A stretch of 64,000 nt of DNA, taken from assembly GCA_963720465.1 (NCBI GenBank), contig OY970393.1, forward strand, positions 1,760,001 to 1,824,000, written 5' to 3'. This document shows positions 1 to 64,000 of this stretch, one piece after another. This DNA is from Methanobacteriota archaeon. GTDB taxonomy: Archaea > Halobacteriota > Bog-38 > Methanoflorentales > Methanoflorentaceae. The position numbers and the translations under genes were made by a program. The notes below the pieces were generated by a model, which did no database searches, was not told the DNA's origin, and saw nothing but the letters and a program-made list of their open reading frames with translations. How positions within the stretch are numbered: position 1 is the first letter of the stretch; every line of letters begins with the position of its first letter.

Positions 1-684
1 GCGAGCATCAACTACATTTCGGCGGCCGTACAACCACTCACCGGCACGCGATCATTGACGCTCTTCGACTATCAGGCACCGGGATTGATTGTGTTCGCCT
101 TGCTTATGCAGGTCAGCAGCGTCGCGCAAGACCTCACGAGAGAATCTGACCGCGGAACGCTCGGCAGACTCAAACTCTCCAATATGCGGTCATTTGACCT
201 CCTCTTTGGCACGTTGCTCACGTGGATTCTCATCGCCGTAGCGCAAATACTGCTGCTTTTAGGGGTCGCCATTGCGCTCGGGTTTAGTTGGGCCGGCGGC
301 GCGAATTCCATCGGGCTCGCCCTGCTCGTTGGCATCATAGGCGGGATAGCCTCGATTTCGCTCGGCTTACTGCTTGCGGCGTTTACCACCAACGAGCGGC
401 AGGCGGCACAATTAGGGGTGCTCATTGCCGTGCCGGTGTCCTTCCTTACCGGGGCGTTCTTTCCGCTCCCCAATGAAATACTTGGAACAGCATTTGGGAC
501 GACGTTCCAGGTCTACGACTTGCTCCCCTGGACACAGGTCGCGGATGCGCTGCGTCAGGTCCTCATCTATGGGAGTGGCTTTGGCGCCGTGGCGGTCTAC
601 GTGGGATTTGCGATCGTTCTCACCGCGATCCTCTTTGTCGTCGGTGTGATCTCGTATTCACGGGTGCGATTGCGGCCGGAATAG
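1..684 (+). CDS. ABC-2 type transporter permease (5' end outside window)
   Basis: Frame open from base 1; DYQAPGL, ExxRGTLxRL and multiple TM helices typical of ABC-2 permeases. Confidence 0.85.
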   Translation, partial: ASINYISAAVQPLTGTRSLTLFDYQAPGLIVFALLMQVSSVAQDLTRESDRGTLGRLKLSNMRSFDLLFGTLLTWILIAVAQILLLLGVAIALGFSWAGGANSIGLALLVGIIGGIASISLGLLLAAFTTNERQAAQLGVLIAVPVSFLTGAFFPLPNEILGTAFGTTFQVYDLLPWTQVADALRQVLIYGSGFGAVAVYVGFAIVLTAILFVVGVISYSRVRLRPE

Positions 685-918
685 CGCCATCGCAGCTCGC
701 AGAATATCCCAGCGATTGAGGCGATCACTTACGATATCGTACTTATTATCCTCTCGACGCGTTCTGTTCATCATCGGTGTGATGGCCTTCTCTCGCACCC
801 GCTTCTAAGGGCACAAAAATAGCTAAAAGGGCTATTTCGGTTCTTTCGTTCCATCCCAAGCAGCGCACATGGCAAAGTATTTCGTGTGAAAGCAGGCCAG
901 AATTGATAAGGGATATTG

Positions 919-1401
919 ATGGCAAAAATAGAAGCAAAAATGGCTGACGAAATGCGAGCGGCGTGCATATTCCACAGAGGCGCGGTTGCTGCGATATGGG
1001 ACGATATGGGGCGGCTACTCGGTGAAGTCATCGAATGGGTGATGAAGGGAGGCTTGCAGATGGCAGGAGCTCCATTCGCGGTCTACTACAGCAGCCAGGA
1101 AGACATGGCGCGAGGCGAAATGCAATTTGACGTGGGAATCCCTTTCATCGGAGAGGCCCAAGGCGAGGGGAAAATACAGATCAAAACATTCCCTGCGCAC
1201 GAAGTGCTCTCAGCGATTCACAAAGGACCGTATAACCAAATAGCGCCCGTTTATGCAGCGTTGATGGAATATGCTGCGCAAAACGACTTTGAAGTAACTG
1301 GGGCGCCGATGGAGTTGTATTTGACCAACCCAATGGAAGTTGCGGAAAGCGACTTACTTACTGAGGTACGGTTTCCCGTTGCAAAGCGGAAGAGGCGCTA
1401 G
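919..1401 (+). CDS. GyrI-like small-molecule-binding domain protein
   Basis: GAPFAVYY, HKGPY, PMELYLTNP and LLTEVRFP motifs. Confidence 0.85.
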   Translation: MAKIEAKMADEMRAACIFHRGAVAAIWDDMGRLLGEVIEWVMKGGLQMAGAPFAVYYSSQEDMARGEMQFDVGIPFIGEAQGEGKIQIKTFPAHEVLSAIHKGPYNQIAPVYAALMEYAAQNDFEVTGAPMELYLTNPMEVAESDLLTEVRFPVAKRKRR

Positions 1402-1671
1402 CGGGCCCCGGTCTCTAAAATGCAACTGCTGATTCGGCGCTTTTTGCCGAATCCAAACAGCAGGGCTGAACTCGCCGGCTTGCAGCCAGCACAACAATGC
1501 TCCAGGACCTCGAGCTGTCCCTCTTTTTTGACTATTTTTATTGATCAGGGCGACCCGTAACTCACGCGCGGAGGCGCCAGAAACAGATTTTGTTACCTGA
1601 CCAAGGTGCGAAGGAAGAAAAAAAGCATGTGAGATTGGTGAACGCATAATCGAAATCGCGCTAACGCTGCA

Positions 1672-2703
1672 TCACATCAGGACAAAGTCAAAATCGGCGA
1701 TCTTCTCGTGCACGTCAGCGAGTGTTTCACAGAGGTTGTCTCTTTGCCTTCGTAACTTGTTGCGTGTCAACGGGTTGAGGCGGCTTGTCGATTTCAACTT
1801 TCGTTCCACTTCCTCAAGCGCATCGAGCAAGCCGTCATACTCGGCGTACAGGGCCGTCAGCTGCGTTGCCGGGGTTATCGCTTCTAGCGGCACGTTTGTG
1901 TCGGTCGACATTTGCCACGTGCTTGGGTAAGTGATGTTGCCATTTTTGTCCGTCTTGATGAGGTAGGCGTCGTAGTTACTGTGGCTCGTCCACGAGTTAC
2001 TATGCCCGCAGATAACGTACCCGCCGTCAGCGGTCTGCCTGACACAGCAGCCGCAGTCATCCCTGGCCCCTCCGTAAATCCGCTCCCACTGCACGCTGCC
2101 CGCCGCGTTCACCTTAAGGAGGTAGACGTCGCTGCCGTGGCGCGCGGAAAGCGAGGAGGTAGAGCCCACGGCGATGTATCCGCCATCGGACGTCTGGTGC
2201 ACTGAGTAGCCGTACTCGTCACTAGGACCGCCATACAGCGCGCCCCATGTCTTCTGCGAGGCGTTGGGTTGACCTGTGGCGTTGACCTTTTTGAGGTAGA
2301 GCTGGCTGCCGTAGTCTTGGGAATTGCTCGATCCCACGAGGATGTACCCGCCGTCGTTGGTCTGCTGCACTTCGCGAGCCCACCCATAGCTGCTTCCCCC
2401 GTGCGACTCATCCCACTGCACGGCGGGCGCTGCGCCGACCAGCATGGGTGACCGTCCTGCCCCCTGCGACGCTACGTTGCTGCTCTCCTTCCCGGCCGCC
2501 GTCGGCATCATCTCGTGGTGCACCGGCTGCACGTTCGCATCCTCCTCCGTTGGGTGGGTCTGCTGCAGCGCGTTGCGCTGCTCATCGGTGACCGTAAAGG
2601 TCACCTCGTCCGCTTTCTTCTTTGGCGCTGCGCTCACCACTGCCGTCGATCCGATCACGAGAATGGCGAGGATGAATGCAATTAGCGTTGTTTTTCGTCG
2701 CGT
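1672..2703 (-). pseudogene. Truncated secreted beta-propeller repeat protein fused in frame to an unrelated ~79-aa helical segment
   Basis: Signal peptide RRKTTLIAFILAILVIG; three WxxxYGG..D....V.QT.DGGYI.VG...DVYLLK repeats; abrupt switch at TWQ|MSTDT (ATG 1911); only ACG/ATT codons near the GAAGGG SD-like site. Confidence 0.6.
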
Positions 2704-2789
2704 GCGAATCCCTTCTGAAAAAGGGTACAAAGTAGTCAACACGTAGATACTTAAGCGCGTGTGACGCGCAAATGTCACAGTGGGAGTCC

Positions 2790-2930
2790 TCGTTCGTTGC
2801 CACCTGAACAAGCCAGAGGTCTGCAGACCCACGCCGAACGAGTAGGTGTTTCCGACGGCTATGCGCTCGTCGGACGTTAAGGAGTTGGTTGAACCAATCA
2901 TCGCTGGTCCCGCCATAGGTTTGCTCATCA
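2790..2930 (-). pseudogene. Frameshifted remnant of one more beta-propeller repeat
   Basis: EQTYGGTSDDW, IAVGNTYSFG and SADLWLVQV lie in alternating frames. Confidence 0.5.
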
Positions 2931-3344
2931 AGTTCGTTCGCAAATCGCAGTACATCATATAACGGGTTGTTACTAACCTATGCGTTTTACAAAGCGGTTT
3001 TTTAACTGCCCTATAGAGTCATTTTAAATATGCAGTAGCAAGTACGACTCGTGATCACGTGCCACGAGTCATAGGATATAGAGAAGAGGCAAAGATCGAA
3101 TCCTCAAAGCCGCGCAAGCGGCGTATTCTAAGAGGGGTAGCGTCAAACGACGATGGAGGACATCGCCCAGAGGCTTGGCGTCAGCAAGGGCGCGTTATAC
3201 CTCTAATTCAACAGCAAAGAAGAGTTATTTGTGAAAATAACTGAATGTAAGCTCAGTAGCTAGGTAGTAAAAACGAGAAGCCGATACGAATGAGGGTCGA
3301 GAAGGCAAAGCAAATGAACGGCCAGAGAAGCTTAGACAGAACAA

Positions 3345-4511
3345 ATGAATCGAGAAACGCTCCAATCCCGGCAACGTAAACCGCTTAGGCCCGCGGCTGC
3401 GGCAACATTGGACGATGCGGGGGCGCTGGCGGACGGCTACAGCCACATTCCCGCTCTTAACGACGCCATTGTGGGCTATTTCAAAGATGCCGTGCGCATC
3501 ACCCTAAGGGAACCCGCGAAATCGCTCTTCTTTTTCCGCACTATTTTGTGGCAGAGGAAAGCGGCCCGCGTGCGGCTGAAATGGCAGAAAAGTGGCCTGC
3601 ACGTGCCGGCCCTCCTTATTGTGAGCGTAACGAGCAAGTGCAACCTTCGATGCAAAGGATGCTACGCCTTTGCGCGTGACAAGGGCAAATCAAAAGCGCC
3701 GGAGTTGAGTGACGTTCGGCTTCGTACGCTGGTCGCTGAGGCAAATGAGCTTGGAATCTCGACAATTTTATTCGCAGGAGGAGAACCACTGATCCGCAAG
3801 GATCTCCTGACCATTACCAAAGATTTCCCTTCTGTCATATTCCCGATAGTCACGAACGGAACGCTCATCGATGAGGGTACGCTTGACCACTTTCGAACCC
3901 AGAGAAATGTTATCCCGGTTGTTAGTATAGAAGGCGACGAACGTGACACTGATGAGCGTCGAGGCGTCGGGATGCACAAGCGCCTGCAGAACGCAATGGA
4001 AGAGATGTATGCCAAAGGAATCTTTTTTGGCTGCTCTCTGACGATAACACGGTCTAACTTTGCGACGATCACCGATCCCCTCTTCATAGAAAGCCTCATC
4101 CATGCAGGGACTAAGCTCATCCTCCTCCTAGAGTATGTTTCGGTGGAGCCAGGCACTGAAGACTGGATCTTGACCGATGAGCAGCGGAGCACGCTGGCGC
4201 ACAAAACAGAGCGATTTCGCACTCAATTTCCTGCAATCTTCATTGAAATTCCCGGAGACGAGGAACAGTATGGCGGGTGTCTGGCTGCGGGGCGCGGATT
4301 CGTTCACGTGAGCCCTGACGGAGATCTTGAGCCGTGCCCGGTTTCCCCCTACTCCGATGCAAATGTGCAGCAGCTCTCCCTCAAAGAGGCGCTTCAATCG
4401 AGACTTTTGCAGGCAATTCGCCAGCGTCACGAGACACTTAGCGAGATGCAGGGCGGCTGCGCGTTGTGGACTGAGCGTGAGTGGGTGCGATCTTTGCTAC
4501 AACCGCCATAA
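3345..4511 (+). CDS. Radical SAM protein with Twitch/SPASM-like C-terminus
   Basis: CNLRCKGC, GGEPL, TNG, and GGCLAAGRGFVHVSPDGDLEPCP. Confidence 0.9.
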   Translation: MNRETLQSRQRKPLRPAAAATLDDAGALADGYSHIPALNDAIVGYFKDAVRITLREPAKSLFFFRTILWQRKAARVRLKWQKSGLHVPALLIVSVTSKCNLRCKGCYAFARDKGKSKAPELSDVRLRTLVAEANELGISTILFAGGEPLIRKDLLTITKDFPSVIFPIVTNGTLIDEGTLDHFRTQRNVIPVVSIEGDERDTDERRGVGMHKRLQNAMEEMYAKGIFFGCSLTITRSNFATITDPLFIESLIHAGTKLILLLEYVSVEPGTEDWILTDEQRSTLAHKTERFRTQFPAIFIEIPGDEEQYGGCLAAGRGFVHVSPDGDLEPCPVSPYSDANVQQLSLKEALQSRLLQAIRQRHETLSEMQGGCALWTEREWVRSLLQPP

Positions 4512-4599
4512 CGTTCCGTCCTTCCACTGCGATTACGTGATTTGATACGCCACGCTGTAGAACAACGCTTAAGAGAGGCCAGGCGCGAGATTCCCGGAG

Positions 4600-5108
4600 C
4601 TATCGATCTTCCGACATTGTGGCCACCGTGGCATCGCTCTGCATCTGCAGCGCGCCTGCAAATTGCCGCAGCTTCTCTGTGTACTCCTCATTTTTGACCA
4701 CCGCGGCTCGAAGCGCAAGCACGCTGACGGGAGGCCTCCCGCATAGAGCTTGCATATCGCTAAACAACTTCTTATTCTCGTTGCCCCCCTGCGTGCAAAA
4801 GAATGCGATGCCGTTGAATTTCGACTTGTAGATCGTGATATAGGTCCGCATCGGAGTAGACATCAGGCCGTTCCAGACGGGTGTACCAAGCGTGACCACA
4901 TCGTACAACGCTGATCGTAAATAAGCGGTTCCAGTACCGTCAGCTTGTTTCTAGCTGCGTCTCGCCCAGACCTCAGAAAGCCTAGGGGGCCTGTGCGTTT
5001 CTTGGTGTCGATAAGCTCTTCACTATCGCATTGCAGCAGGTCTGCTAAGGCTCCCCCCACTCTCTTGGTGGTCCCAGTTCTCGAATAAAACACCACTTGT
5101 GGCTTCAC
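4600..5108 (-). pseudogene. Flavodoxin, split by a single frameshift near 4913
   Basis: VVFYSRTGTT in one frame; YDVVTLGTPVW...AFFCTQGG in the next; could also be an assembly error. Confidence 0.75.
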
Positions 5109-5793
5109 AGTGTTTCTTCTGATCAGGTTACGCGAGTACCCGCTTTTAATTTTATGGTTGCTTGCTCGCGAAAGCTGCCATGTGCCGGCTAGGTCCGAAA
5201 AGCGTCGAAAAATGGGGACGCTATTGGGGGGCTCAAGAAGCGTTGAAAATTGAATTAATCGTGCTCAACAGCTTCATACAGCGGATCGAGCATCGCTATC
5301 ACTATACAGTATGAAAGAGTAGGGTTTATGGGTTGCTTTAGTCATACTGTAGTAAGAGCACCCTATTCTTAGGCATCTTTTGGAGTTACAGAGCCTTCCA
5401 CTCAACGGTTCCCATTGTTTCCTGTGCAACGGTCACTTACCTTTGGGCAAGACCAACGCGTTGAAGCGCCTGAATAGCAAAAATGGCAAACCCATAACGG
5501 GGCTTATTTGCGTGATAGTCAGCATGCAGCGTCTTGATCAAATGGGATCCATAAAGGCGTGCGTTGGCATCGCTCGCTGGACAGTTGAGAGACGGCAGTC
5601 GAAATGAAGCTAGAAACTATTTAAAACGACGTCAGAGCGCCCGTCTGAATGTGCTTCCAATGGAGCACTAGCGAGCCTCGCGGCCACGCGTGAAAACGCA
5701 CTGGACGTCGCCCGTTTAGAAAAATAAGAATCTCTGTCCCACAGAAGACCTTCATTTCAAGTCCAAATTTTTAAAAGAAAGTCAAAATGGGAC

Positions 5794-5808
5794 CGAAATC
5801 GTTAAATA
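5794..5808 (+). promoter_or_regulatory. BRE/TATA promoter of candidate sRNA copy 1
   Basis: CGAAATCG-TTAAATA, identical in copy 2 and at the same distance from the hairpin. Confidence 0.65.
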
Positions 5809-5830
5809 TAACGCCTGTAGTGTTTAATGT

Positions 5831-5916
5831 GTCGATGCTGGAGAGCGAGGGCCCGCTGCGTGGCCCTACCTCGAACCGTCTTTTACTCTATGTGGCGGAC
5901 CCCGCTCCGTGTTGAC
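5831..5916 (+). ncRNA. Candidate small hairpin RNA, copy 1
   Basis: Stems GTCGATGC/GTGTTGAC, GAGCG/CGCTC, GGG.CCGC/GCGG.CCC and TGCGTGG/CTATGTG close a loop beginning CCCTACCTC; T-tract at 5939-5944. Confidence 0.6.
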
Positions 5917-5939
5917 CGGTGAAGGTTATGCTTCTCAGT

Positions 5940-6200
5940 TTTTTGCACGGTTCCCATGCCTATGTGGATAGTTATTGGCTTCGTCGTCACTATCGGCTAA
6001 GCGGCGTCGATCATCAGGATATCGTTCTTAACCTCCATTCGAATGCTCGAAATTATGTTACTTGCTGCCTCGACTTGCACTGACTGGGCGTCGCTTTGGG
6101 CTACCTGCAGTGTTCCATGAAGTGTAAAGTCGATACTGGTCGGGGGGGCGACGCTCTTCTTTTCAGTAGTCATAGTCCCTGATTTGTTGCTTGCGCTTGT
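5940..6200 (-). pseudogene. Remnant of a DUF2807 / head GIN domain protein
   Basis: GTLQVAQSDAQSVQVEAASNIISSIRMEVKNDILMI, then a stop, then KPITIHIGM; no intact N-terminus. Confidence 0.5.
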
Positions 6201-6368
6201 TTTGATATGAAGGTAAGCACTAGTGACTGTGCCTACGTTGCTAGCGCTATCGCACAAACTACCTTTATTCTTTCGCGATTGTAGTCCGATTACACCACTA
6301 CCAACTAGCCTATAGGGATTTCGAAAAGGTCAGTTCAGCATAAGGTATATATGTGGTAATATCTTATA

Positions 6369-6386
6369 ATATATCTAAAGATATAT
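6369..6386. promoter_or_regulatory. Palindromic operator upstream of the PadR gene
   Basis: ATATATCT-AA-AGATATAT, 8-bp inverted repeat ~40 bp before the ATG. Confidence 0.55.
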
Positions 6387-6423
6387 CATTTGGAACGACA
6401 TATACCAGAGAGCGTGCAAAAAA

Positions 6424-6940
6424 ATGTGGCGGTACTGGACGAAAAGCCAAAAGCAATGGACCAAAGGACAATTCCCAAACATGCCACTCTCCGCCCCTTC
6501 TAAAATGGAGCGTGGCACACTTAAATATGCCCTTTTAATGGCACTCAGAGACCAGCCGCTTCACGGCTACGCCATCATCAAGGCAATAGAAGGAACTTCT
6601 GGGTATCCACCGAGCTCCGGGATCGTTTATCCGACACTCCAGATGCTTGAAGATTAAGGATCCCTCCTAAAGACGCAGCTACAAATCAAAAAGGTGTACA
6701 CACTCACTGAAGACGGGCGTCGCTGCCTTGATGAACACCGTGAAGTGGTCGACCGCATCGAAACGCGAGCGCACACGCCCAGATGGAATTCAATTCCCCG
6801 GTATTGGTTCAAAACTAACAGAGATTGCCCGAGCCATCCTTGCTAATTACCATTACCTTGACGATGACAAGGTGAGCAAGATTGAGGACATTTTGAAAGA
6901 TGCCCGGAAGCACATAGGCCAGATCATTTTTGAGCGCTAG
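6424..6940 (+). pseudogene. PadR-family regulator with nonsense codon (6655) and frameshift
   Basis: LHGYAIIKAIE...PSSGIVYPTLQMLED*G...KKVYTLTEDGR; the C-terminal helix is in another frame. Confidence 0.8.
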
Positions 6941-6999
6941 CCCGGCAGGGCGGAATTGTGCACCTGATGGTGCATCGTCTAGAAAAAAAGGTGATTGAC

Positions 7000-7239
7000 G
7001 TGAACGACTTGTGGATCGATCTCATTGCAGCGCCGTTGCCCCAATGCATCAAATGCAAACATTTGGATCGTGGAACGCTCCAGTGTCCCGCTTTCGGGGA
7101 CACGCCAATACCAGACGACATTCAGCTTAGGCTCAGCGATCACCGCTACCCGTACCCGGGGGACCACGGCGTTCTGTTTGAAGAGAAGCATTCTTCAAGG
7201 CTTTCTGGTGAACATTCGCTGTCTCTGAGAGCTGAATAA
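7000..7239 (+). CDS. Small Cys/His-rich hypothetical protein
   Basis: AAGGTGA SD before GTG; CIKCKH..CPAF..PIPDDI..DHRYPYPGDHGVLFE. Confidence 0.65.
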   Translation: MNDLWIDLIAAPLPQCIKCKHLDRGTLQCPAFGDTPIPDDIQLRLSDHRYPYPGDHGVLFEEKHSSRLSGEHSLSLRAE

Positions 7240-7317
7240 AGCGATCGTCGTCATTTAGTGGCGTCGTTCAGAGGCAACGAGCTTGAGACTCTGCCGAATG
7301 TGGTATGAGCAGTCTTG

Positions 7318-7683
7318 TCACTTAGAAACGGTAAACGCGGCTTCGCTGGGCCCGGTCCGAACTTGACGATTTACGAGCTCAACGAGCTCCGGTTTCGAGC
7401 GCTCCATTTGCCGGAGGTGGTACGCTTGCTTCATGACTGCTGTGTCAAGGGCCGCTTCGATGGGCACCGCGCAGTATTTGGTTGGCCTTGTAGCCGATTC
7501 TTCAATCATTGCCTTCTCAAGAAGTCCGTTCAGTGTCTTGTAAACATCCGCGCGAGCTATTCCTGTCACATCAACAAGCTCACCGGCAGTTTCCTCGCCG
7601 TTGTTGAGCAGCGTCAAATAAAGGCTAGCCTCCATTTCGTTGATGCCAAACGTCCGCAGCTGTTCTACCATCGTCTTCTCCAT
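7318..7683 (-). CDS. TrmB-family regulator, HTH only (probably truncated)
   Basis: LRTFGINEMEASLYLTLL, RADVYKTLNGL and RPTKYCAVP; effector domain missing. Confidence 0.7.
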   Translation of the reverse strand: MEKTMVEQLRTFGINEMEASLYLTLLNNGEETAGELVDVTGIARADVYKTLNGLLEKAMIEESATRPTKYCAVPIEAALDTAVMKQAYHLRQMERSKPELVELVNRQVRTGPSEAAFTVSK

Positions 7684-7980
7684 CAGCGGGTAGTATTGTC
7701 CGAATGGTTTTATACATATGGCCACGATGCCGCACGCGCGAAGACGAAAGCAGATACTTTGCGCGGATTTTGGTGCCTTTAGGGCAAATCGGCTCTATCT
7801 CAAGTATAAGCTCTCTAATGCTGCATAGCGACGAGTGAAAGGCCTGTAATCACGCTTTCACCCCCGAGCTATTGCACAGGCCAAAGAACAGGATCCCGGC
7901 TCTTAGTTTCGTTGCGCTGTGTTTCGACCGGCCGAAAAGGGAATGGAACAACGCGGACCTTTTCTGGCTGCGCGTGATTC

Positions 7981-8332
7981 TCACGGAGTCAAAAGGCCTT
8001 CAATAACTTCTCTGAGCACGGTCACATTGTTGTACCGCTGCTCCCGTGATGCGTAAACCAGCGTGATATCCCTGTCAGCGGCGTCAGCGATCAGTTTCTG
8101 CAGGAGGTGCGTTTTGGTTGAGCTCGGCTCGGTACCGTCTTTGGAACTCGGGCCATTTTTTCGGGTCGTGTTCAAACCATTTGCGACGTTCCGCGCCAGG
8201 CGCGAGGTCCCTCAACCACCCATCGAGTTTCGCATCAGATTTTCTCACGCCTCTGGGCCAGGGTCGATCAACGAGGATTCGATAACCGTCGCTGGGCTCA
8301 GCTCTCTCGTAAATCCTTTTGGATTTGATCAT
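7981..8332 (-). pseudogene. DUF488/YeaO-like protein split by a frameshift near 8115
   Basis: KRIYE..DGYRILVDRPWPRG..KWFEHDP..F..RYRAEL, then ITLVYAS....NN..VL in the next frame. Confidence 0.8.
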
Positions 8333-8509
8333 AATCCCACTGGAATTCTTGCAGACCCCCTTTGCACACACGCGCGGCCAGCACTGGCGGCGACGGGTGC
8401 GCTTCTTAAGTAAGCTGCGCAGTGCACGAATGGGTTCTTCAGCTGCTAAACCTGCGCCCGCCGACACACGTGGTGTCTTGGAATCGGGCGCGGCTCTGCG
8501 GCGATCACT

Positions 8510-10786
8510 TTAAGAAGGCAGGTTCACGACAAATCGCGCACCTTTTCCTTCTTCGCTCTCCACGGTGATCGTTCCGTCGTGCAACTCCACAATCCGCTTG
8601 CAGACTGCAAGACCAAGGCCAGTGCCCTTCGCCTTATTAGTAAAAAGAGGGCGGAATAGCTTAGCCTTAATATCTTCGCGAATTCCAACGCCGGTATCTT
8701 CGACGGTCATTAGCACGGTTCCGTCTGAGGCAGCGGCGCTGATGGTGAGCTGTCCGCCCTCGGGCATCGCTTGAATTGCGTTGAGGATTAGGTTCGTGAA
8801 CACGCGCTGCATAAGCCTGCGATCGAGGTAGAGCGATAAATCGTCGGGAATATCGGTCTTCACTTGAACCTGACGAGGCACTTTCATTGATGAGAGCGTA
8901 GACGTAATAAGATCGACCGCTCTGATCTGCGTTTGCTCCGGATTGAGGGGTTGTGCATAGGCCTGCAAGTCCGCCACGATCTTGTCCATGTAGCGCACTT
9001 GTTCGTCTATGAGGTCGCACAGTCGATCGACGCTATCCCAGTCGGCACTTCCGCGTTCATCCGGTGAGGTGAGCGTGCCCTTCTTCTTCTGTAAATCGAT
9101 TGCAAAGCGAATAGCCTGCAACGGATTACGCAAATCGTGACCGACCATAGTGGCAGTCTCGCCGATCGCGGCAAGACGCTCTACGTTCTTAAGGGCTCTT
9201 TCCGCCTCTAGGCGGGCTGAGATATCAATACCGGCACCAAGCACCCCGACAAAGCTGCTTTGAGTGTCAAAGAGTGGCGTGCACATCCATTCAATCCACA
9301 AGCGGCGTCCGTCCTTTGTGACGTTCTCGCTGACCATTTGGGTATAACGGTCAGCGGCGCCGAGAAGGTTCTGCGTGAAGCTGGCAAACTCTCTTTCTGT
9401 GCTCTCAGTTGCCAGTAGCAGCGTACCAACCACATTGTGTCCGATGAGCTCTGCTTCAGCGTACCCAAAGAGCTGTTGTCCGTATTTGTTGAGGAAAGTG
9501 ACATTTCCCTGTAAATCCGTCTGTAATATGACACTATTGACGCCCTGGATAAGTTCTCGGTACTTGCGCTCGCTTTGTTCAAGTGCCGCCTCGATTCGGA
9601 TGCGCTCAGTAACGTCAGTTCCTGAACTTAGCATGCCAACTATAGTGCCCGCTGCGTCTTTGAGGAGTGCGTTGTGCCACTCCATATCGCGTTCTTCACC
9701 GCGGGCCGTTTGGACGGGGCTTTCGTAGCGTCTGAACGGTTCTATCTCTCCAGCAATGATCCGTTCAAATTCGTCAAGCGTTTTCTCTCGGGCGCGATCG
9801 GGCACAAATTCGTTAAACCAGTCTTTACCTGGCGCCTGTTCTTGCTGCACGCCGAGGAGCTCGCACCCTTTGCGATTAAGACGAGTAATTCGCCCAGCTG
9901 TATCGAGCACGACCATGAGGACTTCAGCGGTATCGAGGTACTGCTGAGCTTGATCGCGTTCGCGCCGAACAGTTTCTTCGATACGCTTACGCTCCGTAAC
10001 ATCCCTCGCTGTCGATATGAGCGCTTCAACGATCCCCTCTTCGTTGTAGATCGGGGTGAGCACGAATTCAAAATCCTTCTCGCCGCCTGGATCAACCCAG
10101 TGCAACTCGTCGGTCACTGGACGGCCTGTGGCGAATACAATGTCGCCGAGGGCAATCATGCGCTGCATCGGCTGAAGTGGCAATCCGAGCTCCGTCCAAG
10201 TCTTACCTACCATTTCGTGCGGCTTGAATCCGAGCGCTCGGGCTCCAGGCCGATTGACATATATGTAACGGCTGTCCTGATCAAAGACGTAAATTAGATC
10301 GGCTGACGCTGACAGAAAACCCTCGAGTGTGCGTGCCTGCTGTGCAACCTTTCCAGCGAGGAGCTCGTACTCTTCGCGCATGCGTTGTTCGTCAGTGACA
10401 TCACGAATCGCGATGACAATGCGCGTGACGCGCCCGACCTTCTCGAGAACCGGGTAAATCGAGAAGACCTTACGCTTGGAATCAATCACTGCTTCAGTTC
10501 GAATGGGTGTTTTCGAAGCAATCGCCTCTTGCCTCCAAGCAGTTATGTGCTTTGCTAACTCGCTTGAAATGACCGAACCCACCGGAGCTCCGACCGCTTC
10601 AGAAAAGGTCGTGCCGAGCCAGAGTGCCGCAGCTTGGTTAAGAGTAAGGATTACATCTCTCTCATCGATTACCAAAATGGAATCGAACAGTGCGCTTAGG
10701 AGCGCATATGCAGCGGGTTCTGACTCGCTCACTGGCGTCGCGGCTTCATCCGACTGCATCTGATTTTCATTTTCGAGTTCGCGCAT
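8510..10786 (-). CDS. Multi-PAS sensor histidine kinase
   Basis: Four PAS/PAC-like segments; GHDLRNPL H-box; NLILNAIQA, DTGVG and GTGLGL boxes. Confidence 0.92.
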   Translation of the reverse strand: MRELENENQMQSDEAATPVSESEPAAYALLSALFDSILVIDERDVILTLNQAAALWLGTTFSEAVGAPVGSVISSELAKHITAWRQEAIASKTPIRTEAVIDSKRKVFSIYPVLEKVGRVTRIVIAIRDVTDEQRMREEYELLAGKVAQQARTLEGFLSASADLIYVFDQDSRYIYVNRPGARALGFKPHEMVGKTWTELGLPLQPMQRMIALGDIVFATGRPVTDELHWVDPGGEKDFEFVLTPIYNEEGIVEALISTARDVTERKRIEETVRRERDQAQQYLDTAEVLMVVLDTAGRITRLNRKGCELLGVQQEQAPGKDWFNEFVPDRAREKTLDEFERIIAGEIEPFRRYESPVQTARGEERDMEWHNALLKDAAGTIVGMLSSGTDVTERIRIEAALEQSERKYRELIQGVNSVILQTDLQGNVTFLNKYGQQLFGYAEAELIGHNVVGTLLLATESTEREFASFTQNLLGAADRYTQMVSENVTKDGRRLWIEWMCTPLFDTQSSFVGVLGAGIDISARLEAERALKNVERLAAIGETATMVGHDLRNPLQAIRFAIDLQKKKGTLTSPDERGSADWDSVDRLCDLIDEQVRYMDKIVADLQAYAQPLNPEQTQIRAVDLITSTLSSMKVPRQVQVKTDIPDDLSLYLDRRLMQRVFTNLILNAIQAMPEGGQLTISAAASDGTVLMTVEDTGVGIREDIKAKLFRPLFTNKAKGTGLGLAVCKRIVELHDGTITVESEEGKGARFVVNLPS

Positions 10787-11063
10787 ACTGGCACGCTTCC
10801 GCGAACAAAGGCGGCGATTATGCGTTAGCGTTAGGAGTTTATTAAGCTTATCTGATATGGAACGGCGCTCAGTCGCGGCACGGCGGCGTAGGTGCAGCTT
10901 CGAGCGCGTAAGCCCGCGTGCTCTGACCTATCAAGCTGCGCCGACGAGCATCGAATTCGTGCACTCTGCGAATAAGCCTTGTCAGGCGCGGGTGCCACTA
11001 ACGAGCTCGTTTCTGTCAATAAAAATTAATAACATTAAGCGTCTGGACTATTGGGGTTTAGGC

Positions 11064-11243
11064 ATGGATAACGCTGTAGATAACCTGTTTGAGGCACTTT
11101 TCGCTCTCACTGACTTGCGAGTACTGCTGCGCGAGACCGCCCCCTTGCACAAGTTGAGTGCGGAGCAACAGAAGCAAGCGCGAGAGACTCTCGCACGCGC
11201 AAAAGCCGCTTTGTCGAAGCTTGAAGAGGAGCTTCAAGAATGA
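11064..11243 (+). CDS. Small helical partner of SepCysS (SepCysSn / SepCysE N-terminal-like)
   Basis: 59-aa helical ORF with ATGA overlap onto pscS; family call from position and recalled literature. Confidence 0.65.
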   Translation: MDNAVDNLFEALFALTDLRVLLRETAPLHKLSAEQQKQARETLARAKAALSKLEEELQE

Positions 11244-12412
11244 AGATCGCAGGGAATATACCAGTCCGTGAAGTCGAGGAGAACTTCATCAACATCCAGC
11301 CGATCCAAGCCGCAGGCCGTTTGACCGCAGAGGCGATGAAGGCGCTCATCGCCTACGGCGACGGTTACTCGACGTGTGACCAGTGCCGCAAGCCTTTTAG
11401 ACTCGATAAGATTACTAAGCCGCCAATCGCCGAATTCCACAGCGATCTCGCCAGGTTCCTAAATATGGATGAAGCTCGCGTCACGCCGGGGGCGCGCCGC
11501 GCCTTTCAAGCAGTTTGCCTTGCGCTTGTGGAAAAAGGCGACGCGGTTTTGGTCTCAGCGCTCGGACACTACACCGAGTTCCTCGCGGTTGAGAATGCAA
11601 AGGCCACCGTGCGCGAAGTCCCCACAAATGATCTTAGTATCGTCACGGGCGACGCCGTCGCGCAAAAAATCGAAGAAGTGACGCGCGAACAGGGCAAATC
11701 GCCCGTCCTCGTGATGCTCGATCACTTCGACTACTCTCTCGCGAACGAGCATGACGTCGCCGGAGCGGCAAAGGCAGCGCACGAATACGACATTCCCATC
11801 TTGTACAATGGCGCGTATACCGTTGGCATAAAACCCGTTGACGGTAAGGCGCTCGGCGTAGACTTTGTTGTGGGAAGCGGGCACAAGTCAATGGCGTCGC
11901 CTGCGCCGAGCGGCGTGTTGGCAACGACGAGCGAGTACGCGGATACGGTCTTCAGCACCACGCAGATGATTGGCGATGTTACTGGGCGGCAGTTTGGCGT
12001 TAAGGAGATCCAGATGCTCGGCTGCACGCTTATGGGCGGCAACATTCTTGCGATGATGGCATCTTTTCCGACAGTGAAGCGTCGCGTCGAGGAATGGAAC
12101 GAGTACGTCACGAAGTCGAACTACGTTGTCGATGCGCTCCTAGGCATAAAGGGGAATACGTGCGTTAGCGAATACCCACGCAAGCATACTTTGAGCAAGG
12201 TAGATACGACTAGAAGTTTTGATACCGTAGCGCGGACCCATAAGCGGCGAGGCTTTTTCTTGAGCGACGAACTGAAGCAGCGGGGCATTGTTGGCGCTTT
12301 TTCTGGGGCGACCCGGGCGTGGAAGCTCAACACGTATGGCTTAAGTTGGGACCAGATAGGCTACGTAGCTGATGCATTCAAGGAAATAGCTGGGAAGCAC
12401 GGATTGTTGTAG
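11240..12412 (+). CDS. pscS: O-phosphoseryl-tRNA:Cys-tRNA synthase (SepCysS)
   Basis: INIQPIQAAG, DGYSTCDQC, GSGHKSM (PLP lysine) and MLGCT. Confidence 0.95.
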   Translation: MKIAGNIPVREVEENFINIQPIQAAGRLTAEAMKALIAYGDGYSTCDQCRKPFRLDKITKPPIAEFHSDLARFLNMDEARVTPGARRAFQAVCLALVEKGDAVLVSALGHYTEFLAVENAKATVREVPTNDLSIVTGDAVAQKIEEVTREQGKSPVLVMLDHFDYSLANEHDVAGAAKAAHEYDIPILYNGAYTVGIKPVDGKALGVDFVVGSGHKSMASPAPSGVLATTSEYADTVFSTTQMIGDVTGRQFGVKEIQMLGCTLMGGNILAMMASFPTVKRRVEEWNEYVTKSNYVVDALLGIKGNTCVSEYPRKHTLSKVDTTRSFDTVARTHKRRGFFLSDELKQRGIVGAFSGATRAWKLNTYGLSWDQIGYVADAFKEIAGKHGLL

Positions 12413-12460
12413 CGACGGCGGCGAGCTTCGGTCTAGGCGCACACGCCATGGATCAAGGGT

Positions 12461-13699
12461 CTATGGTTTTGCTTGCACAGAGTGCAATCTACTTTTAAAC
12501 AACTGGTGTAGTTTTTCCGCGCCAACGATCTCTTGCTGGTCTAAACCACGTTCGGCAGTATACAACACGAATGGCTTACACTGGGTACAGCCCAACCTCT
12601 CGTGACTGCCGATCAACTCCTCAAACGCAGCGACCTTATCGTTGGTGGGGTCGTAGACGCTGTTGACCAAAATGTCCGGGACATAACGAAAGCCGTCAGT
12701 ACCAAGGCAAGTGCTGCAGCAAAACTGTGACGCTGAGTCCGGGAACAAATGTACCAGGAGGAGGAGAAAGGCCTCGCCGATCCAAATCACCAACGTTCGA
12801 TAGATGGGGCGCAAGCAGGGCGGTAGCTTGCTGCTCACTATAAACCCCCCCTCCTTGCTCACCAACGTAAATACTGTAATTTCCGGCGGGCAATTAATCC
12901 GTATCCAGAACACGTTGGTTCCGAGACCACGGCTGGTATACTGGACCATTTCCCCTATGCGATACCGACCAAGAGGGTATTTCTTGGCGTGCGGGCCTCT
13001 GACGAGCGTCCCGATGCCAGGGAAGATCAACTGTCCCCCGTGCGAATGCCCTGAGATCTGCAGGCTAAATCGCCCAGTCGTCGCGCTCACGTCAGCAAAG
13101 TCTGGCTCGTGGGCCAACAGGATTGCTGGGCCCGACGGCGGAAGCTTGGCGAGCACGACGTCCAAGCGATTTTTGTGGAGCGTAACGCTATCGACGCCCG
13201 CGATGTGTAGCGCTACATCTCCTCGATGAAGCGTATGAACATCGTTGCTCAGGTCGACGATACCGCTGCGCCGCAGTACCTCTCGAACGGTTGCTTCGCC
13301 GACCCAGTGGTCGTGATTCCCGAGGACCGCAACGCTCAGGTCCTTTGGGATAAGCTTACTCAGTGATGCCGCCATCTCTGCCGAAAGTCGGTCAACCTCG
13401 TAGGAGAAGAAATCACCAATAATGGCGACCAAGTCAGGACGCTGCTCGTTGATCAGGTCAATAACGCCGTCTAAACGCGCCGGTGTGATCCATTGGCCTA
13501 AATGGATATCGGCGATGCTTACAATCTTATATCCGTGGAACGCGGGGCTCAAATTGGGAATGACCACCGACACCTGCTCAATCTGAAAGGCGCTACGCTC
13601 GAACTGATCCATTCCTATTTGTTCTGACAACGTCGTCATTGCCAATTGCAGGTTCCGCCTGAAAGCGTGACGTCTTACGCGGCGCGGCTTCATCATCAT
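12461..13699 (-). CDS. Calcineurin-like metallophosphoesterase reading through into a remnant of a downstream gene
   Basis: DIH, GDF, GNHD, AHEPD, SGHSHGGQ and NCPPEI; extra ~125 aa after TLVSKE. Confidence 0.8.
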   Translation of the reverse strand: MMMKPRRVRRHAFRRNLQLAMTTLSEQIGMDQFERSAFQIEQVSVVIPNLSPAFHGYKIVSIADIHLGQWITPARLDGVIDLINEQRPDLVAIIGDFFSYEVDRLSAEMAASLSKLIPKDLSVAVLGNHDHWVGEATVREVLRRSGIVDLSNDVHTLHRGDVALHIAGVDSVTLHKNRLDVVLAKLPPSGPAILLAHEPDFADVSATTGRFSLQISGHSHGGQLIFPGIGTLVRGPHAKKYPLGRYRIGEMVQYTSRGLGTNVFWIRINCPPEITVFTLVSKEGGFIVSSKLPPCLRPIYRTLVIWIGEAFLLLLVHLFPDSASQFCCSTCLGTDGFRYVPDILVNSVYDPTNDKVAAFEELIGSHERLGCTQCKPFVLYTAERGLDQQEIVGAEKLHQLFKSRLHSVQAKP

Positions 13700-14010
13700 C
13701 CTCCTTGCCCTACTCGCCGTGCGTTGACGACGACCGCTATATCAAAGGGTCCGATGTAATAAGGGCATTTTCGGGTTTTTTGGTGCATTGGCGATCACAC
13801 AAACGGATGGTTTAGAAGAAGAAAAGATGCCGGGACTCTATAGACTGAGTTCAATCTTGCGGTTTTCGTCTTGCTGGACATTGTCTTAGATCTGCAGCGT
13901 TTTGTTAGACATTGAATGTTGGAGGTCCGTAACGGAACGCGCCAGCTGGCAATATCAATCCCCTCTTAAGCCATCGCCCCAATCGAAACCTCCATTGAAA
14001 GCCCTCTCGG

Positions 14011-15460
14011 TTAAAGCAAAGCTGAAAATAGGCGTGAGATCGACTCCTTCAGTTTAATGGTTACAGGACGCTTTACATAACGTTGCGGGGTAAGCTCGGT
14101 ACAAACGTTCAGGTCTTTGGTGAACGCGTCTTTTAACCCTCGCGCAACAGGGGTATCATAAATAATTGCATTCGTCTCAAAGTTGAGACCGAAGCTTCGC
14201 AAATCCCAGTTTGCACTCCCGACAGACGCGGCCACTTCGTCGACCACGATCGTCTTTGCGTGAAGGAACCCGTTGTCATAGGTGTACGCCCGAATGCCCG
14301 AGTCGAGCAGCTGTCCAAGGAAGGAAAGTCCTGCCCAATAGACGAAGGGATGATCTGGTCGGTTTGGAATCATAATACGAACGTCAAGGCCAGAAAGTGC
14401 TGCAATTCGGAGTGCGTCGCGAACACTGTCGTCAGGGACGAAATATGGGGTCTGAATATAAATGGTATCTGTTGCAGAGTTAATCATCTTCAGCTAGGAC
14501 TCCTTGATTGGGTTCCAATAGGTGTCGGGCCCGCCTGAGACGATTTGGACGCACGCCCCATCGGACGTGGAGTTGTCAGGGAAATAGCGGTGCTCGAAGT
14601 CTAGGTGCCGCCCCTTTGTTGCATAGTTCCAATCGAAGAAAAAGCGTAGCTGGCACAATAAAACCGCCGATCCGGCGATTCGCACGGCGGCATCGCGCCA
14701 GTATCCCCATTTCCTGACCTTTCCGAGGTACTCATCGCCGATGTTGAATCCGCCGACGAAGCCGATTTTTCCATCGATGACAGCAATTTTTCGATGATTC
14801 CTGAAATTGGACCGTAGATTTACGGACCGCACCAGAGAAGGGAAAAAGAATGCAACCTGCCCTCCGGCGCGCTTAAAGTCGTCAAAAAAATGTATCGGGA
14901 GGCGGGCACATCCAAGCCCATCGCACAGGAGCTTGACCTCAACTCCTGCTCGCGCGCGCTCTGTAAGCGCTTCTCGCATCTCGCGGCTGAGCGCGTCATT
15001 CCTCCAGATGTAGTACTCGAGATGGATATGGTCGTGCGCTCCATTGATCGCGGCAATCAGATCAGAGAATTTCTCAGTCCCGTCTGTGTACACTTTAATC
15101 TGGTTGTCAGTAGTGAGTATCGAACCGCTGTCTTCGACAAGCATCAGCACCATACGACGGAACGCGACAGAAAGATGCGCCGTGGCAGGGATCTCGCTTG
15201 CTTTCAGCTCGTTTTTCTGCAATTCGACGAGGCTCGTGAAGGCCGTATCCGCGTCTTGCTTGATCCGAAACATCTTTTTTTTGCGATAGTTCTGGCCGAG
15301 GAAAATATACAGAACAAACCCTACAACGGGTAAGAAGAAAAGGACCAACAGCCAGGCCCAGACAGTGGCCGGATTTTTCCTCTCAAAAAAGACAATGGGT
15401 AATGGCGAAAAGAAGATCCGAAACAAGAATGGCGATCAGTACGAGGTCAGTGATACTCAT
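14011..15460 (-). pseudogene. cls: Cardiolipin synthase with N-terminal frameshift and internal TAG
   Basis: Two HKD motifs (NHRKIAVID, LHAKTIVVD); frameshift near 15398; in-frame TAG at 14494-14496. Confidence 0.85.
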
Positions 15461-15739
15461 GTTTTCTTCCTAGTCCGCGGTGGCGCGCGTCGCCAGTTTG
15501 AATGTTTTCAGAGCATCCTCTTTGAATGTGTTCATGCCACGCTGCTCGCCGCGCAGTGGCAGCTCCGCAGTGAGTCTGGCGTGAGTCTGACAGCGCCCAC
15601 ATTTTGCTAGGAGGCTGGTCCTCAGGGCATTTCAGCCCCACCATCATTTCCGACTGGACCGGCCCAAGCCGCTGAAGCTGCTTCAGCATTACTGCTTGGT
15701 GAGCTTGATTTAGGGAGGGTTGACTCCGTCATTCAACAG

Positions 15740-16261
15740 CTACGGTCGCTCGAGGAAGTGAGCAACTTCCGCTCCGAATTTGCGCGCGCTTTGTTTATCA
15801 AGCTTGTTGACTTTTGTAATCGGTACCCCCATAAGCCTAGCAAAATCCTTTATGAGCTTCCTGTCCGTATCGGAGAGCTTGTTAACGTCGAGATATCCTC
15901 CAAACACCTCGATTGCTCGAACGCGCCCTGTAGCGCGCTCTTGCAAGTCTGCCACGTACCGGTACACGAGTTCCTCTTTAGGCACTGCCCAGTAGTCCAC
16001 ACAGACAACGAAAAGCGCCACGTCTTTGTCGTTTAAGTGATCGCTGTTCGCGGCAAGGAAGTTCAGCACGCTGGGCAGTGGGTGTTCTTCGTAAATCGGA
16101 GAGCCGATCACGATCAAGTCGAAACCGCGGGGGTCAGCTTCGGCGACGTTCTGTACTGCCACGTCGACGTGTCCTTTGCTCGCTGCTCCTTCAGCTATCC
16201 ACCGAGCAATGGTTTTCGTAGAGCCGTATCGCGTATCGTAAATGATTAGAACGCGAGCCAT
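15740..16261 (-). CDS. Flavodoxin-domain (HemG-like) protein
   Basis: LIIYDTRYGSTKTIA, IVIGSPIY and VFGG. Confidence 0.85.
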   Translation of the reverse strand: MARVLIIYDTRYGSTKTIARWIAEGAASKGHVDVAVQNVAEADPRGFDLIVIGSPIYEEHPLPSVLNFLAANSDHLNDKDVALFVVCVDYWAVPKEELVYRYVADLQERATGRVRAIEVFGGYLDVNKLSDTDRKLIKDFARLMGVPITKVNKLDKQSARKFGAEVAHFLERP

Positions 16262-16297
16262 GCTGCCCGTTACACCGTCTGGCATGAGTTCCAAGAA

Positions 16298-16873
16298 TCA
16301 CGTGTGCAGCTTTTTGAGGAGCCACGCGATGTTTTTGCCAAGGGTGGTCATCGTAGCCATGCCTTCAGCGTCATTTTCTGCTGCACCGATAGCATGGCCG
16401 ATACCGATGTTCCAGTAACTCGAACCGGGAACGATCATTTGACCAATGAAGAAGAAATGATTGATCGAGTCGAATGCGTGAATGGCGCCAGCGCGTCGCA
16501 TCGTTATGACTGCAGCGCCGACTTTACGCTGAAACATATCGCCGTTGGCCCGCGCTACCATCCCAGCGCGGTCAATGAGCGCTTTGAGTTCGGGCGTTAT
16601 ATCAGCGAAGTACGTCGGCGAACCTAAGATGATCCCATCTGCGTGCAGCATCTTGGCAATGTACTCGTTTACCGCGTCATCAGTCACGACGCAGCACTGG
16701 TCACGAGTCTCGAAACACTCCGAACACGCGATGCAGCCTCGAATTCGTGTTCCTGCGAGCTGAACGAGTTCGGTCTCAATACCTTCTCGTTCAAGTTCGC
16801 GCAGCGCCTGCTTAATGAGAATGGCGGTGTTGCCATCCTTGCGGGCACTGCCGTTAAAAGCGATAACCTTCAC
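16298..16873 (-). CDS. Iron-sulfur flavoprotein (Isf-like, NADPH-dependent FMN reductase family)
   Basis: GSARKDGNT, CIACSEC.....C and GSPTYF. Confidence 0.9.
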   Translation of the reverse strand: MKVIAFNGSARKDGNTAILIKQALRELEREGIETELVQLAGTRIRGCIACSECFETRDQCCVVTDDAVNEYIAKMLHADGIILGSPTYFADITPELKALIDRAGMVARANGDMFQRKVGAAVITMRRAGAIHAFDSINHFFFIGQMIVPGSSYWNIGIGHAIGAAENDAEGMATMTTLGKNIAWLLKKLHT

Positions 16874-17157
16874 TGAAATACCCCTCGTTGCTTGAAACTA
16901 AATTGAACGATCTTTGTTACAGCGAATGCAAATCATTTTTATAATTGTTGCGCTGATTTTTGCAGCCCTTCGCTGCGCAGCCTGTGCGTCTGTTTGTCAA
17001 AGAAGTAGTACGAAGTGTTCAAAAACTGTTCAAGTGCTTGAGCGAAACTGCGGCGGCTGTCAGTTCGTGCTCCTGCTTCTCCGTGCTGAAAAGCGTAAAT
17101 TATCCTATAGTGGCATCTCTTCTAACGAAATGCAACCTTCACCACCGTTGTCTGCTA

Positions 17158-17313
17158 CTAGCTCGAAATGGGCTTGTCTGCACACCACGCGTCGTCCTTT
17201 ACCGTGTGGTCATTCCTTGCTATACAAAACGGACACAGACTGTAACCGTTGAAAGGATTCATTCGTACTGGCTTGCCGCAACGGGTACATATTAACATTT
17301 CTGCCTCGGTCAT
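17158..17313 (-). CDS. Small zinc-finger-like protein (51 aa)
   Basis: CTRCG and CPFC; GAGGGG upstream of the ATG. Confidence 0.5.
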   Translation of the reverse strand: MTEAEMLICTRCGKPVRMNPFNGYSLCPFCIARNDHTVKDDAWCADKPISS

Positions 17314-17666
17314 GTTAGTGGCCCCTCTGTCCTTGCGAAATCCGAATTTTGTGGATGACGTTCTACGCCATTCTTCGCATTTAAGCTTTTCGAAATTCAG
17401 TTGTTTCGCGTCGTAAAACGCCAACCGAGGCGTTCTGAAAGCCCTCAACCAGTTTTTTCAACTAAATGTGATTTTTTGAAAGAATGAACTCCACTGTGCC
17501 GCGCTTTGGTTTAAACTTCAAATGCAAAGAGCATTGATGATTGCTTAACACGCCATCTAATCCGATCCACGCGCTGCCGCGAACGGGGCTAGCAAAGCTG
17601 CTATCGTGGTCTGAGCGAAGAGCTCAGACTCTGTGAAGTCCTGTATATATACGACGGATCTGATAC

Positions 17667-18872
17667 ATGCGTACCAAGGAAACATTTCGAGGAGCGGGTT
17701 TGCTCAAGAGTGCAGCTAGGATCCCACGCGCCACGTGCCGGCTCTTCGGCACAATAAAGGCTATAGGCAACATCAAAGACAGCGTCATTCTCGTCCACGG
17801 CCCGAAGGGCTGCGTTTATCACATTAACTACATACTCGGGATGCGGGGCGACAAGACATCCAACGTCTATTCGACCTGTATGGATGAAAACGACGTCATT
17901 TTTGGCGCCGCGGAGAAACTTAAAAGCGCAATCGCCGAATTAGATCGCGAGTTTAACCCCGCGCTTATCGCCGTGCTGTCGTGCTGCGCTTCCAGTATTA
18001 TCGGTGAAGACGTTGAAAGCGTCGTGAGAGAAGTTCAGACGAATGCAAAGGTGCTTGGAATCGATTCAGGAGGCTTTGAAGGTGATTACCGATCCGGCTA
18101 TAGCGAGACGCTTAAGCGACTCGTTGAAGTGCTCGTAGAGCCGCCACGGGCGCGTGATGAGCTGTCGGTGAATCTGATTGGCCTGCTGAGGGCAGGTCCC
18201 GATCTTAAAGAGCTCAAGCATACCTTGGCGCTCATCGGCGTCCGTGTCAATGCGGTGCTCACTGCGGGTGCCACGGTGCGCCAGATCGAGCATATCGCCT
18301 CAGCGAGATTGAACGTCGTCGTCTGCGAGGCCACAGGCAAGAATGCTGCTGAGCAGTTGGAGGAGCAGTTCGATATGCCGTACATCATCGAAGAACTTCC
18401 TATCGGGCATCAGGCAACGAGGCGGTTTCTGGCGCGCGTAGCCGACGCGCTTGGCACGTCAGTGGATCTGGACGCCCTGTGTCCGGCGCAGGCCGCAGTT
18501 CCTACCGTCGTCGAGAGGCGCGTCGCGGTGATCGGCGGTCCTACGCGCGCAATCGCCGTCACAAACTTCCTAAAGGAGTGCGGTATCGAACCAACGCTGA
18601 TTGTATCCGACTTTGACGTTAATACGGCAGCACGGCTGAGCGGGCTCGTCAGTGAGCGCTGCGAGGTACTCATCGCTCCCGAGCACGAGACCATCCTGGA
18701 ACGATGCAAAGCGCAGCGCGTTGATTTGATCGTGGGTGGCATGCTCGAACGCCCAATCGCATCGAGTCTCGGAGCCGAACATCTCGACATCATGCACGGG
18801 AGCGAAAAAACCGTCGGGTTTGCCGGCGCCGACGCACTGCTCAAACGGTTGCGGGGTGACAAAAAGCCGTGA
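17667..18872 (+). CDS. Nitrogenase component 1 (NifD/E/N-like) fold oxidoreductase
   Basis: TCRLFG, HGPKGC, MDENDVIFG and SCCASSIIGED; lacks the HPRP N-terminus of CfbD. Confidence 0.85.
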   Translation: MRTKETFRGAGLLKSAARIPRATCRLFGTIKAIGNIKDSVILVHGPKGCVYHINYILGMRGDKTSNVYSTCMDENDVIFGAAEKLKSAIAELDREFNPALIAVLSCCASSIIGEDVESVVREVQTNAKVLGIDSGGFEGDYRSGYSETLKRLVEVLVEPPRARDELSVNLIGLLRAGPDLKELKHTLALIGVRVNAVLTAGATVRQIEHIASARLNVVVCEATGKNAAEQLEEQFDMPYIIEELPIGHQATRRFLARVADALGTSVDLDALCPAQAAVPTVVERRVAVIGGPTRAIAVTNFLKECGIEPTLIVSDFDVNTAARLSGLVSERCEVLIAPEHETILERCKAQRVDLIVGGMLERPIASSLGAEHLDIMHGSEKTVGFAGADALLKRLRGDKKP

Positions 18873-19360
18873 TCACAGAAGGATGCTTGGTGAAAAGTAA
18901 GGAAATCCGTGGGACGGTCGGCGCGGTCATCCCGTATAATAAGTGCGTGTGTGCGCTAACTGCAGGTCACGTCATTGGCTACGGCCACGGGGCGGTCGGC
19001 ACGAAAGTTGTCGTGGACGGGCACGATGGCACCGTCGTTCACCTGCTCAATGACTACGATCTAGCGCTAATCGATGTCCCTCCTGAGCACGCGACGTTCT
19101 CTGCAATAGGGCGTGCCCGTTTCGGGCCGGCGGAGCTCATCACGTATGATCGGCGCATCGAATGCCGAGTTGTCGACACCGGGCGAAACCTCAACCGGTT
19201 CGCATTTCCATGCGCGGATATGCCGCTGCCAGGAGACAGCGGAGCGCCGATCGTGCAGGAGGGGAAGGTCATCGCGCTACTTTCATCAATCTTGTATAAC
19301 AACTGCACCGGTCTCGGCATATCCTCTGAGGTCTTCGGCAATCCCTCGCGTTTGAAATAG
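18869..19360 (+). CDS. Small trypsin-like serine protease
   Basis: TAGHV, DLALI and GDSGAP triad motifs; GTGA overlap with the upstream gene. Confidence 0.8.
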   Translation: MITEGCLVKSKEIRGTVGAVIPYNKCVCALTAGHVIGYGHGAVGTKVVVDGHDGTVVHLLNDYDLALIDVPPEHATFSAIGRARFGPAELITYDRRIECRVVDTGRNLNRFAFPCADMPLPGDSGAPIVQEGKVIALLSSILYNNCTGLGISSEVFGNPSRLK

Positions 19361-19374
19361 CCAAGTGAAGCGCA

Positions 19375-20349
19375 CTACACCTTCGGCCCAGAAGCAGCTA
19401 AGTGCTCGTATCCTTCGGCCTCGAGCTCCTGCACGACTCCGTCCACGTCTAGCTGCATCCCAAACTCGATAACTGAGCCGATTATGGTGTAAGGAATCGG
19501 GATGGCCTCAAGTCGCTCGCGTTTCGCTGTGAACAACAGTTCATAATCACCGCCTCGGTATATTGCGAGCGTTAACTCGTCAGACCGGTCGCGGCTCACC
19601 GATTTTGCGGCGTCACTCACGGGCAGATCAGCTGCGTGTAGGCAAAAGCCGCAATTGCTTGCCGTCGACAGCTCATACAAGGAGAGACTGAGCCCGTCGC
19701 TCGTGTCGATGAGAGCGGTCACCGCACCAGAGGCGGCGAGCGCTTGGCCGTACGCAATTCTTGGCTGGGGCTCGAACAGTTTTTTAAGGGCACGTTCGCG
19801 CAAGGGGTGGTCTGCGTAGCTACTGTCGAGCAACATCCGCACGCCTGCGGCAGCGAGGCCTAGTCCGCCTGTGACGCAAACAGCGTTCCCGAGTTTCGCG
19901 CCGGCTCGCGTCAGCATCTTGTCCTGCTGCACACGGCCTATGGCGGTGCCCACGAGCGTGAGTTCATCATGCTCATCTGTGTCGCCGCCGATAAGCATGG
20001 TTCCATTTTGCGTGCAGCACGCGTTGCAGCCACGCACGAGGTCAAGCGCAAATGCCACGTCCGCCTCGCGCGGAATTCCCACGGCCATCGTCACGCCAAG
20101 GGGGTCTGCACCCATCGCGGCGATATCGCTCAAGGTTGCGGCGGTGGACATCCACCCGATCTGATACCCAGTCATCTCGCGTGGGAAGTGCGTTTTTTTG
20201 TGCAACATATCGGTCGTGACGACCACAAAATGCTCATCGAAAGCTATTGCCGAACAATCGTCCGCGCCAGGACAAAGCACTGCCGTGCAGTCGATAAGTT
20301 CAGCTAACTGCTTCACGAGCGCCCGCTCACCAAGTTCGCCGACTTTCAC
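19375..20349 (-). CDS. thiL: Thiamine-monophosphate kinase
   Basis: ADDCS, SDIAAMG, GGDT, IDTSDGL and GGDYELLFT. Confidence 0.92.
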   Translation of the reverse strand: MKVGELGERALVKQLAELIDCTAVLCPGADDCSAIAFDEHFVVVTTDMLHKKTHFPREMTGYQIGWMSTAATLSDIAAMGADPLGVTMAVGIPREADVAFALDLVRGCNACCTQNGTMLIGGDTDEHDELTLVGTAIGRVQQDKMLTRAGAKLGNAVCVTGGLGLAAAGVRMLLDSSYADHPLRERALKKLFEPQPRIAYGQALAASGAVTALIDTSDGLSLSLYELSTASNCGFCLHAADLPVSDAAKSVSRDRSDELTLAIYRGGDYELLFTAKRERLEAIPIPYTIIGSVIEFGMQLDVDGVVQELEAEGYEHLAASGPKV

Positions 20350-20424
20350 GCTTTATCACGTGAGCTTTTATAGCCAATAAGCGCTTCTACTCTTCTACGC
20401 AGTGGCGCTCTCAAGTTGATTTGT

Positions 20425-21285
20425 ATGCAGGTGTTCCCCGAATGCATCCCGTGCCTGACATCGCGGGTATTGTACGAGGCAAAGCTGTCAAGCACTGATC
20501 TCTCGACGCAGCTCAAAGCGGAAGAAGCGGCAGCGAAAACGATGTGTCGGGTGGGCTTCGAAGGCCCTATAGCGCTTCTTTCGACTGAGGTCCACAGGGC
20601 GGTGTACCGGGTACTTGGCGATGATGATCCCTACCGACACGTGAAACGACTCGCCAACGAGACCGCAGTAAAACTCTTGCCCACAGTGCAATCACTGATC
20701 CAAACGAGCAGTGATCCCTTTCGCAGCGCCGTAATCGCGGCAATTATTGGAAACACTTTCGATTTCGGCGTGCTCGGTTTTGAAGTGGTAACGGATAATT
20801 TTGAAAAGGAAGTCGCCACAATCTACCGACACGGGCTGGACATCGATGATACTGACGCGATCAAGCCACTCCTCAAAGACGTCGTTTACGTGGCTGATAA
20901 CGTCGGCGAGATCGTGTACGACGGATTGCTCATAGAACAAATGCGCAAGCTAGGGGCGCACGTCACCCTCGTCGTCCGCGGGGGACCCATCCTCACCGAT
21001 GCTACGATCGAAGACGTCTGGGAGTCCGGACTGGACAAGGTGGCCGATAGGGTCGTCACGACGGGTTCAAACGCGATCGGCATAAAACTCGACGAAATTC
21101 CGGCCACGTTAAGGGACATGTTGCCTCGTGCTTCGCTTATTATTGCCAAGGGGATGGCTAATTACGAAATGTTGTCAGAATATTCCTTCAAACCCGTCGC
21201 TTACTTGATGCGCGTGAAGTGCGCGCCTGTTGCAGAATCGGTGGAAGCTCGTGTGGGTGATTTCATTGCGAAGCTCGTGACATAA
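20425..21285 (+). CDS. ARMT1/DUF89 damage-control phosphatase
   Basis: ECIPC, DPY..K, GNTFD, DNVGE and KGMANYE. Confidence 0.9.
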   Translation: MQVFPECIPCLTSRVLYEAKLSSTDLSTQLKAEEAAAKTMCRVGFEGPIALLSTEVHRAVYRVLGDDDPYRHVKRLANETAVKLLPTVQSLIQTSSDPFRSAVIAAIIGNTFDFGVLGFEVVTDNFEKEVATIYRHGLDIDDTDAIKPLLKDVVYVADNVGEIVYDGLLIEQMRKLGAHVTLVVRGGPILTDATIEDVWESGLDKVADRVVTTGSNAIGIKLDEIPATLRDMLPRASLIIAKGMANYEMLSEYSFKPVAYLMRVKCAPVAESVEARVGDFIAKLVT

Positions 21286-21290
21286 AGGCT

Positions 21291-22097
21291 CTAGCGCACG
21301 ACGATGAAAGCAACCACGAGGAAAGCAACCGCGTTATTGAGCATGTGCAAGGCGATAGGGGCCATCAAATTGTCGGTCTTCTCGTACACGTACGCCAGTA
21401 CAATGCCGATCACGAACAGCTGAACGGCGGCGAGCGGTTCTAAATGGATGGCCGAAAAGAGTGCAGCGCTCATTACGATAGCATACCACGGCTTAAAGCG
21501 GTCTCTAAAAGCTTTGTAGAGGTACCCTCGGAACACGATTTCTTCGCATATAGGGGCGATAATGACCCCGGACAAGAGAACGAGGGGCAACAGCCCCGAT
21601 ACGGTCGCTGACTGTGACAATGCCTGCTGCGTTACGTCAACGCCGAAGTATTGCTCGATCGGGTAGCCGACGATAGCTGCAACGACAAACGCAACAACGA
21701 ATCCCACTACTCCATAAAGAAGCGCTTTCGGCAATTTCTTCGTCTTCAATCCGAGCGAAGAGAGCTTCTCTTTGTAGAAACTGAGGACAAGTGCTACGAT
21801 GAGTGCAACGGAAACGATGTCCGCGACGATCAGCAACCAAAAGGTCACCGCGGTGAAAGCTCCTGAAGCTGTAGCGAGCACTTCGCTGGAAGAAATTACG
21901 CCCGCACGAACAAGAATCGGGGTTAAGAACAGCGACACGCTGAACTGACCTACGAGATAGAGCAATAACCCCAATATGATAGACCATTTCTTACGCAGTG
22001 GCGTGCGAGACACATAAATGTCGTATGGGCTTGTAGGATGGAACTCATCCCAGTCGATGGCTTCGAGCGACTTGTCGTTTTCGTTACCGGTGGGCAT
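21291..22097 (-). CDS. CPBP (CAAX/Abi) intramembrane metalloprotease
   Basis: EEIVFRG, FSAIH and LHMLNN. Confidence 0.9.
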   Translation of the reverse strand: MPTGNENDKSLEAIDWDEFHPTSPYDIYVSRTPLRKKWSIILGLLLYLVGQFSVSLFLTPILVRAGVISSSEVLATASGAFTAVTFWLLIVADIVSVALIVALVLSFYKEKLSSLGLKTKKLPKALLYGVVGFVVAFVVAAIVGYPIEQYFGVDVTQQALSQSATVSGLLPLVLLSGVIIAPICEEIVFRGYLYKAFRDRFKPWYAIVMSAALFSAIHLEPLAAVQLFVIGIVLAYVYEKTDNLMAPIALHMLNNAVAFLVVAFIVVR

Positions 22098-22275
22098 CGT
22101 GTTCTGTTCCTGCTAACGTGGCTGCCTCATTATAAACCCTTTCCCAGCGCACGGCGCGACGCCCCTTGACGCGCAAAAGCGGTGAGCAAAGAGTCCAAAG
22201 CGACCGACGGTATGTTTATGAACTCAAGCGTGCATATTATTTTTGTATAAATCGACAATAAGGTGATTACTACAT

Positions 22276-23163
22276 ATGAAAGGTAAGTGGGGCAGTGACG
22301 TCGGGCTTTCAGCCCGCATGCTGCTGACCATGATTTTGCTTGGGCTTGTGTACGTAGCGTTTATAGGCATCATCTTGGTCTTCGTGCAAAACATCGCGAT
22401 CATAGTCGTTTTTGTGGCACTGTTTCTGGGAGCGCAGTACTATTTCTCAGACCGAGTCGTGCTCGCTGCGAGCGGAGCGCACATCGTCAGTGAGGACGAA
22501 GCTCCCGAGCTCCACAGCGCGATCGAACGCCTGTGCGCCATGGCGGACCTTCCAAAGCCGAAGGTAGCTATCGCAAACAGCGCAGTCCCGAACGCCTTTG
22601 CGACCGGGCGCAGTCAGAACCACGCGGTGGTAGCCGTTACGAGTTCACTCCTCCAACGACTTGAGGAGCCGGAAGTGGAGGCTGTGCTTGCGCACGAGTT
22701 GTCACACGTCAAGAACAGAGATATGCTCGTTATGACTATCGCGAGCTTCGTCACGACGATTGCGGGTTTCCTCATGCGCTTCTGGTTCTTCATGGGCGTA
22801 GGTGGCGGCCGGAGGGACAACAACATCTTTCTTTTCTTCATCGCGCTCGCGGCGATATGGATCGTTAGTTTCCTCATCACGCGGGCGCTCTCGCGCTACC
22901 GCGAGTACGCGGCCGATCGAGGCTCTGCCATCATCACAGCGCACCCGGCAAACCTCGCCAGTGCGCTGCTCAAAATAAGTGGCTACATCGAACGCGTTCC
23001 AACGGAGGATATCCGCAAAGTTGAGGGTATAAGCCAGTTCTTCATCATACCTGCAATATCGAGAGGCTCTGCACTAAACCTCCTATCGACTCATCCGCCC
23101 ATTGAAAAGCGGATCGAGCGACTGCGGCAGATGGAGACGGAACTTGCAGGACAGAGTGGCTAA
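22276..23163 (+). CDS. htpX: Zinc metalloprotease HtpX
   Basis: PNAFATG, AHELSH, SRYREYAAD and STHPP. Confidence 0.95.
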   Translation: MKGKWGSDVGLSARMLLTMILLGLVYVAFIGIILVFVQNIAIIVVFVALFLGAQYYFSDRVVLAASGAHIVSEDEAPELHSAIERLCAMADLPKPKVAIANSAVPNAFATGRSQNHAVVAVTSSLLQRLEEPEVEAVLAHELSHVKNRDMLVMTIASFVTTIAGFLMRFWFFMGVGGGRRDNNIFLFFIALAAIWIVSFLITRALSRYREYAADRGSAIITAHPANLASALLKISGYIERVPTEDIRKVEGISQFFIIPAISRGSALNLLSTHPPIEKRIERLRQMETELAGQSG

Positions 23164-23176
23164 GGGCGTGCGAGCT

Positions 23177-23917
23177 TCAGCGACGATCCGGGCCAACGCG
23201 GCTGAGCTCGACGATTTCTAGAATCTCTGCCATATCGCGTATTTCGAAGTCCGGGCGTATTTCGGGCTTTGGAATGCGCTGCTTTTTATTGTACCAGATA
23301 GCCGTCAACCCTGCCTTTTTTGCTCCCAAAATATCAGAAGTGATCGTATCCCCGACGAAGGCCGTTGCTTCCCGTCCTATGTCCATCTTGCGTATGGCCT
23401 CGTTGAATAGTCGCGAATGTGGTTTGTAGACTTGAAGTTCTTCAGAGGTGACGATCACGTCAAAAAGGTCAGAGACCCCGTTGAGATGGGCCGACAACTC
23501 CTCGGCGTCTCCGTTTGAAACCATTCCGAGCCTGCATCCGTTTGTGCAAAGTATTTCGAGCGTCTTTTTGACGTTCGGAAGAATGGTAACAGCTTCGTCG
23601 AGCATTTTCTTGAAGATGCGGTTCAGCTCTTCAACGTAAGCGTCCGGCACGTCTATCCCGTAACGCTGAAAGACGTTTTTTGCGCTAATTCCATAAAGAT
23701 CGCGCATATTTCTAAACTCGCCACAGTACGCGATCACGTCGCGGAATGCGCACTCAAACTCTTCGCTCCAGAAGGCGTTGAACTCTTCAACCGATGTGGT
23801 AATGCCGAAGAACGTATTTGATTGCTGGACGACGTGTTTCGTTATGTCCCGGTGGTACGTGCCGACATCGAGCACGGTGCCATAGGCGTCAAAGAGGACT
23901 GCTTCTGTCCCAATCAT
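23177..23917 (-). CDS. HAD-superfamily hydrolase
   Basis: FDAYGT, VSNG, KP and VGDTITSDI. Confidence 0.9.
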   Translation of the reverse strand: MIGTEAVLFDAYGTVLDVGTYHRDITKHVVQQSNTFFGITTSVEEFNAFWSEEFECAFRDVIAYCGEFRNMRDLYGISAKNVFQRYGIDVPDAYVEELNRIFKKMLDEAVTILPNVKKTLEILCTNGCRLGMVSNGDAEELSAHLNGVSDLFDVIVTSEELQVYKPHSRLFNEAIRKMDIGREATAFVGDTITSDILGAKKAGLTAIWYNKKQRIPKPEIRPDFEIRDMAEILEIVELSRVGPDRR

Positions 23918-24620
23918 CAGCTAAATGTTTGCGTGGAAAGGTAAATACCTGTTTGTGAGGCGAAAAGGCCGGCCATCCGTTCTACTGTTAGAACTGTAAT
24001 TCTGCTGTAATTCTGTTTCCCATCTACGTGGAAGCGGCGGTGATCTTCGACGGCGGCAGATAACGTGAGCGTCGCTGATGCGGTGCACGAGGAGAATGTA
24101 TAGAAACAGCGGCTTATGACTTCGTTGCTAATCTTTCACTTCGTGAACTTCACACGAGCGCTGGGCAAATCGTTTACACGTGTGCTTTCTTCATCTGGAG
24201 TCGCACCGCGCTTTTTTTTGCACAACGCACGGGGCCAGTGAAAAGTCTCGCAAACAAAGACTAAAAAACAGAAAGGGGGTGAAAAACGGCCGGATCGCGC
24301 ATCCAAGCCGTTTGGCCCAGCAAGATGACGAACCGAGAGCTTTTCTTGCCGACCGAGGCAGGCCCGCATCTTTGGACGCACAGCCACAACCGAGTTGTGA
24401 CTAGCTCTCATTCTGTGTGCAAACGCTTAAGCGTGTCGTAAGGAAAGTATAGAGACTACGGCTAGCTGAACGAAGACGTCAGACGCCGATATTGCGGCGT
24501 GATCAGCCGTGCGGACAAGCTTTGGCGCGCGAGACGCTGCTCGGGAGGTCTATATAGAGTATGAGGGATGCGTTGACATAGATCTCTCTCCTCTATTGAC
24601 TATGGAGGTGAGAGAGAAAG

Positions 24621-24839
24621 ATGCAAGCGAAAGAGAAACTGGAGAAACCCCTCAAGTGGTTTATCCTGCCGAACGAATCGTACAAGTGGGACTTCATCCT
24701 TGAGAAGTACGTTGTTGAGGATTCTCAGCAGGAGGTCGCTACCGAAAGCGTCATGACTCAACGGCTTGATGATGGGTTTGACAAGGACTATATCGTCACG
24801 CACAAGAGACGAAAACAACGAGACCGCTACTACTATTGA
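24621..24839 (+). CDS. Small hypothetical protein (72 aa)
   Basis: TATA at 24549-24556, GGAGGTGA SD, T-tracts downstream. Confidence 0.65.
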   Translation: MQAKEKLEKPLKWFILPNESYKWDFILEKYVVEDSQQEVATESVMTQRLDDGFDKDYIVTHKRRKQRDRYYY

Positions 24840-25021
24840 GCGGTAGAGCTCTACGCTTATTTTTGCGCAACGTACTCATTTTTTTGTCTTGAGCAGGCGA
24901 GAGCGCATCGGATGGCACGCCCTTTCGCCCAGTCAATTCACGCCGGCCGTTCTTCTTTGCATTTTTTTAACACCAAAAATACGCTTCTTCAAGCGAACCA
25001 TTGGCACAGGCACCAAGATGG

Positions 25022-25162
25022 TCACGAGTTCGAGTTGCTTTTAACGAGTATATTCACTCGTGCGCACTGGATGCAGTACAGTTCGTGACGACTGAGCACC
25101 CACCCGTTGGTCAGGACATTATCGCCACAGACTGAACAGCGCGGTCTATCGGTCTTCATCAT
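25022..25162 (-). CDS. Small zinc-finger-like protein
   Basis: CSVCG and YCIQCA; follows the 25185-25367 ORF. Confidence 0.5.
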   Translation of the reverse strand: MMKTDRPRCSVCGDNVLTNGWVLSRHELYCIQCARVNILVKSNSNS

Positions 25163-25184
25163 CGTCACGATTCGTTGCAAAGCA

Positions 25185-25367
25185 TTAATGAAAAAAGGTG
25201 GTTGGAAGGAACCCACTAAGGATCGACACGGCGAAGCTAATATCTTCGAGGGCGCGTTCAAGATAATAGACGCACGCTTCGTCCTTCACCCTCAGACACT
25301 CTTTCGAGCATTCCCCATACAGGTGGTCGTAGCAGTTCACCACTTTTTCAACTTGGTCGGTGTGTAT
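25185..25367 (-). CDS. Small Cys-containing protein (60 aa), likely ATA start; absent from the ORF track
   Basis: GGAAAC-ATATAT promoter; AGGAGGTGA + 6 nt + ATA; HTDQVEKVVNCYDHLYGECSKECLRVKDEACVYYLERALEDISFAVSILSGFLPTTFFH. Confidence 0.55.
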   Translation of the reverse strand: MHTDQVEKVVNCYDHLYGECSKECLRVKDEACVYYLERALEDISFAVSILSGFLPTTFFH

Positions 25368-25454
25368 CGCGCATCACCTCCTTGAGCGAGGCTTGCGTCA
25401 GACCGCCGATATATGTTTCCTCTGTGCTCTCCCAAGTCACACTTCCTCTCCCGA

Positions 25455-25515
25455 GTTGACACGGCGCGTTGACACGGCGCGTTGACACGGCGCGTTGACA
25501 CGGCGCGTTGACACG
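25455..25515. repeat. Perfect 13-bp tandem repeat (GTTGACACGGCGC), 4.7 copies
   Basis: Four full units plus GTTGACACG, no spacers. Confidence 0.95.
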
Positions 25516-26369
25516 CAGACCGGTGGGCGCAGGCTGAAAAGCGGCATCGAAAAACGGTTTGTCAGTGGTGAGCGCGGTGAAAAATGGTCAGCAGCACAAA
25601 GACGGAGAAGTCAATTTGCTGTTATACGCTCACCACAGGGAGACGAAATGAAGTTGACAGTCGCCCATAAACACAGGCTCGATCCTGATTGCAAGGGAGA
25701 ACGGCAGAGCACAGCACGGTTGAGCGTGGTTCCATTCTCCCGACCTTTTCCCGAGCAGGTTTTCTTACACGACCATATGATTGTTTGCGTCATGCCAAAA
25801 GTAGTCACTGCACAGAGAATACAGAATCTCTATATTTGTTCTGCACTCGTCTTGGCGGTCTTCTCTGTTCGATACTAGCTGTTTCCGAAAGCTAAGGCTC
25901 AGAGCAGACACAGGCAGCAACGCGCGTATGTACTTGCCAGAAATCGCCACTGCCGCGAAAGGAGACTCTATTCTCTCTCGAGAATAAGGTAAAGCAGTCG
26001 AAGCGCTCCTGGAATATCGAGTGGAGAAAGAAATGCGTCTTGGCCCATATTAGTGAGATTGTCCACGGCGCTCTCTTGTCGAAGGCAAAAATAATGCGCG
26101 ATACAATAACGGAGAGCCCGAGCCACAACCGATTGGCGCTGAAACAGCGAAATGCGAAGGATGCAAAGACAAGCGTTGTGGAGTGCTACACTGGCAGTCT
26201 GAATGGTGCTGGGGGCGACGATTCTGTTGGCGCCGTATCAGTAGGGCAGACCTTTGAGACTCAGTGCTATCCCTCGCAAACTCTCTCATTATATTCTGAC
26301 TCGAACAACAAAAAAAGGTGCTAAAGAGATGCGCGTCTACAAAGGTTGGTCTGCTACCTCGGAGGCATA

Positions 26370-26531
26370 ATGTCAGATCTTCTTGCAGTATTCTCCATTA
26401 TCGCAATCTCGCTTGCAGCGATCACTATTGCTATCCACTTGCTTCCATTGCTCATCCTAGCCGCACTTGTGCTGCTTGCGGTATCGAGTTCATTCTTGCG
26501 AAACCGTCCACAAAGATCTCTCTTGCATTAG
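26370..26531 (+). CDS. Small hydrophobic membrane peptide (53 aa)
   Basis: GGAGG SD; ~35-aa hydrophobic stretch with a basic tail. Confidence 0.55.
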   Translation: MSDLLAVFSIIAISLAAITIAIHLLPLLILAALVLLAVSSSFLRNRPQRSLLH

Positions 26532-26805
26532 TTCGACCATTTTCCGCTTCTTGTCGGTCGCATTCTCCGTCTGTTCATATTACAAGCGACCGTTTCTTGC
26601 ATATGCTCTAGTGAAGTGCCAAAAGTGCGTCTAAAAGAGTGGAGAAGAAGACGTGACCCCCTTGGGGAGGTACGAGCAGCTTAATAGCAACTCTCGCATG
26701 AACAGAGGCACTGATCTGGGATGTACGCGCGCCTGGGGCCGTCACTTCACGCACAATGGATGGGGCATTTTTATCTACTGATGGGGCAACATACGAAGCA
26801 AATTG

Positions 26806-27054
26806 ATGAATGCTGATGAGAAACACGTAAAGAGGGTAAAAATTCGTTTGCACGAGCTGCGGGAAGCGTCGGATGCGGCCGAGCTCGATAAGTTCCTTGC
26901 GCGGCGAAAAGGAATCATCAATGTCGAGGTGATCCCTGATTTTTTCACCGTCACGGTGACGTACGATGAGCGCCTAACGACACCAAGGCAGATCATTGCC
27001 GATTTAAGCAGCATCCGTTTTACCCCGGAAGGCTCAATTCTACTCACTGACTAG
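26806..27054 (+). CDS. HMA-like fold protein lacking CxxC
   Basis: KGIINVEV.....VTVTYD.......II..L pattern of HMA domains. Confidence 0.55.
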   Translation: MNADEKHVKRVKIRLHELREASDAAELDKFLARRKGIINVEVIPDFFTVTVTYDERLTTPRQIIADLSSIRFTPEGSILLTD

Positions 27055-27160
27055 AGTGCTGGAGGTATCAATGAATCGTCAACAACCACGCATGCAGCGC
27101 TGGATCGGCTCACGTAGCTCGACCGCCTCTTTCACGTCTCACGCTAACGGTTGAAATGCC

Positions 27161-27718
27161 ATGGGGTTTCTGGACGCACTGCTCGGAAGGACGAAAGGCA
27201 TCGCGCCTAAGGTCAATAGCCTTTTTTCAATGGCGACCGCCTACATCACGCTGAGCACACAGTTTAGCGTACAACCAACGGGCAAAGCTGGCATCTGTTT
27301 CAAGCCCGTTGAATCGGGCGGCTTTTCGAAGTGTGAGAGCGAGATTGAGGAGCTGCTGAAAATCAGCGAGACCACTTTTGAGATCAAGCAGGACGAGTTT
27401 GGTTACGTCTGGGTCATCGTATCCGACGCACAATTTGAGAACGTTGTCTCAGACCTCCACGCGGTGAGCTCGACGCTTATCGACGGCGGATACGGTGAGC
27501 AGATCCTGTGCGCGGTGTTTCCATTTAGAAATGAAAAAAGGATTTTTTGGATCTATAACTACAAGCGCGGCCTTTTTTATCCATTTGTGCTTGCTGACGC
27601 GAAGCAGCATAAGCGCGACTACGCGTATGAGTTCCGGCTTCGGTCGGTTATGCAATCAGAGCTCCCGATAGAGCAAGAGCTGGAGCGCTGGTACCCGCTC
27701 TGGGACGTGCCGCTTTAG
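27161..27718 (+). CDS. pspAB: PspA-associated protein PspAB
   Basis: MGFLDALLGR, DEFGYVW, YNYKRG.FYPF and ELERWYPLW. Confidence 0.85.
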   Translation: MGFLDALLGRTKGIAPKVNSLFSMATAYITLSTQFSVQPTGKAGICFKPVESGGFSKCESEIEELLKISETTFEIKQDEFGYVWVIVSDAQFENVVSDLHAVSSTLIDGGYGEQILCAVFPFRNEKRIFWIYNYKRGLFYPFVLADAKQHKRDYAYEFRLRSVMQSELPIEQELERWYPLWDVPL

Positions 27719-27726
27719 TGGGACGG

Positions 27727-28005
27727 TCACCCTGGGATGACGCCCTCCTTTGTGAATAACTTTCGCGCTTCGTCCGGCGTTATGTCAGGTGAAGGAACGA
27801 TCAGATCTGAGGCACGTATTTCAGCGGGATCGAGAGGTGTGCCCTTCTCTCGGATGATGTGTATCATCTCGTGCAAGCAGCCGTTGAAGTCGTCGACTTG
27901 CTCATGGCCGAGGTGATCGACCATGCAGACGTCGAGTTCATTCAGCTTATCGAGATATTTGCTATCGAGCACGTACTGGTTCTCACCAAGGATACGCACG
28001 ATCAT
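27727..28005 (-). CDS. pspAA: PspA-associated protein PspAA
   Basis: MIVRILGENQY, LNELD, SDLIVP and EGVIPG. Confidence 0.88.
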   Translation of the reverse strand: MIVRILGENQYVLDSKYLDKLNELDVCMVDHLGHEQVDDFNGCLHEMIHIIREKGTPLDPAEIRASDLIVPSPDITPDEARKLFTKEGVIPG

Positions 28006-28742
28006 TGCTGCGCCTCCTGTGCTTCCTCTTTTTCCGCCTTCTTCTTAACGGGAACCTGTTGCTTTAAGATCTTGAGCTCTTGATCGACCTCATCACTCGA
28101 CTTGATCTTCCCCAGTTCCTCTTCGACCTTTGTCTGGTCGCTCGTCACATCCTGGAGCGTACCTGCGTCAATAAGCTCGTCGAGCGCCTGTGACCGCGCT
28201 TTCATCGTTTCCGTCTTATCCTGGGCACGCTGAACGGACATTCCTACGTCGGCCATTTCCTCGGAGATTCCCGTAACGGATTCCGTGATCTTGACCTGCG
28301 CTTCGGCCGCGGAGTACTGCGCCTTGATGGTCTCCTTCTTCGTTCTAAACGCTTCGACTTTAGCAGAGAGCCGCGTTTCCGTGTTTATGAGCTTTGCCTG
28401 CTCATTTTCGAGATCGGCAATCTGTGCGGTGAGTGACTCGATCTGCGTCATGTTATCTTTTTTCCGCTCGAGCGCAAGGCGCGCAAGATCGTCGCGACCA
28501 AGGCTTACCGCTTCCCGCGCCTGATTGTTAAGATCTTCGATGTTTGATTCAAGTTTGGCTTTCTGAAGTTCGAGTCGCTTCTTAGCGGTAACGACGTCGG
28601 CGATCCCCCGCTTCACATTGGTGAGCAGCTCGAGCTGCTTTTGGTAGGAGTAATCAAGCGTTTCGCGTGGATCTTCGTGTCTATCAAGAAACGAACTGAT
28701 TTTTGCCTTAATCATCGTCGTGAGACGATCTAGTATCCCCAT
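28002..28742 (-). CDS. pspA: PspA/IM30 family protein
   Basis: EDPRETLDYSY, REDLAR-like segment, long coiled coil. Confidence 0.92.
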   Translation of the reverse strand: MGILDRLTTMIKAKISSFLDRHEDPRETLDYSYQKQLELLTNVKRGIADVVTAKKRLELQKAKLESNIEDLNNQAREAVSLGRDDLARLALERKKDNMTQIESLTAQIADLENEQAKLINTETRLSAKVEAFRTKKETIKAQYSAAEAQVKITESVTGISEEMADVGMSVQRAQDKTETMKARSQALDELIDAGTLQDVTSDQTKVEEELGKIKSSDEVDQELKILKQQVPVKKKAEKEEAQEAQQ

Positions 28743-28869
28743 GTCTTTCCTCCTAATGATAGGTGGTGGCGTATTCTGTATAGTCTAAACGTCAATGGTA
28801 TTCCTTAACTAAATAGCTTCGTCGCTCAACATGCGCGATGAAATCGAAACGGCTAAACGCAAGCGATTC

Positions 28870-29571
28870 ATGTGCTCCTTTGTGGAGCTCTCGCATGTAG
28901 AGAAGGAAGCAGCTGGAAGATCTATCGCAGAGTTGGTCAATGACGGAATGATTGTGGGGCTTGGTACGGGCACGACCGTCGCTCACGCGATCGTTCATCT
29001 TGGGAGGCGGATCGCTGATGAAGGGCTTTCGATTTCGGGCGTTCCCACGTCGTACCAGTCGATGCTGCTAGCGATCGAGCACCGCGTGCCGCTGGCGTCC
29101 CTTTACGAGCACGAGGTCATCGATATCGCGCTGGACGGCGCTGATCAAGTCGATTCGCGCCTAAACCTCATCAAAGGGGGCGGAGGGGCGCACACGCGCG
29201 AGAAAATCGTTGCGCACGCAGCACGGCGATTCTGCGTCGCGGTCGATGCTTCAAAACTCGCGCCGCGTCTAAATCTGCCGGTACCGCTTGAGGTGTTGCC
29301 CTTCGCGTGTCCACTCGTGCGTCGGGATGTGCGCCGCATGGGGGCTTCGGCAAAACTTAGGCGATCTGAGCAAAATCGAGCGTATGTTACTGATCAGGGG
29401 AACCTCGTGCTCGACGCGCACTTTGGAATCATCAGAGATCCAAAAAAGTTGGCAATCGAACTATCCGTTATTGCCGGGGTGGTGGAGCACGGCATTTTTA
29501 CAGACGTCTCTGAGGTTCACGTCGCGCGCATTCGCGAAAAGAGGCCTACAGTCGAAATCTTAACGCCGTGA
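28870..29571 (+). CDS. rpiA: Ribose-5-phosphate isomerase A
   Basis: GLGTGTT, DGADQVD, KGGGGAHTREK and GVVEHGIF. Confidence 0.95.
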   Translation: MCSFVELSHVEKEAAGRSIAELVNDGMIVGLGTGTTVAHAIVHLGRRIADEGLSISGVPTSYQSMLLAIEHRVPLASLYEHEVIDIALDGADQVDSRLNLIKGGGGAHTREKIVAHAARRFCVAVDASKLAPRLNLPVPLEVLPFACPLVRRDVRRMGASAKLRRSEQNRAYVTDQGNLVLDAHFGIIRDPKKLAIELSVIAGVVEHGIFTDVSEVHVARIREKRPTVEILTP

Positions 29572-29588
29572 CGGGTTGCAGTATCGAA

Positions 29589-29981
29589 CTATTTCGTTAC
29601 TCCGACGGTCCGAGACAGGCTCCGGAGCATGGTGATCGTTTCCTCGTCTTGCTGTGCGTCGCGTTTTCGTGAGTCGTCGAGATGGTCAATGACATCGCAG
29701 AGTTCGATGGAGAGACGGTAACATTTGAGCGGGCGGCCTTTGCCCTCCTTTTTTTGCTCCCACTCTTCGATCCAACCACGTTCCCTTAGCTCGCGCATCG
29801 CTATACTGACTTCAGGTTGTCGCAAGCCAGCACCCAGTTCAATATTGCGGGACACCGATTCGTTGACGTTTGAAAGGTACACAAGTGCCTTCGCCAAGTT
29901 CCTCTTGAGGCCGATATTGCACAGGAGGTTACACATCACCTCCTCGTCTTGGTCGAATACCGGCATGGATTCGTCCCTCAT
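29589..29981 (-). CDS. Winged-helix transcriptional regulator (methanogen type)
   Basis: LRQPEVSIAMREL and GKGRP. Confidence 0.8.
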   Translation of the reverse strand: MRDESMPVFDQDEEVMCNLLCNIGLKRNLAKALVYLSNVNESVSRNIELGAGLRQPEVSIAMRELRERGWIEEWEQKKEGKGRPLKCYRLSIELCDVIDHLDDSRKRDAQQDEETITMLRSLSRTVGVTK

Positions 29982-30210
29982 TATATTCCCCTTACTATTT
30001 TTATCCGATAAATTATATTGACGATATAAATACGTTTTTAAATTATTTCGCCAATTTCCGTTCAGAAAGGCATTATTTTAATTATAGGCACATATTTATA
30101 TTATTTTTATATAAATGTGGCGGCTGCTTGCGACAAAAGCCTTTTATAGAGCGCTCATAATAGCGGGAGTATCTGTAGCATCCGCTGTGGCGCGCTATGG
30201 CATCTCGCGG

Positions 30211-30340
30211 GCCGGGGTGGCCTAGTAAGTTGTTGCATATAAGGCAGCGATCTAGACGGCTAAGGTGTCAGACTCATAGGGTATTCTGATACGACACCTG
30301 AGATATCTGAAGAGCGCGGGTTCAACTCCCGCCCCCGGCA
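30211..30340 (+). tRNA. tRNA-Met(CAU), elongator type, with introns at 30228-30257 (17/18) and 30279-30304 (37/38)
   Basis: Acceptor GCCGGGG/CCCCGGC, D-stem GCCT/AGGT, anticodon stem TCAGA/TCTGA, T-arm GCGGG-TTCAACT-CCCGC; both introns form BHB motifs; 74 nt after splicing. Confidence 0.92.
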
Positions 30341-30402
30341 TGCTCTATTCTTCGACCAATAGTTATATATGCCCAACTTTTCTATATAATTCTCAGATTT
30401 TT

Positions 30403-31401
30403 ATGGAGATTCGAAAGGTTCAACTTACTGGCAAATCGAGCTACACCGTTTCACTGCCCAAGGTTTGGGCCACGCAACTCGGTTTGAAGGAGAAGTCGCG
30501 AGTGGCGCTGTCAACGCTGCCTGACGGCTCGCTGCGGGTCACGCCTAACGAACACGTTAAGCCACAGGAACGTGGGGTTTTCAACATTGACGCCCTTTTT
30601 GACGAGGCCTTGGCACGCCACATGATTGCCATCTACATCGCGGGCTATGACACGTTCGAGCTTCGCGCTCAGAAGATTCGATCCGACCAGCGAGAGACGA
30701 TACGTGACATGTCCTACCGCCTCATTGGCATGGAAGTCGTCGAAGAGACCGCGAAATCGGTCGTAATACAGGATTTTCTAAGTCCTAATGAGCTGCAAGT
30801 CAAAAAGTCTATTAGGAGAATGCACCTCATCATCGAGTCGATGCTCGCCGACGCCATAAAATCGCTGCTGAAAAATGATATCGACCTCGCTAGTGACGTC
30901 ATAGTGAGAGATCGCGACGTGGATCGCCACTATTTGCTCGTGCTCAAACGGCTGCAAGAGATGGTCACGACCCCATTTTCGGAGGGTTCAGACATTGCCG
31001 CAAACGAGAGTCTTGAGTACTACCTCACCGCCGTCTCACTCGAGCGAATCGCCGATCACGGGACTAAAATAGCGCGCTGCGTGCTGACGTTGGCAGGAGG
31101 ACCAGTCCCTGAAGAGGTGCGCAACAGCATAAACGAGGCGAGTATCCTGTCAAATACCGTCGTACAGCTCGCGATGGATGCGCTTTCAAAACTTGATACG
31201 AAGCTTGCCGAGGAGGCTATAAGCGCAAAGGGCAGACAGACACCTATCCTTAAACGTCTGGAAGAGATGACGCTCGACCTAGATGCTCACGTAGCGCTGC
31301 CAATATACTGCATCATCACCAGTATTGACCGGGTTGCCGACTATGGGATGAACATAGCCGAGGTTGCCATCAATCTCGCAGTCGCAAAGTCGAATCGGTA
31401 A
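30403..31401 (+). CDS. AbrB-domain / double-PhoU phosphate regulator
   Basis: RKVQLTGKSSYTVSLPKxW plus two ER/DR-xADH/Y PhoU motifs. Confidence 0.9.
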   Translation: MEIRKVQLTGKSSYTVSLPKVWATQLGLKEKSRVALSTLPDGSLRVTPNEHVKPQERGVFNIDALFDEALARHMIAIYIAGYDTFELRAQKIRSDQRETIRDMSYRLIGMEVVEETAKSVVIQDFLSPNELQVKKSIRRMHLIIESMLADAIKSLLKNDIDLASDVIVRDRDVDRHYLLVLKRLQEMVTTPFSEGSDIAANESLEYYLTAVSLERIADHGTKIARCVLTLAGGPVPEEVRNSINEASILSNTVVQLAMDALSKLDTKLAEEAISAKGRQTPILKRLEEMTLDLDAHVALPIYCIITSIDRVADYGMNIAEVAINLAVAKSNR

Positions 31402-31502
31402 GCATCTCGTCCGTTTGCTTTTTATGGCTGCTACCTGATCTATATAGTCTATATAGGATACCCATATGATCTATATTCGCTCCAGGGAGACGTGGTGAAC
31501 CT

Positions 31503-32423
31503 ATGAAAAAGATTTTTCCAATTGTGCTAATCTCATTGCTCGTCGCAGTAGCGGTTTTCGGAGCAGGATGTACGTCCAGCAACAACTCGACTAGCGGCAG
31601 CAGCAATACATTGTCACTTGCAGGGTCGACATCAGTGCAGCCAGACGCGCAAGCATTGGCGGCGGCCTACATGGCAAACAACTCAGGCGTCACTGTAAAC
31701 GTGGTAGGCGGCGGAACTGCGGCGGGCATTACGGCCGCCGGTACAGGCACTGCGCAGATCGGCATGGCTTCAGCTAATCTTACGGCCAGTGAGCTGGCGC
31801 AGTATCCGACTCTCCAGTCTATCCCAATTTGCGTTGATGGGATCGCCATCATCGTTAATCCGCACAACACTGCTGTGAATGGTCTGACCATTAACCAGGT
31901 GATGAACATCTATACCGGTAACATCACCAACTGGAACCAAGTCGGCGGAAGCAACGCGAAGATCGATGTCGTCAACAGGGAACAGGGATCCGGTACACGA
32001 TCTGGGGTACAATCACTTGTGCTGAAAAACGGTAACTTCAGCACGGGAGGGATCACAGAGTCCTCTACGGGATCGGTGAAATCGTATGTCGCGGGAGATA
32101 CGAACGCAATTGGCTACATCGCTACGAATGCAGTCGACAGCTCGGTCAAGGCACTTACCATTAATGGCATTGCTCCTACGTATGGCAACCTAGCAAACGG
32201 AACCTACGTTATTGAGCGATATCTCCTGTACGTAACGAACGGACCCGCAACGGGACTTGCGCAAAGTTTCATAAACTACACCCTTAGCCCCGCAGGACAA
32301 GCGATATTAAAGAGCCAAGGCGAGGTGGCGCTCAGCGACGTACCAGGGTACGTCCCGCCGACAACGACAGCAACGGCAGCAACGACAACAACAGCAACGG
32401 CAACATCAGCAACGACAATGTAA
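31503..32423 (+). CDS. pstS: Phosphate ABC transporter binding lipoprotein
   Basis: Lipobox GAGC, GSTSVQP and REQGSGTR; Thr/Ala tail. Confidence 0.92.
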   Translation: MKKIFPIVLISLLVAVAVFGAGCTSSNNSTSGSSNTLSLAGSTSVQPDAQALAAAYMANNSGVTVNVVGGGTAAGITAAGTGTAQIGMASANLTASELAQYPTLQSIPICVDGIAIIVNPHNTAVNGLTINQVMNIYTGNITNWNQVGGSNAKIDVVNREQGSGTRSGVQSLVLKNGNFSTGGITESSTGSVKSYVAGDTNAIGYIATNAVDSSVKALTINGIAPTYGNLANGTYVIERYLLYVTNGPATGLAQSFINYTLSPAGQAILKSQGEVALSDVPGYVPPTTTATAATTTTATATSATTM

Positions 32424-32500
32424 TAGCGACTTAACGACTAAGCATCCCCTCCCCTCCTTTTTTTTCTGCAAAGGAGTCATAAGCCACGTCCAACACAGCG

Positions 32501-33388
32501 GTGCGCGCACTTCGGAGATCAAGAACGAGGGACGCAAGAGAGCGTCTCATCCAGTTGATCTTGCTGGTGTGCGCGATCTCGTCAATCTTCGCTATTTTTT
32601 TGATTATCGTTTTCGTCTTTAGCCAAGGAGTGCCCTTCTTGGCTGAAGCGGGTTTACCTTTTTTGACAGGGAGCGTTTGGCTGCCCGCTGACAGCTTCGC
32701 TGCCGGCACGTGGGGAATATTCCCCATTATTCTGGGCTCGCTGATCGTCACGTTGGGCGCCGTGGCGATTGGAGCGCCGCTCGGGATCGCGTGCGCTGTG
32801 TTCTTGGCTGAAATTGCACCCCCTGCGATCCGGCGCGTGCTGGTCCCCTCTGTAAGTGCCTTGGCCGGTGTTCCGTCAGTCGTTTACGGGTTCTTTGCCC
32901 TTCTTGTGATTGTACCGTGGATACGGGGGCAATTTGGTGGATTTGGAACGAGCGTTCTTGCCTGTTGGATCATCCTCTCCATCATGATACTCCCAACCAT
33001 CATCAGCATATCTACTGATGCAATGCGCGCCGTTCCTCGTGAATACAAAGAAGGGAGTCTAGCGATGGGGGCTACGCGATGGCAAACAATTAGGAGCGTC
33101 TTGATCCCTGCAGCGAGCTCGGGCATCATTGCGAGCGTCATACTCGGCATGGGGCGCGCTATCGGCGAGACGATGGCCGTATTGCTCGTGGCTGGAAACT
33201 CTGTAACCATCCCCGGTTCAATATTCGCTCCGGTCAGCACGCTTACCGCGCAAATCGCGCTCGAGATGAACTATGCGACAGGAGCACACCAGCAGGCACT
33301 CTTTGCCATGGGCGTTGTACTTTTTGTGTTCATTATGATTCTGACCGGGCTCGCGAACCTTGCGACCAGGAGGCGAGTGACCTTTTAA
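32501..33388 (+). CDS. pstC: Phosphate ABC permease
   Basis: AGVPSVVYG, GATRWQTI and GRAIGETMAV. Confidence 0.93.
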   Translation: MRALRRSRTRDARERLIQLILLVCAISSIFAIFLIIVFVFSQGVPFLAEAGLPFLTGSVWLPADSFAAGTWGIFPIILGSLIVTLGAVAIGAPLGIACAVFLAEIAPPAIRRVLVPSVSALAGVPSVVYGFFALLVIVPWIRGQFGGFGTSVLACWIILSIMILPTIISISTDAMRAVPREYKEGSLAMGATRWQTIRSVLIPAASSGIIASVILGMGRAIGETMAVLLVAGNSVTIPGSIFAPVSTLTAQIALEMNYATGAHQQALFAMGVVLFVFIMILTGLANLATRRRVTF

Positions 33389-34236
33389 TGGCCGCCAAGC
33401 GCCGCGAGATGGTGCCCATGGGATTGCTCTGGGGGGCGGGTATCGCGACTATCATCATCCTCGTCGTCATATTGGCCTACATACTCGCAGAAGGGCTTCC
33501 GCTCATCAGCTGGCATTTCTTGACGGCAAATCCAGGTGTGAGGGGACAGACAGGGACGGGAATCTATTCGACTATAGTGGCTACGGTCGCGGTCACGGGC
33601 GTAGCCCTGCTGGTAGCTGCGCCGCTGAGCGTCGGTGGGGCGATCTATTTGAACGAATACACTAGGGAGAACCTTCTGCGAAAAGTAATTCGCCAGGCGG
33701 CAGAAGTACTGGCAGGCATACCGTCTATCATCATCGGCCTCTTTGGATTCCTCTTTTTTGTCATCTATTTGCTGCCTTACACTGGGGGGTGGTCAGTACT
33801 ATCTGGGGGGCTGACACTCGCATTCATGGTGCTCCCTATATCGCTCAGAATTTCTGAAGAGGCGTTGAAAGCCGTCCCGGGAGAGCTGCGGGAAGGCAGC
33901 TTAGGCTTAGGTGCGACGAAATGGCAGTCGATTACTACGGTAGTCTTGCCGACAGCGCTCCCAGGAATCGTCACTGGGCTCATTCTCGGCATGGGGCGTG
34001 CTATCGGCGAGACTGCGGCCATCTTGCTTACTGCAGGCGGTGCGATAGGTCTGATCCACAGCCTGCAAGATCCTTGTTGCCCAATGACATTGTATATTTA
34101 TAACATCCTTACTGAGTATAACGACACGTCAACGGCGTATGGTACAGCCGCCGTGCTGATTATTGCGATCCTAGCGATCACATTCATTACTGACTGGCTA
34201 ATGAACAGCTATACCAAGAAACTAAAGGGGCTATGA
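33388..34236 (+). CDS. pstA: Phosphate ABC permease
   Basis: GIPSIIIGLFG and GRAIGETAA. Confidence 0.93.
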   Translation: MAAKRREMVPMGLLWGAGIATIIILVVILAYILAEGLPLISWHFLTANPGVRGQTGTGIYSTIVATVAVTGVALLVAAPLSVGGAIYLNEYTRENLLRKVIRQAAEVLAGIPSIIIGLFGFLFFVIYLLPYTGGWSVLSGGLTLAFMVLPISLRISEEALKAVPGELREGSLGLGATKWQSITTVVLPTALPGIVTGLILGMGRAIGETAAILLTAGGAIGLIHSLQDPCCPMTLYIYNILTEYNDTSTAYGTAAVLIIAILAITFITDWLMNSYTKKLKGL

Positions 34237-34239
34237 TGC

Positions 34240-35001
34240 GTGAGCGGCGAGGTTGAGATAAGTATAAGGAACCTGAACCTCTGGTTTGGGAACTTTCAAG
34301 CCCTCAAGAACATCAACATCGACATTCCAAAGAACGCAGTCACTGCCCTAATCGGTCCATCAGGGTGTGGAAAATCGACTTTTATCAAGACACTTGACCG
34401 AATGAATGATCTTGTAGATAACGTCAAGTTTACTGGCGAAGTAATTTACAAAGGGCGTAATATCCTCAACTCGGATACGGACGTCGTGGAACTCCGCAAA
34501 GAGATTGGAATGGTGTTTCAAAAGCCCAACCCGTTCCCGAAATCCATCTTCGACAACGTCGCCTACGGGCCGCGGGTCCACGGGGTTCGAGATAAAAAGA
34601 CCCTGAACGAGATTGTTGAAAATAGCCTCAAAGGCGCGGCGATTTGGGACGAAGTCAAGGATCGGCTTAATGAATCCGCGCTCAGGCTTTCGGGCGGTCA
34701 GCAGCAACGGCTCTGTATCGCGCGGCTCCTCGCCGTCGAACCTGACGTGCTGCTCATGGATGAGCCCGCGTCAGCGCTGGATCCGATCGCAACGTCGAAG
34801 ATTGAAGATCTTATACACGAGCTGAAAAAAGAGTACACCATCATCATCGTCACGCATAACATGCAGCAGGCAGCTCGCGTCTCCTCACGCACGGCGTTTT
34901 TCTTTCTCGGCGAACTCGTTGAGTACGCTTCGACGATAGACTTATTTGAACGACCGCGAGAAAAGAAGACAGAAGACTACGTAACTGGGAAGTTCGGGTG
35001 A
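34240..35001 (+). CDS. pstB: Phosphate ABC ATPase
   Basis: [17 protein letters not shown] and [13 protein letters not shown]. Confidence 0.96.
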
Positions 35002-35013
35002 GAGACACAAACC

Positions 35014-35679
35014 ATGGCTAGGAATCGCTACGTTAGAAAGCTGAAAGAATTGCGGCAAAACGTCACAGAAATGGGCGCTATTACCCAGCGATCAGTTGAG
35101 GATGTGCTGCGGGCCCTCGAGACGAGTGATACGATCCTCGCTCAGCAGGTCATCACCAATGACGATGAGATAGACAAGTTCGATCGCAAGATTGAATCGC
35201 AATGCATGTCGCTCCTCGCGCTCGAACAGCCTATGGCAAAGGACCTCAGGATCATTGCTACTTCTTTGAAGATGATAACCGATTTGGAGCGCATTGGCGA
35301 CTTCACCGTAGACATCGCAGAAGAGGTCGTCACCATGGAAAAGCCGATCCGCATACCTATTTCCGCATCGAAATTCAACGAGCTTGTCGCTGACGTGAAG
35401 TCGCTGGTCGCCGACAGCGTTGAAACATACACTAACGGCGACGTCGAACAAGCGCGCCGCTTTGAAGCGCGCGACGACAGAATTGACATCCTGTATAAAG
35501 ACATCGTCGATAATATGGTGAAAGCGCTCGCTCAAGGCAAATGCTCAACGGAGACTGTGGCTGATGTTGCGAGCCTGCTGTACATCATACGATACTTGGA
35601 GCGCATTGCTGATCATGCGGTAAACATCGGAAATCGCGTCTGTTACATGGAAGAAGGCGAGCGGCGCTACTTCAAGTAG
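35014..35679 (+). CDS. phoU: Phosphate signalling protein PhoU
   Basis: QPMAKDLR, DLERIGD and LERIADHAVNI. Confidence 0.95.
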   Translation: MARNRYVRKLKELRQNVTEMGAITQRSVEDVLRALETSDTILAQQVITNDDEIDKFDRKIESQCMSLLALEQPMAKDLRIIATSLKMITDLERIGDFTVDIAEEVVTMEKPIRIPISASKFNELVADVKSLVADSVETYTNGDVEQARRFEARDDRIDILYKDIVDNMVKALAQGKCSTETVADVASLLYIIRYLERIADHAVNIGNRVCYMEEGERRYFK

Positions 35680-35686
35680 CTTCTTT

Positions 35687-36427
35687 TCACTGACCCGGTT
35701 CGTCTAGAGGCGTGGATTCAGACCACGTATCGCCAGTTCTCACTTCCTGTAGTCTTGTTCTTGCGTTTTTCGACGCGCGTTCTATGTCTTCACAGGGCGT
35801 TTGCGAAAGCGAGCCGTGGCCGGGAAAGAGTCGCTCTATCTTTTTCGTATTGAGCACGTCCATAGAATGCACGTAGTCACCAGCACTTCCCGAGGGTGCT
35901 ATCGCCGACAGAGTCCCGTTTGCGAAAACGGTATCTCCTGAAAATAGCAGCTTGTTATACTCCTCATAGACACAGATGCAGCCAGATGTATGGCCGGGAG
36001 TATCGATCACTTCGAGTTTCGCGTTTTCCAGGTCGATAAACGTTCCGTTCTCAAACCACACATGCGGTTTCGTATACCGATAATCGGCCGAAAATGACGA
36101 GTACATCGTGACATATGCGTCTTTTTCGGTTATTTTTGCGGCAGCGAGCCGTCCAGCCGCGATAATGGCCGTGCGGTAGAAGTACTTATTGCCACCAATG
36201 TGGTCAAAGTGTTCATGCGTGTTGACGACCAAATCGACATCTGCAGGCGTGAATCCAATGTTGCGTAACGCATCCCTCAAATCACCAAAGCTCGCATCAA
36301 TTCCCGAATCGATCATGACGATCTTGTCGGTCCCAACGATAAGGTAAACGTGACACGACGGCCGCTGCGCCGGTATTTGGAAGACGCCGGGGCACACTTC
36401 TACGGGTTCTTTGCGTTGATCTATCAC
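35687..36427 (-). CDS. Metallo-beta-lactamase fold hydrolase
   Basis: THEHFDHIGG, TPGHT, SGDT and PGHG. Confidence 0.9.
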   Translation of the reverse strand: MIDQRKEPVEVCPGVFQIPAQRPSCHVYLIVGTDKIVMIDSGIDASFGDLRDALRNIGFTPADVDLVVNTHEHFDHIGGNKYFYRTAIIAAGRLAAAKITEKDAYVTMYSSFSADYRYTKPHVWFENGTFIDLENAKLEVIDTPGHTSGCICVYEEYNKLLFSGDTVFANGTLSAIAPSGSAGDYVHSMDVLNTKKIERLFPGHGSLSQTPCEDIERASKNARTRLQEVRTGDTWSESTPLDEPGQ

Positions 36428-36616
36428 ATTTCATGCCTACGGTATCCTGCCTTTATAAATGATCCATATAGATTCAATAGCCGCAAGGAGGCCTCCACGC
36501 TGGGTATGGGTAGCGATCAAGCGTGCCGTACTTGGATTAAAACTGGCGACAAGGCAATAAGTTAAGCGGTCGCGTTATTGAAAAAGGGAAGAAACCCCAC
36601 AGACAGGAGGTAAGAA

Positions 36617-37570
36617 ATGGATTTCTCGATGAGCGCAATTAGGGCTCCGTTAGACGTTCCCCAGGAGCTGCGAATGGAATATAGAAGAAATCTATTCACC
36701 ATAACAAAGGGAAGCGGCCGTATTATGCTCTTCGCGGGAGATCAGAAGATTGAGCACATGAACGATGATTTCCATGGCCCTGGCATTTCCCCTGACGACA
36801 ACGATCCTGAGCACTTGTTTCGAATCGCGAGTAGCGCTGAAATCGGGTGTTTTGCGACGCAGATGGGGCTGATCGCTCGCTACGGCGAGGATTATCCAAA
36901 CGTCAATTATCTTATCAAGCTTAATTCCAAGTCGAACCTTGTAAAGCCCGCGCAAGTAGAACCGTTCAGTGGTCTCTTCTATTCCATGGAACAAGTCGAT
37001 GAGTTTCGGAAGAGTTCGGCGTTGAACATTCCCGCCGTCGGATATACGATTTACGCCGGAAGCGAATACGAAACGCACATGCTGCACGAAGCCGCCCAGA
37101 TCATTCACGGCGCTCACAAGCGTGGCATGATCGCGATCATTTGGGTCTATCCCCGCGGGAAGGCAGTGAAAGATGAGCACGACCCGCATCTCATCGCCGG
37201 CGCAGCCGGGTTAGGTGCCGCCCTCGGCGCGGATTTTGTGAAAGTAAACTACCCGAAGAAAGACGGCGTCGATTCCAAAGAAACCTTTAAAGAGGCCGTT
37301 CAAGCCGCGGGCCGATGCAAAGTATTGTGCGCAGGGGGCTCAACTGTAGATGTCAGACTCTTCCTTGAGCGCCTCTGGGAGCAAATCTTCGTAAGCGGCG
37401 CAAGTGGCAATGCGACCGGCAGGAACATACACCAAAAGCGGCTCAAGGAAGCCATTCAAATGTGCAATGCAATTTCAGCCATCGTCGTGAACGGTGAAGG
37501 CGTGGAAGAAGCGCTGCAGATCTACACGGGAAGAAAAGAGTTTAAAGTGAAAGACTATAACATGTCGTGA
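36617..37570 (+). CDS. Class I (DhnA-type) fructose-bisphosphate aldolase family protein
   Basis: AGDQKIEH, WVYPRG, LGADFVKVNYP and GRNIHQ. Confidence 0.85.
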   Translation: MDFSMSAIRAPLDVPQELRMEYRRNLFTITKGSGRIMLFAGDQKIEHMNDDFHGPGISPDDNDPEHLFRIASSAEIGCFATQMGLIARYGEDYPNVNYLIKLNSKSNLVKPAQVEPFSGLFYSMEQVDEFRKSSALNIPAVGYTIYAGSEYETHMLHEAAQIIHGAHKRGMIAIIWVYPRGKAVKDEHDPHLIAGAAGLGAALGADFVKVNYPKKDGVDSKETFKEAVQAAGRCKVLCAGGSTVDVRLFLERLWEQIFVSGASGNATGRNIHQKRLKEAIQMCNAISAIVVNGEGVEEALQIYTGRKEFKVKDYNMS

Positions 37571-37641
37571 ATCGTTAGCTCGGCCATAGGTAGCGCTGCC
37601 AGCACGTACGTAATCTCCGCGTGGCCTTGGGGGAGAGAGCT

Positions 37642-38568
37642 ATGATATACACGATCACGCTGAATCCTGCGCTTGACCGCATACTCACTGTTAAGTCCAT
37701 CGAATATAACAACCCTAATCGAGTGGACGGCGATGACCGATATGCAGGCGGCAAAGGCATCGACGTGTCGAAAGCCCTCACCCGGCTCGGTGTGGACAAC
37801 AAAGCGATTGGGTTTGCTGGCGGTTTCATAGGGCAGGAGCTCGAAGGATGCCTGCTCAATCTCGGCGTCAACTGCGAGTTTGTCAGAATCTCCGCCGAAA
37901 CCCGCACCAACGTGTATATTCACGAGACGGCTAGGAACCGGCAGATCTCGTTCAATCTACGCGGCCCTTTGATCCAGTCCTTCGAGCTTATGGAGATGAT
38001 CGATGTGATCAAAGGGCTCGAGGATGCTAATTACGTTATTCTCAGTGGTAGTGTTCCTGCCGGAGTCAATGCGATCATCTACCAAAAAATCGTAGAGATC
38101 GCAAAAGGCAAAGGAGCGACGGTCGTTCTAGACTCCGACGATGAGCCGTTCAGGGCCGGTTTGAGGGCGAAGCCCCATATTATCAAGCCTAACGTGCACG
38201 AGCTCGAGCGACTCTTGGCTAGGCAGCTCAGAGATATGAGCGCGATCGTCGATGCGGCCATAGAGGTGCACGAAGGAGGCATTGATGTGGTTCTTGTCTC
38301 CATGGGCGCCAGAGGCGTGCTGCTCGTAACCGAAGAAGAACGGTGGATAGCGCATCCGCCGCGAGTGACTGTGACAAATACCATCGGCGCCGGAGACTCA
38401 GCCGTTGCCGGATTTGTTCAGAGCTTAGTTTTGGGAGAAAACTTCAAGGAAGCGGCCTCGAGGGCAGCAGCGACGGGAACCGCAGCAACTCTCATCGATG
38501 ATGTCTCCATTACCCAAGAAAACGTGAATGCTATTCTTGGCCAAGTGAAGGTCCGCCGCGTGACCTAG
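37642..38568 (+). CDS. 1-phosphofructokinase family (PfkB) kinase
   Basis: TITLNPALD, GGKGI, KPNVHEL and TIGAGDS. Confidence 0.9.
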   Translation: MIYTITLNPALDRILTVKSIEYNNPNRVDGDDRYAGGKGIDVSKALTRLGVDNKAIGFAGGFIGQELEGCLLNLGVNCEFVRISAETRTNVYIHETARNRQISFNLRGPLIQSFELMEMIDVIKGLEDANYVILSGSVPAGVNAIIYQKIVEIAKGKGATVVLDSDDEPFRAGLRAKPHIIKPNVHELERLLARQLRDMSAIVDAAIEVHEGGIDVVLVSMGARGVLLVTEEERWIAHPPRVTVTNTIGAGDSAVAGFVQSLVLGENFKEAASRAAATGTAATLIDDVSITQENVNAILGQVKVRRVT

Positions 38569-39359
38569 ATGCCCTGCCTGCCAGCACTATCAGCTCGACA
38601 GGCGTTGATATCGTTTCGGAATTGTGCTGCCATCTTGTGGGGGGATTGCGCGAAAATAACATCCCTGGACACGGCGATGATGCCCATGCGCCCTTGAGCG
38701 TTCATCCCTGACGTAACTGCTTTCTGAAGGTCACCGCCTTGTGATCCGACGCCCGGGATGAGGAGTGGAACCTCCTCGCCCACAATACCGCGTACTGCCT
38801 CAAGCTCACTTCCTTGCGTAGCGCCCACAATGAAGCCGAGATTGCCGTGTATGTTCCATTCCAAAGCCTTTTTCGCAACGACCTGATAGAGCGGCTCCAC
38901 ACATGACAGGTTCTGTATCTCTGCAGCCCCGGCGTTCGACGTCTTGCAAAGGATAAAGACGCCCTTGTTTCGCCGCTCGATGAAGGGCTCTATCGCGTCG
39001 AGTCCCATATAAGGGCTTACCGTCACGGCGTCACCTCCCACGATCTCATACACGTACTTGGCATGTGCTTTTGACGAGTGTGCAACATCAGCCTTCTTTG
39101 AGTCGACAATGACTGGAACGCGCACAAACTCTTTGATATACTCCACCGTCTTGATAAGGGCGTCCAACCCTGGAGGGCCGCGCGCTTCGTAGAACGCCGT
39201 ATTAACCTTGAAACAGCAGACCAAATCGAGCGTAGCGCTGATAATGCGCTGGTTGAAATCGAAAACATCATCCACCGTGCCATCAGGGTCCAGCCCCACG
39301 CACAGCCAGCTATTGTTCTGACGCGCTGTTTTTTCCAAGTCTCGCAAAAAAGCCACCAT
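38565..39359 (-). CDS. pyrF: Orotidine-5'-phosphate decarboxylase
   Basis: CVGLDP, DSKKAD, KTSN and LIPGVGSQGG. Confidence 0.92.
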   Translation of the reverse strand: MVAFLRDLEKTARQNNSWLCVGLDPDGTVDDVFDFNQRIISATLDLVCCFKVNTAFYEARGPPGLDALIKTVEYIKEFVRVPVIVDSKKADVAHSSKAHAKYVYEIVGGDAVTVSPYMGLDAIEPFIERRNKGVFILCKTSNAGAAEIQNLSCVEPLYQVVAKKALEWNIHGNLGFIVGATQGSELEAVRGIVGEEVPLLIPGVGSQGGDLQKAVTSGMNAQGRMGIIAVSRDVIFAQSPHKMAAQFRNDINACRADSAGRQGI

Positions 39360-39423
39360 ATCTCGTCTCTCCCGAGTAGGCAGGATGTATTCTTCTTCCT
39401 CTATTTACTGCTTGTGTTGGCTC

Positions 39424-40785
39424 TCAGCCGCTGCTTGCGACGCTGACATCCCTTATCCGAACTGTCGGGGTCGTCAAGCTGAAGTACGTCTTGACCTCGC
39501 GACTTATGCCATCGATTTGCTGAAGCAAGTCGAGGACGTCGATTCCGATGTTGGTTTGCTTTAGGGCGTGTTCGAGTTCGCCGTCTTCGATGGCGTAGCC
39601 GGCGTAGACCATTCCGGAAAACTCTCCGGTGCTCGGATTCGGCCGATCGCCAGTGGCCCTAATATAGATGCCGTGTCCCACATCCTCGATTACGTTCGCC
39701 TCAGCTCCGCTTGCGATTACGAGGTTTGTGGGCGCTATCGAAGGCGGCTGCCGAAAGTCCCCACGAGAGGCGTTGCCCGTGCTCGTTGTCCCCTCTTTGT
39801 TTGCCGTGTAGCTGTCGTAGAGGTACGAACGCAGGACGCCTCTTTCGACGAGAGGGGTTCGCTGTGATGGGACTCCTTCACCATCAAAGGGGCTTGTCTC
39901 TAAGCCGCCGCCAAGGAGTCCGTCATCCACAATCGAGAATTCGCTTACAGCGATGTGTTCGCCGATTTTCCCTGCTAGAAACGATCGATCCCGTTGCGCG
40001 TCTTCAGCGCTCACGGTGACTGCAGCTGCAATGACGGACCCAACGGCAAGGGGATCGAGCACGACAGGCATCTTGCCTGATTGAACCGGCCGTGGGTTCA
40101 TACTACGCAGCGCCATCTCTCCGGCTGCACTTCCAACCGAATCAACATTGAAATCGAAACGCCGCGACGCAGCGTACTCGAAGCCGTTTCCGCTGTCTTC
40201 CCCCTTGTGCGCAATCACGTCCACGTCGAGCGCGGCCTGCGTTCCACTATCTGTTCCCGAAACGCCGAACGTGTTTGCGATCGCGCCGCTCCAGCGCCCG
40301 ACTGACGCGCCAGAATTGACTATATCGATGCGCTTGTCAATACGCGATGCGTCAGCGACGTCAATCGCAAGTTGCGCGACCGTTGAGACGTCGAGTGATG
40401 CGATCGTGTCGTCCCAGGTACCGGAGACGACGGGATAGCGCTCGGCGGGCGGAAGCGATTTGAAATCTTTGTCAGGACGTCCGGCACGTGACGCCGAGAT
40501 CGCTTGCTCGACAGCGAACTCAACCCGCTCGAGAGATGCGTGCGCGTACCCCATGCTGCCATCCTGGAAGATCCGAATCCCGATGCCACTCTCAAAGCCG
40601 CTTTGGCTTGATTTGATCTTGCCCTTTTCGAGCTCTGCGCTGACAGAGTTCGAGTGAGTGGCGAATGCTTCTCCCTGGTAGATTGACGTGTCTACGAGCG
40701 CCAATGCCCGCGTGCATACCTCGAGGAGCGTAGCCTCTCGCTCGGTGTGAGTCATCACTTTATATCCCCCCCACAACGACGTCAC
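39424..40785 (-). CDS. pmbA: PmbA/TldE family protein
   Basis: PFDGEG, STGNA and PTNL; follows tldD. Confidence 0.85.
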   Translation of the reverse strand: MTSLWGGYKVMTHTEREATLLEVCTRALALVDTSIYQGEAFATHSNSVSAELEKGKIKSSQSGFESGIGIRIFQDGSMGYAHASLERVEFAVEQAISASRAGRPDKDFKSLPPAERYPVVSGTWDDTIASLDVSTVAQLAIDVADASRIDKRIDIVNSGASVGRWSGAIANTFGVSGTDSGTQAALDVDVIAHKGEDSGNGFEYAASRRFDFNVDSVGSAAGEMALRSMNPRPVQSGKMPVVLDPLAVGSVIAAAVTVSAEDAQRDRSFLAGKIGEHIAVSEFSIVDDGLLGGGLETSPFDGEGVPSQRTPLVERGVLRSYLYDSYTANKEGTTSTGNASRGDFRQPPSIAPTNLVIASGAEANVIEDVGHGIYIRATGDRPNPSTGEFSGMVYAGYAIEDGELEHALKQTNIGIDVLDLLQQIDGISREVKTYFSLTTPTVRIRDVSVASSG

Positions 40786-42163
40786 TCACACGCATATAAG
40801 CGCCTCCCGTGGTGTTTGGCGTCATCTGTCCGTCTTTGCCGCACGTTCCAGGGTCGAACGACAAGGTCCGCGTTATAGCGTTGATTCTGTGAAGGATCTC
40901 GAGCGTCATCGCGCTCAGCGCAGCGTCCCTCAAATGATCGCGCAGTTCTCCGCGTTCGACTGCGTACGCTTCTCTACTTTTGAAGGTGAACATCCCTGTT
41001 GTAGGAGTCGTGTAGCCATACTGCCAGCCGATAAAGTATATCCCGCTGAACCCCTCCAGCAGCTCTTCAAACGCGTAGTCCCCGGGTTCAAAGAAGGTGT
41101 TGCTCATCCGCACGATAGGCGGAGCGTCGTACCGCTGGGCGCGCGCGCTTCCGTTTGTCCCCAAGCCCAGGCGCGACCCGGTTTCGATGTCGGTGAGGTA
41201 GGTCTGCAAAATCCCGCGTTCCAAGAGCACCTTTCGGCGCGTCTGGATACCCTCATCGTCGTAGCCCATGTAACCGTAGCTCAGCAAGGTCGGGTCGTCT
41301 ACGATCGTCACTGCTTCAGATCCAATCTTCTGGGTCAGCTTCCCTGCCAAGATAGACGTGCCTGAAATGATCGCGTCGGCTTCGGACGCGTGTCCGAACG
41401 CCTCGTGCGCAAAAACCCCGGAGAGCGACGGGTCGAGCACGGCATCAAACTGTCCAGAAGGTGCCGGTTTTGCGTCGAGGAGCGAGACGGCTTGGGTTGC
41501 AGCAGTTCGGCCGATGTCCGCGCCGTCTAGAAACAGCTCGAACCCTTTTGAATCACCTTTGGCCTTATAGCCTGACTGTCGCAATGCACCTTCTTTCGCA
41601 AAGATCATTGCGCGAGCAATCGACCGCACGACAGTCTCGTCGACATATGTTCCTTCGGAATTAGCGATTATTTTATGCAGAACAATGTCTGTGTATCCGA
41701 TCTCTGTGCTGCTGACGCGCTTATCTGTCTCTTTTGCTTCTCGCTCTTGACGCAGGACATAGCCGAGCTTGTCAGCGATTGAGACCTGAGTCGGCAGGCG
41801 CTGTACCGCCGTCTTGACGGTGTCTTCAAATACCGGCGCCTCAATCGAAAACTTCTCAGCGCGCGCATACACGGCTTTGGCGAGACTGACCGCGCGTTCA
41901 GCGCAATCGGTCAAACCGCGGCGATCCACTTCTGTCGTGTACACAAACCCCCACGCGCCCTCCAAAAAGGCCCGTATTCCAGCCCCAAGTTCATTTGAGC
42001 TATTTATCTTCGTTATCCCGTCTTTCGCGGAGATTGAAGTGCCATCGGAGCTCTCGAGGCGGATATCAGCGAACTGGGCTCCGCGCTCGCGCGCTACGCT
42101 GAGAGCTTCTTCAACATCGTGCCTTTTTTCGCTTAGTTCTTGCATCGGCGATCGCATCTCCAT
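40760..42163 (-). CDS. tldD: TldD metalloprotease
   Basis: HEAFGH, YDDEG, RMSNT and CGKDGQ. Confidence 0.92.
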   Translation of the reverse strand: MEMRSPMQELSEKRHDVEEALSVARERGAQFADIRLESSDGTSISAKDGITKINSSNELGAGIRAFLEGAWGFVYTTEVDRRGLTDCAERAVSLAKAVYARAEKFSIEAPVFEDTVKTAVQRLPTQVSIADKLGYVLRQEREAKETDKRVSSTEIGYTDIVLHKIIANSEGTYVDETVVRSIARAMIFAKEGALRQSGYKAKGDSKGFELFLDGADIGRTAATQAVSLLDAKPAPSGQFDAVLDPSLSGVFAHEAFGHASEADAIISGTSILAGKLTQKIGSEAVTIVDDPTLLSYGYMGYDDEGIQTRRKVLLERGILQTYLTDIETGSRLGLGTNGSARAQRYDAPPIVRMSNTFFEPGDYAFEELLEGFSGIYFIGWQYGYTTPTTGMFTFKSREAYAVERGELRDHLRDAALSAMTLEILHRINAITRTLSFDPGTCGKDGQMTPNTTGGAYMRVSDVVVGGI

Positions 42164-42659
42164 GCGACTAACATTGGGCGTGCTTAAATGGTTTATCCAC
42201 GAGAGGGCGGCAGAGACGGATATGTCGATCGCGTCAAGCGCAACCCATTATGCTAAATGAGGCGGCTAGACGCGTCCGCTCAGCTTTTGAGTAATCAGGC
42301 GACGCAATAACAAGCCAGTCGTCTTTGTTGAGCCTAGTCGCTGCTATCTGCTTACGACAGGCACTTGATTGACGATGTTGGTCTTGCGGAATCTTAGCCC
42401 GGCTAGGTACTTGCACGCAAGGCGGGGCTTTCGTGTAGCAATACGCTAAATGGCCTTAGTTGTATGACACAATTTATGCCCCTCAGTCATTTCTCGTGTT
42501 TTGCACGTTAGGCCGAGCGCTCGCAGCTCCTGAAGACGTTATGTTATGTGTGGACGCTAGTTGCCCTCGGCGCGTCCCTTGCCCCTCTTTAAGGTTGAGC
42601 TGTCGTCATTGTCTTTTCTCTTTGTCTACGATTTTTCGGCAACGCTCTAATAGAATCCA

Positions 42660-43295
42660 TCACGAGCGTATTCGGCTCACAATCCGTTTTCTGTGATAGA
42701 TCAGGTAACCGACAAGGCCGATTATGCCCGCTATGACGACGATATCAAGATATCTAAAGAGCGCCTCAAGATCCGACCAGTGGGGGCCTAGAAGAACGCC
42801 GACATAGGCAAGCCCGAAACACCAAGGAAGCGATCCCAGCACCGTGTAGAGAGAGAATTTCTTCACATCCATCCGGGCGACGCCGGCTGGAAGGGAGATG
42901 AAAGTTCGCACGATCGGCAACAGCCTGCTGACAAAAACAGTGGTCTCTCCATACCTTCCAAACCAGGCGTGTGCCCGGTCAAGTTCACTCTTACGTATCA
43001 GCACGTATTTGCCATACCGCTCAAGGAGGGGCAGGCCTCCGTATCCCCCAACGGAGTAGGCTACGAGTGAGCCGGCGAGGCTGCCGGCCGTACCCGCAAG
43101 GGTAACGCCGATCAGCGTAAGTTCCCCTTTCCAGACGACATAGCCGGCGAAGGGCATTATCACCTCACTAGGCAGCGGAATGCACGCGCTCTCTAGCCCC
43201 ATTGCAACAAAAACACCGGTGTAACCGAGCTGTTCAATTACGGAAATGACGAAATTACTGAGCGTCTCTAAGATATTCAGACTTAAAGCTAACAT
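42660..43295 (-). CDS. DedA family membrane protein
   Basis: ESACIPLPSE and RLLPIVRTFISLPAG. Confidence 0.92.
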   Translation of the reverse strand: MLALSLNILETLSNFVISVIEQLGYTGVFVAMGLESACIPLPSEVIMPFAGYVVWKGELTLIGVTLAGTAGSLAGSLVAYSVGGYGGLPLLERYGKYVLIRKSELDRAHAWFGRYGETTVFVSRLLPIVRTFISLPAGVARMDVKKFSLYTVLGSLPWCFGLAYVGVLLGPHWSDLEALFRYLDIVVIAGIIGLVGYLIYHRKRIVSRIRS

Positions 43296-44064
43296 GCAAG
43301 ATCTAATTGTCTAAACAAAGCGCGCTTTTTCGAAGCGATATTGCTGCATCTCTCTAACCCCGGTTGTTTGTCGCGGTTGTTCCGTTACGATTAGCGGGTT
43401 CATGCGTCGATCATACTATTGCGTTGCGATTATTCTGCCGCACTCCCCAGGAAACCTTTTTTCCTGAAACGGTGCGAAAACACTAAGCCCCTATGGCATG
43501 ACATTATGGCAGGGGCCTCGCTGACACGCTGTACAAATCTCTGCCTTCAGCGATCTCTCCATTCGGTTTCGCACTAGCGAAGCCCTGCTGCGGCGCTCGA
43601 ATAAACAACGTACTCGCGCTGCTTCAATTCTCGCGCTAATATGTCTACTTTTTCTTATTGCCGTCCTTTTTTTAGTGATGCAGCACGAAGTGCATTACAG
43701 CCCAGCTAGGTGTTATTTGCGAAGTCAACTGAGCACGTCACCGAGCTTAAAGTCAACGTCACCATACTTTTTCGGCCTTTGGTTGTATGGTCTTGAACCA
43801 TACTGCAGAACATCGACGCTCATCAAGTGGCCCTCGCCTGGCAACAGGCATTCGGCGGTGTGCCGGTATCCGACTCGAGCCAGAGGCATAATCCACCTCC
43901 GCCTCATTGCCTGCCAGACCGAACTGTTTACGTAGCGCATCTAGGGCGTGCCACGCAGAAATGTCGAATGAGAGAGTCCTGACGGACGCGCAATATATAA
44001 GGGCCCACGTCTTCCTGACTACGAGGAAAGACAATGACTATCAAATATCAAATGAGGTGTTGAG

Positions 44065-44349
44065 CTGACTGAAGAGCAACCAAGCAAGGTGAGACTGCCC
44101 AGAAAACACCAGAATGAGATCTTTGGAACGGTGGAAAAAATGCTCGGCGGAAGCCGAATCACCGTTCGCTCTCAAGATGGAAAAACCCGCATGGGGCGGA
44201 TTCCAGGTAAGATGAAACGAAGAGTATGGCTCCGTGTGGGCGACGTCATTATTATTCGGCCCTGGAGCATTCAAGATGAAAAGGCGGATGTCGTCTGGCG
44301 ATATCTTCCACCACAAGCTGACTGGCTGAGAAGGAAAGGGTACATTTAA
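44065..44349 (+). CDS. eif1a: Translation initiation factor aIF-1A (proposed CTG start)
   Basis: VRLP, MLGG, DGKTRMGRIPGKMK, W...GD, PW.IQ..KADV.WRY; GAGGTG SD 5 nt before CTG. Confidence 0.93.
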   Translation: MTEEQPSKVRLPRKHQNEIFGTVEKMLGGSRITVRSQDGKTRMGRIPGKMKRRVWLRVGDVIIIRPWSIQDEKADVVWRYLPPQADWLRRKGYI

Positions 44350-44557
44350 GCGCTACTTCGCGCACTCTTTTTTGCATCTGCATTGTGTCCGTCGTCGTGA
44401 TTCGTGCCGCAAACCCGGCTCATGAATGATGATAACGCTCGTTACTGCCCTGCTTAATCTTGCGGTAGTGGCGATGATGGTACTATCCGCTGAAGGTCAT
44501 GACACAGTATCCGCACATCGATCTCTCCGCTGCCGGCAAGAGACGTGAGTGAAGCGA

Positions 44558-45760
44558 ATGAGAGAAGACTATGATGTAATAGTGGTCGGGGCAGGCCCAG
44601 CAGGCTCAGTTGCAGCACTGAACGCAGCTGCAGATAGCGACGTTCTGCTAATAGAGAAACGGCCAGAGATAGGGGCGCCTGTTCGATGCGCAGAGGCAGT
44701 GCCTCTTGTTGAAACGCCGTTCGTTTTTCACACGTCATTCGAAAAATACGTAAAACCTGACAAGAAGTGGGTGGCAAGCGAAGTTAAGGGAGTACGGGCT
44801 ACTGCTCCTGATGGTACAACAGTCGAAGTCTCTGGGGAGATGCTCGGGAAGGAAGAACCACTTGGCATCATCCTAGAGCGCAAGCTCTTCGATCGACAGC
44901 TGGCTAAGGATGCCGCTCGTTCCGGAGCGCACGTTGCGGTGCGCACCCGTGCAACTGGGCTGATTCTGGAAGACGGCACGGTACGAGGCGTCAAACTTAG
45001 CCGCCTCGGTGAGGAGTTTGACGTGCGTGCCAAGCTTGTGATAGGTGCTGACGGCGTTGAATCTCAGGTAGGCCGGTGGGCGGGCATAAACACCACGCTC
45101 AAGCTCAAGGACATCGAGAGCTGCGCCCAGTATCACATGCAAAACGTCGAATTGGCGGACAAAACGCTCGATTTCTACTTTGGCTCCTCGGCGCCGAGCG
45201 GCTACGCTTGGGCATTTCCAAAAGGACACGGTGCGGGCAACATCGGACTCGGGGTACTCGGAAGCAAGTTGAGTGGGAAGCGCCCATTGGCGTACCTCGA
45301 CGAGTTTGTAGCACAGCGCTTTCCCGACGGCAAACCGGTCGAACTGATGATGGGGGCTTGCCCCGTGAGCGACGCGCTTACACACATAGTGCGCGATGGG
45401 CTGATGCTCGTGGGTGATGCAGCACATCACACTGAGCCGATAACCGGGGGAGGCATTATGGCGGCGCTCCAGAGCGGAACGATCGCCGGTAAGGTTGCGA
45501 ACAAAGCGGTGCGCCAAAACGATTCGTCGGTCAGAGTGCTTCGAGAATACGAAACTGAATGGAAACGTTCGTTTGGCAAAGCGCGCAAGCGCACCTACCG
45601 AGTCAAAGAATTCGTAGTAAATCTCTCAGATGATGAAATAAACCGGATCTTTCACGCATTCGCAGGGATAACAGCCGAAGAGCTGAATATGAAAGGGGCC
45701 TTAAGGCGCCTGCTTAGATTGGATCCTAGGCTTTTATTGAGTATACGTCAGTTTCTCTAA
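44558..45760 (+). CDS. Geranylgeranyl reductase family flavoprotein
   Basis: GAGPAG, PVRCAE, GYAWAFP and GDAA. Confidence 0.9.
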   Translation: MREDYDVIVVGAGPAGSVAALNAAADSDVLLIEKRPEIGAPVRCAEAVPLVETPFVFHTSFEKYVKPDKKWVASEVKGVRATAPDGTTVEVSGEMLGKEEPLGIILERKLFDRQLAKDAARSGAHVAVRTRATGLILEDGTVRGVKLSRLGEEFDVRAKLVIGADGVESQVGRWAGINTTLKLKDIESCAQYHMQNVELADKTLDFYFGSSAPSGYAWAFPKGHGAGNIGLGVLGSKLSGKRPLAYLDEFVAQRFPDGKPVELMMGACPVSDALTHIVRDGLMLVGDAAHHTEPITGGGIMAALQSGTIAGKVANKAVRQNDSSVRVLREYETEWKRSFGKARKRTYRVKEFVVNLSDDEINRIFHAFAGITAEELNMKGALRRLLRLDPRLLLSIRQFL

Positions 45761-45801
45761 TTAGCGGAGTCATTTTTTATTAGCCGCATTTTTTAGGCCG
45801 G

Positions 45802-46392
45802 TTATAGCCTTCTTACCTCTTCCGCCTTAGGCTTCCGTCGAAACAGTCGCTCCCTCAGTGACCGCTTTTGCGGCTCGTCTTCCGTCTCCGGCAACGGCGG
45901 TTGCACCTCTTCGGCTCCCGCCTCGCTACTGGGGACTGGGGAGGGAGTTGACACAGCAGCCGGCAGCAAGCGCGCAAGCATCTCACTCACGTCTGCCAGT
46001 CGGTCAATGACCTTGCTCGACTCACTTCCGTAGAACCCCGCGATGGTCTCATACCGCTTAATCTCGTCTTCTCGCGCCTGTTTGAAGCTCTCGTACTGCG
46101 CAGTCAGTCGCTCTATCATATCCGTTTTCATGTAGAGGAGCTCATCTTTATGGCGCAGCTCTCGCTCACGTTTTTCAAGCTCGGCCTCGAGGCGCGCCGC
46201 GGTTTCACGCGGCACCATCAGCGTTCCTAGGTCTTCTTCTGCAGTGCCTTCGCTCTCGCGCCCTCCGTCTAAATATGCTTCTAACGCTGCCGCGACGATC
46301 TTGCTTCGGCTACTGTTTTCAGAGCTCGCCTGCTTGTCAGCAGCAGCCAGGAGTTCGTCTGAAATCGCAATAGTGACTTTGTGTAATGGCAT
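45802..46392 (-). CDS. Ribbon-helix-helix (CopG-like) protein with coiled coil
   Basis: KVTIAISDELL...SRSKIV..AL; coiled coil; C-terminal RSLRERLFRR. Confidence 0.75.
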   Translation of the reverse strand: MPLHKVTIAISDELLAAADKQASSENSSRSKIVAAALEAYLDGGRESEGTAEEDLGTLMVPRETAARLEAELEKRERELRHKDELLYMKTDMIERLTAQYESFKQAREDEIKRYETIAGFYGSESSKVIDRLADVSEMLARLLPAAVSTPSPVPSSEAGAEEVQPPLPETEDEPQKRSLRERLFRRKPKAEEVRRL

Positions 46393-46443
46393 GGGACTTA
46401 CCACCTATGACGGCGCAGAACCGAATGCGGCCCTCGCTTCGGC

Positions 46444-47031
46444 TCAGTCACACCATAGTATGAATGCTTCATACTTGAGCATGTCGCCCGCTAACGGGAT
46501 TTTCCACTCAACAGTTTCCACCGTTTCCGGTGCAAGGCGCGCGAGCATCAGCTGAAGAAAAATCAACTTGCGCGCTTCGATGAAAAAAATAATGAATTTT
46601 CGAGCTCTTTCGCGGAACAGGCAGTAGTGGTAGCCGATCTTTTTCAAACGGTCTCTTTGAAGCTCTCTGTTCGCATAGCTCGCTACGTGGCTTGATAGCG
46701 GCAGTCGCAATGCAGCTAGAAACTATTTATAGCAGGTTCAACACTTTTTTTGAAATTCAGTTCTAGTGATAGTTCGAAGCTCCTTAATTTAACCGTGGAG
46801 ACGGGCAGAACGCCGTCCATTTGCAAAAATAGCTATCTTGCCACAACAAAATACCTTTATTTCGAGTCCAGATTTTAAAAAGAAGGATAAAATAGAAACG
46901 AAATCGTTAAATACGATCAGTGCACGGTTTAATGTGTCGATGCAGCAGGAGCCGGGCTTCGCCGCAAGGCCCTACCTCAAAACGCGCTCTTTTCGCTTGG
47001 CGGGCCCGCGCTCCATGTTGGTCGCCACATT
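46444..47031. repeat. Dispersed non-coding element, copy 2
   Basis: Colinear with 5338-5920; 88/120 identities by hand count, no gaps, for 46794-46913 vs 5689-5808. Confidence 0.9.
46931..47031 (+). ncRNA. Candidate small hairpin RNA, copy 2
   Basis: AATGTG/CACATT, CGAT.CAGCA/TGTTGGTCG, GGAGC/GCTCC and CGGGCT.CGCC..AAG/CTTGGCGGGCCCG; loop contains CCCTACCTC; TATA at 46907-46913. Confidence 0.6.
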
Positions 47032-47226
47032 TCTTCAGCAATATTCTTTGTTGTGTGAGGTGTTTCTTTCGATTTTTCACCGCTTCTCCAGGCATATTTA
47101 AGTCCGGTGGAACGCGATGTTTGTGCGCCGCGTCGCTTGTCGAACCTCCTTTATTCAGGGATCGAAGTCACGGACTAAAGAGCGACCGAGCTGCAAGAGC
47201 TTTCTAAGGACGGTGCGCACTAGGCT

Positions 47227-47524
47227 ATGAAGGTAATTACAAGCGATGAACTTACAGAGTGGATTGCGCAAGTTTTGAGCAAAGGGGTATGAGGTCTGCC
47301 GCACGAAACTGCTTTCGGACGACAATGATGCCACGAAAGAAATCAGGCGAGAAGGGTGAGCTAAACGTGCGCGATGGTTGTTCGAGATGACGACGTCAGT
47401 CTGGTAGTCGAGAGCGTAGCAAAAGCAGCCCGAACCGGCGAAATGGCGGATGGAAAGATATTCATGCTGCCCGTAGAAGAAGTCGTAATCTTCGCGCAGG
47501 AGAAAAGGGGGAGGCGCACTCTGA
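47227..47524 (+). pseudogene. Degenerate P-II (GlnK/GlnB) nitrogen regulator
   Basis: FGRQ and [37 protein letters not shown], broken by stops and frameshifts. Confidence 0.8.
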
Positions 47525-47632
47525 TTGAGGTTCGCCCATGAATGTACGCGCCTCGGCACGCAATCCGATATGGATCTTCAGATCCTATTTGTTGGGGCGA
47601 GGTCACACAAAACGGCTAATCTGTTTTCGTTG

Positions 47633-48175
47633 CTAGCGTCGGCTCCAAAAGCGTGAGAAACCACTGCGCGAAGGAGCCCGTTCTTCGAAACTGCGCGTGA
47701 AAAAAAGCTTGAAGTACGCGCCGTCGACTTTTTTTCGCAGGATCATTTTGAATCCCAATTCGTGGTACATAGTTGAGGCTGCCACGTTGGTCTCCCATGT
47801 GGTTATGAGCGTTGCCTCCATCCCGTTTTGAAAGAGCTTCGACATGGCGTATTCGACGAGTTTCTTGCCGATGCCGAGCCGCCGAAATTCAGGCAGAACA
47901 GCGAGCGTCTCGATAAGTCCGAGCTGAGGTCGCCTGTAATGGTAGATCACCGCGACGACGCCGACAATCCGTCCATCATCGACGGCTTTGATCCAGCTTC
48001 GTCGCCTGTCGTTCAAAATGCGTGATACCTTAACGCGCAGGTTTTCGTCTTCGGTGAGCGGCGGCACAAATTCGTGATCGACGATGCTGAGCACGCGCAT
48101 TATGGCATCGAAATCGTTCCAGGTTGCTTCACTAATCGTGAGCGTCTCAAGCGGTTCCAGCACTTCTGTTACCAT
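47633..48175 (-). CDS. GNAT acetyltransferase
   Basis: LAVLPEFRRLGIG and N..A..MY..LGF. Confidence 0.9.
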   Translation of the reverse strand: MVTEVLEPLETLTISEATWNDFDAIMRVLSIVDHEFVPPLTEDENLRVKVSRILNDRRRSWIKAVDDGRIVGVVAVIYHYRRPQLGLIETLAVLPEFRRLGIGKKLVEYAMSKLFQNGMEATLITTWETNVAASTMYHELGFKMILRKKVDGAYFKLFFTRSFEERAPSRSGFSRFWSRR

Positions 48176-48200
48176 CCATCACTTGGTACGGGCGTCACGG

Positions 48201-48833
48201 CTAGCAAAGCAGGACGAGCGCATTCAACACGATGCGATCGGAGGCCGACTCGTTAAAGGGCAAACCAGCGTTGCGTGCGGTCTCTCCAACATCAATGCCC
48301 ATGGCCTCCATCGACGGTCGTGCTTTGTACGGGTTGCGGCAACGATTGCCCACACCGGCGCACGCTTCGCAAAGCGTACATTTTCCCGCGGAAAATGCCG
48401 TAGCGAACTTGAGGCCTTTTTTAAATGCGCCAGCTTCAAGACGAGCGGCGATCGTATCAAGCGTATTTTTTGCTACCAAATAGGTCTGATCCCACCCTTT
48501 GAGATACGCCTCATCTGAGTAAAGGGTCGCAAGATCTTCAGCTGCGTGGATCCGTTCGAGCATCCAGTCAGGTACGTCGTACGCAATCTGGACAATCAGC
48601 GCCTTTTGGAATCGCGCGAGGACGTTCCTGAATTCATCGAGGGGCATGACGTTAGGGGGGCACATCAAACACACGTTGTAATTCTTGCAGACGGGAACGT
48701 TGCATTTGAGTCGTACGCGTTCGTCAACCACTATGAGCGCAGCATCAAATACTTGGGCGCGGGTCGCACCAAGTTCACGTGCGGTCGTAAGAAATTCACT
48801 CGAAAAAGTTTCGCCATCGCAAACTGTATCCAT
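48201..48833 (-). CDS. DUF2284 predicted metal-binding protein
   Basis: VRLKC..P.C..Y.....CPP, CTLCEAC and ARPSMEAMGIDV. Confidence 0.88.
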   Translation of the reverse strand: MDTVCDGETFSSEFLTTARELGATRAQVFDAALIVVDERVRLKCNVPVCKNYNVCLMCPPNVMPLDEFRNVLARFQKALIVQIAYDVPDWMLERIHAAEDLATLYSDEAYLKGWDQTYLVAKNTLDTIAARLEAGAFKKGLKFATAFSAGKCTLCEACAGVGNRCRNPYKARPSMEAMGIDVGETARNAGLPFNESASDRIVLNALVLLC

Positions 48834-48964
48834 TGCTAACCGTTACGGAAATAGCGATCGAAACTATAAGAAAGTTGCTTGGCGGGGCATCGCGTTCACT
48901 GGCCCAGGCTCTGGAGCGACCCGCATTATATGCCGATCCCTTGTTGATCGCACCAGATGCTTCG

Positions 48965-50098
48965 TCAAGCAAGCTCAATTTCCACGGCTCGCGGTTCTTC
49001 CAGGTCCTTCAGCTGCTTCATTAGGCGTGCGCGCTCATCTTCCAACGCTCGTAGATCGTCAATGTGTGCACCCTGCTGAATCTTTTCTAGGTGCTCTCGA
49101 TTTACCGCGCTCGTAGCACGCATTCTTTCATACCGCCCACTCGTCACGAGCTTTTTGGTTTTGCGCAAGAAGGTAAGCAGACCAGTTGGGGCGTTTAATT
49201 TTGACAAAAAAGCGATAAGTCTCGGGATCTTGACGGCAAGAGATACGCCAGGCTCTTTGAGAGAAAGCTTCAGCGCCTCTCGGCGTTTGATATCATCTAG
49301 CGATTCAAGCCAGACAATGTTTGATTCTAGGACCTTCCTGAAGCTTGTCGTATCTCCCACGTAGTGCGAGAGCTTGCTGTCCGAGTATTTGGCATATTCG
49401 AGAAGCCGGTAGAGGGGGAGCGAAGTGAGGTCCTCGCCTTGTACAAGAGCGAGGAGTTTCTCAGCGTTTTCGTGGCTCGGCGACGGTGGGAATCTGAGCT
49501 CAGGATGGTAACTCGCGTCGAGACTTATTCTGAGGACTTCCAAGACGGGGGCTTGCTTAACGAACGTCTCTAGGAATGTGCCGACGTCGCCGTTATACAC
49601 TGCAATTTGCTCCTTCAAAGCGGCGAGGTCGTCAAACGAGGTGACGTCCACGTTTTGCAAAGATTCGTAGTACGCCTCTTTCTCACGGATTTCTGCTTCC
49701 ACGCTTTCGCAGCGGGTGCGCAGGGCCACGTAGCCCTTCTTATATTCTTCAAATAGCCGGCGCTGCTCTGTGAGAAGCCCTAAAACCGGAATTCGATCGA
49801 GCTCCCTAACCGCGGTTTCAAAACGGCGTTTCTTGAGCACGGTGAGCGCTTTTTCAAGCTGCTCGGTGTAATCGAGTGATTCTTCTTCGCGTGCTTTTTC
49901 CACCCGCCGCGTTATTCGTTGAAGGCGCCGCGTCAGATCGAGATACACCCGAAACGTATCCGGCGTGCCTTCGAAGTCGCGCACAAGCTCCCGGATCTCT
50001 CGGTTGAAGCGCTCGACAAGTTCAAGTCGCTCGCGACCAGCTTCGCGTATTCGTTTGTTGATCGTGGCAATTTCGATGAGCAGGTCAAGGGGTTCCAA
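48965..50098 (-). CDS. Archaeal coiled-coil hypothetical protein
   Basis: 377-aa helical ORF directly after mptA; LLEYAKYSDSKLSHYV. Confidence 0.75.
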   Translation of the reverse strand: MEPLDLLIEIATINKRIREAGRERLELVERFNREIRELVRDFEGTPDTFRVYLDLTRRLQRITRRVEKAREEESLDYTEQLEKALTVLKKRRFETAVRELDRIPVLGLLTEQRRLFEEYKKGYVALRTRCESVEAEIREKEAYYESLQNVDVTSFDDLAALKEQIAVYNGDVGTFLETFVKQAPVLEVLRISLDASYHPELRFPPSPSHENAEKLLALVQGEDLTSLPLYRLLEYAKYSDSKLSHYVGDTTSFRKVLESNIVWLESLDDIKRREALKLSLKEPGVSLAVKIPRLIAFLSKLNAPTGLLTFLRKTKKLVTSGRYERMRATSAVNREHLEKIQQGAHIDDLRALEDERARLMKQLKDLEEPRAVEIELA

Positions 50099-50117
50099 TC
50101 AAAGCCCCTCTAGCGGG

Positions 50118-51092
50118 TTAAGTCTCACAAAAGGCTTTTACTTCGACTTCCTGCTCGAGGGCCAGCTCTTGGCGAAGCTCCTCGAGCGACGCGACGCGCT
50201 CTGCGAAGGCGTTATGGCGGTGAATGCTCTCCTCGTTGAGCTGCTTTATGGTGATAACGGAGTCATCAGGCAGGTATGGAAACGCTTCGACTACTTTGTG
50301 CGCCATGACTCGTACGCAGTCCTCCACGAATTTAGGGTTCTTGTGAGCGGTTTCAACGACCACAGCTTCGTCGGTTCGCTTGAGCAGCTCGTAAATCTTC
50401 GAGCTCATCGATTCTTCGACGATCTCGATTATCGTGTCGAGCGGCACCTCGTAGCCAGCGCCGACCTCTATGGCGATGGTTCCGCGCCCTCGCTGGTTGT
50501 GGGTTGCGAGCGGGATATCTCGAAGAAACGCCTCAATGTGTGCGGGCGCGACGTTGAGCTCCTTTAGGCGCATCTCTGCTTGCTCTCGTGTGTGCTCTTG
50601 AGCGCACGGACACGCGGTCATTCCGACGACCTCAGCCCCAATCATCCGCCGCGTCCTGTGCTGGTTGTCGTTGGTGCGATACGTCGTCGTTTCCGCGAAG
50701 ATGTTGGTAATCTCTTGGGTCGTGATGCCCGTGCTGGGGGTTTCGCGTTTTACCATGTATTCGCTTCGCATGCGCACTTCTGCGCGCGATGCATACTCGT
50801 GTCGATCGAGCAGCTTTTCGGCGACATCCCCACAAAACTGTTCTATTTCATAGACTGGCGCGTTCAGCGCATCTTCTAACGCTTCGTCCATCACCTCAAA
50901 GTTTCTGCTAAGGTTGGCGCCTTTGCGATTCGAGGGCAGATCAACGAACAAGTCAAATTCAGAGACTAATATTACTGGGCGTTTGTCACGCCGCGTAACC
51001 TTAATCAGTTTTTTGACGTTGGTCACACCGACCCGCGTGAGATTTATAGAGAATTCCGGGCGATTTGCTTGTACGTCAACTTGTGCATCCAT
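50118..51092 (-). CDS. mptA: GTP cyclohydrolase MptA
   Basis: [25 protein letters not shown] and ESIHRH. Confidence 0.95.
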
Positions 51093-51208
51093 TATGCTCT
51101 CCTTTCATTTACTATGCAATAATGCTTTTGACCAGCCTCTAAATAGTGGCCAGAACGGCGCGAACCGCCGTTCAACGCACGTGTGGCTCTTCTCTCTTTG
51201 ATACGCCT

Positions 51209-52399
51209 CTATGAGCCACTTTTCACAACCCCTAACTTGATCAGTGGCCTGATGAGCTTCAGCAAGCGAGGCGCCTTTGTACTCAACAGCAACTTGCGAA
51301 GAACGATCGACGGATGGTCCATATCACCGTACTTCGATATGATGTCCAACGTGCGCTCGTCGTCAAGAGCCCTTATCGTGTAGTTGAGATCATCGTCACT
51401 GAGCTTGTTAAATCCTTCACGGATGCGCAATCCCGTCTCGAGTTCGCGCCCGATCTCGGACCGCCACCGCGTGTCGTACGCCATCAGAGCATCCTTAGAA
51501 GTGTTCCCCTGTGCCGCTGCCTCGGCCGCCACGGTCCCTGCTATTTTGGCGCATAACGTCCCGGGATAGATCCCCCCGCCGCTTGTTGGTTTGACTTGGC
51601 CGGCGGCATCTCCAACGATCAAGGTGCCGGCCGCGACCGTGCAGGGTGGCGGCCCAAGCGGTATGCCCCCTACAGCGAAGTGTAGGAGCGAGGGCGCGGA
51701 GCGCGACGAAAGCCGTTTTATCAGCGGGCCGAGTCGGTCGAGTGACCGTTCAGTCGAGCAGAGTCCGATTCTTACTGTGTCCCATCGCGTCGGTATTGCC
51801 CAGGCAAAAAAGCCAGGCGCTACTTCCTGCCCCAAGTACAGGTCGACGAAACCGGAAAGCGCTACGTCGGCGTAGACTTCCGCTTGCGCACACGTGAACA
51901 CCGTTTGCACTCGTTCTAATCCTACAAGCCTCCCCACGGCGCTTTGCAGTCCGTCGGCTCCGATCACCACGCGAGTCCGTATTTCCATCGGTTCGCCCTG
52001 ACTGAGTGTGGCGATGATGACGTCGCCTCCATGACGTCGCAAACTGCTGAATCGCGTTTTGACAAGCGAGGCAACCCCCGATTTGAGTGCCTCCAAGGCC
52101 ATCGCTCGATCAAGCTCTCCTCGGTCGACGACGTAGGCCATCGTTCGCTTGCCGTCGACCGTCAGGACACGCCCGTCTGGGGCGTGGATATTAGCGCCGC
52201 GGATGGCGTGCCTGTTGAGCGTTTCGGGCACTTCGCACCCTTCAAACGCGCGCGTGCTGATTAGTCCCGCACACTGTACCGGTTGGCCTATGGTCGCGTG
52301 CTCTTCGATCATAAGCACGCGGGCACCAGCTTTTGCGGCGTACTTTGCAGCCATTGAGCCTGCGGGACCTGCGCCGACCACGACGACATCGTATTCCAT
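51209..52399 (-). CDS. Geranylgeranyl reductase family flavoprotein
   Basis: GAGPAG, PVQCAG, PGFFAWAIP and GDAAGQVKPTSGGG. Confidence 0.9.
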   Translation of the reverse strand: MEYDVVVVGAGPAGSMAAKYAAKAGARVLMIEEHATIGQPVQCAGLISTRAFEGCEVPETLNRHAIRGANIHAPDGRVLTVDGKRTMAYVVDRGELDRAMALEALKSGVASLVKTRFSSLRRHGGDVIIATLSQGEPMEIRTRVVIGADGLQSAVGRLVGLERVQTVFTCAQAEVYADVALSGFVDLYLGQEVAPGFFAWAIPTRWDTVRIGLCSTERSLDRLGPLIKRLSSRSAPSLLHFAVGGIPLGPPPCTVAAGTLIVGDAAGQVKPTSGGGIYPGTLCAKIAGTVAAEAAAQGNTSKDALMAYDTRWRSEIGRELETGLRIREGFNKLSDDDLNYTIRALDDERTLDIISKYGDMDHPSIVLRKLLLSTKAPRLLKLIRPLIKLGVVKSGS

Positions 52400-52498
52400 G
52401 TTCGTAAGCGCTTACGAGTTTACTATTTATATACTAAACCAGTATTAGGCTCTCGTGTCAGAACGCACACGCGAATCGATCGCGTGAGGGAAGCACGC

Positions 52499-52843
52499 AT
52501 GGAGTATAAGCAGTGCCTCATTATCAGATCAGACCTCCGCTTGACCGCGGGAAAAGCGGCTGTTCAGCTCGCCCACGCTGCCGTCTCCGCGTATGAGCGC
52601 TCGGATCCGGCCACAAAGCGTCGCTGGTTTAGTGAGGGGCAGAAAAAGGTCGCGCTCAAGGTTGCGACGCTTAGGGACATGTATGAGCTTAAGTCAATAG
52701 CTGAGGCGCGCGGCTTCATCACGGCACTCGTCGTCGACGCAGGGCTCACCGAAGTGCCGCCCGGAACCGTTACCGCCCTGGGTATTGGCCCGGCGAAGGA
52801 GGCGGAGCTAGATAAGGTGACGAGCGACCTTAAACTGCTCTAG
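52499..52843 (+). CDS. pth2: Peptidyl-tRNA hydrolase Pth2
   Basis: YKQ..I.R.DL, GK...Q.AH, GQKK and DAGLTEV. Confidence 0.95.
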   Translation: MEYKQCLIIRSDLRLTAGKAAVQLAHAAVSAYERSDPATKRRWFSEGQKKVALKVATLRDMYELKSIAEARGFITALVVDAGLTEVPPGTVTALGIGPAKEAELDKVTSDLKLL

Positions 52844-52855
52844 CGGGCCAAGACG

Positions 52856-54151
52856 ATGACCGACGCCAAAGCAGTTCCAGAAAGCGACGTGACCGTAGGA
52901 ATGACGGTGTACCTGACGGCTTCTCGCGGCATCGGTGGGCGCATCCGTCAGCACGCTGAAGACTTTGTGGTCAATGAGGTCTACGCAGACCGCTTCACTT
53001 CGGAGGGCCGCTACCAGTTAATTAAAGTGACCAAGACGGACACAGAGACGCACTACATGGCACGTGAGCTCTCGCGGCGCTTGCACATAAGCCAGAGAAG
53101 GGTAAGCTGGGCAGGAACGAAGGATAAGCGCGCGGTGACGACGCAACGTATGAGCCTCGATTCGATTCTGCTTGCCGAGCCGCTCAGCTTTGGAACCGTC
53201 GTCGCTGAGCCCATAGGGCGATCAGACAGGCCGATCTCCCTGGGCGACCTCGACGGTAACGATTTTGTTATTACGGTCAGAGCCGTTCACGGGCATCAAA
53301 ATGACGTCGCCAGCGCTGTGGCGGGCGTCGTCGAGGAAACGTGCAATGCTCGCGGGCTTCCTAACTTCTTTGGCATTCAGCGCTTTGGATCAATCCGCCC
53401 CGTCAATCACGTCGTAGGCCGCGCGCTTGTTGATGGGGACCTTGAGCGGGCAGTGATGACGTACATCGCTCAACCGTTCCCCGATGAGCCTGACGACGTC
53501 AAAGCGGTGCGGCAATCGGTTGCGGAAACGTATGATTTCAAAGAGGCGCTCAAGCACATGCCTGTGCGGCTGCGCTATGAACGCGCGATGCTTAACCACC
53601 TTGCGAAATATCCTAATGACTTCGACGGCGCCCTTGGCATGCTCTCTACGAATCTGCAGAAACTTTTCGTTCACGCGTTCCAGTCGTATCTCTTCAATCA
53701 GATGCTGAGCAGTCGACTTGAGCGGGGGTTCCCGCTTGGGGTCGGATTTGACGGTGACCGTGTGTGGGCGCCAGACAGGGAGCGCGTCAGAACAGTCGTT
53801 CCTAAGAACGTGCACGAGGTGAACCAGAGCCTGGCCGCAGGAACCGCCTCTGTTCAAATGCCGGTTCCGGGGTACGACACCGAGCTGTCAGACGGAGTCA
53901 TCGGTCAGATCGAGCGAGACGTTATTGCCTCTGCAGGCGTTGATCTTGACGCCTTCACTATCGAGAGCTGTCCGCGACTGGCATCTAAGGGCGTGATGCG
54001 TAACGTCCTCTTGCATGCAGATATCCGGTTTGACGTCGCCCCCGATGAGCTTGCGGAAGATCGGATGAAAGTCGAACTGAGATTCTTTCTCCCTAAAGGA
54101 GGCTATGCGACGACTGTGCTGCGCGAAGTCATGAAAACGAGGTTGGTTTGA
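52856..54151 (+). CDS. truD: tRNA pseudouridine(13) synthase
   Basis: EDF.V.E, AGTKDKRAVT, PNFFG.QRFG and YATTVLRE. Confidence 0.95.
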   Translation: MTDAKAVPESDVTVGMTVYLTASRGIGGRIRQHAEDFVVNEVYADRFTSEGRYQLIKVTKTDTETHYMARELSRRLHISQRRVSWAGTKDKRAVTTQRMSLDSILLAEPLSFGTVVAEPIGRSDRPISLGDLDGNDFVITVRAVHGHQNDVASAVAGVVEETCNARGLPNFFGIQRFGSIRPVNHVVGRALVDGDLERAVMTYIAQPFPDEPDDVKAVRQSVAETYDFKEALKHMPVRLRYERAMLNHLAKYPNDFDGALGMLSTNLQKLFVHAFQSYLFNQMLSSRLERGFPLGVGFDGDRVWAPDRERVRTVVPKNVHEVNQSLAAGTASVQMPVPGYDTELSDGVIGQIERDVIASAGVDLDAFTIESCPRLASKGVMRNVLLHADIRFDVAPDELAEDRMKVELRFFLPKGGYATTVLREVMKTRLV

Positions 54152-54702
54152 TGCGCGTACGAACGCGTCTACTCATCGTAGTTTTGTGCGGCGTCGTCGC
54201 AGTGAGCATGCTGTCAGGGTGCGTTATGACGCAACCTGGCACGCCGACCAACACGAACTCGGTGACGACTGCAGCGCCAGGCAGCGCGGTCACAAACAGC
54301 AGCTCAGCGGCTAAAGCGTTGAAAGCACCGACCACCTACCGCGTAACGATAGGAAGCACAACAGTTTACGCAGAGGCGGCCGATACGTTTGCAGAGCGCG
54401 AAATGGGTCTTATGAATCGCACCTATTTGAATGAAGATGCCGGCATGCTGTTCATCTTCCCAACGCAACAACAGCAGAGTTTTTGGATGAAGAACATGCG
54501 CATCCCGCTCGATATCGTGTTTATCACGGCAGACAAGCGCGTGCTCGAGATTTACGCATCGGTGCCGCCGTGCACCAGCGATCCGTGTACGCTTTACACG
54601 TCTAGCGCGCCGATACAATACGTACTTGAAGTAAACTCAGGCTTTTGTGCTCGAAACGGGATCGTAAGCGGCGATCAGGTCATCATCGCTGCCGGGAGCT
54701 GA
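54151..54702 (+). CDS. DUF192 lipoprotein
   Basis: LSGC lipobox, R..GLM.R, GMLF, FWMKN and VLEVNSG. Confidence 0.9.
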   Translation: MRVRTRLLIVVLCGVVAVSMLSGCVMTQPGTPTNTNSVTTAAPGSAVTNSSSAAKALKAPTTYRVTIGSTTVYAEAADTFAEREMGLMNRTYLNEDAGMLFIFPTQQQQSFWMKNMRIPLDIVFITADKRVLEIYASVPPCTSDPCTLYTSSAPIQYVLEVNSGFCARNGIVSGDQVIIAAGS

Positions 54703-55621
54703 GGGGTAGTTTGTAACGGTTGTCGATCGAGGTGCACTCTTCGCGAATCGGACAGAGGAAGCACGCAGGGGCAGTCGCATGACAAAACTCAAATCCATGT
54801 TGGATCAGAAGAAGGTGACTCCTGCCGGGGTGAGCGAGGTCGTGTTCGAGTGCCTCTTTGGCCAAGGCTTTTGACCTGTTGCTTCCACGAATCTCCTCCA
54901 CGTTAACGTCGAGACCACGCCGTATCGCGCCGCGTTCGATGAACCCGAGTCTTCGGGCAACCCGTTCGATGTGGGTGTCTACGGGAACGATTTCGTGTCC
55001 CGCGGCGTAGAGCAAGACACAATCAGCAGTTTTTGGGCCAACGCCGGGCAGAGAAAGCAGTACCTCTCGCGCAAGGCCCGGTTCATCATACACCCACGAC
55101 ATGTCCCCGTTCCACCGCTGCATAAGCTTGCGCGCGATGGAAATGAGGTAACCCGCCTTTCGGTGAGGCCCACATCGCTGCAGGGCGGGCACAAGCTCGT
55201 GCGGATGTGCCTCGCACAAGGTCTGAGGCGTGATCGATCCGAACCGTCTGGAAAGTTCGCAGAAGGCCGACCGTGCGCGCTCCGCGGTCTTATTCTGGGT
55301 GAGTAAGGTGAGCGTCAGGCACCTGAAGGGGTCCTGCCCGTTCATGAAGTATAATCCTGCAAAGACGTCTCTAAGCTTACGTATGCAGGGGTCGTGGCTT
55401 TTTAGTTGAAGAAGCGGCGTCCAATGCATGTCGTTAGGATGCACGCCCCCCATATCGAGGTCGGAGGCCAAAGGGCCTTTGAATGCGTGCGGACAGATCG
55501 TCTGCGTGACACCGTCAACGCGTCTCCGATAGCCGCTTGAGTTATTCACCCACTCTAGAGCGGGAATCTGAATAGTCATGGTGCGTGCAAGGTCGATGGG
55601 TGGGGTCATCGTAAATCGCAT
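54683..55621 (-). CDS. HhH-GPD DNA glycosylase (endonuclease III family)
   Basis: LPGVGPKTAD, PVDTH and C......C..C.....C. Confidence 0.88.
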   Translation of the reverse strand: MRFTMTPPIDLARTMTIQIPALEWVNNSSGYRRRVDGVTQTICPHAFKGPLASDLDMGGVHPNDMHWTPLLQLKSHDPCIRKLRDVFAGLYFMNGQDPFRCLTLTLLTQNKTAERARSAFCELSRRFGSITPQTLCEAHPHELVPALQRCGPHRKAGYLISIARKLMQRWNGDMSWVYDEPGLAREVLLSLPGVGPKTADCVLLYAAGHEIVPVDTHIERVARRLGFIERGAIRRGLDVNVEEIRGSNRSKALAKEALEHDLAHPGRSHLLLIQHGFEFCHATAPACFLCPIREECTSIDNRYKLPLSSRQR

Positions 55622-55971
55622 CTTAGACACCTCGGGGCCGCAAGTGAGTTTGCGCAGAGTTGGTCATGAAAATACATGGGTATATAGCATCTGCAAATCA
55701 TCTCAGTCGAAGCAGACGGTCCGGCGACGTGGCACGGAACCAAAAAACGCCCGTCGCCTTATCAGAGGGCAATGCGGCGTGCTGAACGGCACCAAACGGC
55801 AGGGATTCAGTGAATAGGTCGCTTGCACGCGGCGGATGCTTCATTTGCGCGCGGGGGGGCATAACTGTACACCCAAGCACGGCGTTCATGGTGCAATCAG
55901 CCGTCCTCAGACGTAATACTAAACTTTATCATACCGGACGCTTCAATACGCGACTGGAGGGCTAATCGGTA

Positions 55972-56925
55972 CTGGCTCAAGATCCCGCGTGGCGAGTGTT
56001 CGCCTATGAGCTTAACAAGTCGACGCTTCAGGTGAAAGAAGATGATGAGAGCGGTCCCTCTTATGTCATCTCCCCCACAGGTGCCAAGATCAACCGCATT
56101 TTTGTAGTTGGCGTACTCACCGAAGTGGAAAACGTTCGTTCGAGTGAAGACCTCTGGCGCGCACGCGTAGCCGACCCCACTGGGACCTTCACTGTGTATG
56201 CGGGGAAATATCAGCCTGAGGCAGCGGCGTTTCTTGCTCAGGCCGAGGTACCCCAGTTTGTCGCCGTCCTTGGAAGAGCGCGCCTCTATACTCGTGAGGA
56301 GACCTCATACGTGTCTATATGGTCGAAGGAAATCAATCCAACGACGGAAACGGCCCGCAACAGTTGGGTTATCACAACTGCCGAGCGAACGCTTGATAGA
56401 GTTGAGGCCCTTAAGATCGCCTTGAGCGCGGGATTACAGAGCAATACGCTGAGCACGAAGCTTCTCGAAAGCGACGTTAATGCCGAGCTCGCAGATGGAA
56501 TCACCCGTGCCGTGCTCTCATACAACGAATCGGACGTAATCGCTGATATCGTTCCAGTGATCGCATCGGCCATCGAGGCCGTTGTCGAAGCGCGCGAGTT
56601 CACGCCGGCAAACGTCGATCCGCAACGCGCCCGCGCGACGGACGACGCAGTAATCAGCGAAAGTGAGCAAGGGCACGAGCAAACAGACGAGGCGGCCACG
56701 ACACAGGAAGACTCCGTAGCGACGGCGGCGCTTGCGAAGAACAAGGAACACGTGCTGTTCAAGATGAACGAGCTTGATGCCGGTTCAGGCGTCCCGTACG
56801 ACCGTCTGATCGAGAGGCTTGAAGCACAAGGTCTTGACGAAGATGACGTCGAAGAAGCCGTGCAAGAACTGATGGAAGAAGGGAAGTGTTACGAGCCGAA
56901 AATCGGTATTCTCAAGTTAATTTGA
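55972..56925 (+). CDS. RPA-family OB-fold protein with C-terminal winged helix (proposed CTG start)
   Basis: AWRVFAYE, SPTGAKINR, DPTG.F.VYAG.YQP and G.CYEP. Confidence 0.85.
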   Translation: MAQDPAWRVFAYELNKSTLQVKEDDESGPSYVISPTGAKINRIFVVGVLTEVENVRSSEDLWRARVADPTGTFTVYAGKYQPEAAAFLAQAEVPQFVAVLGRARLYTREETSYVSIWSKEINPTTETARNSWVITTAERTLDRVEALKIALSAGLQSNTLSTKLLESDVNAELADGITRAVLSYNESDVIADIVPVIASAIEAVVEAREFTPANVDPQRARATDDAVISESEQGHEQTDEAATTQEDSVATAALAKNKEHVLFKMNELDAGSGVPYDRLIERLEAQGLDEDDVEEAVQELMEEGKCYEPKIGILKLI

Positions 56926-57138
56926 CCTTCTAAGCGGACGAGCCGCGACAAGTTCTTTCATAAATAGCCTTTGTCCGATGGCAGACAGCAGCTCGTCTCT
57001 CTCGTTGGAGTCGTTTTTCGATAAATAGTCAGGGCTCTAGATGCGGGTTGGTTTTGAAAAACGCGTGCCGTGAACAGATCCATAGCACGCCAATGTGTAA
57101 GCTCGTCCGCGTCGCTTGCGACTATCCCTTTAATGACA

Positions 57139-57477
57139 TCAGTAGCGCTGCCACTTTTCGGTTTGACGCCTCTCAGGGATGTGTTCGGGGACTGTTTTTA
57201 GCCCCGTGGCGCACGCTTCACTCACATACAAGCCACAATAACACGCGCCGTATTCGGCAACATCTGGGTCACAGTAAACGCAGGGGCATATGATGTCCTT
57301 GTCCCACTCCTTGTCGTTTGCAGCCATTCGACAAGGACAAGAGTGGTACCCATACCGCTCCTTGTTCGTCAGTATTCCATCAACAAGGGCATTCACAATG
57401 TCCTTGTTGGGGTTTAGGTAGCGTCCCTTGCGTGGCGCGGCCGTGGTTATCGCTGCGAGGTATTGTTCGCGATCCAT
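57139..57477 (-). CDS. Ferredoxin:thioredoxin reductase catalytic subunit
   Basis: CPC, CPC and CYC motifs; GAGGTGA SD. Confidence 0.9.
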   Translation of the reverse strand: MDREQYLAAITTAAPRKGRYLNPNKDIVNALVDGILTNKERYGYHSCPCRMAANDKEWDKDIICPCVYCDPDVAEYGACYCGLYVSEACATGLKTVPEHIPERRQTEKWQRY

Positions 57478-57633
57478 ACACGTTCTTATCACCTCTCTCA
57501 TTCTTTAATCTTGCTTTGGAACGTTTTCCCTGACGTCGGTCAGCGATGCTAACTAAAGAAGCCGATTGTGCGGGACGTCGCGCCGGAAAAGTCGAGAAGC
57601 GTAGCCGGAGCTCTGCTCGCACGTCTTGGCGAG

Positions 57634-58539
57634 TTAGACAAACTTTTTGAACATCATTGCGTGGAGTTGACTGATGCCGAGATGCTTGGATATAAGTGCA
57701 ATATCGTTTCCTGTGACCGCCCGGGCCTTAGAGGGCGGCAGCGCCTTTGCTCTGCGTGCGTAGATCGTGCCTCCTCGTTTGTTGGCCCCCAGATAGCCCT
57801 GAGGCGTGCCTCCTATCAGGAGAACGCCCGATTTCATGTCGATTCCGGCGAACGCATCTGTGTCCCCGTGTATAATCACCGTCCCCCCATTAAGAAGAGC
57901 TCCTGAGTTCATGCCTGCGGTGCCAGTCACGATCACTGTCCCAAGCCGCATGAGAATGCCGGTGCTCAAGTCAACGTCTCCTTCAACGCAAATTCGTGCG
58001 TCACACGCGCAGCGTGCGCCAACGGTGTCTCGCACAAGTGCATCGGACACGGTGAGCTGTTTGCCCGATAGAACGTTAGGGGGTACAAGCGTATCGCCAC
58101 GGAGGCCGTTGCACACTACATCGGTGATCGATCGATACTTCCGGTACCCGCTCCGATCAGACACGACCTCAATGACGTTGCCGATCGGTACCTTTACGGC
58201 CCCAGCCACGTACACCACTCCAGCGGTCATACTGATTCCCATGCGCGTGTCAACGTCGCCATCGACAATCACGTCTCCCACCCGGATGGTGCCGCCAGCG
58301 CCCGAGAAGAAGTGCAAGTCGACGCCGAAGCTTGAACACAACCGATGTCCGACGTCTCCGCTGACGTAGACATCATCACCACGTTTTAGCGCCTCAACGA
58401 CGTCGCGATAGGTGTATCCGCTCCCTTCTTGGTGCGGGATCCGGTCGCTGGGCTTCAGCATCGAGCCTCGATGCTGCCAATAAAAGTTGTATGTGAAATC
58501 TGCTATGCAATCGACGGGTGCGCTTAACTCGAGCTCCAT
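57634..58539 (-). CDS. GltB/FwdC-like GXGXG beta-helix protein
   Basis: Repeated G.V.V.G..G...G..M..G units. Confidence 0.8.
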
Positions 58540-58570
58540 TACAAAGCCATGGTGTGCGCGTCAGAAAACG

Positions 58571-59038
58571 CTATCGAAAAGGCCTGCGTTCGACGGTTAG
58601 CGAGTCGCCCCCGCGAAGTACGACGTGTCCTTCGACCGAGCTAACTTCGAGTCCGTTCAGTCCTAGAGAGCCGCAAAGTACGTCCTGTTCAGGATGCGTC
58701 CCTTTTTGGATATCACAGCGCAAGACCGTGCGCTTTCCTACCGATGCCACGACCTTGAGCCGCGCTGATGCGGGATGATGTTTGGGAAGTACGATGAGGG
58801 GTGAACCAGAGTCCCGGATGAGAGCGAGGGTGCAAATAATTGCGTTAGTAGTCGTACGATCGTTGCTGAAACCCGATGCGACGAGAAGATCTTCGGGGTC
58901 AACGGTCATTACGATCTCGTCGTCTACCGTCTCGATGAAGAGCTGCCGGGCGGCTCCTGACTTCACGACGCCGATCACACCGTCAGCACTGCGCACAAAC
59001 AAGATTTCGTTGGCGTCGAGCGATATGCGCTGTTCCAT
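58571..59038 (-). CDS. Hypothetical protein
   Basis: 155-aa ORF in the same-strand cluster; GTHPEQ..LC. Confidence 0.7.
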   Translation of the reverse strand: MEQRISLDANEILFVRSADGVIGVVKSGAARQLFIETVDDEIVMTVDPEDLLVASGFSNDRTTTNAIICTLALIRDSGSPLIVLPKHHPASARLKVVASVGKRTVLRCDIQKGTHPEQDVLCGSLGLNGLEVSSVEGHVVLRGGDSLTVERRPFR

Positions 59039-59109
59039 GCTGGCGCTCTTGATAGTCTAAAACCACTAGTAAGAAAAGGGACTCACGAAAGGCTTCGCAG
59101 TGCTAGGTG

Positions 59110-59268
59110 CTACGCTTGAAGCTCTGTTATGTCTTCCGATTGGCAGGATGGGCACATCGGGTTCTTGCCTATGCCCTTGAACTTCGACCCGCACTCCTTG
59201 CAAGCGTATTGTTTCGCTTCGAGTCGTTTTATGTCTTCGTTTCCAAACGGGCCACCGACCGTACACAT
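59110..59268 (-). CDS. Small zinc-ribbon protein (52 aa), absent from the ORF track
   Basis: AAGGAG SD; MCTVGGPFGNEDIKRLEAKQYACKECGSKFKGIGKNPMCPSCQSEDITELQA. Confidence 0.8.
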   Translation of the reverse strand: MCTVGGPFGNEDIKRLEAKQYACKECGSKFKGIGKNPMCPSCQSEDITELQA

Positions 59269-59482
59269 GGTGAACTCTCCTTAGTACAAGTATGCTCTTG
59301 AGTGCGTATAAGGGTTTCCTTCGGATGCCGAACTAGTTTCATTTGCTTTAAGACAAGGTTATATGCGGTCAGAGGGAAAAAACATGGTAGCGCCGCTAGC
59401 TTGGAGTATCCCTCTGTCGTCCAATATAGCTTGTAAATAATAATTTAGTTTATATTAAATTAAGTCCACATCCAGTACGATA

Positions 59483-61450
59483 ATGTCTCAACCCAGGTTC
59501 ACCCTAAGTTCATCGTTCAAGCCGACCGGAGATCAGCCTAAGGCAATCGCGGAGCTCGTCAACGGTATTAACGGAGGAGAGAAGCACCAGACGCTCCTCG
59601 GCGTCACGGGCTCAGGAAAGACGTTCACAGTCGCGAACGTGATTGCGCACGTGCAAAAGCCCACACTCGTCATCGCGCACAACAAGACGTTAGCCGCACA
59701 GCTCTATAAGGAGTTCAGGGAGTTCTTCCCGCAAAACGCGGTTGAGTACTTCGTGAGCTACTACGATTATTATCGCCCTGAGGCATACATCCCGCACACC
59801 GACGTCTACGTGGCAAAGGAGTCATCCATTAACGACGAGATTGACCGGCTCCGGCATTCGGCTACCAAGTCGCTGCTGACGCGGCGTGACACCATTGTCG
59901 TTGCAAGCGTTTCGTGCATATTCGGCATCGGCTCTCCTGACGACTACCAGGAGTCTGTGCTCTCATTGCAGGTGGGCGAGACCGTCAAACGGAGCGAGAT
60001 TTTGCGCAAGCTCACCTCCATGCAGTATGAGCGTAACGACATTGACTTCTTCCGCGGGAAGTTTCGCGTGCGAGGCGACACCGTTGAGGTGTTTCCCGCT
60101 TACGGAAACACCGCATATCGCGTCGCGCTCTGGGGCGATAAGATCGAGGGACTCTACGAGTTTAATCCTGTCAACGGAAGAAAGACGGCAGCGTTTGATT
60201 TTCTCCCCATCTACCCGGCGACGCACTTCATCACCAACCGCGCGAGGTACACCGAGGCATTACACTCGATAAAGCGTGAGCTCACTGAGCGTTTGGAGTA
60301 CTTGCGCGGCCAGGACAAGTTGCTTGAGGCCCAACGCCTTGAGCAGCGCACAAAATACGACCTTGAGATGTTGCGTGAGGTTGGATATTGCAGCGGAATC
60401 GAGAATTATAGCCGTCACCTCAGCGGGCGCGCTTCTGGGGAGGCGCCCACGACACTCATCGATTATTTCCCAGACGACTTCCTCCTCGTCATTGATGAGT
60501 CACACGTGACGATCCCCCAGCTAGTCGGCATGTACGCGGGGGACCGCTCCCGGAAAGACAACCTCGTAGAGCACGGATTCCGTCTCCCTTCAGCGTACGA
60601 CAATCGTCCGCTCACCTTCGGCGAGTTTGAGAACCGAGTTCACCAGGTTATCTACGTATCGGCCACTCCTGGACCGTATGAACTGGCGAAATGCGAGTAC
60701 GCAGTCGAGCAGATTATTCGTCCTACGGGCTTGGTCGACCCGGCCGTGGATGTTCGCCCCGCTGAGAAGCAAGTCGACGATCTGATCGCAGAAATTCGAA
60801 AGCGACCGAGCGAGCGCGTGTTGGTGACGACATTGACGAAGAGGATGGCTGAGGATCTTTCCGAGCACCTTCACGAGATCGGAATCAAGGTGCAGTACCT
60901 TCACTCAGACATAAGCACACTTGATCGGGTCGACATCCTGTACGACTTACGACGCGGCGCGTTCGACGTCCTTGTCGGTATTAACCTCCTTCGAGAGGGC
61001 ATCGACCTTCCCGAGGTCACCCTCATGGCCATACTCGATGCGGACAAAGAGGGCTTTCTGCGCTCTGAACGGTCGCTCATTCAGACAATCGGCCGAGTCG
61101 CTCGAAACGTCAACGGGAGCGTTATCATGTACGCAGACGTTACCACCGACTCAATGAGGCGTGCGATAGGGGAGAACAACCGTCGGCGTGCGCTACAGCT
61201 CGCGCACAACGAGCGGCACGGGATCACCCCGCAGACTATCGTCAAGCCGATCGAGGAGCTTGTCGAGCGTCGTCGGCCGGGGCTGGTAGCCGATGAAGAA
61301 CCCCCTACACCCATCGTCCCAGAGGAACTCGAAGAGACGATCGCAGGATTGCAAGCAGAGATGCAGCGAGCGTCGCGCGGACTTGAGTTCGAGCGGGCAG
61401 CGCTCATTCGCGACATGATTCGATCACTCGAGGGGGGGGGCGTAGCGTGA
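59483..61450 (+). CDS. uvrB: Excinuclease ABC subunit B
   Basis: [27 protein letters not shown] and C-terminal UVR domain. Confidence 0.97.
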
Positions 61451-64000
61451 CGGAATCCATTCGCATCAAGGGCGCTAAGGAGCACAATCTCAAGAACGTC
61501 GACGTTGAGATCCCGCGCGATAAGTTTGTGGTCATAACGGGGATCAGTGGTTCAGGGAAGTCATCGTTGGCCTTTGATACCATCTACGCCGAAGGACAGC
61601 GAAAGTACGTGGAATCGTTGTCCGCGTACGCCAGGCAGTTTCTTGGTCAGATGAAGAAGCCGGAGGTGGAGCACATCGACGGCTTGTCTCCGGCGATTTC
61701 GATCGACCAAAAAACGACGAGCAAGAATCCCCGTTCCACTGTGGGAACGGTCACCGAGATCTTTGACTACCTGCGGCTCATGTTCGCGCGCGTAGGAACG
61801 CCTCACTGCCCGCAGTGCGGCAAGGAGATCGCCCAGCAGACCGTGCAAGAAATCGTCGATCAGGTGATGCGGCTTCCCAAAGAGACGAACATTACGATAC
61901 TCGCCCCGGTCGTCAAGGACAAAAAGGGGGAACACCGGAAGATTTTGGAATTCCTGCTGAGTGACGGGTTCACACGAGCGCGCATCGATGCCGAGGTGCG
62001 TGAGCTCGATGAAGCCATCGACCTCGACAAGAACAAGCGCCATTCGATCGAGGTCGTCGCCGACCGACTTGCCATTGCTGACGAAGACCAGCAACGCCTC
62101 GCAGACTCGCTTGAGACGGCTCTCGTGCTCGGTGACGGCGTCGTTATCGTCGACGTCGCCGGCGCCGAAGAGCTCCTTTTCAGTGAGCACTTCGCCTGTC
62201 CCGAGTGCGGCATCAACATGGGAGAAATTGAGCCGCGCATGTTCTCGTTCAACAGCCCACATGGGGCGTGTCCGGCCTGCCACGGCCTAGGGTTTGAAAA
62301 GACCCTCGATGAGGACTTAGTCGTGCCCGACAAATCCCTCCCCGTCAGAAGAGCCATAGCTCCGTGGGCGAAATCGACGAGTGACTACTACCCGCAGTAC
62401 CTCTCGAGCGCAGCCAAACAGTTCCAGTTCAGTCTTGAAACGCCGTACGAAGAGCTTACCGGCGATCAGAAAAACCTGCTCCTCTACGGCTCGGGCAGCC
62501 AAAAAATGCAGTTTGAGTACGTCGGCCGACACGGTCACGTCCGCTTTCTCAGGCCGTTTGAGGGAGTGATCAAGAACCTGTCGCGTCGCTATCGCGAAAC
62601 TGACTCTGAGTACATCAGAGACGAGATTGAGAAGTATATGCGCCTGCGTGCGTGCGATGCGTGCAATGGCAAACGCCTTCAGCCTAAAGCTCTCGCCGTA
62701 ACCCTCAGCGATCGTTCTATAGCCGACGTCTCGGCCTTGTCAGTCGATGCCGCGCACGAGTTCTTTGAAACCTTGCGCCTCTCCAACGGGAAAATGACCA
62801 TCGCTGCTGAGGTCATCAAAGAGGTCAAAAAAAGGCTCAACTTTTTGCAAAACGTGGGCCTCAACTACCTGACGCTCGATCGAGCGAGCGAGACGCTTTC
62901 AGGCGGCGAGGCTCAGCGAATACGGCTCGCGACGCAAATCGGTTCTGGCCTCGTCGGGGTGCTTTATATCCTTGATGAGCCGAGTATCGGCCTCCACCAG
63001 CGCGACAATCTGCGGCTCATCGGGACGCTAAAGAGCCTTAGAGACCTTGGAAACACGCTCATCGTGGTTGAGCACGACGAGGAGATGATTCGTACAGCGG
63101 ACTACGTTATCGACATGGGGCCCGGCGCCGGAGAGCACGGAGGCGCCATCGTGGCGACCGGTACCCCGAGTGACATCGTAAGCGATCCTGAGTCCATAAC
63201 GGGACAGTACCTCAACCGCGTTAAGCGGATCGAGGTGCCGAAACGACGCCGCACCACGAACGGTAACGCGCTACGCATTGTCGGCGCGCGCCATAACAAC
63301 CTCAAGAACATAGACGTTGAGATCCCTCTCGGGATTTTCACGTGCGTCACCGGGGTCTCCGGATCAGGAAAAAGCACCCTTATCAATGATATCCTGCATC
63401 GTAAACTCGCCCAACAGCTGCACCGCGCGTATGGAAAGCCCGGCGATCACGATGACGTCTTGGGCATTCAGCACATCGACAAGGTGATCACGATCGATCA
63501 GTCGCCTATCGGGAGGACGCCGCGCTCGAATCCCGCTACCTACACGGGAGTGTTCGATTTCATCCGGGCCCTCTTCGCGCAGCTTCCCGACGCCAAGGCC
63601 CGAGGCTATCGGCCGGGCCGGTTCAGCTTCAACGTGAAAGGCGGTCGCTGCGAGGCGTGCAGGGGTGACGGAATCATAAAGATCGAGATGCATTTTTTGC
63701 CCGACGTCTACGTGCCGTGTGAGGTCTGCGAGGGGAAGCGCTATAACCGGGAAACTCTTGAAATTCGTTATAAGGGCAAGAATATCGCCGACGTGCTCGA
63801 TATGACCGTCGAAGAGGGCGTACACTTCTTTGAGAACATCCCGCGCATCAAGCAAAAGCTGCAGACGCTCTACGACGTGGGGCTGGGGTACATCAAGCTT
63901 GGGCAGCCGGCGACGACGCTCTCTGGTGGAGAGGCACAACGCGTCAAACTGGCCACCGAACTCAGTCGGCGGAGCACCGGCAAGACGTTCTACATTCTCG
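61447..64000 (+). CDS. uvrA: Excinuclease ABC subunit A (runs off the window)
   Basis: GTG start overlapping uvrB; [31 protein letters not shown] and LSGGEAQR twice. Confidence 0.97.

Follow-up and report, generated by a model that had tools for sequence, protein, structure and literature searches.

The repeated non-coding unit that begins at position 5338 of the window (the whole 64,000-nucleotide stretch of archaeal DNA analysed here) is probably the plus-strand gene of a small structured RNA of ~95-115 nt, together with the long region upstream of it. A preliminary description of this DNA had presented the unit as a ~580-bp non-coding duplication, found at two places 41 kb apart with almost no insertions or deletions. 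We compared copy A (5338-5920) with copy B (46444-47031) and counted 278 ungapped identities in 583 positions at the fixed offset of 41106, far above the level seen at 5000 random offsets (mean 145.8, sd 10.5, maximum 181), and so the duplication itself was borne out. The near-absence of indels was confirmed as well, since a MAFFT alignment of the two copies requires few gaps within the unit, these being of 1-4 nt; in the same alignment their similarity ends at about 5338 and 5925. A gap-free block of 120 nt, previously credited with 88 identities, does exist, with a best count of 89 of 120 (offset 41105, start 5721).

The unit is not, as had been supposed, limited to two copies. A third full copy, C, lies outside the window, ~10 kb past its end (G000:C1, about 1833484-1834074, G000 being this genome), and three shorter copies consist of the 3' part only, namely D (1835785-1835856), E (1910743-1910841, minus strand) and F (7219-7313, minus strand). 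A profile of the 5' module matched just A, B and C in this genome, and matches at syntenic spacing were found in 16 of the 17 genomes of the genus. The 36 distinct full copies fell into three clades (A, n=9; B, n=15; C, n=12), and the paralogs A, B and C have diverged from each other by 40-50%, yet each is conserved among species. Judged from these comparisons, A, B and C are ancient paralogs held in synteny across the genus. Matches of 26 nt in the sister genus were dismissed as chance, being located inside a coding gene.

The 3' ~95 nt of the unit constitute a structured RNA hairpin, predicted to be read from the plus strand, behind a canonical archaeal promoter, a statement supported by the fold, its covariation and the BRE/TATA box; the small RNA proposed earlier within the element thus corresponds to its 3' end. 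The terminal hairpin is present at 5829-5917 in A (covariance model match 5824-5925) and at 46935-47027 in B (match 46929-47031), both on the plus strand. A strong consensus fold was obtained in all three clades only in the segment 5810-5929, with z-scores of -6.4, -5.2 and -4.6 on the plus strand and weaker ones on the minus strand (-3.8, -2.2 and -3.3), and many G-U pairs are compatible with the plus strand only. Independent minimum free energy folds of 13 copies yielded the identical long hairpin; z-scores of single sequences were modest (A, -2.25; B, -1.96). The hairpin is long and imperfect, and comprises helices P0-P3 and a 3-bp apical stem.

Mixed-clade RNAalifold runs on MAFFT alignments failed because the clades were out of register, and therefore a clade-B model was built by hand and the other clades were realigned to it. 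In the resulting alignment of 34 sequences, 89.9% of the cells pair, compared to 36-43% in slid controls, and double changes occur in 23 of the 28 pairs, compared to 10.4±1.7 in shuffles (0 of 500 shuffles), bearing in mind that the alignments behind these pair counts were fitted to the model and are thus biased toward structure. Extended to 62 sequences of six sibling types, fitted in the same manner, the figures were 83.6% (slid controls, 33-41%) and 24 of 28 pairs (shuffles, 16.4±1.6; 0 of 500). These alignments leave out L019, L020 (which holds N), L029 (cut by the contig end) and L042, whose sRNA is the same as that of L046. The motif CUACCUC(G/A)AA, which in copy A is the invariant CUACCUCGAA at 5866-5875, reaches at least 90% conservation across the 62 aligned sequences and is unpaired, as is the pyrimidine loop.

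The preliminary description also overlooked that the sRNA part is a family of six members, three of them with the long upstream part. Matches to the sRNA were found at six loci in this genome (A-F), in 15 of the 17 genomes of the genus and in none of the six genomes of the sister genus; the two genomes of the genus without a match are G003 (77% complete) and G016 (61% complete). A search of the 64-kb window against Rfam 15 gave no match at gathering score; copies A and B gave two rows alone, both at chance level (E 5-8), and loci C, D, E and F gave no match at E up to 1. Guide sRNAs are recognized by terminal C/D boxes or by a hairpin that has a pseudouridylation pocket and is followed by an ACA box. 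From a reading of the 62-sequence alignment by eye, we rejected a box C/D guide, as the two ends of the RNA form a plain helix that includes G-U pairs and clade B lacks a D-like box, and also an H/ACA guide, as no conserved ACA was seen 3' of the stem; copies A and B matched none of the snoRNA-type models of Rfam.

The archaeal SECIS element has a G+C-rich long helix, an asymmetric internal loop whose 5' strand contains GAA, and a short apical stem that ends in a small loop. The present hairpin is similar in its long helix, its asymmetric loop bearing GAA on the 5' strand, its short apical stem and its small loop, but it lies outside the untranslated region of any gene, has its own promoter and has a much larger internal loop. 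Copies A and B did not match the SECIS models of Rfam up to E 10.

The two BRE/TATA-like boxes that had been pointed out in both copies are real, and lie in blocks that are invariant or near-invariant among 27 aligned copies. The second of them, GAAATCGTTAAATA (5795-5808 in A, 46900-46913 in B), belongs to the proximal promoter, which together with an upstream conserved block (ACCTTCATTTCAAGTCC...) spans 5745..5809 on the plus strand of A and consists of a BRE-like CGAAA (5794-5798) and the TATA box TTAAATAT (5802-5809). The equivalent region of B is 46850..46914 (plus strand), with CGAAATCGTTAAATA at 46899-46913. In types A, B, F and most C, 23-24 nt separate the end of the TTAAATA box from the first paired base, and in type E 39 nt; the box resembles the TATA boxes preceding the tRNA genes of this genome, and in the tRNA gene examples that we read the box-to-start spacing is 23-31 nt. 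We predict that transcription would begin at the base of the hairpin, 23-24 nt past the BRE/TATA box, and in copy A the T-run at 5940-5945 may mark the transcript end.

A second TATA-like box lies about 185 bp upstream of the proximal one in A, B and C. In copy A it occupies 5617-5626 within a distal promoter-like block, CGGCAGTCGAAATGAAGCTAGAAACTATTTAAAA (5593..5626, plus strand), which ranks with the best conserved parts of the unit and is near-invariant in the 27 copies, and which includes the first of the two boxes noted earlier, GAAACTATTTA (within 5612-5624 in A and 46718-46730 in B). In B the distal block is at 46699..46732 (plus strand), with the TATA-like box at 46723-46732. Boxes that resemble this block, TATTTAAA, also occur upstream of tRNA genes. 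The distal block is followed on the plus strand by a middle module, at 5627..5744 in A (with the box TTCCAATGGAG at 5655-5665) and 46733..46849 in B, common to A, B, C and, weakly, E. A distal promoter in A, B and C would yield a 5'-extended isoform of the sRNA, and the middle module of copy A may be this 5' extension. We also considered that the upstream sequence UUUCGAG masks the exposed motif in a long isoform, and rejected it upon finding a mismatch without compensation in clade B.

There is a hint that the unit is transcribed, as four RNA libraries yielded unstranded contigs of relatives, at 85-95% identity, that cover 5638-5961. Being Logan contigs, these tell neither the strand nor the level nor the true ends of a transcript, and DNA may be carried over into RNA libraries. 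Three contigs, from two studies, start exactly at 5638 and have no loose end, and since this is 12 nt past the distal TATA-like box, against the 23-31 nt of the tRNA genes, it does not fit a simple start from that box. The four RNA runs gave no cover at 5155-5307 and 6073-6400, nor, in X1/X3, of A-type sequence left of 5638, segments in which the flanks of the relatives may fall below the 85% threshold.

These contigs bear on an alternative that we regard as unlikely. In it, a single long non-coding RNA or precursor would cover the entire unit, or at a minimum about 5640-5945; the hairpin would be no more than the stable 3' domain of this RNA, and the presumed proximal promoter would be a conserved RNA segment. 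Such a transcript would accommodate four observations: the contigs cross the proximal promoter without a break, from 5638 to past 5961; four of the six sibling types share a conserved middle module, which begins right after the distal TATA-like box; no plus-strand T-run occurs between 5650 and 5830; and the length of the unit is conserved. Against it, consensus folding is inconsistent upstream of about 5810, where the energy of clade B is about 0 in most segments and the z-score of clade A reaches at best -3.3, so that the long structured non-coding RNA offered in the preliminary description finds little support. The exceptions upstream of 5810 are a hairpin at the left end in clade B and the modest score of clade A, located at 5610-5729. 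The 179-nt fold of 5590-5768 varies among copies, and a large hairpin closing 5595-5762 via a short inverted repeat, seen in some minimum free energy folds, was discarded because its interior is not conserved; in copy B of this genome the repeat that closes such a hairpin is imperfect. Furthermore, the upstream extent of the siblings is nested: F stops at the core promoter, D reaches partway into the upstream block, E includes the middle module, and A, B and C have everything. As both F and D retain the hairpin with a well-spaced TATA box, without the upstream parts, the hairpin behaves as an independent unit.

A small RNA with its own promoter is the reading that we favor, and its exposed motif suggests how it might work. 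The 3' end of the 16S rRNA of this organism reads ...GGATCACCTCCT and has ACCUC in common with the motif, and so purine-rich mRNA stretches of the Shine-Dalgarno kind are possible pairing partners of the motif. Complements of the motif (9-14-mers), in an exact and near-exact search, occurred at about chance frequency and were not placed at start codons. We propose only tentatively, and with less than even confidence, that the six siblings act in trans.

The ~490 bp upstream of the hairpin in A, B and C are, by comparison of orthologues, a conserved and length-constrained region. Pairwise identity is 0.78-0.90 in the element and 0.42-0.79 in the right flanks, gap openings per 100 nt are 0.11-0.66 in the element and 2.1-2.8 in the flanks, and the upstream part has 4-20 times fewer indels than the flanking spacer, its conservation equaling that of a neighboring gene. 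The earlier proposal of selection that includes length is therefore supported, and the unit is non-coding and neither an insertion sequence nor a gene remnant. No open reading frame is shared among the orthologues, in agreement with the preliminary description, as the frames are broken by stops and shifts, and the suggested check for codon-periodic conservation gave no 3-periodicity at variable sites in any of 6 segments, each examined in 7 groups (p of 0.125 at the lowest). Six of the seven ORFs scanned had no Pfam match up to E 1, and the seventh had one match (E 0.066, 13.5 bits) under its 27-bit cut-off.

It is accordingly highly improbable that the 5' half is what is left of a small protein gene, or of an IS or MITE, and was copied along with the sRNA. 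Such an origin would explain an 88-aa minus-strand ORF in copy B of this genome (46444-46710), a peptide-like block (..ETxxTVEWK) readable in many copies, and the gene fragments, P-II and DUF2807, that adjoin copies B and A. However, the ORF is open in few orthologues, with stops (including TAG) and frameshifts at differing places, codon periodicity and an accepted Pfam match are both missing, and gene-level conservation across the genus is not expected of a dead gene. Like MITEs and IS remnants, the unit occurs as several non-coding copies of a few hundred bases each in one genome, but these are ancient paralogs at syntenic positions, with neither terminal inverted repeats nor a transposase. 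No transposase family was matched among 31 neighboring ORFs scanned against Pfam, as had been stated, and the statement that terminal inverted repeats are absent held too, as none were found; short internal inverted repeats, which that account did not include, exist, for example GAAATGAAG/CTTCATTTC at 5601-5609/5750-5758 of copy A.

The preliminary description offered a cis-regulatory platform as one reading of the element, and the conservation and constant spacing of the upstream ~490 bp suggest a function of this kind. We lean slightly toward the view that this is the control region of A, B and C, made up of protein-binding sites and a distal promoter. Its elements would be the second TATA-like box, the upstream conserved block, several unique boxes of 10-13 bp whose spacing is fixed, and the left-edge palindrome. 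The conserved, non-coding 5' module (5338..5592 in A and 46444..46698 in B, with no strand assigned) holds two of the boxes, TTCCACTCAA (5396-5405) and GTTTCCTGTGCAA (5417-5429) in copy A, and TTCCACTCAA (46502-46511) and GTTTCCGGTGCAA (46523-46535) in copy B, and in this genome these two occur together only in A, B and C; in copy A, unique boxes also fall within 5593-5626 and 5745-5777. The upstream boxes occur nowhere else in the genome, and therefore no regulon supports their being factor sites. AA/TT helical periodicity gave many peaks (9, 10 and 12 nt) and is uninformative because the copies are not independent.

Fixed spacing could also befit a DNA-level site, such as a replication origin, a partition site or a chromatin-organizing site, with the hairpin incidental. 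A/T tracts and the occurrence of several copies within 70 kb point the same way, as do boxes of the type TTCCA-N-TGGAG, which presumably recall origin recognition boxes. Archaeal origins typically adjoin an orc1/cdc6 gene and have repeated origin recognition boxes on either side of an A/T-rich stretch. We find a DNA-level site barely credible here: the two Cdc6/Orc1 (Cdc6_C) genes, at 1,594,734 and 1,925,039, do not adjoin A, B or C but lie 170 kb and at least 90 kb from them, the TTCCA-N-TGGAG box is not kept in clade B, and a DNA site has no need of the compensatory changes and G-U pairs of the hairpin.

We then weighed a reading of the 5' and middle modules in the opposite direction, leftward on the minus strand from a promoter near 5745-5760 that would face the sRNA transcript. 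Its product would be a non-coding RNA or, in B, a long 5' leader of the RHH-like gene (200-aa product) at 45802..46404 (minus strand), and control would be exerted by overlapping antisense transcription. The BRE-like sequence TCGAAAT occurs in plus orientation at 5599-5605 and 5793-5799 and in minus orientation at about 5752-5758 in most copies, copy A of this genome not among them, and the 9-nt arms around it pair (5601-5609/5750-5758). Among the RNA-library contigs, one of B type and 407 nt covers the counterpart of 5319-5725, and another of 1193 nt joins the 5' module to the RHH-like gene; a hairpin at the left edge is what a 3' end would be expected to have, and a T5-like run is conserved on the minus strand at about 5721-5727. 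Yet the contigs are strandless, and one contig over two features does not prove one transcript; A and C have no minus-strand gene immediately to their left, the box near 5745-5760 lacks an AT-rich TATA of the tRNA-gene kind, and the minus strand gave no structure signal. For these reasons we hold leftward transcription to be doubtful.

Returning to the control region, its left edge carries palindromes. In copy A, two 10-nt arms, TACAGTATGA/TCATACTGTA, are 100% complementary (5305-5314 and 5342-5351) and carry GTATGA/TCATAC half-sites, which B and C likewise have at their left ends; copy C of this genome has a single exact half-site. In copy B the palindrome, GTATGAATGCTTCATAC (46458..46474, no strand), is nearly invariant among orthologues and occupies the stretch 54-70 nt ahead of the divergent RHH-like gene. 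The pair GTATGA-N-TCATAC is present at the left edge of both A and B, and five such pairs were counted genome-wide where about 2.3 are expected. The N-terminus of the RHH-like protein weakly matches RHH_1 (E 0.005, 17.2 bits, below the 20.5-bit cut-off), as does its sister-genus homologue (E 0.0015, 18.8 bits). GTATGA and TCATAC each occur twice in the ~170 nt nearest to the start of this homologue, and profile searches of the ORF-free stretch preceding it gave no relative of any of the modules.

The RHH-like protein can be put forward as a candidate binder of the left-end palindromes, purely as a hypothesis. Going further, the upstream part could be a length-constrained control module undescribed in archaea, whose left edge the RHH-like protein would gate, a proposal we consider speculative and improbable. 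It might take the form of a nucleoprotein platform with unique boxes that need their spacing kept, or of two promoters that face each other, with overlapping transcription in sense and antisense setting the output of the sRNA.

Among methanogens, the closest comparison to the sRNA is with the trans-encoded sRNAs of Methanosarcina mazei. Like them, the RNA is predicted to come from an intergenic gene under a BRE/TATA promoter of its own; it is about 100 nt long, folds into a stable hairpin and leaves open a C/U-rich stretch that could pair with ribosome-binding sites. It differs in matching no family of Rfam 15, in having six siblings per genome, in the ~490 bp of conserved and indel-poor DNA upstream of three of them, and in its restriction to one uncultured genus. 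Bacteria have families of sibling, multi-copy sRNAs of the Qrr and LhrC types; here, too, the paralogs keep one invariant single-stranded motif while their stems drift by compensatory changes, and what differs is the archaeal host and promoter type and the nested upstream extent among the siblings.

If our reading is true, this would be the first family of RNA regulators defined for this uncultured lineage, and as a covariance model is ready, its expression could be traced in many existing peat metatranscriptomes. The long indel-poor upstream region would then present a concrete problem of archaeal promoter architecture, and if it is a control module, it would coordinate three of the six sibling sRNAs in a genus that dominates methane production in northern peat. 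Should the upstream part prove to be weakly constrained spacer, the finding would shrink to one more lineage-specific sRNA family. A literature search, limited in coverage, returned no paper linking Methanoflorens with sRNA or non-coding RNA.

The organism had been taken for a relative of methanogens, and mcrA is indeed present in its genome. To judge from the record titles of related genomes, it probably belongs to the family Bog-38. This family is treated in 10.1101/2025.08.21.671631 as Ca. Methanoflorentaceae or Rice Cluster II, and its members are described there as abundant, obligately hydrogenotrophic methanogens of northern peatlands. The related genomes are bins from peat-bog, fen and SPRUCE metagenomes, and one is that of an isolate, bog_38.

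Copies A (5338-5920) and B (46444-47031) share 278 of 583 ungapped identities at a single offset of 41106, compared to a mean of 145.8 (sd 10.5, maximum 181) at 5000 random offsets, demonstrating that the relatedness claimed in the preliminary description is real; their best ungapped 120-nt block (89 of 120 identities, offset 41105, from 5721) also agrees almost exactly with the one reported there. A few short gaps suffice to align the two copies in MAFFT, and the similarity stops sharply at both edges. BLAST and profile searches of the host genome (G000, a single contig of 2.31 Mb and 51.7% G+C, of which the window is G000:C1:1760001-1824000) revealed that a third copy of full length, C, lies beyond the window at about 1833484-1834074, and that shorter copies carrying only the 3' part also exist. 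The duplication is more extensive than originally described.

The unit is neither coding, nor mobile, nor an origin. As initially proposed, six-frame ORFs of all copies lacked a common frame, no terminal inverted repeats were found at the unit, and no transposase families were detected among 31 neighbouring ORFs scanned against Pfam, which proved to be ordinary chromosomal genes and a few fragments. Six of the seven ORFs from A and B had no Pfam match up to an E of 1, and the seventh had a single match (E 0.066, 13.5 bits) under its 27-bit cut-off. Three-base periodicity was likewise absent at variable sites in 6 segments and 7 orthologue groups (lowest p 0.125). A peptide-like block on the minus strand was considered as a gene and rejected, since it is broken by stops and shifts whose positions vary between species. 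The genome encodes two Cdc6/Orc1 proteins, at 1.595 and 1.925 Mb.

Instead, the 3' part of the unit is a structured RNA gene. When each clade was scanned by sliding windows, a strong consensus fold was observed only at 5810-5929, with plus-strand z scores of -6.4, -5.2 and -4.6 and weaker ones on the minus strand; single-sequence scores were modest (A, -2.25 on the plus strand versus -1.69 on the minus; B, -1.96 versus -0.52). Thirteen copies representing five types gave the same long imperfect hairpin by MFE folding, and its frequent G-U pairs are compatible with the plus strand. We built a model (R1) from a hand-written clade B structure, and realigned 34 copies to it to obtain a second model (R2); a final alignment comprised 62 copies of six types. 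Both alignments are fitted to the model and so biased toward the hairpin structure: in the 34-sequence alignment pairing was seen in 89.9% of cells, and both sides had changed in 23 of 28 pairs, compared to 10.4±1.7 upon shuffling (0/500 reaching this number) and to 36-43% of cells pairing when the partner was moved by 1-3 columns; in the 62-sequence alignment the corresponding values were 83.6%, 24 of 28 against 16.4±1.6 (0/500), and 33-41%. The independent folds and clade-to-clade swaps (e.g. A-U to G-C within clade B) agree with the fitted structure. Ahead of the hairpin lies a TTAAATA box, preceded by CGAAA and resembling the boxes before the tRNA genes of this genome; 23-24 nt separate the end of this box from the first paired base in types A, B and F and most C copies, as against 39 nt in type E, type D being different. 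T-runs are found immediately after the hairpin in C and at most about 25 nt past it in A. Rfam 15 gave no match at any threshold tried.

The best-supported part of this analysis is that these RNAs are encoded by sibling genes forming a new sRNA family, in a genus of uncultured methanogens. R2 found six matches in the genome, namely the three full copies and the shorter siblings D (G000:C1, 1835785-1835856, plus strand), E (1910743-1910841, minus strand) and F (7219-7313, minus strand), which also lie outside the window. Of 17 genomes of the genus, 15 carried 1-6 copies, the two others being 77% and 61% complete; R2 matched none of six sister-genus genomes, the order being sampled by these 24 genomes. 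Module profiles revealed that the upstream extent is nested: F holds the core promoter and RNA only, D these parts and a portion of the upstream block, and E also the middle module, beginning just after the distal TATA-like box, while the 5' module is added in A, B and C, the upstream regions of D, E and F being shorter. The sole stretch invariant across all types is an unpaired CUACCUC(G/A)AA on the 5' side of the apical region, whose ACCUC is shared with the 3' end of 16S rRNA (...GGATCACCTCCT).

Searching with B yielded matches in 16 of 17 genomes of the genus, usually at three places with similar spacing to the host genome (at 694, 733 and 760 kb in G011, for example), and trees of 27 and then 36 distinct copies resolved three clean clades (A 9, B 15, C 12). 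Given these clades and the similar spacing across genomes, A, B and C are paralogs that predate the genus and were each then held in place. The only sister-genus matches, to a 26-nt stretch within a coding gene, were judged to be chance. When 185,579 species genomes were scanned with a pattern, 31 loci were found, all from metagenome bins with titles naming bogs, fens and peat experiments, one source being an isolate named bog_38; two loci share a single record, labelled Bathyarchaeia, and the only label on the record of another is 'archaeon'. The host genome carries mcrA and probably belongs to the family Bog-38. A preprint (10.1101/2025.08.21.671631) equates this family with Ca. Methanoflorentaceae or Rice Cluster II, a group of hydrogenotrophic methanogens that reach high abundance in northern peat. 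D lies 1.7 kb downstream of C, with a small membrane-protein gene and a flavin-reductase-like gene between them. In C orthologues (L004, L042, L046, L052, L055 and others), a conserved small membrane protein (about 105-118 aa, ending ...IGGVKLELE) is always encoded 230-380 nt past the hairpin and in its orientation.

The unusual part of the unit is the long, indel-poor non-coding region common to A, B and C. Comparing element and flanks inside five orthologue groups, we found a mean pairwise identity of 0.78-0.90 in the element, similar to that of the coding gene left of B (0.85-0.92), versus 0.42-0.79 in the right flank. The element also had fewer gap openings per 100 aligned nt (0.11-0.66) than the right flanks (2.1-2.8), indicating selection that includes length; the fixed spacing noted between the two copies is thus real and extends to orthologues. 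Conservation is graded, variable sites among the seven closest B copies falling from 36% in the 5' module to 30% in the middle module, 16% in the promoter block and 7% in the hairpin.

The upstream 490 bp consist of short near-invariant blocks set apart by spacers that are variable yet keep their length. In A coordinates these comprise a left-edge palindrome (5305-5351), the boxes TTCCACTCAA (5396-5405) and GTTTCCTGTGCAA (5417-5429), a GCTCGC block (about 5574), a 34-nt block ending in the TATA-like box (5593-5626), the box TTCCAATGGAG (5655-5665; shared by A, C and E but not B), an A-run (about 5721) and a long block before the proximal promoter (5745-5809). Since the boxes co-occur at no other site in the genome, and a consensus RNA structure was not seen in the 490 bp, we infer that this region is a DNA-level control sequence and the 5' extension of a longer isoform starting from the distal box.

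To the left of B lies a gene (45802-46404, minus strand) with a weak, below cut-off ribbon-helix-helix (RHH) match, whose promoter region is the B palindrome GTATGAATGCTTCATAC. The same half-sites form a 10-bp palindrome in A, three occur in C orthologues, and four exact ones are found near the start of the sister-genus homologue, no more than about 170 nt from it. Such palindromes number 5 across the genome, versus about 2.3 expected, two being at A and B. These sequence patterns suggest the RHH-like protein as a candidate binder at the left edges of A, B and C. In A orthologues of two other species (L038/L053 and L040/L067) the first ~70-75 nt give a second, adjacent profile match, suggesting a local tandem duplication of this edge. 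The RHH-like orthologue of one genus member (L137, G008:C12:181982-182572) contains one in-frame TAG, which could be explained by gene disruption, sequencing error or read-through. In the sister-genus genome G018, a stretch of about 1.2 kb (L138, 276-1482) upstream of the homologue lacks an ORF of at least 60 aa and is A+T-rich with several short direct repeats, the sequence being unrelated to the unit.

Small shares of the stretch were present in 19 RNA runs, whose contigs give neither strand nor true ends and may include DNA carry-over. In the four runs examined, contigs of relatives 85-95% identical covered 5638-5961, and in one (X1) extended to 6053, with a 378-nt insertion relative to the host genome at 5961/5962, just past the copy A hairpin. 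Three contigs from two studies start exactly at 5638, without a loose end. This boundary lies only 12 nt past the distal TATA-like box, compared to 23-31 nt from box to mature 5' end in the tRNA examples examined; it may represent an atypical transcription start, a site of processing, or the point where an antisense RNA terminates. B-type contigs cover the equivalent of 5319-5725 and link the 5' module to the RHH-like gene.

Genes that look broken lie beside the copies. About 190 nt downstream of the B hairpin lies a P-II (GlnB-like) remnant (47227-47541, plus strand), of which Pfam P-II matches only the C-terminal 40 residues (E 7.9e-07), the N-terminal part displaying a stop and frame changes by eye. 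Genes around copy A also look broken in the host genome (5997-6257 and 4600-5108, minus strand; 6424-6940, plus strand): a DUF2807 gene spans about 86 aa versus 246-253 aa at the same place in relatives, and flavodoxin-like and PadR-like genes are each split into two ORFs, which could represent real decay or assembly frameshifts.

Follow-up and report, generated by a model that had tools for sequence, protein, structure and literature searches.

Bacterial genomes encode several families of sibling small RNAs with C/U-rich loops and shared promoters, such as the streptococcal csRNAs, LhrC1-5 of Listeria, Qrr1-5 of Vibrio and CcsR1-4 of Rhodobacter. These families are transcribed from sigma-factor promoters and end at intrinsic terminators, and their regulators as well as their targets are known. 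To our knowledge, very few regulatory RNAs of archaea are understood, and nearly all of these were studied in a small set of cultured model species. For Methanosarcina mazei, the review PMC5867862 describes the anti-RBS loops of sRNA154 and sRNA41 as an established mechanism of archaeal sRNAs and states that the archaeal Lsm protein binds small RNAs. In the literature covered by a full-text search, mostly at the level of search results, we found neither RNAs of the kind described below in the lineage studied here nor sibling sRNAs in archaea.

The DNA analysed here, called the window throughout, is a stretch of 64,000 nucleotides from a genome that is assembled as a single contig of 2.31 Mb and was identified as archaeal by its small-subunit rRNA, which matched the archaeal model over its full length with 1583 bits. 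The lineage is known only from environmental genome bins. A sequence-only reading of the window had proposed a candidate new sRNA family, represented by two hairpins whose anti-Shine-Dalgarno-like loop might mask ribosome binding sites in trans or serve as a protein-binding decoy. The proposal of a new family is well supported by six paralogues in the genome, 71 copies in the genus and archaeal promoters of their own, and it is further backed by covarying stems, an invariant unpaired loop motif and the lack of any match in Rfam. Masking of ribosome binding sites was not supported. None of the three outcomes named beforehand as grounds for rejecting the proposal came about outright. As far as can be judged by comparing genomes, the six small RNA genes make up a new sibling family restricted to one genus, for which the evidence at the level of the genes is good; the way in which the RNAs act can be stated with much less confidence.

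Two hairpin copies in the window and their relatives in the genus

Both copies of the hairpin RNA are located on the + strand of the window, copy A at positions 5831-5916 and copy B at positions 46936-47022, and they match the covariance model of the family with 88.2 and 78.2 bits, respectively. Each of them folds into one long hairpin of -36.7 kcal/mol. For copy A (z -3.31) none of 200 shuffled sequences folded as well, and for copy B (z -1.68) 10 of 200 did. The - strands reach only -30.7 (copy A) and -32.9 kcal/mol (copy B). Copy A is composed of a terminal stem joining the 5′ and 3′ ends, a GAGCG/CGCUC stem, G+C-rich middle stems and the apical region CCCUACCUCGAACCGUCUUUUACU; the apical region of copy B is GCCCUACCUCAAAACGCGCUCUUUUCG. 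Several details of the sequence-only reading were reproduced. The stem arms of the two copies differ in sequence with pairing preserved, both loops retain CCCTACCTC...TCTTTT, and an identical TTAAATA box (starting at 5802 and 46907) precedes GTCGATGC (starting at 5831 and 46936) by exactly 29 nt in both copies. CCCTACCTC has exactly two matches in the window, one per copy. GTCGATGC alone is not distinctive, as it occurs 10 times in the window with 3.9 matches expected. The loci are also alike upstream of the hairpins, with 79% column identity across approximately 450 nt. Among the products of the window genes are PAS histidine kinases, UvrB, a SepCysS-like enzyme and a geranylgeranyl reductase; no tRNA or tmRNA was detected in the window.

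A BLAST search with a 181-nt locus identified five places in the genome, and a covariance model built from these five added a sixth copy, so that the genome contains six paralogues. When 61 genomes were searched with a covariance model, 71 copies were found, all of them within the genus of the window, where 17 of 18 genomes have at least one. Copies are present in 16 of the 17 other species genomes, and the sole genome without copies is 61% complete. No copies were found by covariance model in the 6 genomes of the only sister genus or in 37 genomes from 17 other families of the phylum. A second model (R2), built from all 71 copies and run on the 24 genomes of the class, recovered the same 71 copies and detected nothing in the 6 sister-genus genomes at E-values up to 0.1. 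With the first model (R1), nothing was found at E-values up to 10 in 4 sister-genus genomes and in one genome (G016) of the window's own genus. Beside the PadR-family regulator genes of the sister genus, searched with the filters switched off, the best match scored 9.5 bits and had neither a TATA box nor the loop motif. All eight public records containing the type A loop are titled as archaeal (MAGs of Methanomicrobia, Halobacteriota, Euryarchaeota or Methanobacteriota, or 'archaeon'). The family appears to be restricted to one genus of uncultured methanogen-like archaea.

The copies fall into six paralogue types, A (10 copies), B (14), C (8), D (13), E (15) and F (11), and all six are present in both closed genomes. 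In these two genomes, A, B, D and C lie within approximately 70 kb of each other, with both order and strand conserved. The family shows the marks of a sibling family, namely at least two paralogues per genome, a shared seed and a promoter element common to four of the six copies. Screening of the whole window against Rfam 15 (4227 models) gave no match at the gathering score, and no match was obtained at E-values up to 10 in the five 3-kb loci of copies A-E (15,553 bases).

Comparison of orthologues showed that conservation is centred on the hairpin. The mean pairwise identity was 82-93% within the hairpin, 51-85% in the preceding 115 nt and 25-43% in the following 150 nt. For type A, the hairpin is 93% identical vs 25% downstream, and the type B hairpin is 92.5% identical. 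Except for type C, with 86% identity downstream, all types show this drop. The 150 nt past the type C hairpin (L008 1585-1735, outside the window), in which this identity was found among 8 species, point to another conserved element or to an extended leader of the gene that follows.

Covariation of the stems was measured on an alignment of 66 distinct sequences fitted to the model. Standard pairs were present in 82.9% of the cells, compared with 33-45% when the partners were slid by 1-3 columns, and 15 of the 22 pairs had changes on both sides. The covariation score of this structure-fitted alignment was 0.294 vs 0.196 for shuffled alignments, and none of 500 shuffles reached 0.294, which bears out the earlier description of the stem as covarying. 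Within the consensus pairs, 216 G-U pairs on the sense strand compare with 63 on the opposite strand. Single-sequence folds had a mean z of -2.65, with 48 of 66 below -2. The opposite strand folds better in types C and F and about equally well in type D. From a MAFFT alignment based on sequence only, covering 30 of the 71 copies (five per type), RNAalifold predicted no pairs at all, and from a sequence-only alignment of five copies of the genome it predicted only 10, because MAFFT places the arms of different types out of register; the covariation figures therefore rest on the structure-fitted alignment. As judged by eye from the alignment, a mini-helix of 3 bp (UGG/CCR) that would close a loop of 11-13 nt fits fully in 9 of 15 type E copies, among them one with a change from UGG/CCA to CGG/UCG. 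We regard this helix as too weak to claim.

Promoters, upstream DNA and neighbouring genes

A core promoter resembling BRE/TATA elements (CGAAATCG TTAAATA) precedes copy A at positions 5794-5808 and copy B at positions 46899-46913, both on the + strand and both with the TATA element starting at -29. Since the genome is archaeal, TTAAATA at this position reads as a TATA box preceded by a BRE (CGAAA), and the placement of these elements predicts a transcriptional start site at or adjoining the conserved YCGAU. Scoring with at most one mismatch located the TATA box at -29 in 10/10 loci of type A and at -29 or -28 in 14/14 loci of type B. Types A, B and E have it 28-31 nt upstream in every one of their 39 loci, and for type D this holds in 12 of 13. 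In type F, whose 5′ part is longer, it was found at -47 to -49 in 7 of 11 loci, and a good TATA box is present in only one of eight type C loci.

Probable 3′ ends were marked by runs of T. A TTTTTT run on the + strand (5939-5944), 22 nt past the hairpin of copy A, is a probable archaeal oligo-T stop and implies a transcript of approximately 110 nt. The 3′ end of copy B is uncertain, as the first run of five T (47073-47077, + strand) is located 50 nt downstream and a weaker ATTTCTT lies 7 nt past the hairpin. Of the 10 type A loci, 6 have a run of at least five T 19-22 nt past the hairpin, and in 10 of 13 type D loci such a run follows directly. For type B, the runs occur at 7-11 nt in 6 and at 50 nt in 2 of 14 loci, and the 150 nt past the hairpin are free of them in the remaining 6. 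Many loci of types B, E and F lack a T-run close to the hairpin, and for E and F such runs are rare. The sequence arrangement of the loci points to independent genes with promoters of their own and, in part of the loci, putative T-run terminators.

Further upstream, a partly palindromic block that is conserved across species lies on the + strand at 5748-5781 for copy A (ACCTTCATTTCAAGTCCAAATTTT + TAAAAGAAAG), and its counterpart for copy B, likewise conserved across species, at 46853-46886 (ACCTTTATTTCGAGTCCAGATTTT + AAAAAGAAGG). Its general form, ACCTTyATTTCGAGTCCAGATTTT-AAAAAGAAGG, precedes copies A, B, D and F, at a distance of 50-85 nt from their start. Genome-wide it occurs at four places only (up to five mismatches), all of them in front of these four copies. 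The presence of the block at these RNA genes only suggests one dedicated regulator, and it is probably the binding site of a regulator shared by the four genes.

Types A, B and D additionally have approximately 480 nt of non-coding upstream DNA in common (copy D is located outside the window). This module extends from 5396 to 5623 for copy A and from 46502 to 46729 for copy B, neither assigned to a strand, and contains the same blocks at fixed distances: TTCCACTCAA at -435, GTTTCCnGTGCAA at -414 and AGCTAGAAACTATTTA at -222. On the - strand, the block at -222 reads TAAATAGTTTCTAGCT and resembles a divergent TATA box. The blocks are present in 10/10 loci of type A, 14/14 of type B and 12-13 of 13 of type D, and none was found in types C, E and F; type E consists of hairpin and core promoter without the module. 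A gene within the module was rejected, as no 3-base or codon periodicity was detected, and a structured RNA was rejected, as neither strand gave a consensus structure.

Several RNA loci are accompanied by genes of PadR-family regulators. A broken PadR gene (6451-6937, + strand) begins 535 nt past copy A; it was recognized by tblastn, which returned two pieces in two frames, and by three-frame translation, and its reading frame is broken by an in-frame stop and by a frame shift. Three close PadR paralogues are encoded in the genome, the broken one after A, one 2.1 kb before D and one 1.1 kb from F, and the intact paralogues adjoining D and F are matched by Pfam PadR. The second closed genome has two PadR paralogues, both at a distance of approximately 1 kb from copies D and F, and further species show this linkage as well. 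The PadR genes have palindromic upstream sites of their own of the ATATATC type, with a ATATCTTATAATATATCTAAAGATATATC-like site at approximately 6350-6395. Nothing like these sites was found in the RNA promoters, and PadR was rejected as regulator of the RNA genes. Because the sites differ in this way, joint duplication is as likely as a functional link.

The remaining neighbours of the RNA loci are mutually unrelated. Type B has a constant divergent neighbour, a gene of 200 aa (45802-46404, - strand) present in 14/14 loci, which starts approximately 530 nt from the hairpin. Its N-terminus, as read from the translation, is ribbon-helix-helix-like, and no Pfam match was obtained. Unusually long stretches of the window are free of ORFs of at least 120 aa (4511-7315, 23917-25495, 25878-27161 and 43295-44549). 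At least one of them hides a broken gene, the PadR gene described above, and pseudogenes or indel errors of the single-contig assembly are candidates for these gaps. Crude gene calling accounted for only 69% of the genome.

Metatranscriptomes were searched for transcripts of the loci. Among the 24 runs listed, at most 0.46 of the sampled words were present. Contigs from 4/4 runs (four studies) covered the hairpin and in addition 64-152 nt upstream of the predicted start. For copy A they cover 5679-5916 in pieces, and such contigs cannot reveal ends, strand or level of a transcript and are neutral with regard to a discrete RNA. As they reach past the predicted start, they may represent carry-over of DNA or longer transcripts. 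One metatranscriptome run yielded a contig of 407 nt with a depth of 20 that contains both upstream blocks (window positions 5395-5431 and 5593-5627). Its middle part is diverged at the same length, and it represents a paralogous or orthologous copy of the module in an RNA library, present as RNA or as DNA carry-over.

The conserved loop and its possible partners

The most conserved part of the RNA is the apical motif CURCCUCRA, which occurs as CUACCUCGA, CUACCUCAA or CUGCCUCGA in 60 of the 66 distinct copies; the other six are singletons. In the 66 distinct sequences, the motif was predicted to be unpaired with a mean probability of 0.75 vs 0.33 for the rest of the RNA, and according to these fold models it would provide a conserved and accessible seed. 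Both variable positions alternate between A and G, so that pairing with U is kept and all variants could pair with the common partner UUGAGGUAG. The same A/G variation would equally be expected from a plain transition bias.

The sequence-only reading had taken GAGGU(A/G)G, the complement of the loop, for the Shine-Dalgarno type used in the window. This did not hold. The 16S rRNA of the host ends with GGAUCACCUCCU, and the 5-mers enriched before start codons throughout the genome spell the canonical AGGAGGUGA at the usual distance, matching this 3′ end. Of the 12 GAGGT[AG]G sites that the window has outside its two RNA genes, only one precedes a start codon that opens an ORF of at least 80 aa, and this ORF (118 aa, TTG start) is doubtful. 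The ATG of a long ORF comes next in 8.8% of the occurrences of GGAGGTG and GAGGTGA, in 4.5% (12/264) for GAGGTAG and in 2.3% (1/43) for GAGGTAGG, and unrelated control words gave 1.2-3.6%. These low rates make the loop complement at best a minor variant of the Shine-Dalgarno sequence that shares only the GAGGU core. The loop and the anti-Shine-Dalgarno tail of 16S rRNA have ACCUC in common.

For a search for targets, a 16-nt loop was compared with the regions from -35 to +15 of 2625 crude predicted gene starts, using 20 shuffled loops as controls. Duplexes of -14 kcal/mol or lower were formed with 334 start regions, compared with a mean of 387 for the shuffled loops. Start regions have no excess of affinity for the loop and its complement is not the organism's Shine-Dalgarno sequence, so that masking of ribosome binding sites as a general activity was not supported. 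Across the genome, 54 sites with at least 10 loop-paired bases were detected. They are scattered, mostly intragenic and not concentrated at start codons, and no clear target candidate emerged from the loop-complementary sites. It is still conceivable that the loop pairs with GAGGU cores or with a single specific target.

Since the variation restricted to A and G keeps the pairing with U, we hold trans pairing through the loop for the most likely mode of action, with modest confidence. The RNA would then be one member of a genus-specific family of six sibling sRNA genes acting in trans via the loop, a reading to which we assign a probability of about 0.4. The BRE/TATA promoter of each gene would start transcription at or beside the conserved YCGAU, and four of the six genes would probably respond to a common regulator bound at the upstream block. 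The transcripts are expected to be approximately 85-115 nt in length and to end at the oligo-T runs. As shown by covariation in the structure-fitted alignment, the RNA forms one long imperfect hairpin closed by end-to-end pairing, and its apical loop would display the invariant CURCCUCRA, conserved in the alignment and single-stranded according to the predictions, followed by a U-rich stretch. Most likely, the loop would pair with a single mRNA or a few mRNAs, at a site resembling U-U-G-A-G-G-U-A-G, and thereby alter their translation or stability.

A strong rival to trans pairing is a role in protein binding or as a decoy. It is possible, though less probable than the pairing model, that the RNA is real but binds a protein or the translation machinery, with the loop and the U-rich stretch being recognized and the six copies serving as scaffold or decoy. 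Possible partners are an Lsm/Sm-like protein or a factor that normally binds rRNA. Within types, the entire hairpin including the stems is 82-93% identical, which exceeds the needs of the structure, no set of mRNA targets emerged, and types A, B, C and D have a U-rich stretch downstream of the motif. Furthermore, the 23S rRNA of the host carries CUACCUCGA, the loop 9-mer of types A, C and E, at nt 2527-2535 (contig 1, 931566-931574, - strand), which we take to be the central loop of the peptidyl-transferase region. This match was noticed post hoc; approximately 0.01 such matches are expected per rRNA, but many comparisons were possible and it may be due to chance. Types B, D and F depart from the 9-mer at positions that are conserved in rRNA, and the six loci have no constantly linked gene in common.

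In a less likely scenario, which we consider doubtful, the hairpin is the cis-acting end of a longer transcript, that is, a terminator, a stabilizing 3′ hairpin or the leader of a neighbouring gene. The contigs from RNA libraries that continue 64-152 nt beyond the predicted start would fit such a transcript, as would the terminator-like T-runs directly after the hairpin in 10/13 type D loci and the conserved non-coding stretch of approximately 480 nt that precedes types A, B and D. A plain terminator, however, does not need an invariant loop motif across six paralogues and 18 species, and it does not account for a TATA box fixed at 28-31 nt. The downstream neighbours vary and are often encoded on the opposite strand (e.g. 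after copy B), the upstream module has neither a conserved RNA structure nor a coding signal, and in type E hairpin and core promoter occur without the module.

Two further explanations are improbable. The 23S match, together with the ACCUC shared with the 16S tail, might indicate that the six RNAs are regulated rRNA mimics that titrate a factor binding or modifying rRNA and so act on the translation apparatus instead of on single mRNAs; we consider this quite unlikely. Hardly more can be said for a DNA element without a functional RNA, such as a protein-bound imperfect palindrome or an element of recombination or replication, which we rank slightly lower still. Such an element would agree with the equal or better folding of the opposite strand in types C, D and F and with the location of the loci in conserved modules of non-coding DNA whose blocks keep a fixed spacing. 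The excess of G-U pairs on one strand (216 vs 63), however, would be meaningless in double-stranded DNA, the box resembling a promoter is one-sided and at a fixed distance, and conservation is highest in the loop, whereas in palindromic protein sites it is the arms that are conserved. Moreover, none of the eight viral contigs that match the loop pattern contains the hairpin; all eight are chance matches of the loop only.

A small protein translated from a leaderless mRNA was rejected and is effectively refuted: all copies of types A and E have an ATG among their first 12 nt, as do 11 of the 12 distinct copies of type B, and in copy A this ATG opens a frame of 26 codons from base 5 to the last bases of the hairpin, but the start codon is missing in types D (0/12) and F (0/10) and present in only 4/8 of type C, the frames vary between 8 and 71 codons, the motif falls in frame 1 (type A), frame 2 (type B) or mostly frame 0 (type E), and the types differ by indels that are not multiples of three, so that neither start codon nor reading frame is conserved among the copies.

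Comparison with known RNA systems

Archaeal guide RNAs of the C/D and H/ACA classes are likewise small, structured and abundant RNAs of similar size, and H/ACA RNAs consist of single hairpins. They have C/D or ACA boxes, whereas nearly all copies of the family described here lack these boxes, and none matched a guide RNA family in Rfam. A C box (RUGAUGA) was present in none of the 66 distinct copies, a D box (CUGA) in 4 and both in none, and ACA was found within 8 nt past the hairpin in only 5 of 66 copies. Accordingly, box C/D sRNA and, by the ACA criterion, H/ACA sRNA were rejected as assignments.

Closer in the proposed mechanism are sRNA41 and sRNA154 of M. mazei, which are described as intergenic, stably folded RNAs of a methanogen with anti-RBS loops that mask the RBS of their targets (PMC5867862). 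The likeness is one of proposed mechanism only, and the present family is known solely from the DNA. It also differs from the M. mazei sRNAs in having six paralogues per genome, in its occurrence in one uncultured genus and in a loop that is not the complement of the canonical Shine-Dalgarno sequence.

The restriction to one genus, with copies in 0 of 6 sister-genus genomes, makes the family a dated example of the birth and expansion of an sRNA family. As a multi-copy and cleanly delimited RNA family with a dedicated promoter block, it is open to comparison across species, and it can be used as a specific marker to follow the activity of the genus in metatranscriptomes.

A parallel in gene organization is provided by the sibling sRNA families of bacteria. 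As in those families, several paralogues of approximately 90-150 nt are present per genome, and they share a conserved unpaired seed and a regulatory promoter element. By analogy, the shared seed and promoter element suggest one regulator and overlapping targets. Unlike the bacterial families, the genes described here have archaeal promoters of the BRE/TATA type, and there is no sequence relationship. If the six RNAs indeed form one regulon under a common regulator, they would represent the first sibling sRNA system of archaea in the literature searched.

Follow-up and report, generated by a model that had tools for sequence, protein, structure and literature searches.

A canonical intron at position 37/38 is known in the elongator tRNA-Met of Euryarchaeota, for example in Haloferax volcanii, where it is the only intron of the gene. 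The gene described here, which lies in a window of 64 kb (the whole stretch of DNA that was analysed), has an intron at the same site and a further one in the D-loop. Non-canonical or multiple introns are listed, in the accessible text of one review, for Thermoproteales, Nanoarchaeum, Korarchaeum, ARMAN and Asgard archaea, and among the Euryarchaeota for M. kandleri and M. thermautotrophicus (PMC4033280). The closest known case is the pre-tRNA-Glu(UUC) of Methanopyrus kandleri, which, according to the available sections of the study, is likewise euryarchaeal and carries a 37/38 intron together with a second intron in the D-loop region, the archaeal splicing endonuclease removing the two (PMC5829648). 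The M. kandleri D-loop intron is framed by a relaxed HBh' motif and processed by an (alpha-beta)2 enzyme, in contrast to the strict hBHBh' motif and the alpha'2 enzyme found here; in the same partial text, the alpha'2 enzyme of A. fulgidus removed the M. kandleri intron inefficiently (Kaneta et al. 2018, PMC5829648). The two cases also differ in the tRNA (Met), in the site (17/18) and in the branch of the phylum, the present host being a mesophilic peat methanogen.

More distant counterparts are provided by the multi-intron lineages among the Thermoproteales, other TACK archaea, DPANN and Asgard archaea, in which, as far as the accessible parts of the sources go (PMC4033280, PMC4090602, PMC8450103, preprint 10.64898/2026.10.13.758758), BHB-type non-canonical introns accompany canonical ones and default gene finders miss the genes, as is the case here. 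On the other hand, the same passages assign to the TACK, DPANN and Asgard lineages enzymes of the (alpha-beta)2, epsilon2 or loop-bearing kind and many relaxed motifs, unlike the alpha'2 enzyme of this organism, and they describe introns recurring between genes by transposition, whereas intron 1 of the present gene is single-copy. Neither the (alpha-beta)2 enzyme, nor the Crenarchaea-specific loop, nor the relaxed motifs that define the Thermoproteales type are found in the system of this gene, which works like a Thermoproteales-type multi-intron system and is not a member of it. With high confidence, the locus is a single functional elongator tRNA-Met(CAU) gene, the two introns of which would be spliced by an alpha'2 EndA and RtcB, and its D-loop intron is a class-wide trait.

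Anatomy of the interrupted gene

The coordinates of the gene and its motifs are compiled in Table 1. The D-stem is formed by GCCT from exon 1 and AGGT from exon 2, and the D-loop by AGTA from exon 1 and GG CTA from exon 2, in which the D-stem strand is followed by G26, the anticodon stem strand TCAGA and the loop bases CTCATA. Exon 3 contributes the stem strand TCTGA and the T-arm GCGGG/CCCGC with the loop TTCAACT; CCA is not encoded.

Table 1. The tRNA(CAU) gene, its BHB motifs and its upstream element in coordinates of the window.
Feature	Position	Strand	Content or basis
Putative BRE/TATA promoter element (AAAAG CCTTTTATAG)	30135..30149	+	~60 nt upstream of tRNA 5' end
tRNA(CAU) gene	30211..30340	+	three exons: 17, 21, 36 nt
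Exon 1	30211..30227	+	acceptor 5' strand, U8, G9, D-stem 5' strand, D-loop A14-A17
Intron 1, 30 nt	30228..30257	+	D-loop 17/18; contains BHB 1 inner hairpin and central-helix 3' strand
Exon 2	30258..30278	+	G18 G19 to A37; D-loop remainder, D-stem 3' strand, anticodon stem 5' strand
Anticodon	30275..30277	+	CAT, within exon 2
Intron 2, 26 nt	30279..30304	+	canonical 37/38; geometry script and relatives
Exon 3	30305..30340	+	A38, anticodon stem 3' strand, variable loop AGAGC, T-arm, acceptor 3' strand, discriminator A73
BHB 1, whole	30218..30262	+	geometry script, fold, alignment pairing
BHB 1 outer helix	30218..30221 / 30259..30262	+	TGGC with GCTA
BHB 1 central helix	30222..30225 / 30252..30255	+	CTAG with CTAG
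BHB 1 bulges	30226..30228 / 30256..30258	+	5' TAA, 3' ACG
BHB 1 inner helix	30229..30236 / 30244..30251	+	GTTGTTGC with GCAGCGAT
BHB 2, whole	30268..30310	+	geometry script, fold, alignment pairing
BHB 2 outer helix	30268..30272 / 30306..30310	+	anticodon stem, TCAGA with TCTGA
BHB 2 central helix	30273..30276 / 30299..30302	+	CTCA with TGAG
BHB 2 bulges	30277..30279 / 30303..30305	+	TAG, ATA
BHB 2 inner helix		+	GGT with ACC

The motifs were evaluated with a geometry script, which takes a 4-bp central helix with a 3-nt bulge on each strand, places the cut behind the second base of each bulge and measures the outer and inner helices. Intron 1 scored central 4, outer 4 and inner 8 bp, intron 2 central 4, outer 5 and inner 3 bp, and both are of the strict hBHBh' type, with 3-nt bulges on opposite strands and closing helices of at least 2 bp. 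An earlier sequence-only reading of the locus had proposed introns of 30 and 26 nt at positions 17/18 and 37/38, each within a strict BHB of four central pairs and 3-nt bulges; sequence reading and script bear this out. Its claim that cutting after the second bulge base restores a D-loop with G18G19 holds as well, the removal of both introns leaving a 74-nt product that ARAGORN identifies as tRNA-Met(cat). Energy evaluation of the cloverleaf of this 74-mer gave -30.8 kcal/mol. The spliced D-loop, AGTAGGCTA, equals in length the AG(C/T)TGGTTA of uninterrupted relatives, the spliced anticodon loop CTCATAA has 7 nt with CAU, U33 and A37, and the tertiary partners U8:A14, G15:C48, G18G19 and U54:A58 can all be read from the sequence. 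Likewise correct was the statement that BHB 1 requires refolding of the D-arm. The D-arm has to be unfolded because both G10-C11, paired with G19-C20, and C12-U13, whose partners lie in intron 1, are engaged in BHB 1, such that the BHB 1 fold and the mature D-stem are mutually exclusive.

Thermodynamic prediction does not favor this arrangement by itself. The double-BHB fold was evaluated at -46.1 kcal/mol (-47.4 when constrained) vs -51.3 kcal/mol for the MFE fold, which is not the BHB fold, and in competition with an alternative C12-G48 register the central helix of BHB 1 reaches a pairing probability of no more than 0.02-0.07. The BHB register is thus not favored by the energy model, which is a caveat and lends no support to the BHB model; the mismatch with the MFE fold is not counted against the BHB, since the energy model penalizes bulges. 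BHBs are stabilized by the enzyme, and an unfavorable predicted register is common.

The motif itself is not rare. BHB-like sites whose outer helix has 4 bp or more and whose inner helix has 6 bp or more occur 20 times on the two strands of the window, where 20 first-order Markov simulations average 14, G-U pairs being allowed in the count; only two sites in the window have an inner helix of at least 8 bp. BHB geometry with G-U pairs is therefore weak evidence when taken alone, and the weight lies elsewhere: the case goes beyond chance because a canonical D-loop and a canonical anticodon loop are restored, because the gene is otherwise absent from the genome, and because the arrangement is conserved. 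Furthermore, the 130 nt of the gene contain five strict-type BHB candidates, and when up to three of them are removed in every combination, tRNA-Met results from this pair alone.

That standard finders may miss such a gene had also been anticipated, and it proved true of the programs used. ARAGORN at default settings reported no tRNA gene in the 64-kb window. With introns allowed, it miscalled the 130-nt gene alone as 'tRNA-Gln(ctg)' with a 47-nt intron, and in the genome-wide run it took the locus for the 3' terminus of a 'tRNA-Leu' whose intron would measure 792 nt. Rfam at the gathering score gave no match in the whole window; at E<=1, positions 30100-30460 yielded a match of the T-arm alone, to the tmRNA model. 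For tRNAscan-SE, a dedicated routine for non-canonical introns is described in the available part of PMC8450103.

Upstream of the gene, the AAAAG-CCTTTTATAG block is conserved in 13 of 13 upstream alignments of genus g1 and resembles the archaeal promoter consensus, on which ground it is regarded as a putative promoter. The neighboring genes code for a ribose-5-phosphate isomerase, a 130-aa ORF lacking a Pfam match and an AbrB/PhoU-domain regulator; a Pfam scan of these three ORFs detected neither an integrase nor a homing endonuclease.

Distribution and conservation of the D-loop intron

In the species-level genome set, the class is represented by 24 genomes belonging to one family and two genera. 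In a DNA search of 41 relatives, 18 of these 24 genomes, the window's own included, gave a full-length match to the two-intron gene, among them all five whose completeness reaches 90% or more; the six genomes that gave no match are MAGs with a completeness of 60-78%. Such a survey of relatives had been named as a check in the sequence-only reading. Other families of the phylum contributed eight further matches, every one of which starts only 3' of intron 1. Seven are tRNA-Met genes with an uninterrupted D-loop, and one is a different tRNA; the 37/38 intron is present in six of the seven tRNA-Met genes and lacking in one.

Pattern searches extended the survey. The exact pattern of the interrupted D-arm returned 17 records from 185,579 species genomes, which correspond to the same family genomes; two of these records, with bacterial or Bathyarchaeia titles, are probably mis-binned contigs. 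A looser pattern (D-stem, 25-55 bases, anticodon stem, CAT), applied to a sample of 401 genomes of the phylum, was found in the 18 family genomes only and in none of 377 others, a negative result that is correspondingly weaker because the control pattern for the uninterrupted form (8-24 bases) sees about three out of ten foreign tRNA-Met genes (26/89 non-family genomes, 0/12 family genomes). Among 241 million metagenome records, 43 contigs contained the interrupted pattern, and the exact pattern of an intron-less junction of exons 1 and 2 occurred in none.

An alignment was built from 36 distinct full-length genes, taken from the 18 genomes and from 38 of the 43 metagenome contigs. The exons are almost invariant over these 36 sequences, with columns 1-16 unchanged and column 17 at least 90% conserved; intron 1 ranges from 29 to 33 nt and intron 2 from 26 to 30 nt among the relatives, and the intron loops vary freely. 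Pairing is maintained in 98.1% of 1440 pair cells; shifting the partners by 1-3 columns lowers this to 35-47%. All eight central pairs are formed in 36/36 sequences and the outer helix is 100% paired, but both helices are uninformative because they never vary, and in the metagenome matches the central CTAG was imposed by the search pattern. For the inner helix of intron 1, pairing amounts to 93.1%; seven of its pairs vary on one side (through G-U), and one pair is changed on both sides, from U-A to A-U, in seven sequences. Covariation is thus modest. A second copy of either intron was sought in the genome with blastn-short, using the introns and their motifs, and apart from the locus itself only chance matches of 11-13 nt were returned.

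These data bear directly on the question whether the D-loop insert is removed at all. The inner hairpin is stable (end-pair probability 0.86-0.97), and in the accessible part of the Asgard preprint unannotated insertions are described that software draws as enlarged D-loops, so that the insert could be envisaged to remain in the mature tRNA as an additional D-loop hairpin, with the canonical intron alone being spliced. However, the elements kept invariant are the CTAG/CTAG helix and both 3-nt bulges, which is exactly what an endonuclease requires, and a length range of 29-33 nt with an unconstrained loop suits a spliced spacer better than a functional arm. Retention would furthermore split A14-A17 from G18G19, and C12 and U13 would be contested between insert and D-stem. 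A retained hairpin is accordingly quite improbable, and removal of both introns is the preferred reading.

Identity of the tRNA

The host genome is a single, closed contig of 2.31 Mb with 51.7% G+C. The standard archaeal anticodon set numbers 46, and in this genome all of them are covered only if the gene in the window is counted, as judged by ARAGORN with introns allowed and a T-arm/acceptor scan. The same two methods detected no further elongator tRNA-Met in this closed genome. Apart from the gene in the window, two CAU genes are present. Initiator tRNAs are marked by A1:U72 and by three G-C pairs where the anticodon stem meets its loop; one of the two genes has A1:U72 and a GGG/CCC stem and is hence the initiator. 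The other is identical to the spliced tRNA-Ile(GAU) at 59 of 75 positions, compared to 47/75 for the gene in the window, which makes it Ile2-like. The gene in the window has G1:C72 and the A-U-rich anticodon stem TCAGA/TCTGA, and the initiator features are absent. It is, as judged from its sequence by elimination and by these identity rules, the only elongator tRNA-Met of the genome, and as such it must be functional. The sequence-only reading had made its case depend on whether another elongator gene exists; ARAGORN and the T-arm/acceptor scan detected none in the closed genome, the remaining CAU genes being the initiator and the Ile2-like gene.

It could be argued that the anticodon alone cannot discriminate an elongator from an initiator or from tRNA-Ile2, in which CAU reads AUA after agmatidine modification, and that TiaS is encoded in the genome. 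Both alternative roles are, however, better matched by the other two CAU genes for the reasons given, and the exons of the interrupted gene agree in D-arm and anticodon stem with an uninterrupted tRNA(CAU) of 26/89 other genomes of the phylum. An assignment as Ile2 or initiator is considered very improbable, and the identification as elongator tRNA-Met is retained in what follows.

A decaying or silent copy, in which the 30-nt insert would be junk that is never removed, could be suspected from the rejection of the locus by default tRNA finders and from the transcript data. Four metatranscriptome runs from four studies were compared, as assembled contigs, with positions 30000-30600 (in the preceding run search, 18 of 22 runs were RNA); contigs 90-95% alike, stemming from relatives, span the unspliced gene and show no joints, in a type of data in which contigs drop rare forms and DNA may contaminate. 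Assembled contigs of this kind, from which rare forms are lost, showed no spliced RNA and weigh on neither side as regards splicing or expression. Against silence stand the position of the locus as the only elongator tRNA-Met candidate of a closed genome, the near-invariance of its exons in 36 sequences from two genera while the intron loops drift, the conserved promoter-like block, and the lack of an intron-less allele (exact junction pattern) in 241 million metagenome records. A silent copy is exceedingly improbable in view of these points, and a functional gene is preferred.

Finally, a different single removal, that of bases 46-96, gives a 79-nt product that ARAGORN calls 'Tyr(ata)', with the anticodon ATA placed on the intron-1 hairpin, but apart from this one call the BHB-like geometry is weak (outer 2, inner 3), the genome would be left with no elongator tRNA-Met, and conservation in the alignment is lowest just where the anticodon loop of this product would lie, on which account the product was rejected and its probability is practically negligible. 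ATA is not known as a standard archaeal anticodon.

Splicing machinery, host lineage and significance

A single splicing-endonuclease gene is found in the genome, a 345-aa ORF adjoining tryptophanyl-tRNA synthetase. It comprises two tRNA_int_endo and two tRNA_int_endo_N domains; both genomic matches to PF01974 fall within it, and the PF01974 search revealed no separate genes for alpha or beta subunits in the genome. Its closest solved relative is the alpha'2 enzyme from A. fulgidus (PDB 2GJW/1RLV), with E ~6e-34 over residues 23-332. Both proteins share two tandem repeats with the catalytic residues Tyr/His/Lys in the C-terminal repeat, which aligns nearly gap-free (a 3-residue gap at query 229-234 and later a 1-residue gap only), and the alignment displays no specificity loop (CSL/L1, ASL/L2) near the catalytic His in the 345-aa EndA. 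The enzyme differs from A. fulgidus EndA by ~11 extra residues in the non-catalytic N-terminal repeat; this insertion is common to other families of the phylum and hence not specific to the intron-rich lineage, and a comparison with seven enzymes of these families revealed the same architecture and no lineage-specific insertion that might account for the wealth of introns. The 345-aa EndA is assigned to the alpha'2 type and, by analogy with the A. fulgidus enzyme, presumably acts as a homodimer that cuts only strict BHBs; an ordinary alpha'2 enzyme lacking a specificity loop is consistent with the strict motifs of the gene. Genome and enzyme agree with the sequence-only reading, which had expected a euryarchaeal host with a strict-BHB endonuclease and had pointed to the EndA type as a check: the relatives are Halobacteriota, mcrA is present, and the one EndA, of 345 aa, is of the alpha'2 type. 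RtcB is encoded as well (560 bits).

According to the accessible text of two studies (PMC12397907; PMC5829648), alpha'2 enzymes require a strict BHB with 3-nt bulges and are devoid of the loops that give other types their broad range. In the available part of a third source, archaeal EndA is described as reading the motif and not the body of the tRNA, splice sites being 'transplantable' (PMC4090602). Taking the strict requirement and the transplantable motif together, a strict BHB in the D-loop is a substrate that an alpha'2 enzyme should cut. From the sequences we strongly infer splicing by the alpha'2 endonuclease and RtcB.

The following pathway can be envisaged. A promoter of its own would drive a precursor of at least 130 nt, with the start assigned from the AAAAG-CCTTTTATAG block. 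In the precursor the D-arm would be unfolded, U8-C11 pairing with G19-A21 and C12-G15 with the last CTAG of intron 1, to give a strict hBHBh' motif, and a second, independent strict BHB would form on the anticodon stem. The sole endonuclease, homodimeric and A. fulgidus-like, would cut after the second base of all four bulges, and RtcB would ligate the three exons and probably circularize both introns. Only after ligation could the D-stem and the contacts of G18G19 with the T-loop form, while the ends would be finished by RNase P, RNase Z and the CCA-adding enzyme. The two genera of the class very probably inherited the D-loop intron from their common ancestor, and it would since have been maintained by the need to remain a strict BHB substrate.

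With regard to the host, the genome encodes McrA (mcrA), and the closest genomes are MAGs labeled Euryarchaeota, Halobacteriota, Methanomicrobia or Methanobacteriota, including the isolate bog_38, which gave the GTDB class Bog-38 its name. The organism is an uncultured methanogen of a class-level lineage of the Halobacteriota, known only from MAGs of peat, bog and fen.

Introns are frequent among the tRNA genes of its genome. Of the 21 calls with an intron that ARAGORN returned, five are spurious with 'introns' of 488-1148 nt; in 12/21 the called site shows a central helix of 4 bp together with an outer helix of 4 bp or more, and 4/21 are mislabeled or unresolved (Thr-GGU, Ala-CGC, Ser-CGA, Ser-UGA). 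On inspection, the insert in Thr-GGU and Ala-CGC follows the anticodon; Ser-UGA was kept as called by ARAGORN. When tRNA-Met and tRNA-Ile(GAU) are added, ~18 of ~49 tRNA genes bear introns. For comparison, the accessible part of PMC3146512 gives 4/48 for Methanocella paludicola and 5/54 for RC-I. In the gene for tRNA-Ile(GAU), the D-stem is interrupted in its 3' strand, at ~23/24, by an intron of 33 nt, and the gene for tRNA-Ser(CGA) combines a 17-nt intron in the D-arm with a 32-nt intron in the variable arm. Each of these two genes is conserved in 21 of the 23 other family genomes, and each of the two D-arm introns also occurs in two genomes from other families of the phylum. The geometry script gave both D-arm introns a good central helix and an outer helix of 0-1 bp; lacking a contiguous outer helix, they look like relaxed HBh' motifs.

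At least four introns of the genome are thus non-canonical, namely Met 17/18, Ile-GAU ~23/24 and the D-arm and variable-arm introns of Ser-CGA. Tentatively, the D-loop intron of tRNA-Met may be a symptom of a class-wide expansion of tRNA introns handled by an ordinary alpha'2 endonuclease. If the relaxed motifs are spliced, as single-copy essential tRNAs demand, either alpha'2 enzymes cut in vivo the relaxed motifs that the A. fulgidus enzyme cut inefficiently in vitro, or the D-stem supplies the missing outer helix across the junction; if the expansion is real, the relation currently accepted between the type of endonuclease and the intron repertoire would need revision under either option.

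The kind of gene is already known; new are the lineage (a Cluster-II-type methanogen class), the tRNA and the position, as well as the occurrence of a non-canonical site together with an alpha'2 enzyme that is unmodified. Position 17/18 is absent from those listed in the accessible text of PMC4090602, beyond which fuller catalogs lie, and the string '17 18' is absent from the main text of PMC4390854; a literature search found no published account that joins the lineage name Bog-38 with 'intron'. In their accessible passages, two reviews state that Euryarchaeota with alpha4 or alpha'2 enzymes have introns in <10% of their tRNA genes, one per gene and at 37/38 only (PMC4090602), and that among alpha2-bearing archaea non-canonical introns are confined to Korarchaeum (PMC4033280); the locus is a clean counter-example to both statements.

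In practice, annotation pipelines may well list these abundant peat methanogens as lacking elongator tRNA-Met, tRNA-Ile(GAU) and tRNA-Ser(CGA), and such hidden tRNAs can depress completeness estimates and mislead inferences on codon usage or the genetic code. The interest is moderate for the field of tRNA processing and practical for the annotation of these organisms. For the class itself, the finding means that an essential single-copy tRNA with an intron in its D-loop has been kept throughout its history, and it supports the view that the strictness of the motif, rather than its position, limits alpha'2 enzymes.

Flanks of the tRNA-Met gene and its downstream neighbour

Within the genus, the 60 nt that separate the TATA-like block from the 5' end of the tRNA-Met gene (window 30150-30210) show good conservation, as in AGCGCTC.TAATAGCGGGAGT, and this conservation exceeds what would be expected of a mere leader. 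In two RNA-library runs from different studies, the contig of a relative stops at window positions 30130 and 30371 and continues into sequencing-adapter letters; these contig ends flank the gene with a leader of about 80 nt and a trailer of 30 nt, and could hint at the ends of the tRNA-Met precursor, although assembled contigs cannot show ends. On the 3' side, the mechanical ORF list places the start of the following gene on the discriminator base of the tRNA (30340). The conserved start of this gene is the ATG at window 30403, preceded by its own TATA-like TTTCTATATAA; its product combines AbrB/MazE-like with PhoU domains, and synteny around the gene is preserved in both genera.

Two contigs outside the window, L030 and L046, carry the archaeal two-intron tRNA-Met gene in a form identical to the copies in genomes of the family. 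The MAGs to which they belong are entitled 'Acidiferrales bacterium' and 'Bathyarchaeia archaeon', so these contigs are probably mis-binned.

Introns in tRNA-Ser(CGA) and tRNA-Ile(GAU)

The gene for tRNA-Ser(CGA), which ARAGORN miscalls as 'Gly(ccc)', contains a first intron of 17 nt in the D-arm, with the central helix GGAC/GTCC and the bulges TAA and CAA; it lacks a contiguous outer helix, and another family has a longer form in two of its genomes. The second intron, 32 nt in the loop of the variable arm, is confined to the family and displays a strict geometry, with four central, five outer and two inner base pairs.

The tRNA-Ile(GAU) gene was overlooked by ARAGORN. Its 33-nt intron lies within the 3' strand of the D-stem, at about position 23/24. 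Two of the four base pairs of the central helix are G-U here and Watson-Crick in relatives. Covariation is seen in the inner helix, and the outer helix has only 1 contiguous bp. The gene is kept in 21 of the 23 other genomes of the family, and the intron position recurs in two genomes from other families of the phylum.

Features inside the window and elsewhere in the host's single-contig genome (C1); L048 to L050 are DNA stretches outside the window
Feature	Location	Strand
tRNA-Ser(CGA), two non-canonical introns	L049:51-186 = C1:523649-523784	-
tRNA-Ile(GAU), only such gene of the genome	L048:51-158 = C1:262787-262894	+
Downstream ORF (mechanical ORF list)	window 30340-31401	
tRNA-like piece	C1:359380-359514	+
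tRNA-like piece	L050:151-242 = C1:721630-721721	+

tRNA-like fragments and the intron load of the tRNA set

Both tRNA-like pieces combine good 3' halves (T-arm and acceptor) with degenerate 5' parts, and the first of them reproduces the 3' half of tRNA-Val(GAC). Integrated elements may have left the two pieces behind as remnants of attachment sites.

Several tRNAs of the host are mislabelled by ARAGORN: Thr-GGU as 'Ser aga', Ala-CGC as 'Phe aaa' and Gln-UUG as 'Stop tta'. Across the whole genome, about 18 of some 49 tRNA genes bear introns, a far higher share than in Methanocella genomes, where 4 of 48 and 5 of 54 tRNA genes contain them (PMC3146512).
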